DNA from: Cupriavidus necator
GTDB taxonomy: Bacteria > Pseudomonadota > Gammaproteobacteria > Burkholderiales > Burkholderiaceae
Assembly: GCF_016127575.1 (NCBI RefSeq)
Contig: NZ_CP066018.1
Span: 540,001 to 572,000 of the forward strand
DNA: 32,000 nt
Direction: 5' to 3'
The notes under the pieces are model-generated. The model had not been told where the DNA came from, made no database searches, and saw only the letters and a list, made by a program, of their open reading frames with translations. The position numbers and the translations under genes were made by a program. Shown one piece after another: positions 1-32,000 of this stretch (its first letter is position 1; each line of letters starts with the position of its first letter).

Positions 1-297
1 CTCCAGCCGACGCTGGCGGGCTTTGCCGAACCCAGTTCGTTCCGGCATTTCCTGCAGTGCCTGCGGACGCAAGCCCGCGCGGCCTCGCTGGGTTCATTCG
101 AGAGCACGCTATCCAGTTACCGCCAGGCGCTCGACGCCGCCCAAGCAGTGCTCGAGCGCCTGGATAAAAAGTCCGTCTCAAGCAAGCAACGCAACATCCT
201 GGCCAGCGAATGCATCGATGCCGTCCGCGCTGGCCTGCATGTCCTCGAACGGAACCACGGCCCTCGCCTGCGCAGGCTTTGGGGAAGACTGTCATAG
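1..297 (+). CDS. 3' end of an unidentified protein-coding gene (5' part lies outside the window)
   Basis: Frame 1 is open from nt 1 to TAG 295-297 (98 codons, checked codon by codon). Third positions are mostly G/C and the peptide looks helical (...LDAAQAVLERLDKKSVSSKQRNILASECIDAVRAGLHVLERNHG...). It is absent from the ORF track because there is no start inside the window. Preferred over track ORF 23..337 (TTG start, other frame, Arg/Pro/Ser-rich). Confidence 0.45.
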   Translation, partial: LQPTLAGFAEPSSFRHFLQCLRTQARAASLGSFESTLSSYRQALDAAQAVLERLDKKSVSSKQRNILASECIDAVRAGLHVLERNHGPRLRRLWGRLS

Positions 298-355
298 CCA
301 GCGCGACCCGCTTGTCCATGCGCAGCGGTTGACCTAAGCGCGCGTCCCCGATGAC

Positions 356-379
356 GCGGTGGTGGTCAAACGCCACCGC
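356..379 (+). other. stem-loop between the upstream partial gene and the RT gene (7-bp stem GCGGTGG/CCACCGC, 10-nt loop)
   Basis: GCGGTGG (356-362) pairs with CCACCGC (373-379). No U-run follows, so it is not a canonical intrinsic terminator. Confidence 0.2.
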
Positions 380-468
380 CCCCCTGACCTACCTGGCGAC
401 GCGCGGCTTGCCGATCGCCCGGCTCCGCCGCCGACGCCCTTTGCCCGGCGCCCGACACAGCCCAAGTC

Positions 469-3400
469 ATGACGAGTTCGAAATATCAGTTTCTGGCGCC
501 CACGGTGGCGCTCCTTTCCGACAAGGTCGTACTGGCCCAGGCCTGGAAGAAAACGCACACCTATATCCGCAAACATAACTGGTTTGCCGACACGCTCGAA
601 CTCGACACGTCGGCGGTCGATCTTGAGCAAACCTTGGAACAGTGGGCGCAAACGCTGCGCACAGGCCAATATCTTAACCAGGCGGCCAGGATGGTTCCCG
701 CACCCAAAAGCGGCCGCTGGGTCATCGGCACCGTGCCCCAGCGGCCAGAGCCTGGCTGGTATCCCGTGGTCGACCCCGGTGAAGCGCCCGTTCTCCGGCC
801 ACTCGCGCATCTTCCCGTCCGGGAGCAGACCGTGGCCAGTGCCCTCATGCTCTGTCTTGCGGATTGCATCGAAACGCTCCAGGGGCCCACCATCGGGCAT
901 GCCGACTTCGCCGAGGCGCAGCGCATGGGCGTGTACAGCTATGGAAACCGCCTGCTGTGTTCCTGGACCGAGCTCCTGCCGGGGACGAAACATGCCCGGT
1001 TTCGTTGGGGCAACTCCGACATCTACACGCGATACTTCACCGACTATCAGCGATTCATCGACCGGCCCAAGTACTTTGCCGAACAGGCGCGCGACAAGGG
1101 TGGCACCGTGCTGCTCGTCAAGCTGGATCTGTCCGCTTTCTACGACAACATCGACGTTGGACGACTAATCGAGTCCCTGCGGCGACACTATGCGAAGTTT
1201 TGCGAAACATTTCCTGATTATCCCAAGCACGACGAGGATTTCCTCGCGGTGGCGCGCGAAGCCCTGACGCTGCGCTGGGATCCTCAGGACTCGACCTATG
1301 CGCCCCTGCTACGCGACCGCGCTCTACCCAGAGGTCTGGCGCAGGGTCTGGCCGCCAGCGGCTTCTTTGCCAACGCCTACCTGATCGACTTCGACAAGGA
1401 AATTGGACGTCAGCTCAACACCGCGATTCACTTCGAAGGAGACGAGTTCACTCTGGTGGACTACTGTCGGTACGTCGATGATCTGCGTATCGTCGTCTCG
1501 GTCGACGCCAGGCTGCCGCACACACACATCCCTGGCGTGATTACCCAATGGGTCCAGCGTATCCTGGACGTGACGGTGAACGAGCATGTCGAGGACGACC
1601 GCAACGTTCTGAAACTGAACGCACGCAAGACCGAGCACGAAGAGTTCGCGGCCGTCAGCGCGGAAAGTGGCGATGTGGCGGCCATGCGCCTGCTGCAGCA
1701 AAGCCTGAGTGGCCCGTTTGATCTGGAATCGCTCCAACAGACCTCGGCGGGCCTGAACGGCCTTCTCGCACTGGCCGAACTCAGCCGCGAGGCCGAGACA
1801 AGCGCTCCCTCGTCTTCGCCCTTGTCCCTCATCGAACGGCCCAAGCTACAGGTCAAGGACGATACGCTGACGCGGTTTGCAGCGTTTCGCCTTGTCAAAA
1901 GCCTGCGACTGAAGATGAGCTTTCTGGGCGAGGAGGCGGCCGGTGTCGCGCACGAATGCGAAGCCGTCGCGCGTCGCCTCGCGGCCGCCTGGGTCACGAA
2001 TCCCGCCCTGGTGCAAGTGCTTCGCTACGCGTTCGGGATCTACCCGGCCGCCGACATCCTGCTCCCGGTACTCGAAGCGCTGCGCGACAAGCTCGACTGC
2101 CCGGTCGCGTTCGAGCGCCTCGTGGCCCAATACGTGCTTGCCGAACTCTTCCGGTCCGGGGCCACCGAGATTGGCTGGGATAGCGATGCCGGGCCCGGGC
2201 CGGATGTCGAGCACTTCCGGGACGCGCTGGCGGCCACCGCACATCAACTGCTGAATCGACGCGATTCCCCGTGGTACCTCCAGCAACAAGCCTCGCTCTT
2301 CCTGACGGTAACTGGTCGGCCGCTTGCGCCGCCCGAAGGAACGCCCGAGCTGCATCGTCACGCGATCGTTGCCGGACTGGTACAGGGCCATCCCGGCCCG
2401 GCACAGACCCTCCCGGCCGGCGACTTCGTTGCCCTCAGCTATGTCGCCTACCAGATCACGGGGTCGCAAGCGAATTTCAAGCGCGGGATCCAGGCCTGGT
2501 CCAAGGGGCGAAATCAGGAAGCGCTGCGGCTGGCGCGCGAGCTGTTGCGTCAGACCGATAGCGAACTGTACGACTACTGCTTCGCGCGCCCACCACGCCC
2601 AAGGCAACGCACACCAGCCGATATCACCGGTGCTGGAGACCACACGCGCCCTTCGGGTCCCCCTCTGCGCAACAGCGTCTGGCTGCCTTTGCAGGTGGTC
2701 TTCTGCCGCGCTCACAATCCGCTCCGCCAGGAGAATGCGCTGCTGAAGCTGGCGCTTGGCCTGGTGCGCTGTATGCGGAAAGCCGATACGCCCGAACAAC
2801 TGCGACCGGACTTCATTCAGGTCCGCTGTGCCGATTGGGACAGACTATCCCATCCGCACGTTCACCTTGAAGTCAGCCCCTCGTTGCGGAAATCGCGCGA
2901 AACCCTGAACGCGCTCTATACCACGCCAGAATGGTGTGAGGGATTTGCGGCGTGGACCTACGCACTGGGCCGCGTGCTACGCGCCGCCGCCCTAGGCAAC
3001 GTCGACTTCACCAGTCGCCGCTATGTGCTCGCCGGGGAGCCAAGCCCTTACACAGGCATTCGCTCGACCTGGCAGAAACGCCGCTTCGGCATGCATCATG
3101 CGTCCGGCTCGATTACCGGCCACGACGCCTCCGTCACCCCATGGTTCAGCGAACTGCTGTTGCAGCTCCTGCGATGGCCCGGCCTCGAAGTCGAGAGTCC
3201 ACTGATCCCGCAGGCTGCCGCTATCGAGTCCTTCGACATACTGGAAACGATACTCTATGAACGGTTACAGGGGCAGAACGCCATTTTCGGACGCAGCTCC
3301 ATGGTGCCAGTCTATCGCTTTCCGGTTCAGTTCCCCTTGCGGCGCGAGTCTCGCCTTCGCGTCGTGGTGGTACAGGGTCTGCTGCCGCAAGCTTCGCACT

Positions 3401-4245
3401 TCACGGAGTTTGGTAAGTGTCTGGACGGTAGCGACTACAGAGCCTGGCATCGGCAACACCTCGGCCTTTTGAGTGTCCTGATCAACCGGCACGTACGTAC
3501 GCTCGCTCACGCAAAAGCAGAACCTGGCGAGGAAGCGGAGGGGCGGCCTTTCGTGGACCTCATCGTGTTCCCCGAGCTTTCCGTTCATGTCGAGGATTTC
3601 GATCTGCTACGTGCCCTGTCGGACGCAACGGGCGCCATCATCTATGCCGGCATGGTAGGAGAGCTGTCGCCAATAACGAGGGCACCGATCAATGTTGCCA
3701 AGTGGATCATCCCTCAGCGACGGGAAACGGGCCGGTCATTCCTCGTCATCAACCAGGGCAAGTTTCATCTTACAAAGGACGAGCGGGAGATAGGAATGGA
3801 GTCATGGCGGCCGTATCAGGCTATCATCGAGCTCCGCAGCGGGAGTCGCACCTACGCCATCAGCGGCGCCATCTGCTATGACGCCACGGACATCGCCCTC
3901 GCTGCCGACTTGCGCGACCAGTCCCACATGTTCGTGGTCGCCGCCATGAACAAGGACATCAAGACGTTCGATGGCATGATTAGCGCGCTCCGCTTCCACA
4001 TGTATCAGCATGTGGTACTCGCGAATAGCGGTGAATATGGAGGCTCCACGACCCAGGCCCCCTACTCCAAGGAGCACCATCGCGTCGTGAGTCACATGCA
4101 TGGCGGCCAGCAGATCGGGATCAGCGTTTTCGAGGTCGAGACGGACGACTTTGGTCCGGGTGGCAAGGCCTTCCCGAGCTCCGGAACAGGGAATGGCAAG
4201 ACGCCACCGGCGGGACTGCGGCGAGTTCCATGGGGCACCACTTAA
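469..4245 (+). CDS. reverse transcriptase fused to a helical-repeat region and a C-terminal nitrilase (C-N hydrolase) domain; UG/Abi class 1, DRT1-like defence-associated RT
   Basis: 1258-codon ORF, ATG 469, TAA 4243-4245. RT motif A is LVKLDLSAFYDNID (Asp codon 1126-1128). Motif B is LPRGLAQGLAASGFFANAYL. Motif C is YCRYVDDLRIV (YVDD = nt 1471-1482). Motif D/E is LKLNARKTE. Roughly aa 450-950 are Leu/Ala-rich and helical. The C-terminal part has a nitrilase-superfamily triad context: LIVFPELS (Glu 3574-3576), NQGKFHL (Lys 3760-3762), ISGAICYDATD (Cys 3874-3876). Confidence 0.9.
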   Translation: MTSSKYQFLAPTVALLSDKVVLAQAWKKTHTYIRKHNWFADTLELDTSAVDLEQTLEQWAQTLRTGQYLNQAARMVPAPKSGRWVIGTVPQRPEPGWYPVVDPGEAPVLRPLAHLPVREQTVASALMLCLADCIETLQGPTIGHADFAEAQRMGVYSYGNRLLCSWTELLPGTKHARFRWGNSDIYTRYFTDYQRFIDRPKYFAEQARDKGGTVLLVKLDLSAFYDNIDVGRLIESLRRHYAKFCETFPDYPKHDEDFLAVAREALTLRWDPQDSTYAPLLRDRALPRGLAQGLAASGFFANAYLIDFDKEIGRQLNTAIHFEGDEFTLVDYCRYVDDLRIVVSVDARLPHTHIPGVITQWVQRILDVTVNEHVEDDRNVLKLNARKTEHEEFAAVSAESGDVAAMRLLQQSLSGPFDLESLQQTSAGLNGLLALAELSREAETSAPSSSPLSLIERPKLQVKDDTLTRFAAFRLVKSLRLKMSFLGEEAAGVAHECEAVARRLAAAWVTNPALVQVLRYAFGIYPAADILLPVLEALRDKLDCPVAFERLVAQYVLAELFRSGATEIGWDSDAGPGPDVEHFRDALAATAHQLLNRRDSPWYLQQQASLFLTVTGRPLAPPEGTPELHRHAIVAGLVQGHPGPAQTLPAGDFVALSYVAYQITGSQANFKRGIQAWSKGRNQEALRLARELLRQTDSELYDYCFARPPRPRQRTPADITGAGDHTRPSGPPLRNSVWLPLQVVFCRAHNPLRQENALLKLALGLVRCMRKADTPEQLRPDFIQVRCADWDRLSHPHVHLEVSPSLRKSRETLNALYTTPEWCEGFAAWTYALGRVLRAAALGNVDFTSRRYVLAGEPSPYTGIRSTWQKRRFGMHHASGSITGHDASVTPWFSELLLQLLRWPGLEVESPLIPQAAAIESFDILETILYERLQGQNAIFGRSSMVPVYRFPVQFPLRRESRLRVVVVQGLLPQASHFTEFGKCLDGSDYRAWHRQHLGLLSVLINRHVRTLAHAKAEPGEEAEGRPFVDLIVFPELSVHVEDFDLLRALSDATGAIIYAGMVGELSPITRAPINVAKWIIPQRRETGRSFLVINQGKFHLTKDEREIGMESWRPYQAIIELRSGSRTYAISGAICYDATDIALAADLRDQSHMFVVAAMNKDIKTFDGMISALRFHMYQHVVLANSGEYGGSTTQAPYSKEHHRVVSHMHGGQQIGISVFEVETDDFGPGGKAFPSSGTGNGKTPPAGLRRVPWGTT

Positions 4246-4285
4246 ACGAAGCGTGCCTCAATCCGTGCGCTGGACCAACGTCGCA

Positions 4286-4307
4286 GCAGGAACTCGCGGG
4301 TTCCTGC
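4286..4307 (+). other. perfect 8-bp stem-loop in the RT / 2-TM gene spacer (possible attenuator, processing site or weak terminator)
   Basis: GCAGGAAC (4286-4293), loop TCGCGG, GTTCCTGC (4300-4307). It is followed by GCCAAAAC rather than a U-run. Confidence 0.3.
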
Positions 4308-4362
4308 GCCAAAACGATCGACTATGCCGGCGATCGTCCTAACATCGCCATTTGAATAAGTC

Positions 4363-5241
4363 ATGTCCCTCGTAGGCATCCTCAGTTCGCCATCACAGCG
4401 ACGCAGCTTTTTGCTCCTGTCTAGCATCCTTCTAGCCATCGGCCTCGTGGGCGTCTTTGCGATCGCCTTCTACGCGCCCAACACAGCCGTTTGGAACGCC
4501 GCCAACAGTCTATTCATCTCGATTGTCGCCGGTGGGGTCTTTGCGCTCGCCTCGGGCCTGTATATCCTCTATTTCTTTGTCGATCCCAACGACATGGCCG
4601 CGACCGCCATTCTGCTGCCGCAGGACATCGGTCAGGCACTCGAAGACATTGCGAATAAGGCCACCGATTACAAGATCTTCGTGCGAACCGGCAGGCATTT
4701 TCGAGCCGAAATTCTCCCTTTGCTTGTGAAGCAGGCACGGCGGAATCGGCTTCCGATCCGCGTCGAGATCATTCTCCTCGATTTCCGCGACGACACCCTC
4801 TGCACCAAATATGCAAGCTACCGCAAAACGTCATCCTTTGACCGCCAAGCCTGGAGCGCGCGATACGTGCAGCAAGAGGTGTTGGCGACGATCCTCAAGG
4901 TTATCGAAGTCTCGCGAGACAATCGGGGATTAGTTGACATTCAACTATTTCTCAGCAAGCGCCTGTCGACCTTCCGCATCGAGGGCTCTTCCGACGAGAT
5001 TCTGGTCACCCGGGAGGACCCAAAGGACACTGCCGCTCGCTATCTGCGCAGTCATCGAGACTTTTCGGCATTCGTCAACGAGCTCTCCTGGATACGCGAC
5101 GATGCCTACCGGATTGCAGCCAATGACGATGGGGCTCTCCCCACGACGCTTGCCGCGATGTTCGGAGACGATGCCCCTATCGCAGACATAGAAGCGCAAG
5201 CCGCACGCGCCATGACCTCGGCATCACCTTATGTCCGCTAA
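4363..5241 (+). CDS. membrane protein with two N-terminal TM helices and an uncharacterised ~210-aa soluble C-terminal domain
   Basis: 292-codon ORF. Hydrophobic stretches are FLLLSSILLAIGLVGVFAIAFYA and LFISIVAGGVFALASGLYILYFFV (about nt 4408-4581). The remainder is a mixed charged/hydrophobic globular-looking sequence. Same strand as the RT, 117 nt downstream. I recognised no family motif. Confidence 0.7.
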   Translation: MSLVGILSSPSQRRSFLLLSSILLAIGLVGVFAIAFYAPNTAVWNAANSLFISIVAGGVFALASGLYILYFFVDPNDMAATAILLPQDIGQALEDIANKATDYKIFVRTGRHFRAEILPLLVKQARRNRLPIRVEIILLDFRDDTLCTKYASYRKTSSFDRQAWSARYVQQEVLATILKVIEVSRDNRGLVDIQLFLSKRLSTFRIEGSSDEILVTREDPKDTAARYLRSHRDFSAFVNELSWIRDDAYRIAANDDGALPTTLAAMFGDDAPIADIEAQAARAMTSASPYVR

Positions 5242-5863
5242 GCCTAGCTTCCCTTTGGAATGGGATCTGATTCGGGGTGAGCCAGTGACCGCACTTCAAG
5301 CCGCCATCAAGTCATGGCTGATGCGAGCGAAGCCGAACTGTCTGATTCACCCCCACGGCTTTTACGTCGTCATGCTGGGACGCGACGATTCGGCGGAATG
5401 GCGCCTGCATTTCTGGCCTCCCGGACGACGGCCGGTGACCGGAATGCCGGCTTACATCCACACGCACAATTGCCACGTGGACAGCCGGATCATCAAAGGT
5501 GAGATCACGAACATCCTCTATGACGTGGCCGAACGCCCGGCGGACGGGCAACCGCTCTATGAAGTCGACTACATCGGGGATCGATACGCCGCGGCGACGA
5601 GAAACGTTCTTCGGAAGACTGTCAACAGAGTCCAAGCCACGGCACGGGCGCAATGTACGTACGCATGCGGCGACGTGTACCATGTTGAGCGCGATACCTA
5701 TCACCAGGCTATGGTTTCGGAGCAAATCCGCACGGCAACGTTGGTTTGCATGCGTGAACGCTCGCTTGGGCCCGTCAGGGTTGTCGGGCTTGATGGCTAT
5801 CCGGAGATTATCTCTTTCACGCGCAACGAGTATCAATCGCTCGACTTTTGTGAATGGCTTTAG
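5231..5863 (+). CDS. cupin-fold protein resembling cysteine dioxygenase type I (CDO-like metal site)
   Basis: 210-codon ORF. WRLHFWPPG...AYIHTHNCHVDSRIIKGEITNILY parallels the CDO signature (..CW.pG..s.IHDH..shcf.k.L.G.L.E.ly). A further His pair sits in GDVYHVERDTYHQ. ATG 5231 overlaps the upstream stop (TAA 5239-5241) by 11 nt. The antisense ORF 5312..6034 was rejected. Confidence 0.6.
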   Translation: MSAKPSFPLEWDLIRGEPVTALQAAIKSWLMRAKPNCLIHPHGFYVVMLGRDDSAEWRLHFWPPGRRPVTGMPAYIHTHNCHVDSRIIKGEITNILYDVAERPADGQPLYEVDYIGDRYAAATRNVLRKTVNRVQATARAQCTYACGDVYHVERDTYHQAMVSEQIRTATLVCMRERSLGPVRVVGLDGYPEIISFTRNEYQSLDFCEWL

Positions 5864-6258
5864 CAGTGAAAAGCCTTCTCCTCCGTGTTTGGCTTGGTTA
5901 TCATAATCGCCAGCCGATAATTGATGCCGACTCGTGAAGATCAATCCGGCTGCATCTCCTGGCGTGCTCTGGCTTCGTGCGGCCGCACTTGCTTGATCCG
6001 ACTCCAGCCCCCGGGTGCGGCCTTGAATTTCCAACGGATCTCAAGGCCGATAGTTCTCTCTCAGCTATCGGATGTCAACGAGAATCGAACGACACGGACG
6101 GGTAGTCTACAGCTTGTGTCCGAGTAGCGGAACTGCCTGACGTTCAGGCACTTATCGGTCAGGGATCGACGCTACGCAACGCGTAGACGATCGTTGCTCC
6201 AGCCGTTTCCAGGCCGTGTACTCCTCCTTGGCATTTTTTTCACCGTCAACGAATTGCC

Positions 6259-7446
6259 ATGTCACTTCCCACCGATTTCGTTGCTGCGCTCGACTGCCCA
6301 CCGTTCGCCGAGATCCTCGCAGAGTTGCGACGCAAGGATCGAGCACCCAAGTCGACGTTTCTTACCCTCAGAAACGAGGTCGCACCAAGCGATCTGTACT
6401 GCTATTTCCGCGCTCGATTTGGTCTTCCGAATGGCCCACAGAATTTTTTGCGGAATGACAGCTCGGACAACCTGATCCACTGGGAATGGATGCTACGGAC
6501 GTCCACCGGTTGGGTGCTGTTCCAAGGGACGAACTTCCGGACGATCGTCCTCCTTCTTGACACTCACGGCATCAGCCAAGCCGACATGCCAGCCCTGGCC
6601 ACTCAGATCAAGGCCGATTTCGCGGGTCACGGCAAGCAGATGGCTCAGTTGCGAAAGTCGCTCGAAGACTGGACCGAGTTCGTGAATCCGTATCAGCGGA
6701 TCCGCAGTTCAGTCAACTCGCTCCTCCGCGAACTGGACGCTTTGAACCTTTGCCCCGAAGATGAGGCAATCCCGGACATCACGAGCGCCCACCAGGAGCT
6801 TGACACCGACTGGTCTGAGGTGGCCGCAAGATACTCAAAGGGCCTTGGCCTATGCTTCGGCATCCGATCGATGCTCCCGGTAATGGCCGAAGCTTTCGTC
6901 AATCTCCTGCTGTTCGCCCTCATGCGGCCCGAACTAAAATCCGACGAGAGACTGCGAGACAACGCGATCCGCCAGCCCATCGACGTTCGCATCAAAAGTC
7001 TCTCCATGACCTGCATCGGCTTCGCGTCTCCAGTGGACTACAAGCATGCAGCGTTCAAGGCGTATCACACCCTGATGAATGAGAGAAACGACCTGCTTCA
7101 TGGCAATGTTGTACTTGAGAAACTCAAGTTTAATGAGGTCTATTTCAACGGCCGCGCTCCCATCTTCAAGCACTACAGATCGCTATGGGAGCGCACAGTC
7201 GGTGTCGATATTCAGGCTGTTGGCCTGCACCGACTGGCGCACGAAGTCCAGGTCGTAGACAGCATGTTGGCTCAGTTGAAGACTCACCTTACTCCGACGA
7301 CACGCAAGTTCATCGAACAAGTGTCTGAGCAACGCGACCTTGCCGTTGACGAAGGGAGGGGAAAGTTCGGTGTGCTGTTCTCCCGGCGGCTCGTCGACAT
7401 GCTCGTGCCAGGCGGCAGTGAAGCCGACCCGGTTATTGTGTCCTAA
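6259..7446 (+). CDS. hypothetical protein with an Rx4H HEPN-like motif (putative RNase-type effector)
   Basis: 395-codon ORF with coding-like composition. YHTLMNERNDLLHGNV contains R-N-D-L-L-H (Arg 7084-7086, His 7099-7101). This matches the HEPN consensus Rx4-6H with the typical polar Asn after Arg, inside a helical C-terminal half. The call rests on this motif only. Confidence 0.65.
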   Translation: MSLPTDFVAALDCPPFAEILAELRRKDRAPKSTFLTLRNEVAPSDLYCYFRARFGLPNGPQNFLRNDSSDNLIHWEWMLRTSTGWVLFQGTNFRTIVLLLDTHGISQADMPALATQIKADFAGHGKQMAQLRKSLEDWTEFVNPYQRIRSSVNSLLRELDALNLCPEDEAIPDITSAHQELDTDWSEVAARYSKGLGLCFGIRSMLPVMAEAFVNLLLFALMRPELKSDERLRDNAIRQPIDVRIKSLSMTCIGFASPVDYKHAAFKAYHTLMNERNDLLHGNVVLEKLKFNEVYFNGRAPIFKHYRSLWERTVGVDIQAVGLHRLAHEVQVVDSMLAQLKTHLTPTTRKFIEQVSEQRDLAVDEGRGKFGVLFSRRLVDMLVPGGSEADPVIVS

Positions 7447-8212
7447 TTTGGGGACGACCGGGTTCGACAGCGAACTAAGCGTCGTTCGCGATCTCCCCAA
7501 GGCAACTCGCCTTCGAGCAAGCCTGATCTGCCTCTCGCAATCATCGCAATCAATTGGCGAGGATCATGCAGCAAGGGGCACCGAGAGCTTCGGCATCCGA
7601 ACGGCTTAATGACCGGGGGACGGCCAACAGCGCCGTTCTCTGCCTCGCCATGACTTACAGTAGCCGCTGCGAAGCAGATGCTGGTAAACGAAACGCGGTA
7701 CAGCAGGAATGGGCAGTAGAGACTGCCGCCCTTCCCTTTCGGCCGCATGTCTGATTCCAGGACCGTCATTCGCACCTACTTAGATGGGTGGCCGCAGTGG
7801 CTTCTACATCGGACCATTGAGATAAGGGGGGATATCGCAACGGCTCAAGGCCGACTTCCGGCTAGGGACACCCCGCTCTAACTAGGCTCACAGGCAGCTC
7901 TCGGCCAGTTTGAGACACCGGCTCTCCCATTCTCGATGTCCGAGCTGGCCGATTTTGCGACATTCGGGTCGGACCACACCTATGGCCGCTCCTGGTCCAG
8001 TCCCGTCAATCATCTCACCGCGGCATATGTGGGCCGTGCCAGCCTGCATCAAATGAGAGCACTAACTAATCGAAGCCCTTACGCATGCAGCCCCAAACGG
8101 AATTGTCCTACCCTTCATCGAAGAAGGTCGTTGCGTTCTCCGACGCGCGTGGGCAAGCGTACGCGGCCCGAACGGTTTGCTATTGAGATGAAATTCAAGC
8201 GAGGACAGCGCC

Positions 8213-9478
8213 CTATGGGCACTCGGATACCGCAGGGACACTGCCGAATCGCTGTGTCATCCAGTCCAGTGCAACCGGCAAGCCGAGAAGCAGCCCAGTG
8301 GCGTGTTCGGTCGCGCCGATGGTCCGGAACGCCACGTTGCCACCGCGCGCACACCAGGCGGCAAACAGCTTCTGGTTCTGCCCAAAGGGGATGATCTCGT
8401 CGAGGGTTCCCGCGTACACCAATGCCGGTACGGCAGGCACGCCATTGCCGCTCTGGTTCTGCGCCATGCGCGCCAGCCAGTCGGCGCGGTTCAGGATGGC
8501 TGGAGCCTGGACGAGGACCGAGTCAGACAGGAACGGATAGCTGGCAGTCACGTCAAGCAGGCATTTTGTGCCGCGAAAGTCGGCAATCACCGACTGCCCA
8601 TAGGGTGTGAGGATCGATGAGAGGCCAAGTTCAGGGTAGGCGGCATTCAGGCCCATCAGCGCAATCGGCCCTACCCCGCCGAACGGGCCACCATTAACGT
8701 TCGCATATACATCAGCGATGCTGAATGGCCCAGCTCCTGCGGCAACGCCCCGCACATTCAGACCGGGGGCATATGCGGGCTGCAGTTCGGCCGCGAAAGC
8801 CGCTGCATGGCCACCCTGGGAATAGCCCATGATGCCGACGGGGGCGTTCGCCGACAGGCCCGCCCCGCTCAACTGCTGCGCCGCCAGTGCCGCGTCGAGG
8901 ACGGCTTGCCCTTCGGCCTTGCCGATCCCCCAGGTGTGATCGCCCGGTGTACCAAGACCCTGATAGTCCGTCATCGCGATCGCCCAACCGCGGGCGAGGG
9001 TTGCCGGCGTCGCGCCGGCAATCGTCGCTTCATATTCCGTGCTCAGCGCGTACTGGTGCGAGGGCGCGCAGTTGTCGGCCTGGCCCTGCGTTCCTGGAGC
9101 CCACGCAATAACCGGCCGGGGGCCGGAGAGCCATGGCGTAAAGGGCACCAGCACGGTGCCGGTGATGGCAATCGGCAAGCCATTGACGTCGTTGGACTTG
9201 TACATGACCTGCCAGCCGTAAGCCAGCAATCCAACCGGAATGAATGGACGGGAGCGAATCAGCGTGCCATGGGGCCCGCTCGGCAACGGCTGGGGCGGCG
9301 TGTAGAAGGCATCGCTCCTCGGGTCGTCGAGCGGGCCGGCTAGCGCCGGCGCGCCAGCCAGGACACACAGCGCCATGGCAATCGCCAGGACTGCGCGTGC
9401 CGCGCCCCCGGCAAGGGCCATGCCAGGAGCGCGAGACATTACGCGGATCCACAACGGTCTTGCAGTACGACGAGTCAT
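8213..9478 (-). CDS. secreted lipase/esterase (secretory-lipase LIP-like alpha/beta hydrolase)
   Basis: 421 codons. The nucleophile elbow is VGIMGYSQGGHAAAF (GxSxG). The N-terminus MTRRTARPLWIRV...AMALCVLAGAPALAG looks like an Arg-rich signal peptide. AGGAGA lies 6 nt upstream of ATG 9478. Confidence 0.85.
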   Translation of the reverse strand: MTRRTARPLWIRVMSRAPGMALAGGAARAVLAIAMALCVLAGAPALAGPLDDPRSDAFYTPPQPLPSGPHGTLIRSRPFIPVGLLAYGWQVMYKSNDVNGLPIAITGTVLVPFTPWLSGPRPVIAWAPGTQGQADNCAPSHQYALSTEYEATIAGATPATLARGWAIAMTDYQGLGTPGDHTWGIGKAEGQAVLDAALAAQQLSGAGLSANAPVGIMGYSQGGHAAAFAAELQPAYAPGLNVRGVAAGAGPFSIADVYANVNGGPFGGVGPIALMGLNAAYPELGLSSILTPYGQSVIADFRGTKCLLDVTASYPFLSDSVLVQAPAILNRADWLARMAQNQSGNGVPAVPALVYAGTLDEIIPFGQNQKLFAAWCARGGNVAFRTIGATEHATGLLLGLPVALDWMTQRFGSVPAVSECP

Positions 9479-9576
9479 GCGTCTTCTCCTGTCAGGTTTG
9501 CTGGCGCAGGCGCGCGAAGGCGCCGTGCCTCATGGAATCCGCTGGCTGATGGCGTGCGCCGCAACGCATACAGCCA

Positions 9577-10281
9577 TCAGGCAACCACATGCATGCCCGG
9601 CTGTGAGGCCTGGCGTGTACTGCCGCAGCGCAATGTCCAGCCGACAAACGGATCGCCGGCGTGGCAACTCATCACCCAGCGCGCCCCGCAGGTGCTGCAG
9701 CGGTGCTCGCACCGCAACACCGCCAGGTGCGAGGAGTAGTGCCGGCGGGACGCGGCGGAAAGAGCATAGAGGCGCGAATGGCCGGTTCCGCGCCTGGGGT
9801 CCTCCGACAGTCGGGCGCAGTCCGCGCACAGCGCCTGCGGATTCGGTGAAGCACCGGCCACCAGGTCAGCCTGGACTGGCAGGCACTGGCCGTCACCGGC
9901 GCGCAGGCGGCGGTAGAAGTCCCAGCGCCGCATGACCGCCCAGTAGAGGACGCGCAGCAGTTGGCCCTCCGACTGCATTGCCGTGGCGAAGCATCGATCA
10001 ACGTGCTGCTCCAGCAGGATCCCGAGCTCGGCTGCCGAGGCAAAGCAGACAAGTTGCTGCTGCCCGATGCTGTTGATCATCCAGTCATCGAAGACCTCTG
10101 CCAATGCGGCGCTATAGGCCTCGCTGCCCAGACGCCCGGCACAGGCGGCGAGCGCATTCGCGCGCCGGCTGGCGCGGCGAATCTCGTGCCGCAAGGAGGT
10201 GAGCCTCGCCAGCACGGCGCCGCCGGTGCTCTCGCTGTTGTCGTTGCCACTCACATTCCATCTCCTGCCGGCCGACGCCAT
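9577..10281 (-). CDS. hypothetical protein with a Cys/His-rich C-terminal tail
   Basis: 234-codon ORF with strongly G/C-biased third positions, 60 nt downstream of the SDR gene on the same strand. The tail is CEHRCSTCGARWVMSCHAGDPFVGWTLRCG. An alternative GTG start at 10254 is preceded by AGGAGA with 6-nt spacing and may be the true start. Confidence 0.55.
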   Translation of the reverse strand: MASAGRRWNVSGNDNSESTGGAVLARLTSLRHEIRRASRRANALAACAGRLGSEAYSAALAEVFDDWMINSIGQQQLVCFASAAELGILLEQHVDRCFATAMQSEGQLLRVLYWAVMRRWDFYRRLRAGDGQCLPVQADLVAGASPNPQALCADCARLSEDPRRGTGHSRLYALSAASRRHYSSHLAVLRCEHRCSTCGARWVMSCHAGDPFVGWTLRCGSTRQASQPGMHVVA

Positions 10282-10341
10282 AGCGCGTGCGGCCTAACGG
10301 TGCCTCCAGCGGAGGTCAGCCAGATCGCCGGACAGCGCCCT

Positions 10342-11166
10342 TCAGGCCGGCTTTCCGGTCGCCGCTGCCGCACGGCCCGCCGCTTCAAGTGGCACCTTGA
10401 CGCTCTCCAGGGCACCACCGCCGTCGCACGGCACAAGCGCGCCCGAGATGTACCCCGCATAGGGCGATGCCAGGAACAGTGCAAGATTGGCGATATCGTC
10501 CACGGTGCCAAAGCGCTGCATCGGCACGCTGGATTGCGCAGCGGCGCGCTCCGCCTCGGTGGGCGCCATCAACCGCCGGAAGCCCTCCGTACCCTCGATC
10601 GGCCCTGGCGAGATCGAGTTGATGCGGATGCCATCACCGCCCCATTCGAGCGCGAGCACGCGCGTAAGTTGGTCGACCCCCGCCTTGGCGGCACTGGCGT
10701 GCGCCTGGTAGCGAATCGGCACGAAGGACTGCGGAGCCGTGATATTGATCACCGCCGCGCCTGGCTTGCGCAGGTGGCCATAGGCCTGGCGCAGCACGTG
10801 GAAAGTGCCGACCAGGTCGATGTCGACCACCACGCGAAATCCGTTCGACGACATGTCCTTCGCCTCGCACAGAAAATTGCCCGCAGCACCGGAAATCAGC
10901 ACATCGACAGGGCCGAAGCGTTCGACCGCTTCGGCGAACGCCCGGCCTACCGCATCGAAATCGCGCACATCGGCGCAGACCCCAAGGACCGGCCCGCCAA
11001 GCTGTGCGAGCTGCTGGTGCGCGGCATCGACGTTCTCCTGCTTGCGGCTGGCCACTGTCACGCTGGCGCCTTGCCTGGCGAACGCCTGGGCGATGCCGAA
11101 GTTGATGCCAGTGGTGCCGCCGAACACGAAGATGTGGCGACCGGTAAAATCGAGATTGACTTGCAT
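10342..11166 (-). CDS. short-chain dehydrogenase/reductase (SDR) family oxidoreductase
   Basis: FVFGGTTGINFGIAQ (TGxxxGxG dinucleotide-binding motif) and YQAHASAAKAG (YxxxK). A GAGG Shine-Dalgarno lies upstream of ATG 11166. Confidence 0.9.
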   Translation of the reverse strand: MQVNLDFTGRHIFVFGGTTGINFGIAQAFARQGASVTVASRKQENVDAAHQQLAQLGGPVLGVCADVRDFDAVGRAFAEAVERFGPVDVLISGAAGNFLCEAKDMSSNGFRVVVDIDLVGTFHVLRQAYGHLRKPGAAVINITAPQSFVPIRYQAHASAAKAGVDQLTRVLALEWGGDGIRINSISPGPIEGTEGFRRLMAPTEAERAAAQSSVPMQRFGTVDDIANLALFLASPYAGYISGALVPCDGGGALESVKVPLEAAGRAAAATGKPA

Positions 11167-11220
11167 TGACTTACCTCGTGAAGAACGCCACCAGGGCCGT
11201 AACGGCCTGGCGTCCCGTTG

Positions 11221-12000
11221 TCAGTCGAACCTGGGCGCCCGCCTGTCGATAAAGGCAGCAATGCCTTCGGCGGCATGAGCACTGGCAGCGGACTCAACCA
11301 TCAGGCTGTGCTCAAGATCGAGCTGCACGCGCAGTGTTCTCTCGTGCGCACCGTCAACCAGTTGCTTGATCCGCCCCAGCGCTCCGGTCGCGCCGTGCGC
11401 CAGTGCTTCAGCCAGCGCATCCGCGCGTGCCGGAAGCCCGGCATCCGGGACCACCTCGCTCACGATCCCCATCTCCAGGCACTGCCTGGCGGAAAGCGCC
11501 CCATTGGTGAAGAAGAGTTGCTTGGCGCGCATGGCGCCGACGCGGCGCGTCAGGAACCAGGACGAACCGGCATCTGGCGTGAGCCCGATGGCGGAATAGC
11601 CGCCGCGCAGCTTCATCGACTCGGCCGCCAGCACGATATCCGCGCAAAGCGCCAGGCCGATGCCGCCGCCGCCGACCGGCCCGTTGACCGCACTGACCAC
11701 TGGAACCGGCAGCGTGGCGAGCTTGTACAGGGCAGTATGCAACGGGCCGAGCAGTTCTTCGAGCATGGACGGCAGGCCTGCGCCGGCGTGGAGGAAGGCG
11801 TCGATGTTCCCACCGGCGCAGAACTGCCGCCCCGCAGCACGCAGCACGACCGTGCGTACCGCCGTGTCGGTCGCCACCTCGTCGATGCACCCGATCAGCG
11901 CGCGCGCCGCCTCGGTGTCGATGGCGTTGCCCCGCTCGGGCCGGTTCAGCGTAATGGTGGCGACGGCACCTTGCCGCGTCAGAAGGACGGGTTGGTCCAT
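11221..12000 (-). CDS. enoyl-CoA hydratase/isomerase (crotonase fold)
   Basis: MDQPVLLTRQGAVATITLNRPERGNAID..., VVLRAAGRQFCAGGNIDAF, VSAVNGPVGGGGIGLALCADIVLA. The start was moved to ATG 12000. The 127 extra N-terminal codons of track ORF 11221..12381 overlap the thiolase gene and look non-coding. Confidence 0.9.
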   Translation of the reverse strand: MDQPVLLTRQGAVATITLNRPERGNAIDTEAARALIGCIDEVATDTAVRTVVLRAAGRQFCAGGNIDAFLHAGAGLPSMLEELLGPLHTALYKLATLPVPVVSAVNGPVGGGGIGLALCADIVLAAESMKLRGGYSAIGLTPDAGSSWFLTRRVGAMRAKQLFFTNGALSARQCLEMGIVSEVVPDAGLPARADALAEALAHGATGALGRIKQLVDGAHERTLRVQLDLEHSLMVESAASAHAAEGIAAFIDRRAPRFD

Positions 12001-12052
12001 GTTCAGGCTCCCGGAGATGATGTCCAGTGGTCGAAATGAGCAGATCCGCGGC

Positions 12053-13249
12053 TCAGCCCTGGCGCTGCAGGATCGCGACTGATACCGCAGTGCCCAACCC
12101 GCCGTTGTGCTGCAGCGCCGTGCGGGCGCCCTCGACCTGCCGCTGGCCGGCGCTGCCACGCAATTGGGTGGCGAGCTCGGTGATCTGCGCCAGCCCGGTC
12201 GCGCCCAGCGGGTGCCCCTTGGACAACAAGCCACCTGACGGACACACCACCACCTGGCCGCCGTAGGTGTTGCGTCCCTCGACCACGAAGCGCTCAAGGT
12301 CTTGCTCTTCGCAGAAGCCCAGGCACGCGTAGGTGAGCAACTCGTTGCTGACGAAGCAGTCGTGCACTTCCGCCACGTCAATGTCCAGCGGCGCCACGCC
12401 GGCCATGGCGTATGCGCGGTCAGCCGTGCGGCGCGCCGCGCCCCGGCTCAGCGCATCGGGCACGTTGGGCGGATCGAGGTCGGCAGAAATATCGCTGCCT
12501 ATTTCGTGCGCGAGGATCGCCACGTCCATACGCAGCCCGTGGCGTCGCGCAAACGGCTCGCTGCACACAATCACGGCGGCGGCGCCACAGCTCGGCGGGC
12601 AGGCGTAGAGCTTGCGCAGGCGCCCCCAGACCGTGGGGGCGGCCAGCACCGCTTCGACTGTGAGCGGGTCGCGGAAGATCGCGTAGGGGTTGTGCCTGGC
12701 ATGTGCGCGCGCCTTGACCGCAATGCGCGCGAACACCTCGTCCGGGATATGCAGTTCGCGCGCCGTCCATTCGAGCTGCGAGCCGAACATCATCAGCGCT
12801 GGCGGCAACGCGCGTTCCGCTTCACCAAAGCCCATCGCCACCGCCACGCTCTCGCGGTGGCGCTCCAGCGGATCGGCATGGCCTGGAAACACCCGGTCCA
12901 ACGCGCCGGGCTGCATTTGCTCAAAGCCGACCGCAAGCGCGCATTCCGCCGCGCCTGCCAGCACTGCCTGCCGCGCCAGGTACAGCGCCGAAGAACCCGA
13001 AGCACAGTTGTTGTTGACGTTGGTGATCGGGATGCCGGTCATACCGACCCGGTAGAGCGCGCGTTCCCCCGAGCACGAGTCTCCGTAGACGAAGCTCGCG
13101 AAAGCTTGGTCCACCAGGCTGTAATCGATGCCGGCATCGGCCAGGGCGGTGCGCACCGCCTTTTCGGCCATCACGTCATAGGGGTCGCTCTGGCCGGGGC
13201 GCCTGAACGGCACCATCCCGACGCCGGCGATCAGTACATTGCTGCTCAT
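12053..13249 (-). CDS. SCP2-type thiolase (acetyl-CoA acyltransferase / lipid-transfer-protein-like) with a canonical nucleophile Cys
   Basis: MSSNVLIAGVGMVPF..., NVNNNCASGSSAL (Cys box), CPSGGLLSKGHPLGATGL. ATG 13249 is preceded by GAGGAG. The longer track ORF (to 13408) overlaps the synthetase gene. Confidence 0.9.
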   Translation of the reverse strand: MSSNVLIAGVGMVPFRRPGQSDPYDVMAEKAVRTALADAGIDYSLVDQAFASFVYGDSCSGERALYRVGMTGIPITNVNNNCASGSSALYLARQAVLAGAAECALAVGFEQMQPGALDRVFPGHADPLERHRESVAVAMGFGEAERALPPALMMFGSQLEWTARELHIPDEVFARIAVKARAHARHNPYAIFRDPLTVEAVLAAPTVWGRLRKLYACPPSCGAAAVIVCSEPFARRHGLRMDVAILAHEIGSDISADLDPPNVPDALSRGAARRTADRAYAMAGVAPLDIDVAEVHDCFVSNELLTYACLGFCEEQDLERFVVEGRNTYGGQVVVCPSGGLLSKGHPLGATGLAQITELATQLRGSAGQRQVEGARTALQHNGGLGTAVSVAILQRQG

Positions 13250-13269
13250 GGATCTCCTCGTCCCTGTAA

Positions 13270-14826
13270 TCAGATGCTGCGGTTCTGCACGGTCCAGTAC
13301 GGGGTTCGCAGGTCCTTCTTCAGCACCTTGCCGTTGGGGCTGCGCGGCAGGGTGGAGACGAAATCCACCGACTTCGGTGCCTTCACGCTGCCCAGCCTTT
13401 CCTTGCATAGCGCAATCAACTCCTCGCCGCTTACGTCCATGCCCGGGTTCAGTTCGACCACGGCCTTGACGGCCTCGCCCCAGGTGGCGTCCGGCACGCC
13501 GATCACCGCACAGTCCTGCACCGCGGGGTGGGCCCAGATCACCTGCTCGACTTCGCTGGGGTACACATTGAAGCCACCCGTGATGACCATGTCCTTCTTG
13601 CGGTCCGTGATGCGCAGGTAGCCGTTGCCATCGATGTGCCCGATGTCGCCGGTGTGCAGCCAGCCGTCGATGATCGCCTCAGCCGTCTTCTCCGGCGCCT
13701 TGTAGTAGCCCTTCATCACCAGGTCCCCGCGCACGCAGATCTCGCCGGTCTCGCCGGTGGCAAGCGGCTCGTTGCGCGCGTTCATGATCGCCACGCGCAC
13801 CAGCGGGCCGGGGCGGCCGCATGAAAGCAGCCGCGCTTCGTCGGCGATCTCGCCGCCGGAGAAGTTTTCCTCGGGCCGCTTGATCGCGATCGATCCTGGC
13901 GCCTCGGTCTGGCCGTAGGCTTCCATCATGACCGGCCCGAACACCGCCATCGCACGGCGCAGCTTTTCGGCCGACATCGGTGCCGCGCCGCAGATGAAGT
14001 ACTTCAGCGAGGAGTAGTCGTGCTCCCCGATGCCCGGCATGTCGAGCAGCCGATAGATCACGGTCGGCGGCAGGAAGAACTCGCTGACCCGGTGCTTCTC
14101 GATTGCCTTGACCAGCGCGGCAGGATCCGGCTTGGTCAGTACCACCACCGTGCCGCCACGCGCGGTACACGGCAGCGACAGCACACCCGCCGTGTGCGTC
14201 ATGGGCGCGGCGGCCAGGTTCACGATCTTCTCGTCGGCGCGGTAGCTGCAGGCGATCATGAACTGCGCGCAGAAGGCCTGGAAGCTGCGATGGGTGTTCA
14301 TCACCCCCTTGGGCAGCCCCGTCGTGCCGCCGGTTGGCATCACGGCGATCGTGTCATCCGGCTCGTACGAAACCTCCGGCCTAGTCGCCGGTTGCCCCGC
14401 AATCCAGTCCGGCAGTGCGCTCGCGCCTGGCACGGCTTCTTCAATGCAGACATAGAGCCTGACCTTGGGCAGCTTCGGGCGCATCGCCTCTACCACAGGC
14501 GCGAACGCCTTCTGGAAGAACAGCACTTCGCAGTCGAAGGCGTTCAGCAATTGATGGTTCTCCTCCGTCGAGCCGCGCGGATTGACCGGCATCCATGCCA
14601 TGCCGGCACGCCACAGGCCCAGCGTGCAGGTCCACGCGGTGGGATGGTTGGCGCCCAGCACCGCACCGATCTTGCCGCGCCCCATGCCCGCCGCGAGCAG
14701 CGCGTGTGCGATGCGGCATGAGAGCGTGCCAACTGCATCGAAGGTGAACAACTCGTCGTCCATCACGTAGGCCGCAGCATCGGGATCGATCTGCCAGCCG
14801 CGGTCGAAGAAATCGATGATCGCCAT
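13270..14826 (-). CDS. acyl-CoA synthetase (AMP-forming ligase, ANL superfamily)
   Basis: MPTGGTTGLPKGV, EAYGQTE, LHTGDIG, ITDRKKDMVITGGFNVYP. An AGGAGA Shine-Dalgarno precedes ATG 14826. Confidence 0.9.
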   Translation of the reverse strand: MAIIDFFDRGWQIDPDAAAYVMDDELFTFDAVGTLSCRIAHALLAAGMGRGKIGAVLGANHPTAWTCTLGLWRAGMAWMPVNPRGSTEENHQLLNAFDCEVLFFQKAFAPVVEAMRPKLPKVRLYVCIEEAVPGASALPDWIAGQPATRPEVSYEPDDTIAVMPTGGTTGLPKGVMNTHRSFQAFCAQFMIACSYRADEKIVNLAAAPMTHTAGVLSLPCTARGGTVVVLTKPDPAALVKAIEKHRVSEFFLPPTVIYRLLDMPGIGEHDYSSLKYFICGAAPMSAEKLRRAMAVFGPVMMEAYGQTEAPGSIAIKRPEENFSGGEIADEARLLSCGRPGPLVRVAIMNARNEPLATGETGEICVRGDLVMKGYYKAPEKTAEAIIDGWLHTGDIGHIDGNGYLRITDRKKDMVITGGFNVYPSEVEQVIWAHPAVQDCAVIGVPDATWGEAVKAVVELNPGMDVSGEELIALCKERLGSVKAPKSVDFVSTLPRSPNGKVLKKDLRTPYWTVQNRSI

Positions 14827-14874
14827 ATCTTGTCTCCTGAGTTCCGGCTAGCGCCAGCGCGTGCCGGATCTCGA

Positions 14875-15351
14875 TCAGGCGCTGTCGCCGACTGGTTTGA
14901 AGTAGCGGATGTCCCAGATGTTGCCCATGCACTCGTCCGCCAGCACCGCGCGCACGCGCATGCCGGTCTTCACGGCCGCGGCGTCGACGTCGCCGAGGTA
15001 GTGCGCCAGCGCCGTGTCAGCGCCATCTAGGCGGATGAGCGCGAGGACATAGGGGCGGGCCACGGGTTGCAGCATCCCGGGCTCGCGCACGATGGTGAAA
15101 GAGACCACCGTGCCGGTGTCGCTGACATCGACCCAGTCCTTCAGTTTGGCAAAACACTCTGGGCAGGACAGCCGCGGCGGCACATAGCTGCGCGCGCAGG
15201 CAGCGCAGCAGGTCGCGGTGATCCTGCCGTGGTCGCGCAGCGCAGCGAAGAAGCGGCCATTGGTCTCGCCCACGTCGTAGTTGATGTCGGCATACAGCAC
15301 CGGCTGGCGCAAAATGGCGGGTTCCGCGTCTTCCAGGTATGCGGGATACAT
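14875..15351 (-). CDS. DUF35 protein (Zn-ribbon plus OB-fold), thiolase-partner type
   Basis: The Zn-ribbon is CCAACARSYVPPRLSCPEC, followed by an OB-like C-terminal half (VVSFTIV...YVLALIRLDG). AAGGAGA lies upstream of ATG 15351. Confidence 0.85.
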   Translation of the reverse strand: MYPAYLEDAEPAILRQPVLYADINYDVGETNGRFFAALRDHGRITATCCAACARSYVPPRLSCPECFAKLKDWVDVSDTGTVVSFTIVREPGMLQPVARPYVLALIRLDGADTALAHYLGDVDAAAVKTGMRVRAVLADECMGNIWDIRYFKPVGDSA

Positions 15352-15355
15352 TGCC

Positions 15356-15880
15356 TTAGTCTCCTTGTGTTGTGGCAGGGTCGCGCACCGGCTCCCAGTA
15401 AAGGATGTCGGTCATCAACCCCTTGCGTTCGGCCTCGGGCCGGAACACGGCGCGCACACGCATGCCGTTGTGCACCTTGCTCAGGTCGGTTTCGCCAATG
15501 TAGTGCCACAGGAAGCCGGCATTGCGGCCCGGCGAATCGACCATCAGGACGCCGACGGGATAGGCGCTTGACTGCACCGACAGATCGTTGGTGTCGATGA
15601 ATGGCATGTTGAACGACATGAAGCCCGCCACCGTGGCCTCGGGCCCCATCTCCACCCATTGCGGATCCTCGAAGTTCTCGCCATGGCAGACGCTGCAAAC
15701 GGCCTGCGGCGGCAGCATGCTGAAGCCGCAATGGCGGCAGACCATGCCCATGAGGCGGCCGTTGTCGCGCATTTCGCGGGAAAACCTGCCGTTGAACAAG
15801 CCCAGCGGGTACTCCATGAAGAAGGGCGTTCGCAGGCGCGTCGGCGGCACGGGAAGGGTTTCGGGTTGCTCGGTGCTCAT
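15356..15880 (-). CDS. DUF35 protein (Zn-ribbon plus OB-fold), second copy
   Basis: CRHCGFSMLPPQAVCSVCHG, then an OB-like segment (VAGFMSFNMPF...YPVGVLMVD). GGAGGA lies upstream of ATG 15880. Its stop is 4 nt before the next gene's start. Confidence 0.85.
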   Translation of the reverse strand: MSTEQPETLPVPPTRLRTPFFMEYPLGLFNGRFSREMRDNGRLMGMVCRHCGFSMLPPQAVCSVCHGENFEDPQWVEMGPEATVAGFMSFNMPFIDTNDLSVQSSAYPVGVLMVDSPGRNAGFLWHYIGETDLSKVHNGMRVRAVFRPEAERKGLMTDILYWEPVRDPATTQGD

Positions 15881-15892
15881 TGCCTTTCCTCC

Positions 15893-17092
15893 TTACTTGT
15901 CCTTGGACAGCAGCATCAGCGGCGTCCAGCCGGTGCCGCCGAAGCCGGTGGCCAGGCCAAGCCTGACATCGCGCGGGACCTGGTGCTCGCCGGCATCGCC
16001 GCGGATCTGCAGGGCCAGTTCGCCATAACGCAGCAGGGTCGAGGGAACGCCCGGGTTGGTACACGTGACCCCGCCTGATGGATTGATTGGCAGTTCGCCA
16101 TCGATATCGGTGGCGCCGGTGCCCATCAGCTTCCACGCCTGGTTCGGCTCGCACAGGCCCATGGTTTCCATCCACACCAGTTCGGCCCAAGTGCAGGGCT
16201 CGTACATCTCGATCACATCGAGCTGTTTGGCGGGATGCGTGATGCCGTTGCGCTTGTAGAGCACTTCGCACGCCTTGGCCAGGCTCGGCAGCACGCAACG
16301 CTCCCTGGGGGCGATGAAGTCCTGCAGCGCGGCCCAGTGCTGCGCGGAGTGGATGGTGACCATGTCCTTCACCCATACCGGCTTTTTGGTGAGCTTGTGC
16401 GCCACGTCCTCGCTGGCGAAGATCATCGCCGCCGAGCCTTCGGTGATCGGGCACATATGGAGCTGGCGCATCGGCGCCGTCAGCATCGGCGAGTTGAGCA
16501 CGTCTTCCACGGTCAGGTGCTCGCGCAGATGCGCATAGGGGTTTTTAAGCGCGTTGTTGGCGGCCTTGACCCGGGCGATGGCAACCGCTTCCTCGGTGCA
16601 GCCGGACAGCTTGACATAGGAGCTCGCCATCAGGGAAAAGGTCCCCACGGCGCCCACGCTGCACCATTTTTCGGTGAGCGCGTGCAGGCCGGAATTGATC
16701 GCCGCCTGCAGGAACGGCCCGCGCGGCAGCGTGCCGGGCGGCGGGCCGACGAACTTCGCCGTTGCCGACACCAGCGCGACGTCACAGGCGCCGGCTGCGA
16801 TATGGTGTACAGCCGACAGCGCCGCCGACCCGCCCACGGTGCCGCCGGTTTCGATCTTGACCACGGGCTTGCGGCGGTGCCCGACCCAGTCGGCCAGCTC
16901 CATTTCCGACTCCGCCGTGCCCGACACGTAGTCGATGTCGGCCAGCACGATCTCGTCGACCTGCTTCATCGTGATCTGCGCATCTTCCAGTGCCCGCCGC
17001 ACGGCCTGGTTGGCTAGCTCCGCCTTGCTCAGCGGGCTGCGCGCCATCATCTCCGTCTGGCCGAAGCCGACGATTGCCACTCTGCGATTCAT
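15893..17092 (-). CDS. thiolase-fold protein lacking the nucleophilic Cys (SCP2-thiolase-like)
   Basis: MNRRVAIVGFGQTEM... has the thiolase N-terminal pattern. The box aligned to NNNCASGSSAL reads ETGGTVGGSAAL, so Cys is replaced by Thr. The C-terminal NPSGGVTCTNPGVPS also lacks the usual GHP. GGAGAA lies upstream of ATG 17092. Confidence 0.9.
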   Translation of the reverse strand: MNRRVAIVGFGQTEMMARSPLSKAELANQAVRRALEDAQITMKQVDEIVLADIDYVSGTAESEMELADWVGHRRKPVVKIETGGTVGGSAALSAVHHIAAGACDVALVSATAKFVGPPPGTLPRGPFLQAAINSGLHALTEKWCSVGAVGTFSLMASSYVKLSGCTEEAVAIARVKAANNALKNPYAHLREHLTVEDVLNSPMLTAPMRQLHMCPITEGSAAMIFASEDVAHKLTKKPVWVKDMVTIHSAQHWAALQDFIAPRERCVLPSLAKACEVLYKRNGITHPAKQLDVIEMYEPCTWAELVWMETMGLCEPNQAWKLMGTGATDIDGELPINPSGGVTCTNPGVPSTLLRYGELALQIRGDAGEHQVPRDVRLGLATGFGGTGWTPLMLLSKDK

Positions 17093-17146
17093 TCCGTTTC
17101 TCCGTTGCCGCGCCGTCTTGCGTCGTCCCGCCTCACCTGGCGGGCC

Positions 17147-18322
17147 TCATGGCGTGGTGCCCAGAACCATGACCTGCTGCAATTGCCCGCAAGGCCCCGA
17201 AGCCAGATGGGCAAGCCCCGTGCGTGCACCGTCCACCTGGCGCGCACCCGCCTCGCCGCGCAGTTGCAACACGATCTCGGCAATACGGGCCATGCCGATG
17301 GTGGTATGGGAACAGCCGGACAGCGCGCCACCGGAAAGATTGACGGGCTGATGGCCACCCCGGCTGCTCATGCCGGATTCCAGCCAGCGGCCGCCCTGGC
17401 CGGCGTCACACAGGCCTAGCCCCTCGTAAGTCATCAGCTCCTGGTAGGAGAACTCATCGGTCACTTCGAGCAGATCGATCTCCTTGCGCGGATCGCTGAT
17501 GCCGGCCATGCGGTAAGCCTTGTTCGCCGCGATCGTCAGCACCTCGGATTCCGCGAGGTCGCGATCCCCCAGGTAGTAGCCGTCGCAGCAATTGGCCTGC
17601 CCCTTGATCCAGACGGGCTTGCTGGTCAGTTGCCGGGCCCGCTGCTCGCTGGCCAGCAGCATCACGATGGCGCTGTCGCCGAACGCACGCGTCTGCAGCG
17701 CCGTGATCGGATCCGACAGGGCTTTCGAGCCGAGCACGTCGGCAACGCTGTAGTCGCCCGCCCGCAGCGCCAGCGGGTTGTCCTTCGCGTGGCGCAGGTT
17801 CTTCACGGACACCCCGGCACATTGCTTGGAGGTGACACCGTACTTCTCCATGTAGCGGTTTGCCTGTAGTGCGGCAGCCTGCACGTTGTCGAGGCCGAGC
17901 GGCCGGCAGAAGAAGGGATCGAAGACCTTGTTCTCGATTGCATTGCCCCCGCTGCGGCTGGTGGAGTCGTGGCATACAGCGACCACGAGCACCGTTTCAA
18001 ACTCGCCGGAGGCGATCTGCCAGGCCGCCTCAAGGACGCCGACGGCGCCGTCCTGGTCGATCTTTTCATCGGGACGCAGGTTCGCGCCGGCAACGTCCAC
18101 CACCAGCGAGGCCGAGAATGGCCGCGCGATGCGCGAGTGTTCGTGGCAGATCAGGCTTGCGTCGATCCCGCCCTTCTCATAGGCCGGCAGGAACCGCAGG
18201 CCGGTTTCCTGCAGCACCGGACGGATTGCCTGGTAGGCCAGTTCCTCGGGCGAACACGCCCGCTTCTCGTTGTAGTTGACTTGTGCCATCGAGACGATGG
18301 CGACACGGTTTGACATGCTCAT
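17147..18322 (-). CDS. thiolase-fold protein lacking the nucleophilic Cys (second copy)
   Basis: MSMSNRVAIVSMAQVNY... The region aligned to the Cys box reads IDQDGAVGVLEAAW, with no Cys. The C-terminal part is NLSGGALSGCSHTTIGMARI. GAGGG lies upstream of ATG 18322. Confidence 0.9.
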   Translation of the reverse strand: MSMSNRVAIVSMAQVNYNEKRACSPEELAYQAIRPVLQETGLRFLPAYEKGGIDASLICHEHSRIARPFSASLVVDVAGANLRPDEKIDQDGAVGVLEAAWQIASGEFETVLVVAVCHDSTSRSGGNAIENKVFDPFFCRPLGLDNVQAAALQANRYMEKYGVTSKQCAGVSVKNLRHAKDNPLALRAGDYSVADVLGSKALSDPITALQTRAFGDSAIVMLLASEQRARQLTSKPVWIKGQANCCDGYYLGDRDLAESEVLTIAANKAYRMAGISDPRKEIDLLEVTDEFSYQELMTYEGLGLCDAGQGGRWLESGMSSRGGHQPVNLSGGALSGCSHTTIGMARIAEIVLQLRGEAGARQVDGARTGLAHLASGPCGQLQQVMVLGTTP

Positions 18323-18344
18323 CTTGTTGCCCTCGAGCTGTTGA

Positions 18345-19916
18345 CTAGTTCACCTTGCGCTGCTGATCGGCCCAGTATTTGTCGCGCACTTGCCGGCGCA
18401 GCACCTTGCCGATCACCGTCATTGGGAGCTGGTCAACGATGGTCACCGTCTTCGGCGCCTTGTACCCGATGCGCTCCTTGCAGAAGGCGACGATCTCGGC
18501 CGGATCGGGCGTATGGCCTTCCTTGAGCACCACCTCGGCGTGCACGGATTCGCCCCACTCGGCATGCGGCACGCCGACTGCCGCCGACATCAGCACGGCG
18601 GGGTGCGCATTGAGCGCGGCTTCGACCTCGATGGCGTAGATGTTGAAGCCGCCGCTGATGATCATGTCCTTCTTGCGATCGACGATGTACACATAGCGGT
18701 CTTCGTCGACGTAGCCGAGGTCACCGGACTTCCAGAAGCCGCCCTGGAATTCGGTTGCAGTCGCTTCCGGATTCTTGTAGTAGCCCTTGATCACGCCTGG
18801 TCCGCGGATCCAGAGTTCGCCGGTCTCGCCGACCGGCAGTTCATGGCCTTGTTCGTCCATCACCACGATCTCGGTTTCTGGCAGCGCGATGCCGGTAGAG
18901 CTCAGATGCCTGTTGCTTTGGCCAGGCGCACACAGGTGCTCCGCCTTGCTCAGCACGGCCACGGGTGCCAGCACTTCGCTGCTGCCATAGGCCTGGATGA
19001 AGATGTTGCCGAACTTCTCCTGCAGCAGCGCGAGCTTGGCCGGACTCATCGGCGCCGCCGCATAGAGGATCGTGCGCAGGCTGGACAGGTCAAATTGCTC
19101 GTGCAGGCCAAATTCCAGGAAGCGGTAAAGGATGGTCGGCACGAGGTGGCTGGACGTGATCCGCTCGTTCTGGATATTGGCGCAGAACTGTCTGAGATCC
19201 GAAGCGTTCATCGTCACATGGCAGCCGCCCTTGAAAGCAAGCGTCGTGGCATAGGCCGCGGACCCGTGGCTCAGCGGCGTAATGCTCAGGTGACGGGCGT
19301 CATTGCCGAACATGTCGTCCGGCATCGAATAGAAGTAGCGGTGCAGGGCCAGCCAGTTGTTCAGCGTGTACATGCAGCACTTGCCGCGGCCGGTGGTGCC
19401 GCCGGTGAAGCGCAGGAGCATCGGTTCGTCTGCGTCCAGCTCGATATGCGGCTCCGCGTCCGACACGCCCTCCAGCAGGTCCCAGAAACAGGACACGCCA
19501 TCGCGGGGCGCCGCGAGCGGATCCATGCACACGATGCGGATGCCGCGCTGGCGCAGCGTGTCGTAGTACTTGTCCAGCAGCGCGGTTTCGAGGAATACCA
19601 CCTTGGGCTCGACCCAGTCGATCTGCCAGAGGTGTTCGTCGAAGGTGTCCCGAAAGTTGCACCATGCCGCCTTCACGTCCGCCTTGGCCAGCGTGCAAAA
19701 GGTCAGCAGGCTCATATTGTCGTTGTCGAGGATAGTCAGGTAGACGTCGCCTGACGCAAGCCTGAGCCGCTCCTTGATCAAGCGGGCGATCCGATTGGTG
19801 AGCCGGTGCAGCTCCATGTGGGTAAAGCGGCGGTCGCGCTCAACATTGACCAGGGCCTCGCGTTGCGCGAAACGCGAGGCGGCATCGAGCGACCACCTCG
19901 AGAAGTCGATCTTCAT
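18345..19916 (-). CDS. acyl-CoA synthetase (AMP-forming ligase, ANL superfamily), second copy
   Basis: RFTGGTTGRGKCC, QAYGSSE, WKSGDLGYVDEDRYVYIVDRKKDMIISGGFNIY. The start was set to ATG 19916 (MKIDFSRW...), preceded by AAGGAGA. The 37 further codons in the track ORF run into the neighbouring gene. Confidence 0.9.
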   Translation of the reverse strand: MKIDFSRWSLDAASRFAQREALVNVERDRRFTHMELHRLTNRIARLIKERLRLASGDVYLTILDNDNMSLLTFCTLAKADVKAAWCNFRDTFDEHLWQIDWVEPKVVFLETALLDKYYDTLRQRGIRIVCMDPLAAPRDGVSCFWDLLEGVSDAEPHIELDADEPMLLRFTGGTTGRGKCCMYTLNNWLALHRYFYSMPDDMFGNDARHLSITPLSHGSAAYATTLAFKGGCHVTMNASDLRQFCANIQNERITSSHLVPTILYRFLEFGLHEQFDLSSLRTILYAAAPMSPAKLALLQEKFGNIFIQAYGSSEVLAPVAVLSKAEHLCAPGQSNRHLSSTGIALPETEIVVMDEQGHELPVGETGELWIRGPGVIKGYYKNPEATATEFQGGFWKSGDLGYVDEDRYVYIVDRKKDMIISGGFNIYAIEVEAALNAHPAVLMSAAVGVPHAEWGESVHAEVVLKEGHTPDPAEIVAFCKERIGYKAPKTVTIVDQLPMTVIGKVLRRQVRDKYWADQQRKVN

Positions 19917-19962
19917 CTTTGTCTCCTTTATGTTTTTGGCTTGCCTGGGGCAGCCGGGACGG

Positions 19963-20748
19963 TCAGATGCCGCGGAATGCAGGCGGGCGCTTCTCGCCGT
20001 AGGCGGCGAGACCCTCGCGGAAGTCATGGGACCGGGTGTGCTGCTGGCACATCAGCAGTTCGTCGCGCAGCGCGGCATCCATCGACAGGTCGACCGAGCG
20101 GTTGGCCACTTCCTTCATGCGGCGCAGTACGAGACTGCTCCTGGCCGCCATCCGCTCTGCCAGCGCCGCCACCGCCGGCAGCAGTTCCTCGTCGGGCAGC
20201 ACCTCGTTGAGCACCCCCCAGGCCTGCATCTGCGCGGCGTCGGCAAGGTCGCCCGTAAACAGCAGTTGCTTGGCCCGGCTGAGGCCGACGCGGCGCGGCA
20301 GGACCGCTGCGCCGCCACCGCCAGGAAACACGCCGAAGTTGGCATGGCCGTCGCCGATCCTGGCGCTCGCCGCGCCGATCAGGATGTCGCAGCACATCGC
20401 CAGTTCCAGCCCGCCTGCGATGGTCAGCCCGTTGACGGCAGCGATGACTGGCTTGGGCATGTTGCGCAGCAGCGAAAGCGTGGCCAGCGTGCGATCGGCG
20501 AAATTCGGCTCGCCCGGGGCGGTGTCGAGGCCGGCAAGCAGCGCCTTGAGATCGGCGCCGGCGCAGAACGCGCGGCCGGATCCGGTCAGCACTAGTACGG
20601 CTTGGCCCGCATCGGCCCGTACTGCAGTGAGTGCATCATGAAGCTCTTCGAGCATGCGCTGGTTCACCGCATTCAGCTCGGCTGGCCGGTTCAACGTGAT
20701 CCACGCGACTGGCCCCCGCTGTTCATGGATAATGGTTTCGTAGTGCAT
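19963..20748 (-). CDS. enoyl-CoA hydratase/isomerase (crotonase fold), first gene of the operon
   Basis: WITLNRPAELNAVN, LVLTGSGRAFCAGADLKAL, IAAVNGLTIAGGLELAMCCDILIG. AAGGAGA lies upstream of ATG 20748. Confidence 0.9.
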   Translation of the reverse strand: MHYETIIHEQRGPVAWITLNRPAELNAVNQRMLEELHDALTAVRADAGQAVLVLTGSGRAFCAGADLKALLAGLDTAPGEPNFADRTLATLSLLRNMPKPVIAAVNGLTIAGGLELAMCCDILIGAASARIGDGHANFGVFPGGGGAAVLPRRVGLSRAKQLLFTGDLADAAQMQAWGVLNEVLPDEELLPAVAALAERMAARSSLVLRRMKEVANRSVDLSMDAALRDELLMCQQHTRSHDFREGLAAYGEKRPPAFRGI

Positions 20749-20877
20749 TGCGCTGTCTCCTTGCGAGGCGGGATGCAGCGTTACAGCGTGCCCTGGCCGC
20801 CCAGCTTGTCCGGATCTGGCTGTCCCTTCGCTTCTGGTTCAATGATGGGTTGCCGGCCGGGTGGGCGCACCACACTT

Positions 20878-20897
20878 ATCGGGTGTAATCGGGTGTG
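20878..20897. promoter_or_regulatory. tandem 10-bp direct repeat (ATCGGGTGTA ATCGGGTGTG) in the divergent promoter region
   Basis: ATCGGGTGT occurs at 20878-20886 and again at 20888-20896, one helical turn apart. It lies inside the 260-nt gap between the operon start (20748) and the LuxR-type regulator start (21009). Confidence 0.35.
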
Positions 20898-21008
20898 ACA
20901 GGGCCAGAGCTGTGCGCCGAAGACCCATCGTGCGGGATGGCCCGAGGGACACAGCCTCCAGGCGGCCGCTTCGACCTTCCGCGGCACTTCCGATAAGATG
21001 CCCTTCGC

Positions 21009-23720
21009 ATGTCAGCAGGAGACCCTGGCTTGGCCCCCGATCGCCTTCTTATCCCCACCAAGTTCGCGCCGCCGCGCATCAGCCCGCAGTCCACGCCGCG
21101 GGCCAAGCTGCTGGCGCGGCTGCTGGATTCGCGCGACAGCCGGCTGACGCTGGTGTGCGGCAGTGCGGGCTTCGGCAAGACGACCTTGCTGGCCCAGTGG
21201 CGCCAGCAGTTGCTCAAGGACGGGGAACTGGTCTGCTGGCTGTCCCTGTCACCGGACGAGCGGCACTTGCCGCAGTTTCGCGCCTATCTGACCGGCGCAC
21301 TGCAGCAGGCAGGACTGCCCGTCGATGACGGAACTGCCCTTGCCTCTGAGGTGCGTGCCGATCTGCCGGTTGCAGGACTGATCGCGACCATCGTTGACGC
21401 GGTGTGCCAGCGACGCCAGGAAGTGTTCCTCTTCATCGACGACTATCATCACGTCGACGACAGCGACACCCATGCGCTGATCCAGGGTCTGGTGGATCAC
21501 GGGCCCGAGACCCTGCACCTGATCCTGGCCTCACGGACCCATCCACCGCTTGCCGTAAGCCGCCAGCGCCTGACCGGGGAGCTGTCGGAGATCACCTTCC
21601 CCGACCTGCCGTTCGATTTCGCGGAAACGCAGGACTTCCTGGCCAAGCACCTCGGCGACGTCGTGCCGGACGATGCGCGCCTGATCCACGACATCACCGA
21701 CGGGTGGCCGGTTTGCCTGCAGATGATCTGCATCCGGCTCAAGCGCAGCCCGGCCAACCGGGACGTGCTGTCTCAGATGCTGCATCGCCGCACGGATCTG
21801 CAGCGCTATCTTTCCGAAGACGTGGTGCGCCATCTGGCGCCAGACGTCACCGACTTCATCGAGAAGCTCTCGGTCTTGCGCCGCTTCAATGCCGATCTGG
21901 CGCAACACGTCACAGCCAATGCAAAGGCCCCCGCGCTGCTCGACCAGATCGAGCGTGAAAACCTCTTCCTGTTGCCGGCCGAGCTCGACAGCCCCCAGCC
22001 GTGGTACCGATTTCATCCGCTTTTCGCAAGCTTCCTCCAGGACCAGCTGCAACAGCGCGATCCTGCGCTGATGCGCGAGATCCATGCGCGGGCCAGCCAG
22101 TGGTTCGAGCAACGCGGCCTCCTGATTGAAGCGCTACGTCACGCCTATCACGCGCACGACACCGAGGCCGCGGTGCACTTGGTCGAGCGGGCTGACCTGC
22201 CAATCCGCAGCATGAGCTTCTTCAGCACGCTGCAACACTGGATGGACGAACTTCCGGCCGATATGCTGCTGGGCCATCCCCGGCTGCTGCTCCTCGGTTG
22301 CTGGGCACTGGTAGCCGCGGGCCGCTGGCGCGACGCGCAGGGCTGGCTTGAGCGGCTGGAGAAGACGCCGCGCACGCTGGCGCCGGGACTTGCCTTGCAC
22401 GCGCTCTATCTGCGGGCCAGCATCGCGCTGCAACGCGACGACACCGAAGCCGCATTGGCCCTCGTGGCGCCGTCGGACTTCGAAAGCCTGACCGATCGCT
22501 TCCTGCGCCAGGCGCACCTGGCTGTGCTCAGTTTTTCCTATTGCGCGGCCGGGCGGTACGAGGACGCCCGCTCGCTCCACGAGCACATCGCGCGGTTGCC
22601 ACGCTCCGAGCTTCAGGATGACATGGCCCTGGTGGCCGAATCGACCCTGCTGCTCAGCCACCTGCTCGAGGGCAACAATCGCGAGGCCATCCGGACCGGC
22701 AGCGCCCTGGTGGCGCGCGCCGAGGCAGCGCACGGCCGGCGTTCGGTGTCGGCCGTCAACAGCGCGGCATTCCTCGCCAACGCGTATTACGAGGCCGACC
22801 TGCTGGCCGAGGCGAACGAAGTGCTGGCCAACCGGCTCGATTTGCTGCGTCTCTCCTCGCCCGAGCCGATGACGCTTGCGATCATCGTCCGCAGCCGCCT
22901 GATGGCGACGCAGGCATCGGCAGCGCAGGGACTGCACGCGCTGAGCGAGGAGGAAGTCCGCTGCCGCGAGCTGGCATTGGATCGGCCTTTGGCCTATGTG
23001 CTGGCCGGACAAGCGCGGTTGGAACTCCAGTTGAACCATCAGGATGCCGCCCGGAAGCTGCAGACCGAACTTGACCGATTGGCCAGCCGCTATCGCTACG
23101 GAACGGGTTTCCTCGCCGAGATCGAGGCGATCGCGGCCCTGACCGGAGCCCGGCTGGCGCTGGCCGGCATGGACTGGAACGAAGCGCTGGCGCGCGCAGA
23201 AACGCTGCGCAACTACGGTGTGGCATACGGGCGGCAAAAATGTGTGGTGCAGGCCGACTTGCTGGCGGGCACCGCCCTTGCTGAAATGGACGAGGCTACC
23301 GAAGCCATGCGTCTTCTGCGGGCTGCTGTCGAAGCAGCCCAGAGACTAGGGCTCGTTCGCACGTTGCTCGATGAAGGCGAGCGCGTGCGGCAGGCCTTGC
23401 AGCAACTGCAGCCCACGCTTGGCCCCGGCTCCGGCGGCGACTATCTGGTCGAGGTCCTGCGCCGCGGTGTCGCGGCGCATACGCCGGTTCAGCAGGCCGG
23501 TGAGCCCGACGCGCAGGCGAACGGCCCCGAGCTCAAGCCGCGCGAGATTGAAATCCTGCGCCTGGCCGCGGAGTCCATGTCGAACAAGCGGATCGCACTG
23601 ACCCTCAACCTCACGTTGGACACAGTGAAGTGGAACATGAAGAACGTGTTCGAGAAGCTGGGGGTTCCGAGCCGCTACGACGCGGTGATCGCCGCGCGCA
23701 GGCGTGGCCTGATCGACTGA
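21009..23720 (+). CDS. large ATP-binding LuxR-family (LAL/MalT-like) transcriptional regulator
   Basis: 903 codons. Walker A is VCGSAGFGKTTLL and Walker B-like is VFLFIDDYHHV. A long helical/TPR-like middle follows. The C-terminal LuxR HTH is EIEILRLAAESMSNKRIALTLNLTLDTVKWNMKNVFEKLGV. Confidence 0.9.
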   Translation: MSAGDPGLAPDRLLIPTKFAPPRISPQSTPRAKLLARLLDSRDSRLTLVCGSAGFGKTTLLAQWRQQLLKDGELVCWLSLSPDERHLPQFRAYLTGALQQAGLPVDDGTALASEVRADLPVAGLIATIVDAVCQRRQEVFLFIDDYHHVDDSDTHALIQGLVDHGPETLHLILASRTHPPLAVSRQRLTGELSEITFPDLPFDFAETQDFLAKHLGDVVPDDARLIHDITDGWPVCLQMICIRLKRSPANRDVLSQMLHRRTDLQRYLSEDVVRHLAPDVTDFIEKLSVLRRFNADLAQHVTANAKAPALLDQIERENLFLLPAELDSPQPWYRFHPLFASFLQDQLQQRDPALMREIHARASQWFEQRGLLIEALRHAYHAHDTEAAVHLVERADLPIRSMSFFSTLQHWMDELPADMLLGHPRLLLLGCWALVAAGRWRDAQGWLERLEKTPRTLAPGLALHALYLRASIALQRDDTEAALALVAPSDFESLTDRFLRQAHLAVLSFSYCAAGRYEDARSLHEHIARLPRSELQDDMALVAESTLLLSHLLEGNNREAIRTGSALVARAEAAHGRRSVSAVNSAAFLANAYYEADLLAEANEVLANRLDLLRLSSPEPMTLAIIVRSRLMATQASAAQGLHALSEEEVRCRELALDRPLAYVLAGQARLELQLNHQDAARKLQTELDRLASRYRYGTGFLAEIEAIAALTGARLALAGMDWNEALARAETLRNYGVAYGRQKCVVQADLLAGTALAEMDEATEAMRLLRAAVEAAQRLGLVRTLLDEGERVRQALQQLQPTLGPGSGGDYLVEVLRRGVAAHTPVQQAGEPDAQANGPELKPREIEILRLAAESMSNKRIALTLNLTLDTVKWNMKNVFEKLGVPSRYDAVIAARRRGLID

Positions 23721-23849
23721 TGGCGCGATCACTCCGCCGCCCGCCGGACACCCGGAAAGTGTGGTGACCGTATGGCGTCGGCGAACCAGAATCTCCTGGC
23801 AAGGCATCCATCACGGCCGCATCGCGGCTGATGCGCCACAGGAGACATC

Positions 23850-25025
23850 ATGCCCCAGGAGCAAACGACATTCCCCTCCGCAGCAATGCTGCCAAGTGAT
23901 GAAGAGCGGCTGATGCTGCAGGAGAGCCTGCGTCGACTGCTCGCCCGGAGGTGGCCCGCCGCGCAGGCCGTGGAGTTTGCCGCAGACCCCCAGGCGCTGA
24001 CGTCGATCTGGCGAGACCTGGCGGAGCAAGGCCTGACCAGCCTGGGCAGCAATCCGCAGGAAGGCGGTATGCGAGAAATTGCCGTGGCGCTGGAAGAATT
24101 GGGGCGCGCCGCCTGCCCAGCGCCGCTGATCGGTGCCGCACTTGCCAATCTCGCCCTGTCACCGCACCTGCCCGGGCGTCCCAGATCCGACGAGTCGGCC
24201 GCGCTACTGAGTGCGCTGCATCGCGGCGACGCCAGCGTGAGCTTCGCCTTCGGCGGCTTTGACGGCGATCGGCAAGCTGGCGGCGTGCGGGTCGCCAACG
24301 GCAAGCTGCAGGGTCGCATTGCCTTTGTCGAGGCCGGAACGCATGCCACCCACCTGCTCGTTCTGGCCGAGCCGGGGCCGGTACTAGCCATCGTACCGCG
24401 CGGCGCGGTCGGCCTGAGCGTGACGGAAACACCTGGGTTGGCGGTGCCACCGCTGGCAGCGGCAAGCTTCGATCACGTGCCCGCGTCAACGTTGCCGCTC
24501 CCGCCCGGGCTGGCCGAGGACCTGCGTCGGATCGGCGCGCTTGCGCTGCTGGCGCGCGCGCTCGGCACCGCCCGGCAAGGCTTCGACATGGCCGTTGCCT
24601 ATGCCAAGGAACGACAGCAGTTCGGTCAGCCGATCGGGCGCTTCCAGGCGATACAGCACAAACTCGCCAACTGCCTGATGGCGCTGGAGGCCGCACGGCT
24701 GATGCTCCACAACGCCGCCAGGACGCATGACCTCGGCTCCGAGAACTGGCGGATCCTTGGCGCAGCCGCACGCGCCTTCGCCGGCCCTGCGCTGCGTCAG
24801 GTATCGCTCGAAACGCATCACACCTTCGGCGCCATCGCATACTCGGAGGAACATGAGGCACCGCGGCATTTCCGCCGCACGCATGCGGATCTTGCGCGTC
24901 ACGGCGGCGTACGCCAGGCGCGTGAGGAGCTCGCCCGGGCCCTGCTCGAGCAGGGCGCGATGCTTCCCGAGCACGATCTCGGCCCGGCCGGAAATGCGTT
25001 CCGTGATGAGTACGGGCCTGGCTGA
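23850..25025 (+). CDS. acyl-CoA dehydrogenase family protein (first of an adjacent pair)
   Basis: AVAYAKERQQFGQPIGRFQAIQHKLANC is an ACAD C-terminal-domain signature. CAGGAGA precedes ATG 23850. The last ~22 codons (MLPEHDLGPAGNAFRDE...) look like the N-terminus of the next ACAD rather than the end of this one (see findings). Confidence 0.8.
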   Translation: MPQEQTTFPSAAMLPSDEERLMLQESLRRLLARRWPAAQAVEFAADPQALTSIWRDLAEQGLTSLGSNPQEGGMREIAVALEELGRAACPAPLIGAALANLALSPHLPGRPRSDESAALLSALHRGDASVSFAFGGFDGDRQAGGVRVANGKLQGRIAFVEAGTHATHLLVLAEPGPVLAIVPRGAVGLSVTETPGLAVPPLAAASFDHVPASTLPLPPGLAEDLRRIGALALLARALGTARQGFDMAVAYAKERQQFGQPIGRFQAIQHKLANCLMALEAARLMLHNAARTHDLGSENWRILGAAARAFAGPALRQVSLETHHTFGAIAYSEEHEAPRHFRRTHADLARHGGVRQAREELARALLEQGAMLPEHDLGPAGNAFRDEYGPG

Positions 25026-25135
25026 AGGAAAACTGGTCCGGCGATTCGCCCAGACACGAACAAGACCATGCCTACGAAGAGTGGGGCTATGACACACAGT
25101 TCACCAGGCTGTTAGGCAGCAAAGGCTGGAACACG

Positions 25136-26122
25136 ATGAGCTGGCCCAGGGAGTATGGTGGCCAGGGACGCACGCCCTACGAGCAACTCGCATTCATGGA
25201 AGAGATCCAGCAAGCCGGTGCACCCATGGGCGGCCGCGGGGACATCCAGGCGCATGCACTGATGGCGTTCGGTACGGCCGAGCAACAGGCCGAGTTCCTG
25301 CCCAAGCTCGCCCGCGGCGAGATCACCTTCTGCCTGGGCTACAGCGAACCAGGGTCGGGCTCGGACCTCGCATCGATGCAGACGACCGCCGAGCGCGACG
25401 GCGACGAGTGGGTCATCAACGGCCAGAAAATCTGGACCACGGCCGCCGAAAAGGCGGACTACATATGGCTGGCCGCCCGCACCGACCGGAATGCGGTGCG
25501 ACCGCACGCGGGCCTCAGCATCTTCATTGTTCCAATGAACAGCCCGGGCCTCACCGTCAGACCATCGATGGCAATGTACGGTCACACGTTCTGCCAGGAA
25601 TTTCTGGACAATGTCCGGGTTCCCGCCAGTGCGTTGGTCGGGAAACTCAACGACGGCTGGACAGTCCTGACATCGGCGCTTGCAACGGAGCGCATGATGA
25701 TGGGAAGCTTCATCGCCAATGCCCGCGCGGAATTCGAACGACTGGTTCGTTGCGTCCGTGACAAGACGGTGCTGGCCAATGATGGGGCAGTTCGCGACCG
25801 CATTGGCGCGCTGGCGGCCGAAGTGGAAGCCGGGCGGCAGTTGTTCATGAAGAGTATCGCCATGGCCGAGCAAGGCAAGGTCCCCATTCATGAAGCGGCC
25901 ATGAGCAAGGCCTTTACGGGCGAATTGACGGAACGCCTAGGCCAAGCGGCGCTCGATATCCTCGGCACTGGAGCAACCTTGTCCGAGGACGCCGAAAGCG
26001 CGATCGCCAGCGGCAGGTTCGAACGGTTGCTGCGGTACGCGATCCTGACCGTCATCGGCGGCGGCACCGCGGAAATTCAGCGAAACCTGATCGCCCAGCG
26101 TGGGCTGGGGTTACCTCGTTGA
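25136..26122 (+). CDS. acyl-CoA dehydrogenase, truncated at the N-terminus as an ATG-initiated ORF (probably frameshifted or pseudogenised at its 5' end)
   Basis: GYSEPGSGSDLASMQTTAERDGDEWVINGQKIWTT and GGGTAEIQRNLIA are ACAD signatures. The same frame is open upstream to 25010 and there encodes VRAWLKENWSGDSPRHEQDHAYEEWGYDTQFTRLLGSKGWNT, typical ACAD N-terminal sequence, with no start codon. Confidence 0.8.
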   Translation: MSWPREYGGQGRTPYEQLAFMEEIQQAGAPMGGRGDIQAHALMAFGTAEQQAEFLPKLARGEITFCLGYSEPGSGSDLASMQTTAERDGDEWVINGQKIWTTAAEKADYIWLAARTDRNAVRPHAGLSIFIVPMNSPGLTVRPSMAMYGHTFCQEFLDNVRVPASALVGKLNDGWTVLTSALATERMMMGSFIANARAEFERLVRCVRDKTVLANDGAVRDRIGALAAEVEAGRQLFMKSIAMAEQGKVPIHEAAMSKAFTGELTERLGQAALDILGTGATLSEDAESAIASGRFERLLRYAILTVIGGGTAEIQRNLIAQRGLGLPR

Positions 26123-26695
26123 AGACCGATGCCGATGCCCCCTTCAGCCCACGCATGCCCCCGTGTCATTACCTCGTACTATGGGCGTATCCGGCTTCAC
26201 TGGGGCAGTACCAAGCTTGGCGCCTTGTGCCGTCATAGCTCACAATCGACCGCAATGGGTCGGAAAACGATCGTTTGTCTTATGTCGACCAACTTCCGCT
26301 GATTGCCTGAACAGCCTTTCGGACTATCGCGTTGGACGTCGCAGTAGGGTCGACTGCCGCCGCCGCTGATATCCAATGTGTCCTTCCCATCACCGAACGT
26401 TCCAGACCGCGCGCATGAAGCGCTACTGTCACGCCAACAGACCGGCATTGCAAACTGGCTACCCGGCTTGACAGCCAGTCTGCGCGGCGTCGGTCAATCC
26501 CCCCGTGTCGGCCGCTCAACCCGTCGGAGACACCCCACACTGCTCCAGGATTGAACACATCGATTCAAATCACAACACCCTGCGATTCGCACGGGATCAA
26601 TCGCTGCCAAAAAATCTCTTTAAGGACACAGGTACAGTTCGTGCGTCATGGCATGTGGGTGCAAGACACCTCATCACTACAATATTGGAGACGCC

Positions 26696-27869
26696 ATGAC
26701 CCACCTGAACGCCGCTGATCGCATCGACAGCTTCTTCATTCCCTGCGTGACTCTCATTGGTCCAGGCTGTGCGCGCGAGACCGGCACGCGCGCCAAAGCG
26801 CAAGGCGCAAGAAAGGCCCTCATCGTCACGGATGCCGGCCTGCACAAGATGGGGCTATCCGAAACCATCGCGGGGTACATCCGCGAGGCAGGGCTTCAGG
26901 CCACTCATTTTTCCAGGGGCCGAACCCAATCCAACCGACGTCAATGTTCATGACGGCGTCAAGCTGTTCGAGCAGGAGGGATGCGACTTCATTGTCTCGC
27001 TGGGCGGCGGCTCCTCGCACGACTGCGCGAAAGGAATCGGCCTCGTTACCGCCGGAGGCGGACATATCCGCGACTACGAGGGCATCGACAAATCGACGGT
27101 GCCAATGACGCCGCTCATTTCCATCAATACGACCGCCGGCACCGCTGCGGAGATGACTCGCTTTTGCATCATCACCAATTCGAGCAATCACGTGAAGATG
27201 GCCATCGTCGATTGGCGCTGCACACCGCTGATCGCAATCGACGATCCCCGGCTGATGGTCGCAATGCCGCCCGCATTGACTGCCGCGACCGGCATGGATG
27301 CGCTCACGCACGCCGTCGAAGCATACGTTTCCACCGCGGCCACGCCAATTACCGATGCATGCGCGGAAAAAGCGATTGCGTTGATCGGCGAGTGGCTGCC
27401 CAAGGCCGTAGCCAATGGCAATTCGCTGGAAGCGCGTGCCGCGATGTGCTACGCGCAATACCTTGCTGGCATGGCCTTCAACAATGCGTCGCTCGGCTAT
27501 GTGCACGCAATGGCCCATCAACTTGGCGGCCTCTACAACCTGCCACATGGTGTGTGCAACGCGATCTTGCTGCCCCATGTATCGGAATTCAACCTTATTG
27601 CCGCGCCTGAACGCTTCGCGAAGATCGCAGAACTGCTCGGCGAAAACGTTGCGAGCCTCAGTACCAGTGACGCGGCCAAGGCTGCGATCTCGGCGATCCG
27701 GGCTCTCGCCGCTTCGATCGGCATTCCTGCCGGCCTGGCCAGCCTGGGCGTCAAGGCGGAAGACCATGAGGTGATGGCGCACAACGCACAAAAAGATGCA
27801 TGCATGCTGACGAATCCACGCAGGGCCACCACGGCGCAAGTCATCGCTATCTTCGCTGCAGCGATGTAA
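26696..27869 (+). pseudogene. iron-containing (group III) alcohol dehydrogenase, interrupted by a 1-nt frameshift near 26903
   Basis: ATG 26696 (GGAG upstream) opens [30 protein letters not shown]...[12 protein letters not shown]. That frame then runs out of frame to a stop at 26951-26953. Frame +1 continues from 26904 with [22 protein letters not shown]...[14 protein letters not shown]...[19 protein letters not shown] to TAA 27867-27869. The two pieces join into a ~390-aa Fe-ADH. Confidence 0.85.
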
Positions 27870-27877
27870 AAGGTATG

Positions 27878-27903
27878 CCCCCTCCGACGAACGCGGGAGG
27901 GGG
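27878..27903 (+). terminator. GC-rich stem-loop just after the ADH stop (probable intrinsic terminator with a weak U-tail)
   Basis: CCCCCTCC (27878-27885), 10-nt loop, GGAGGGGG (27896-27903), followed by TT. Confidence 0.45.
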
Positions 27904-27956
27904 TTCAGCGGCACGATTAACTTCGCGTGTTTAGACTTCCACCCAAAGGAGTCACG

Positions 27957-28151
27957 ATGATTTCCTCCTATGTCGAACCGCTTTCCTGCATTCACGCAGA
28001 AGGCTCACCGCAACAGTCGCAGCAATCGATGCATCTTGCGCGCCAAGACCTTGTCACGCACCTTGTGCGCAAGAGGCCCACGGACGTGCTCATGGATGGC
28101 TCAAACGAGCGACCCGATGTCAGGACCGTCGCCGTGCTGGGTTACAACTAG
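27957..28151 (+). CDS. possible small ORF (64 aa), function unknown
   Basis: A strong Shine-Dalgarno AAGGAG sits 5 nt before ATG 27957. The peptide is MISSYVEPLSCIHAEGSPQQSQQSMHLARQDLVTHLVRKRPTDVLMDG... The only support is the SD and the open frame. Confidence 0.25.
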   Translation: MISSYVEPLSCIHAEGSPQQSQQSMHLARQDLVTHLVRKRPTDVLMDGSNERPDVRTVAVLGYN

Positions 28152-28331
28152 AGCGAAGACGCAGCAAGCACCATTCTCTTCCAATAGCCCAAAGCGCGCT
28201 GCAGGCGCGCGGCACGCCCTTGCCGGACCGCTGTCGGTCCGCCGCGGAATGCGATCCTGTGAAGCCGATCAGTCCCTCGAGATCGGGACGAAATGCCTGG
28301 GGTCGTGGACGTGCGCCGGCTCGATGGCGCG

Positions 28332-28667
28332 CTAGGCCTCGACCAGTTCCTCGAAGTCGCTATCGTCGAGAGCGCCCTTGCTTCGAGCATTGGTCGAGAA
28401 CCCGGTGGACGACCTGCCGCTGTCGGGGGATTGGCTCATCGATTCGGCACCGATGCTACGCCCGCTCTGGAACAGCATTCGCTTGTCGAGATGGGTTACC
28501 TCCGCTTTGACAAAGACCAGCGGCTTGCTCGCGTAGCACCCCAAGCACGAGTCCTTCCGATACCTTATGGATGTCGAAGCTGCCCATTGCGGATGATGCC
28601 TCGACCTGTTTTTTTCTAGCAGCGCCATGAGTTCCCGGAAATCGTTGAGCAGGTCAAGATGCTTCAA
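28332..28667 (-). CDS. possible gene fragment (111 codons, TTG start) inside a decayed region
   Basis: The peptide looks partly protein-like (LLNDFRELMALLEK... ; acidic tail GALDDSDFEELVEA). It abuts out-of-frame ORFs upstream and has no ATG or SD. Confidence 0.25.
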   Translation of the reverse strand: MKHLDLLNDFRELMALLEKNRSRHHPQWAASTSIRYRKDSCLGCYASKPLVFVKAEVTHLDKRMLFQSGRSIGAESMSQSPDSGRSSTGFSTNARSKGALDDSDFEELVEA

Positions 28668-29987
28668 TGTGCTCTCCCCGGTTGGCTTCCCATTCTTCGT
28701 CCGGCAAAGCGCATTGTGAATCTTGGACGCCTTGGAAAAAGTGAAATTTGGAACTGCATGGTGACTGGAGGGTCGACCACAAGCGGCTGGCGCTCATACT
28801 TGCAGCCGCTTGATCTTTGACTCTTCAAGCTCTCCTGGAACTTTGCTCGTCCTTCGGCACTATCGCGATCAACCGCGCATATTGCAATGACAGTTTTTGG
28901 GCCGCTACCGCGAAGCCTTGAGGAACTTAGGTGTCTCCCTTTGATTTCGCTAATGGACGAATGGAACGACGTAGGAGGTCCGGCATTTCGCCAAAGCTTG
29001 CTGCGCCGTGGTCCAAAAAAGAATATGTGCAGTCCAACCTCTTGATCATGGGCCACATGCTCGCCATGTGAGCTCCTGCCGAATCCCTTATAGCCCCGCC
29101 GGCACCGATGCCTCCGCGTACCCGCAAACCTGCACCGATCGCCGATGAGATCTAGCGAGCGCCGGACGGGATCAACGGCGGAGAACGGCCAGTAGCGGCC
29201 TTTGACCGCGACGAAGCGAAGGGCCGTTCTAAATCCACTTTTTGCCATTCGACCAAGTGGCGTTTCATGACACCCCTAGGTTCTCGACGGCCTCGAAGTT
29301 GATTCAAGGAAATGAACATCGGGCAAGCGCTACCCACGATCTCCCACATCAAGCTGTTCGTGCGGCCATTGACCGAATGCGCGGACGGCATTGCCGGCAC
29401 CTTGTCGACATCCCGGCGGTGGCCCGCTACCTGGCGCCAGGATGTCCCCAGCCCCACGCGAGATCGGAGCCAGATAGGTCCGACAGCGCAGCACGGGTAG
29501 TTGGCAGGATCTGAGGGTCAGGCACGCGACGGAAAAAAGCGCGGATCCACTGCATCCCTAGCCGACCGCGGCCGTCGCGGCAGTCCTCACGCTTTGCATT
29601 CCTTACGCCTTGCATGACGGCGGCCATGGGTGGGGCGCCGCACAGCGCCTGCCACGACCCAGGTGCACAGCGCCGGGTGGAAGCCATTCAACTGCCCGAT
29701 CTGCGCGACCAGCCCGAAAAGCCGGTGGATGCGGGCGCATCCCGATCCGACCAAGGTCCCTCTGGCGGTCAAGGCCCGCAGCCCGCCACGCAACGAGGCG
29801 GCCGCCGGGATGTTGCCCCAGCATATGCCGCGGCATCCGCATCTCGTGGTGCCACCACGAGTTGAAGCCATACACCTAGACGACGTCTTCTTGTCCACGG
29901 AGACGAAAGCCTGAGCAAGCTCTCGTCACGATTACCCGGACCGCTACCTCGCCGATCCTCCGGGAATCACGATGCCCACACATTAAC

Positions 29988-30001
29988 ACAACACGTGTTG
30001 T
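29988..30001. promoter_or_regulatory. perfect 14-bp palindrome ACAACACGTGTTGT upstream of the PhyH-family gene (operator-like)
   Basis: The sequence equals its own reverse complement, checked base by base. Its centre lies ~83 nt upstream of ATG 30078, in an AT-richer stretch. Confidence 0.4.
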
Positions 30002-30077
30002 CTTAAAGAGCATTGCGGGTTATTGTTCATGCATCGCGCCGGCCAGCGTCCATCACGAAGAATGAAGGAGACCGATC

Positions 30078-30914
30078 ATGCTCACCACCCAATCCCAACG
30101 AGAAGCGTTTCGCAATGACGGCGCCGTACTTGTAGAAAACTGTCTTGACCCGGCGCAGCTCGCTCAGTGCTACGAGGCGTTCAAGTGGAACGTCGCCAAT
30201 CCGGGTCCGTATCACTTCCGCTCGCTGGACGGCACGAGCCTGCAGACCCATATCGACAACGCCAATCCGGTCGTCAAGGACAAGCTTGACGATCTGGTCT
30301 CGACGCTACCGTTCGGAAAGATATTCCAGCAGTTATGGGGATCGGCGCATGTCTGGTATTTCGCCGAGGAGGTGTTCGCCAAGGAAGGTGGCCAAAGCGG
30401 CCGCGGACCGTGGCATCAGGACACCGCCAACCTACCCTGGGCCGGCAAGCACTGGGGCAACGCCTGGATCACCTTCCAGCCCATTCCAAAGAGGAATTCG
30501 CTGGAGATCATTCGCGGCTCGCATCTCGGCATCCAGTACGACGGGGCCAGCTTCGCGAATGCCGATGACCCGACCGATCCGCTCTACGGCGACGGCACGC
30601 TGCCCCGCCTTCCGCATATCGACAAGGAACTCGCCGAAGATCCGAACGCCTGGGACGTGCTCTCCTGGGGCGTGACGCCCGGCGACGTCGTATTCCTGCA
30701 TCCGCGTTCGCTGCACGGAGGAGCCGCCGTCGACGCCGACTGTCCGACCCGCCATACCCTGGTACTTCGATTCTTCGGTGACGACGCCACGTTCCGCGCC
30801 CTGCCGCTGTCGAACCCGCGCTATGCCCGTAACGGGCCCCTATTCAGCGAAGAAATGGCCAAGCTCAATGAAGGCGAGCCGTTCCGCTCGCCTGTCTTCC
30901 GCCAGATCGCCTGA
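30078..30914 (+). CDS. phytanoyl-CoA dioxygenase (PhyH) family Fe(II)/2-oxoglutarate oxygenase
   Basis: The N-terminus QREAFRNDGAVLVENCLDPAQL is typical of PhyH. GPWHQDTANLPW carries the HxD motif, and LHPRSLHGG carries the distal His. The SD is GAAGGAGA. Confidence 0.85.
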   Translation: MLTTQSQREAFRNDGAVLVENCLDPAQLAQCYEAFKWNVANPGPYHFRSLDGTSLQTHIDNANPVVKDKLDDLVSTLPFGKIFQQLWGSAHVWYFAEEVFAKEGGQSGRGPWHQDTANLPWAGKHWGNAWITFQPIPKRNSLEIIRGSHLGIQYDGASFANADDPTDPLYGDGTLPRLPHIDKELAEDPNAWDVLSWGVTPGDVVFLHPRSLHGGAAVDADCPTRHTLVLRFFGDDATFRALPLSNPRYARNGPLFSEEMAKLNEGEPFRSPVFRQIA

Positions 30915-30939
30915 TATCGCCTTGGACGGAGAAGCAGCC

Positions 30940-31347
30940 ATGAAACGACAAATGATCAATCCCGGCCTTGCACAGGCAAGGCACTACGACCAGCTTCATT
31001 TCTCGTCGGCGACCCGTGTCGGCGACATGATCTGGGTGTCCGGCCAGGTGGGGTTCGATCTGGCGACGGCCACGGTGGGACAGGGAATGGAAGCGCAGGC
31101 CCGACAGGCGTTTGAAAACCTGAAGACGGTCCTCGAAGCCGCGGGAGCCAGCATGGCCGATATCGTGGAGATCATGACTTTCCACACCGACTTGCGCGGC
31201 GACATCCATGAGTTTGTGAAGGTCAAGGATGAATACCTACCCGACCGCTATCCCTCGTGGACAGGCGTGGGCGTAAGCCAGCTGGCCCGCCCCGAGTTCC
31301 TCGTCGAGATACGCGCCATTGCGGTCGCCGGCTGCGGCGCCGGCTGA
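30940..31347 (+). CDS. RidA/YjgF/UK114-family (endoribonuclease L-PSP) protein
   Basis: 135 codons starting at ATG 30940 (GGAGAA upstream). VGDMIWVSGQVG...AQARQAFENLKTVLEAAGASMADIVEIMTFHTD...GVGVSQLARPEFLVEIRAIA fits the family pattern. The longer track ORF from 30778 overlaps the PhyH gene. Confidence 0.85.
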   Translation: MKRQMINPGLAQARHYDQLHFSSATRVGDMIWVSGQVGFDLATATVGQGMEAQARQAFENLKTVLEAAGASMADIVEIMTFHTDLRGDIHEFVKVKDEYLPDRYPSWTGVGVSQLARPEFLVEIRAIAVAGCGAG

Positions 31348-31441
31348 CTGCCGGATGCCGCCGCCCCGTTTGCACACCAGGGTCGCGGCACACGATCCCA
31401 AAAGAAAATAGAACAGCGACAAAGCTGATGGAGACACCAAC

Positions 31442-32000
31442 ATGAATCGTCCCAATACGGTTGTCAGGCCGGATAAGCCATCCAGCATCCTGGCGAGGCT
31501 TGACCGCCTGCCGGTGATGGCTTCCCACTACGTCTGGGCCGCGCTGCTCGCGGCCAACCTGATGCTGGAGTATTACGACAACGCCATCTTTGCCTACGCC
31601 AGTCCAACGATCAAAGCCCATACCAATCTGAGCACGGAGCAGATCGGCCTCATCAGCAGCGCGTTCTTCATCGGGATGATTGTCGGCGCGCTGGTGGGAG
31701 GAAGGCTGTCTGACAGGTGGGGACGACGCTCGGTTCTGGTATGGACCACCGTCCTGTACTCGCTGGGCGCGTTAGCGACGGCGTTCGCGCCTACCTACGA
31801 GACCATACTGGCCTCCCGCGTCGTCACGGGTGTCGGCGTGCAGGCCGCCACATCGGTGCTGCTTGTCTATATCGCCGAGATGTTTCCCGGCAAGGCGCGT
31901 GGCCGTTTCGTCTCCATCGTGACGATCGGGTTCGTGGTCTCCGGCATCGGGGCTGCGGCGCTGGCGATGTTCTATCTCCCGCACAGCAGTACCGGTGCCT
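31442..32000 (+). CDS. MFS transporter, 5' part (continues beyond the window)
   Basis: ATG 31442 (GGAGA upstream). The frame is open to the window end. TM-like stretches are present, plus MFS motif A GGRLSDRWGRR. It is absent from the ORF track because no stop lies inside the window. Confidence 0.85.
   Translation, partial: MNRPNTVVRPDKPSSILARLDRLPVMASHYVWAALLAANLMLEYYDNAIFAYASPTIKAHTNLSTEQIGLISSAFFIGMIVGALVGGRLSDRWGRRSVLVWTTVLYSLGALATAFAPTYETILASRVVTGVGVQAATSVLLVYIAEMFPGKARGRFVSIVTIGFVVSGIGAAALAMFYLPHSSTGA

What the first reader, a model, noticed from the sequence alone, without database searches (positions are those of the whole stretch)
469..4245. 1258-aa reverse transcriptase / helical-repeat / nitrilase fusion
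Seen directly:
- a complete RT palm motif set, with motif A Asp at 1126-1128 and YVDD at 1471-1482;
- a ~500-aa helical middle region;
- a C-terminal domain with the nitrilase-superfamily Glu (FPE, 3574-3576), Lys (GKFHL, 3760-3762) and Cys (AICYD, 3874-3876).

Established knowledge: RT-nitrilase fusions with an alpha-repeat domain are class 1 UG/Abi reverse transcriptases. The UG1 type was named DRT type 1 and shown to protect against phage (Gao et al. 2020; Mestre et al. 2022). The role of the nitrilase domain and the nature of any RT product remain unclear for this class.

All catalytic residues appear intact here. Which UG group this protein belongs to cannot be decided by eye.
Basis: partly seen in the sequence, partly recalled or inferred. 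Interest (0 to 1): 0.75.

Follow-up and report, generated by a model that had tools for sequence, protein, structure and literature searches.

The report
DRT1 antiphage reverse transcriptase-nitrilase gene
This is an intact copy of the known bacterial antiphage gene DRT1 (a reverse transcriptase fused to a helical domain and a nitrilase) in the chromosome of Cupriavidus necator H16; it keeps every residue that matters in the recently solved DRT1 structure, so it is an ordinary new member of a known family.

Summary
The protein matches the PADLOC Drt1a model end to end (1306 bits). It also matches the cryo-EM DRT1 structure 9YFD end to end (E = 6e-176, 33% identity).

In a 110-sequence family alignment the following are invariant or nearly so:
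- the RT aspartates;
- the priming serine (S414 = 9YFD S402);
- the nitrilase tetrad E1036-K1098-E1105-C1136;
- the C-terminal lid residues K1244 and A1248.

It is therefore UG1/DRT1.

Neville et al. (NSMB 2026) showed template-free, protein-primed, A-rich ssDNA adducts that assemble dormant filaments, with the nitrilase as the abortive-infection effector.

No drt1b partner is present, so this is the stand-alone form, as at most DRT1 loci. The downstream membrane protein belongs to an unrelated two-gene cassette. The gene lies in a defence island of C. necator H16 chromosome 1, next to a PD-T4-6-like kinase.

Verdict: real, intact, a new member of a known kind, low interest.

The parts
469..4245 (+). 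drt1 (drt1a) gene, 1258 aa. It is identical to the NCBI protein 'RNA-directed DNA polymerase [Cupriavidus necator]'.
   Evidence: ORF. PADLOC Drt1a 1306 bits, profile positions 5-1176 of 1176. 9YFD E = 6e-176 over residues 3-1252. 100% identical database protein P0001. Sequence conservation with the 80% and 72% relatives begins at the ATG.
469..1656 (+). N-terminal region plus reverse-transcriptase domain (about aa 1-396).
   Evidence: RVT_1 matches aa 201-363. Foldseek matches AbiA, GsI-IIC RT, DRT4/6/9, AbiK and UG15. Identity to 9YFD here is 36%.
1126..1128 (+). RT motif A aspartate, D220.
   Evidence: It aligns to 9YFD D212. The column is D in 110/110.
1471..1482 (+). RT motif C, Y335-V-D-D338.
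   Evidence: D337/D338 align to 9YFD D324/D325, whose D-to-N mutant abolishes defence (PMC13275509). Both columns are D in 110/110.
1657..1851 (+). Flexible priming loop (about aa 397-461).
   Evidence: AF2 pLDDT is about 44-68 here. It corresponds to residues 382-478 that are unresolved in 9YFD (PMC13275509).
1708..1710 (+). Predicted protein-priming serine, S414, in the motif Q-x3-S-G-P-F-D.
   Evidence: In the L-INS-i alignment of 110 diverse DRT1 proteins, 9YFD S402 falls on query S414, and the column is S in 110/110. S402 is the mapped priming site, and S402A abolishes defence.
1861..3288 (+). Alpha-helical repeat domain (about aa 465-940).
   Evidence: AF2 DSSP shows mostly helices. It corresponds to the alpha-helical repeat domain of 9YFD. 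Identity to 9YFD is 26%.
3310..4140 (+). C-N hydrolase (nitrilase-superfamily) domain (about aa 948-1224).
   Evidence: 9YFD residues 887-1227 align at 250 bits, with 42% identity. AF2 shows alternating strands and helices. Foldseek matches beta-alanine synthase 2vhh/2vhi at E about 4e-4. PADLOC RTasNitrilase scores 338 bits.
3574..3576 (+). Nitrilase catalytic Glu, E1036.
   Evidence: Aligns to 9YFD E1017. Column is E in 110/110.
3760..3762 (+). Nitrilase catalytic Lys, K1098.
   Evidence: Aligns to 9YFD K1077. Column is K in 110/110.
3781..3783 (+). Probable second Glu of the nitrilase tetrad, E1105.
   Evidence: Aligns to 9YFD E1084. Column is E in 109/110. Its assignment as the fourth tetrad residue (K+7) is my inference from nitrilase knowledge.
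3874..3876 (+). Nitrilase catalytic Cys, C1136.
   Evidence: Aligns to 9YFD C1116, and C1116A abolishes defence. Column is C in 109/110.
4198..4212 (+). C-terminal lid motif, K1244-T-P-P-A1248.
   Evidence: K1244 = 9YFD K1219 and A1248 = 9YFD A1223, both essential in 9YFD. Columns are K in 106/110, P in 107/110 and A in 107/110. The tail has low pLDDT in a monomer model, as expected for a domain-swapped segment.
298..468 (+). Upstream intergenic region of 171 nt. It presumably holds the promoter.
   Evidence: The preceding gene ends at window 297. The DNA is not conserved with the 80% and 72% relatives. There is no Rfam match and no consensus sigma-70 site.

Best explanation
The gene encodes a stand-alone DRT1 (UG1, class 3 UG/Abi) antiphage enzyme of Cupriavidus necator H16.

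The mechanism below is inferred from the characterised homologue 9YFD:
1. The RT domain (D220, D337, D338) makes a short, A-rich, semirandom ssDNA. It uses no template and primes on the hydroxyl of Ser414 in a flexible loop.
2. The covalent DNA adduct drives tetramerisation through the nitrilase domains, and the tetramers stack into filaments.
3. In the filament, the C-terminal tail (K1244...A1248) of a neighbouring protomer closes over the nitrilase site (E1036, K1098, E1105, C1136). The enzyme is then assembled but dormant.
4. Phage infection releases the lock. In T4 this needs the Dda 5'-3' ssDNA helicase plus other factors.
5. The nitrilase then hydrolyses a still unknown essential C-N compound, which causes abortive infection.

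Shown here: family membership, intactness, conservation of every functionally mapped residue, absence of drt1b, and the defence-island context.

Inferred by homology: the DNA synthesis, the filament, the trigger and the defence phenotype.
For: - PADLOC Drt1a scores 1306 bits over the whole profile, ten-fold above any other RT model.
- 9YFD matches at E = 6e-176 by phmmer and 5.6e-272 by family profile.
- The length of 1258 aa is within the 1200-1300 aa given for UG1.
- All mutationally validated residues of 9YFD are conserved and lie in invariant columns of a 110-sequence alignment: D337/D338, S414, C1136, K1244, A1248 (paper).
- The AF2 model (pLDDT 78.5, pTM 0.76) shows RT, helical and alpha/beta C-N hydrolase parts. 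The priming loop and C-tail are disordered, as in 9YFD.
- No ncRNA or conserved upstream DNA is present, which fits template-free synthesis.
- Neighbours fit a defence island: a PD-T4-6-like kinase lies upstream (130 bits), and GC falls to 0.54-0.60 in parts of the island against 0.65-0.70 in the flanks.
- Relatives sit next to DUF262-type, HNH, Qat and viperin genes.
Against: - Identity to the only characterised DRT1 is 33%, and 21-26% in the loop and helical domain. Details could therefore differ.
- The R1210/Y1215 pair that stabilises the C-terminal pseudoknot in 9YFD is P1230/T1240 here.
- Pfam CN_hydrolase does not detect the C-terminal domain, and RVT_1 falls 0.3 bits below its cut-off.
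- Nothing here shows expression or activity in C. necator.
- No paper mentions this gene.
Confidence: 0.85

Rival explanations
1. It is the two-gene form of DRT1 (Drt1a plus the small membrane protein Drt1b). The downstream membrane protein ORF2 (4363..5241) would act as the partner or as a non-homologous substitute.
For: ORF2 lies 117 nt downstream on the same strand and has two N-terminal transmembrane helices. About 18-19% of UG1 loci carry a TM partner.
Against: - Genuine Drt1b proteins are 150-168 aa, overlap the drt1a stop by 4 nt, and score 197 bits on the PADLOC Drt1b model.
- ORF2 has no PADLOC hit at E <= 0.1 and no similarity to Drt1b. No drt1b-like sequence exists in the window or within 10 kb either side.
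- ORF2 always travels with ORF3 as its own pair. That pair occurs without DRT1 in 5 of 5 other genomes examined.
- None of the 15 related DRT1 loci examined has ORF2, ORF3 or ORF4.
Confidence: 0.05
2. DRT1 here is one component of a larger four-gene system with the three upstream genes (241 aa, PD-T4-6-like kinase of 281 aa, 401 aa).
For: The block 241 aa - kinase - 401 aa - DRT1 is kept in the same order in a metagenomic relative (proteins 82%, 80%, 64% and 80% identical), while the genes on both sides of the block differ.
Against: - The 72% relative (L015) and the 12 more distant DRT1 loci lack these genes.
- PD-T4-6 is a known defence kinase in its own right.
- DRT1 alone is sufficient for defence in E. 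coli.
- The intergenic DNA between the 401-aa gene and drt1 is not conserved.
Confidence: 0.06
3. It is a UG5-large / DRT11-type RT-nitrilase rather than UG1.
For: The domain order is the same. UG1 is reported to nest within a broader UG5 radiation (PMC13436386). The PADLOC RT_UG5-nitrilase model gives a partial hit.
Against: The UG5 model scores 125 bits over short stretches, against 1306 bits end to end for Drt1a. The length is 1258 aa, against about 1005 aa for DRT11. The DRT1-specific priming serine and C-terminal lid are present.
Confidence: 0.03
4. It is a mobile-retroelement RT (group II intron, retron or DGR), or a decayed relic without function.
For: Weak RT-domain hits to group II intron, retron and Drt2/3 models.
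Against: - Those hits are 27-31 bits, against cut-offs of 200-390.
- There is no Rfam intron, retron or other RNA in the window.
- The ORF is intact with all catalytic residues.
- The protein is identical in 115 contigs.
Confidence: 0.01

Closest known systems
DRT1 of PDB 9YFD (Neville et al., Nat Struct Mol Biol 2026, PMC13275509)
   Same: - Same three-part architecture and similar length (1258 vs 1229 aa), alignable end to end.
- Same RT aspartates, priming serine, nitrilase E-K-E-C, and C-terminal K...PA lid.
- Single-gene form without drt1b.
   Different: - Only 33% identical overall.
- The residues of the C-terminal pseudoknot (R1210, I1212, Y1215) are not kept.
- The C-terminus carries a 6-residue extension (VPWGTT) after the lid.
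- The priming motif reads SGPFD here, against SSIPE in 9YFD.
- Activity is untested.
DRT type 1 / UG1 as defined by Gao et al. 2020 and Mestre et al. 2022 (class 3 UG/Abi)
   Same: A 1200-1300 aa RT with a fused C-terminal C-N hydrolase, in a defence-island setting.
   Different: It lacks the optional TM partner (cluster 85 / Drt1b) found at 33 of 175 loci.
Two-gene DRT1 loci on Pseudoalteromonas shioyasakiensis p1 and Vibrio tubiashii p251
   Same: Drt1a scores 1383-1441 bits on the same model. The proteins are 31-34% identical to this one.
   Different: Those loci carry drt1b (150-168 aa, 4-nt overlap with drt1a). This locus does not.
UG5-large / DRT11 RT-nitrilase (Sinorhizobium meliloti pSymA, PMC13436386)
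   Same: An RT fused to a nitrilase. Both active sites are needed. Defence is abortive-infection-like. It works without a TM partner.
   Different: It belongs to a different UG group, is shorter (1005 aa), and has only a weak model match to this protein.
Protein-priming class 1 Abi polymerases (AbiK, Abi-P2, AbiA)
   Same: [quoted passage not shown] They are among the nearest RT folds by Foldseek.
   Different: They have no nitrilase effector. [quoted passage not shown] They are also a different class.

Membership tests
DRT1 / UG1 (Drt1a) | End-to-end match to the family profile | tested here: met
   PADLOC PDLC03745 Drt1a: 1306.5 bits, protein 8-1250 on profile 5-1176 of 1176. The second Drt1a model scores 652 bits.
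DRT1 / UG1 (Drt1a) | Length of 1200-1300 aa with the order RT, helical domain, C-N hydrolase | tested here: met
   1258 aa. Domain order from AF2 DSSP, Foldseek and the 9YFD alignment. Size range from Mestre 2022.
DRT1 / UG1 (Drt1a) | RT catalytic aspartates (9YFD D324/D325 and the motif A Asp) | tested here: met
   D337, D338 and D220. All three columns are invariant in 110 sequences.
DRT1 / UG1 (Drt1a) | Conserved priming serine (9YFD S402) | tested here: met
   S414. The column is S in 110/110 in the L-INS-i alignment that includes 9YFD and its 59% and 40% relatives. A cruder alignment had put S402 on E420.
DRT1 / UG1 (Drt1a) | Nitrilase catalytic residues (9YFD C1116 plus Glu/Lys/Glu) | tested here: met
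   E1036, K1098, E1105 and C1136. Columns are 109-110 of 110.
DRT1 / UG1 (Drt1a) | Conserved C-terminal lid residues (9YFD K1219, A1223) | tested here: met
   K1244 and A1248. Columns are 106 and 107 of 110.
DRT1 / UG1 (Drt1a) | Template-free, protein-primed synthesis of A-rich ssDNA adducts | not testable with these tools
   This needs biochemistry. The only support here is conservation of the residues, and the absence of any ncRNA.
DRT1 / UG1 (Drt1a) | DNA-adduct-dependent tetramers and filaments | not testable with these tools
   This needs mass photometry or EM.
DRT1 / UG1 (Drt1a) | Protection against phage by abortive infection | not testable with these tools
   No experiment. No literature on this gene.
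Two-gene DRT1 (Drt1a + Drt1b) | Small TM protein Drt1b encoded immediately downstream | tested here: not met
   Positive controls score 197 bits. ORF2 has no hit at E <= 0.1. tblastn and phmmer find nothing in the window or 10 kb either side.
UG5-large / DRT11 | Best match to the UG5 RT-nitrilase profile | tested here: not met
   125 bits in two short stretches, against 1306 bits for Drt1a.
C-N hydrolase fusions are assigned to class 3. | tested here: not met
   Mestre 2022 text: UG1, UG5 and UG29 are class 3. Neville 2026 says the same. A helical domain is present, but the class assignment is by clade and hydrolase domain.
Nitrilase superfamily (Pfam CN_hydrolase PF00795) | Significant match to the Pfam model | tested here: not met
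   No hit at E <= 0.1. The family profile against PDB finds no canonical nitrilase by sequence.
Nitrilase superfamily (fold level) | C-N hydrolase fold, with the Glu-Lys-Cys triad at the catalytic positions | tested here: met
   Foldseek matches beta-alanine synthase 2vhh/2vhi at E 3.7e-4 to 6.8e-4. There is 42% identity to the 9YFD nitrilase domain, whose tetrad superposes on Rhodococcus nitrilase 8UXU.
Retron / group II intron / DGR RTs | Family-level protein score and an associated structured RNA | tested here: not met
   NCBIfam scores are 27-31 bits, against cut-offs of 235-390. No Rfam match.

The most novel reading that the evidence does not exclude
In C. necator H16, DRT1 may not act alone but be functionally coupled to its neighbours. 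One candidate is the upstream PD-T4-6-like kinase trio, with which it is co-inherited as a four-gene block in a second organism. The other is the downstream membrane-anchored PLD-like protein plus its 210-aa partner, acting as a non-homologous replacement for Drt1b. Either would be a new composite architecture for an RT-nitrilase system.
Probability: 0.06. Interest if true: 0.55.

Novelty: new member of a known kind. Interest (0 to 1): 0.2.

Why it matters
It adds nothing conceptually new. The family, its structure and most of its mechanism are published, and existing defence-finder models detect this gene at full score.

Its modest value is practical:
- It documents an intact stand-alone DRT1, inside a composite defence island, in a genetically tractable industrial model bacterium. 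That host could serve to study DRT1 in a native setting, including the still unknown nitrilase substrate and the phage trigger.
- The invariant S-G-x-F-D priming motif and the K-x-x-P-A lid seen across 110 diverse members confirm that the features mapped in one homologue hold across the family.

Tried and rejected
- **Pfam as arbiter.** RVT_1 scores 29.3 bits, just under its cut-off, and CN_hydrolase is absent. I rejected this as evidence against the finding, because the family-specific profile and the solved structure match end to end.
- **First alignment of the priming site.** The phmmer pairwise alignment and the MAFFT --auto alignment put 9YFD S402 on E420. I rejected this after an L-INS-i alignment with bridging sequences placed it on the invariant S414.
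- **Upstream ncRNA or template.** There is no Rfam hit, no conserved intergenic DNA, and no promoter or terminator signal above shuffles.
- **ORF2 as Drt1b.** Rejected.
- **ORF2, ORF3 or ORF4 as conserved DRT1 partners.** Rejected: they are absent from the 15 related DRT1 loci examined.
- **Upstream kinase trio as an obligatory partner.** Rejected: it is absent from 13 of the 15 related loci examined, and the two that carry it hold the same 80%-identical DRT1.
- **9YFD by Foldseek.** The PDB fold library ends in April 2026 and does not contain it. Sequence search was used instead.
- **Literature on this gene in C. necator.** Nothing found.
- **Mestre 2022 supplementary tables for cluster 85.** Not held.
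- **ORF3 and ORF4 against PDB sequences.** Nothing found.


Full report
**Observation**

The window holds one ATG-started ORF at 469..4245 on the + strand, encoding 1258 aa.
- D220 at 1126-1128;
- Y335-V-D-D338 at 1471-1482;
- E1036 at 3574-3576;
- K1098 at 3760-3762;
- C1136 at 3874-3876.

**Identity**

Against PADLOC, the protein matches the Drt1a model over the whole profile (1306.5 bits; protein 8-1250 on profile 5-1176 of 1176). The next-best different family, RT_UG5-nitrilase, reaches 125 bits in two short stretches.

Pfam is nearly blind to it. RVT_1 scores 29.3 bits against a cut-off of 29.6, and CN_hydrolase gives no hit. NCBIfam gives only sub-threshold RT hits.

The PDB sequence search finds one strong relative, 9YFD, 'Defense-associated reverse transcriptase 1'. 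It matches at E = 6e-176 over residues 3-1252, and at 5.6e-272 with a family profile.

The exact protein is in NCBI as 'RNA-directed DNA polymerase [Cupriavidus necator]'. The next gene downstream is H16_A0879. The locus maps to CP039287 and to a 4.05-Mb chromosome. The window is therefore C. necator H16 chromosome 1.

The family is large. There are 1211 proteins at E <= 1e-10 among the 90%-identity clusters. Among 1.84 billion 50%-identity representatives, 275 score E <= 1e-30. This protein's own lineage is small: relatives at 80% and 72% identity, then a drop to about 47%.

**What is known about the family**

Mestre et al. 2022 put UG1, UG5 and UG29 in class 3 of the UG/Abi RTs. These are the large RTs with a C-N hydrolase. 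They give UG1 a size of 1200-1300 aa, and 33 of 175 members had a TM partner (PMC9226505).

Neville et al. 2026 (PMC13275509) characterised DRT1 biochemically and by cryo-EM:
- DNA synthesis is template-free and protein-primed from Ser402. It gives A-rich adducts of about 17-30 nt.
- The adducts are needed for tetramers and filaments. The RT-dead protein is monomeric.
- The last 19 residues swap between stacked tetramers and close a lid over the nitrilase site. K1219A and A1223F abolish defence.
- D324N/D325N, C1116A and S402A also abolish defence.
- T4 escape mutants map to the Dda helicase, which is necessary but not sufficient.
- DRT1 works without drt1b.
- The nitrilase substrate is unknown.

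**Residue-level test**

I rebuilt the 9YFD sequence from the printed alignments and checked its numbering against the residues named in the paper.

A first MAFFT alignment, and the phmmer pairwise alignment, placed S402 on E420 of the query. That region is disordered and has indels. I therefore collected 50%-identity representatives, including relatives of 9YFD at 59%, 40% and 38% identity, and made an L-INS-i alignment of 110 full-length sequences.

In that alignment 9YFD S402 falls on query S414, and the column is serine in 110/110. It sits in the motif Q-x3-S-G-P-F-D.

| Residue(s) in query | Conservation in 110 sequences |
|---|---|
| D220, D337, D338, E1036, K1098 | invariant |
| E1105, C1136 | 109/110 |
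| K1244 | 106/110 |
| P1247, A1248 | 107/110 |

K1244 and A1248 correspond to 9YFD K1219 and A1223.

Not conserved are the 9YFD residues R1210, I1212 and Y1215 of the C-terminal pseudoknot. These are variable across the family.

Identity to 9YFD is 33% overall:

| Region | Identity to 9YFD |
|---|---|
| RT | 36% |
| Priming loop | 21% |
| Helical domain | 26% |
| Nitrilase | 42% |

**Structure**

AF2 on residues 59-1258 with 60 homologues gave pLDDT 78.5 and pTM 0.76. The layout is:
- a mixed alpha/beta RT region up to about aa 396;
- a low-confidence loop at 397-461 that contains S414;
- helices from about 465 to 940;
- an alpha/beta domain from about 948 to 1224;
- a low-confidence C-terminal tail.

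The two low-confidence parts correspond to the segment unresolved in 9YFD (382-478) and to its domain-swapped tail.

Foldseek against PDB returns AbiA, a group II intron RT, DRT4, DRT6, DRT9, AbiK and UG15 for the RT part. That copy of PDB ends in April 2026 and so lacks 9YFD. For the C-terminal part it returns the nitrilase-superfamily beta-alanine synthase 2vhh/2vhi, at E about 4e-4.

**Partners and context**

No Rfam family matches in the window, and there is no tRNA. The 171-nt upstream spacer is not conserved with the 80% and 72% relatives, whereas conservation starts at the ATG.

The downstream ORF2 (4363..5241, 292 aa) has two TM helices, which raised the question of drt1b. Genuine Drt1b proteins from two plasmid loci are 150 and 168 aa and overlap the drt1a stop by 4 nt. 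They score 197 bits on the PADLOC Drt1b model. ORF2 has no PADLOC hit. No Drt1b-like sequence exists in the window or 10 kb either side.

ORF2 and ORF3 (5231..5863, 11-nt overlap) form their own conserved pair. That pair occurs without DRT1 in 5 of 5 other genomes examined. ORF2, ORF3 and ORF4 are absent from the 15 related DRT1 loci examined.

Upstream in H16 lie radical-SAM genes, a DUF4145 protein, a 241-aa protein, a 281-aa kinase that matches PD-T4-6 (130 bits), and a 401-aa protein whose 3' end is window 1-297. The block 241 aa - kinase - 401 aa - DRT1 recurs in the 80% relative but not in the 72% relative or in the 12 more distant loci.

GC falls to 0.54-0.60 in parts of this island, against 0.65-0.70 in the flanks. 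From 8.2 kb onward the window holds ordinary catabolic genes.

**Conclusion**

The finding is a real, intact, stand-alone DRT1 (UG1, class 3 UG/Abi) in a defence island of C. necator H16. Every residue mapped as functional in the solved homologue is conserved, so the published mechanism is the best explanation. That mechanism has three steps:
- serine-primed, template-free ssDNA adducts form;
- the adducts drive assembly of a dormant filament, lid-locked by the C-terminal tail;
- a phage-triggered nitrilase then causes abortive infection.

Only the sequence-level steps are shown here.

Its interpretation is partly right:
- the class label is wrong;
- the 'unclear role' statement is out of date;
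- the open UG-group question is settled as UG1.

It is a new member of a known kind and of low interest.

Noticed in passing
window 4363-5241 (ORF2, H16_A0879) and 5231-5863 (ORF3): This is a conserved two-gene cassette. The first gene encodes a 292-aa protein with two N-terminal TM helices and a soluble domain whose AF2 model (pLDDT 84) weakly resembles PLD/Nuc-type nucleases (SauUSI, Nuc 1byr, Zucchini; E about 2e-3). It has an invariant R-T-G-R-H-F-R motif. The second gene overlaps it by 11 nt and encodes a ~210-aa His-rich protein (weak phrog_4784 hit). Neither has a Pfam or PADLOC match. The pair recurs in Paraburkholderia, Burkholderia, Pandoraea, Pseudomonas and Mesorhizobium, in variable or defence-like neighbourhoods (MazG/UDG/PLDc, HNH, REase-ARP, methylase plus resolvase). 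It may be an undescribed defence system.
   Followed up: partly
window 6259-7446 (ORF4): A 395-aa protein with no Pfam, PADLOC, PHROG, NCBIfam or PDB-sequence match. It lies in the low-GC part of the island. It contains R-N-D-L-L-H, an Rx4H pattern that could be a HEPN-type motif. That reading is untested speculation.
   Followed up: partly
window 1-297 and upstream (L020 6989-9829): The window starts inside a 401-aa gene of unknown function. This gene is preceded by a 281-aa Ser/Thr kinase matching PADLOC PD-T4-6 (130 bits) and by a 241-aa unknown. The trio plus DRT1 is kept as a block in a metagenomic relative (64-82% identity) while the genes on either side differ.
   Followed up: partly
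L020 4489-6785 (H16, upstream of the window) and L024 270-2542: A radical-SAM gene plus a DUF4145 gene lie a few kb upstream of DRT1 in H16. On a Pseudoalteromonas plasmid, a viperin-family radical-SAM gene plus a DUF4145 gene lie directly upstream of a two-gene DRT1. The proteins are not detectably similar between the two loci, and the H16 radical-SAM protein has no PADLOC hit.
   Followed up: partly
L004 11927-13690 and L008 11962-13728: In two DRT1 relatives (37% identity), the gene directly downstream encodes a ~587-aa protein whose N-terminus looks DUF262/GmrSD-like by eye. This was not scanned. If correct, it is another sign that DRT1 sits in defence islands.
   Followed up: no
window 21009-23720 (+): A 903-aa STAND-type regulator (AAA_16/NACHT-like NTPase, MalT-like TPR, LuxR/GerE HTH). 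It sits amid CoA-ligase, thiolase-like, enoyl-CoA hydratase and acyl-CoA dehydrogenase genes. It is probably the regulator of that catabolic cluster and not a defence gene.
   Followed up: no
window 1-8300, both strands: Many long ORFs overlap drt1 on the opposite strand or in other frames (for example 1846-2799 on the - strand, 317 aa). These are the usual shadow ORFs of GC-rich DNA. The antisense ORF at 334-993 'matches' the relatives only because it mirrors the drt1 coding sequence.
   Followed up: yes
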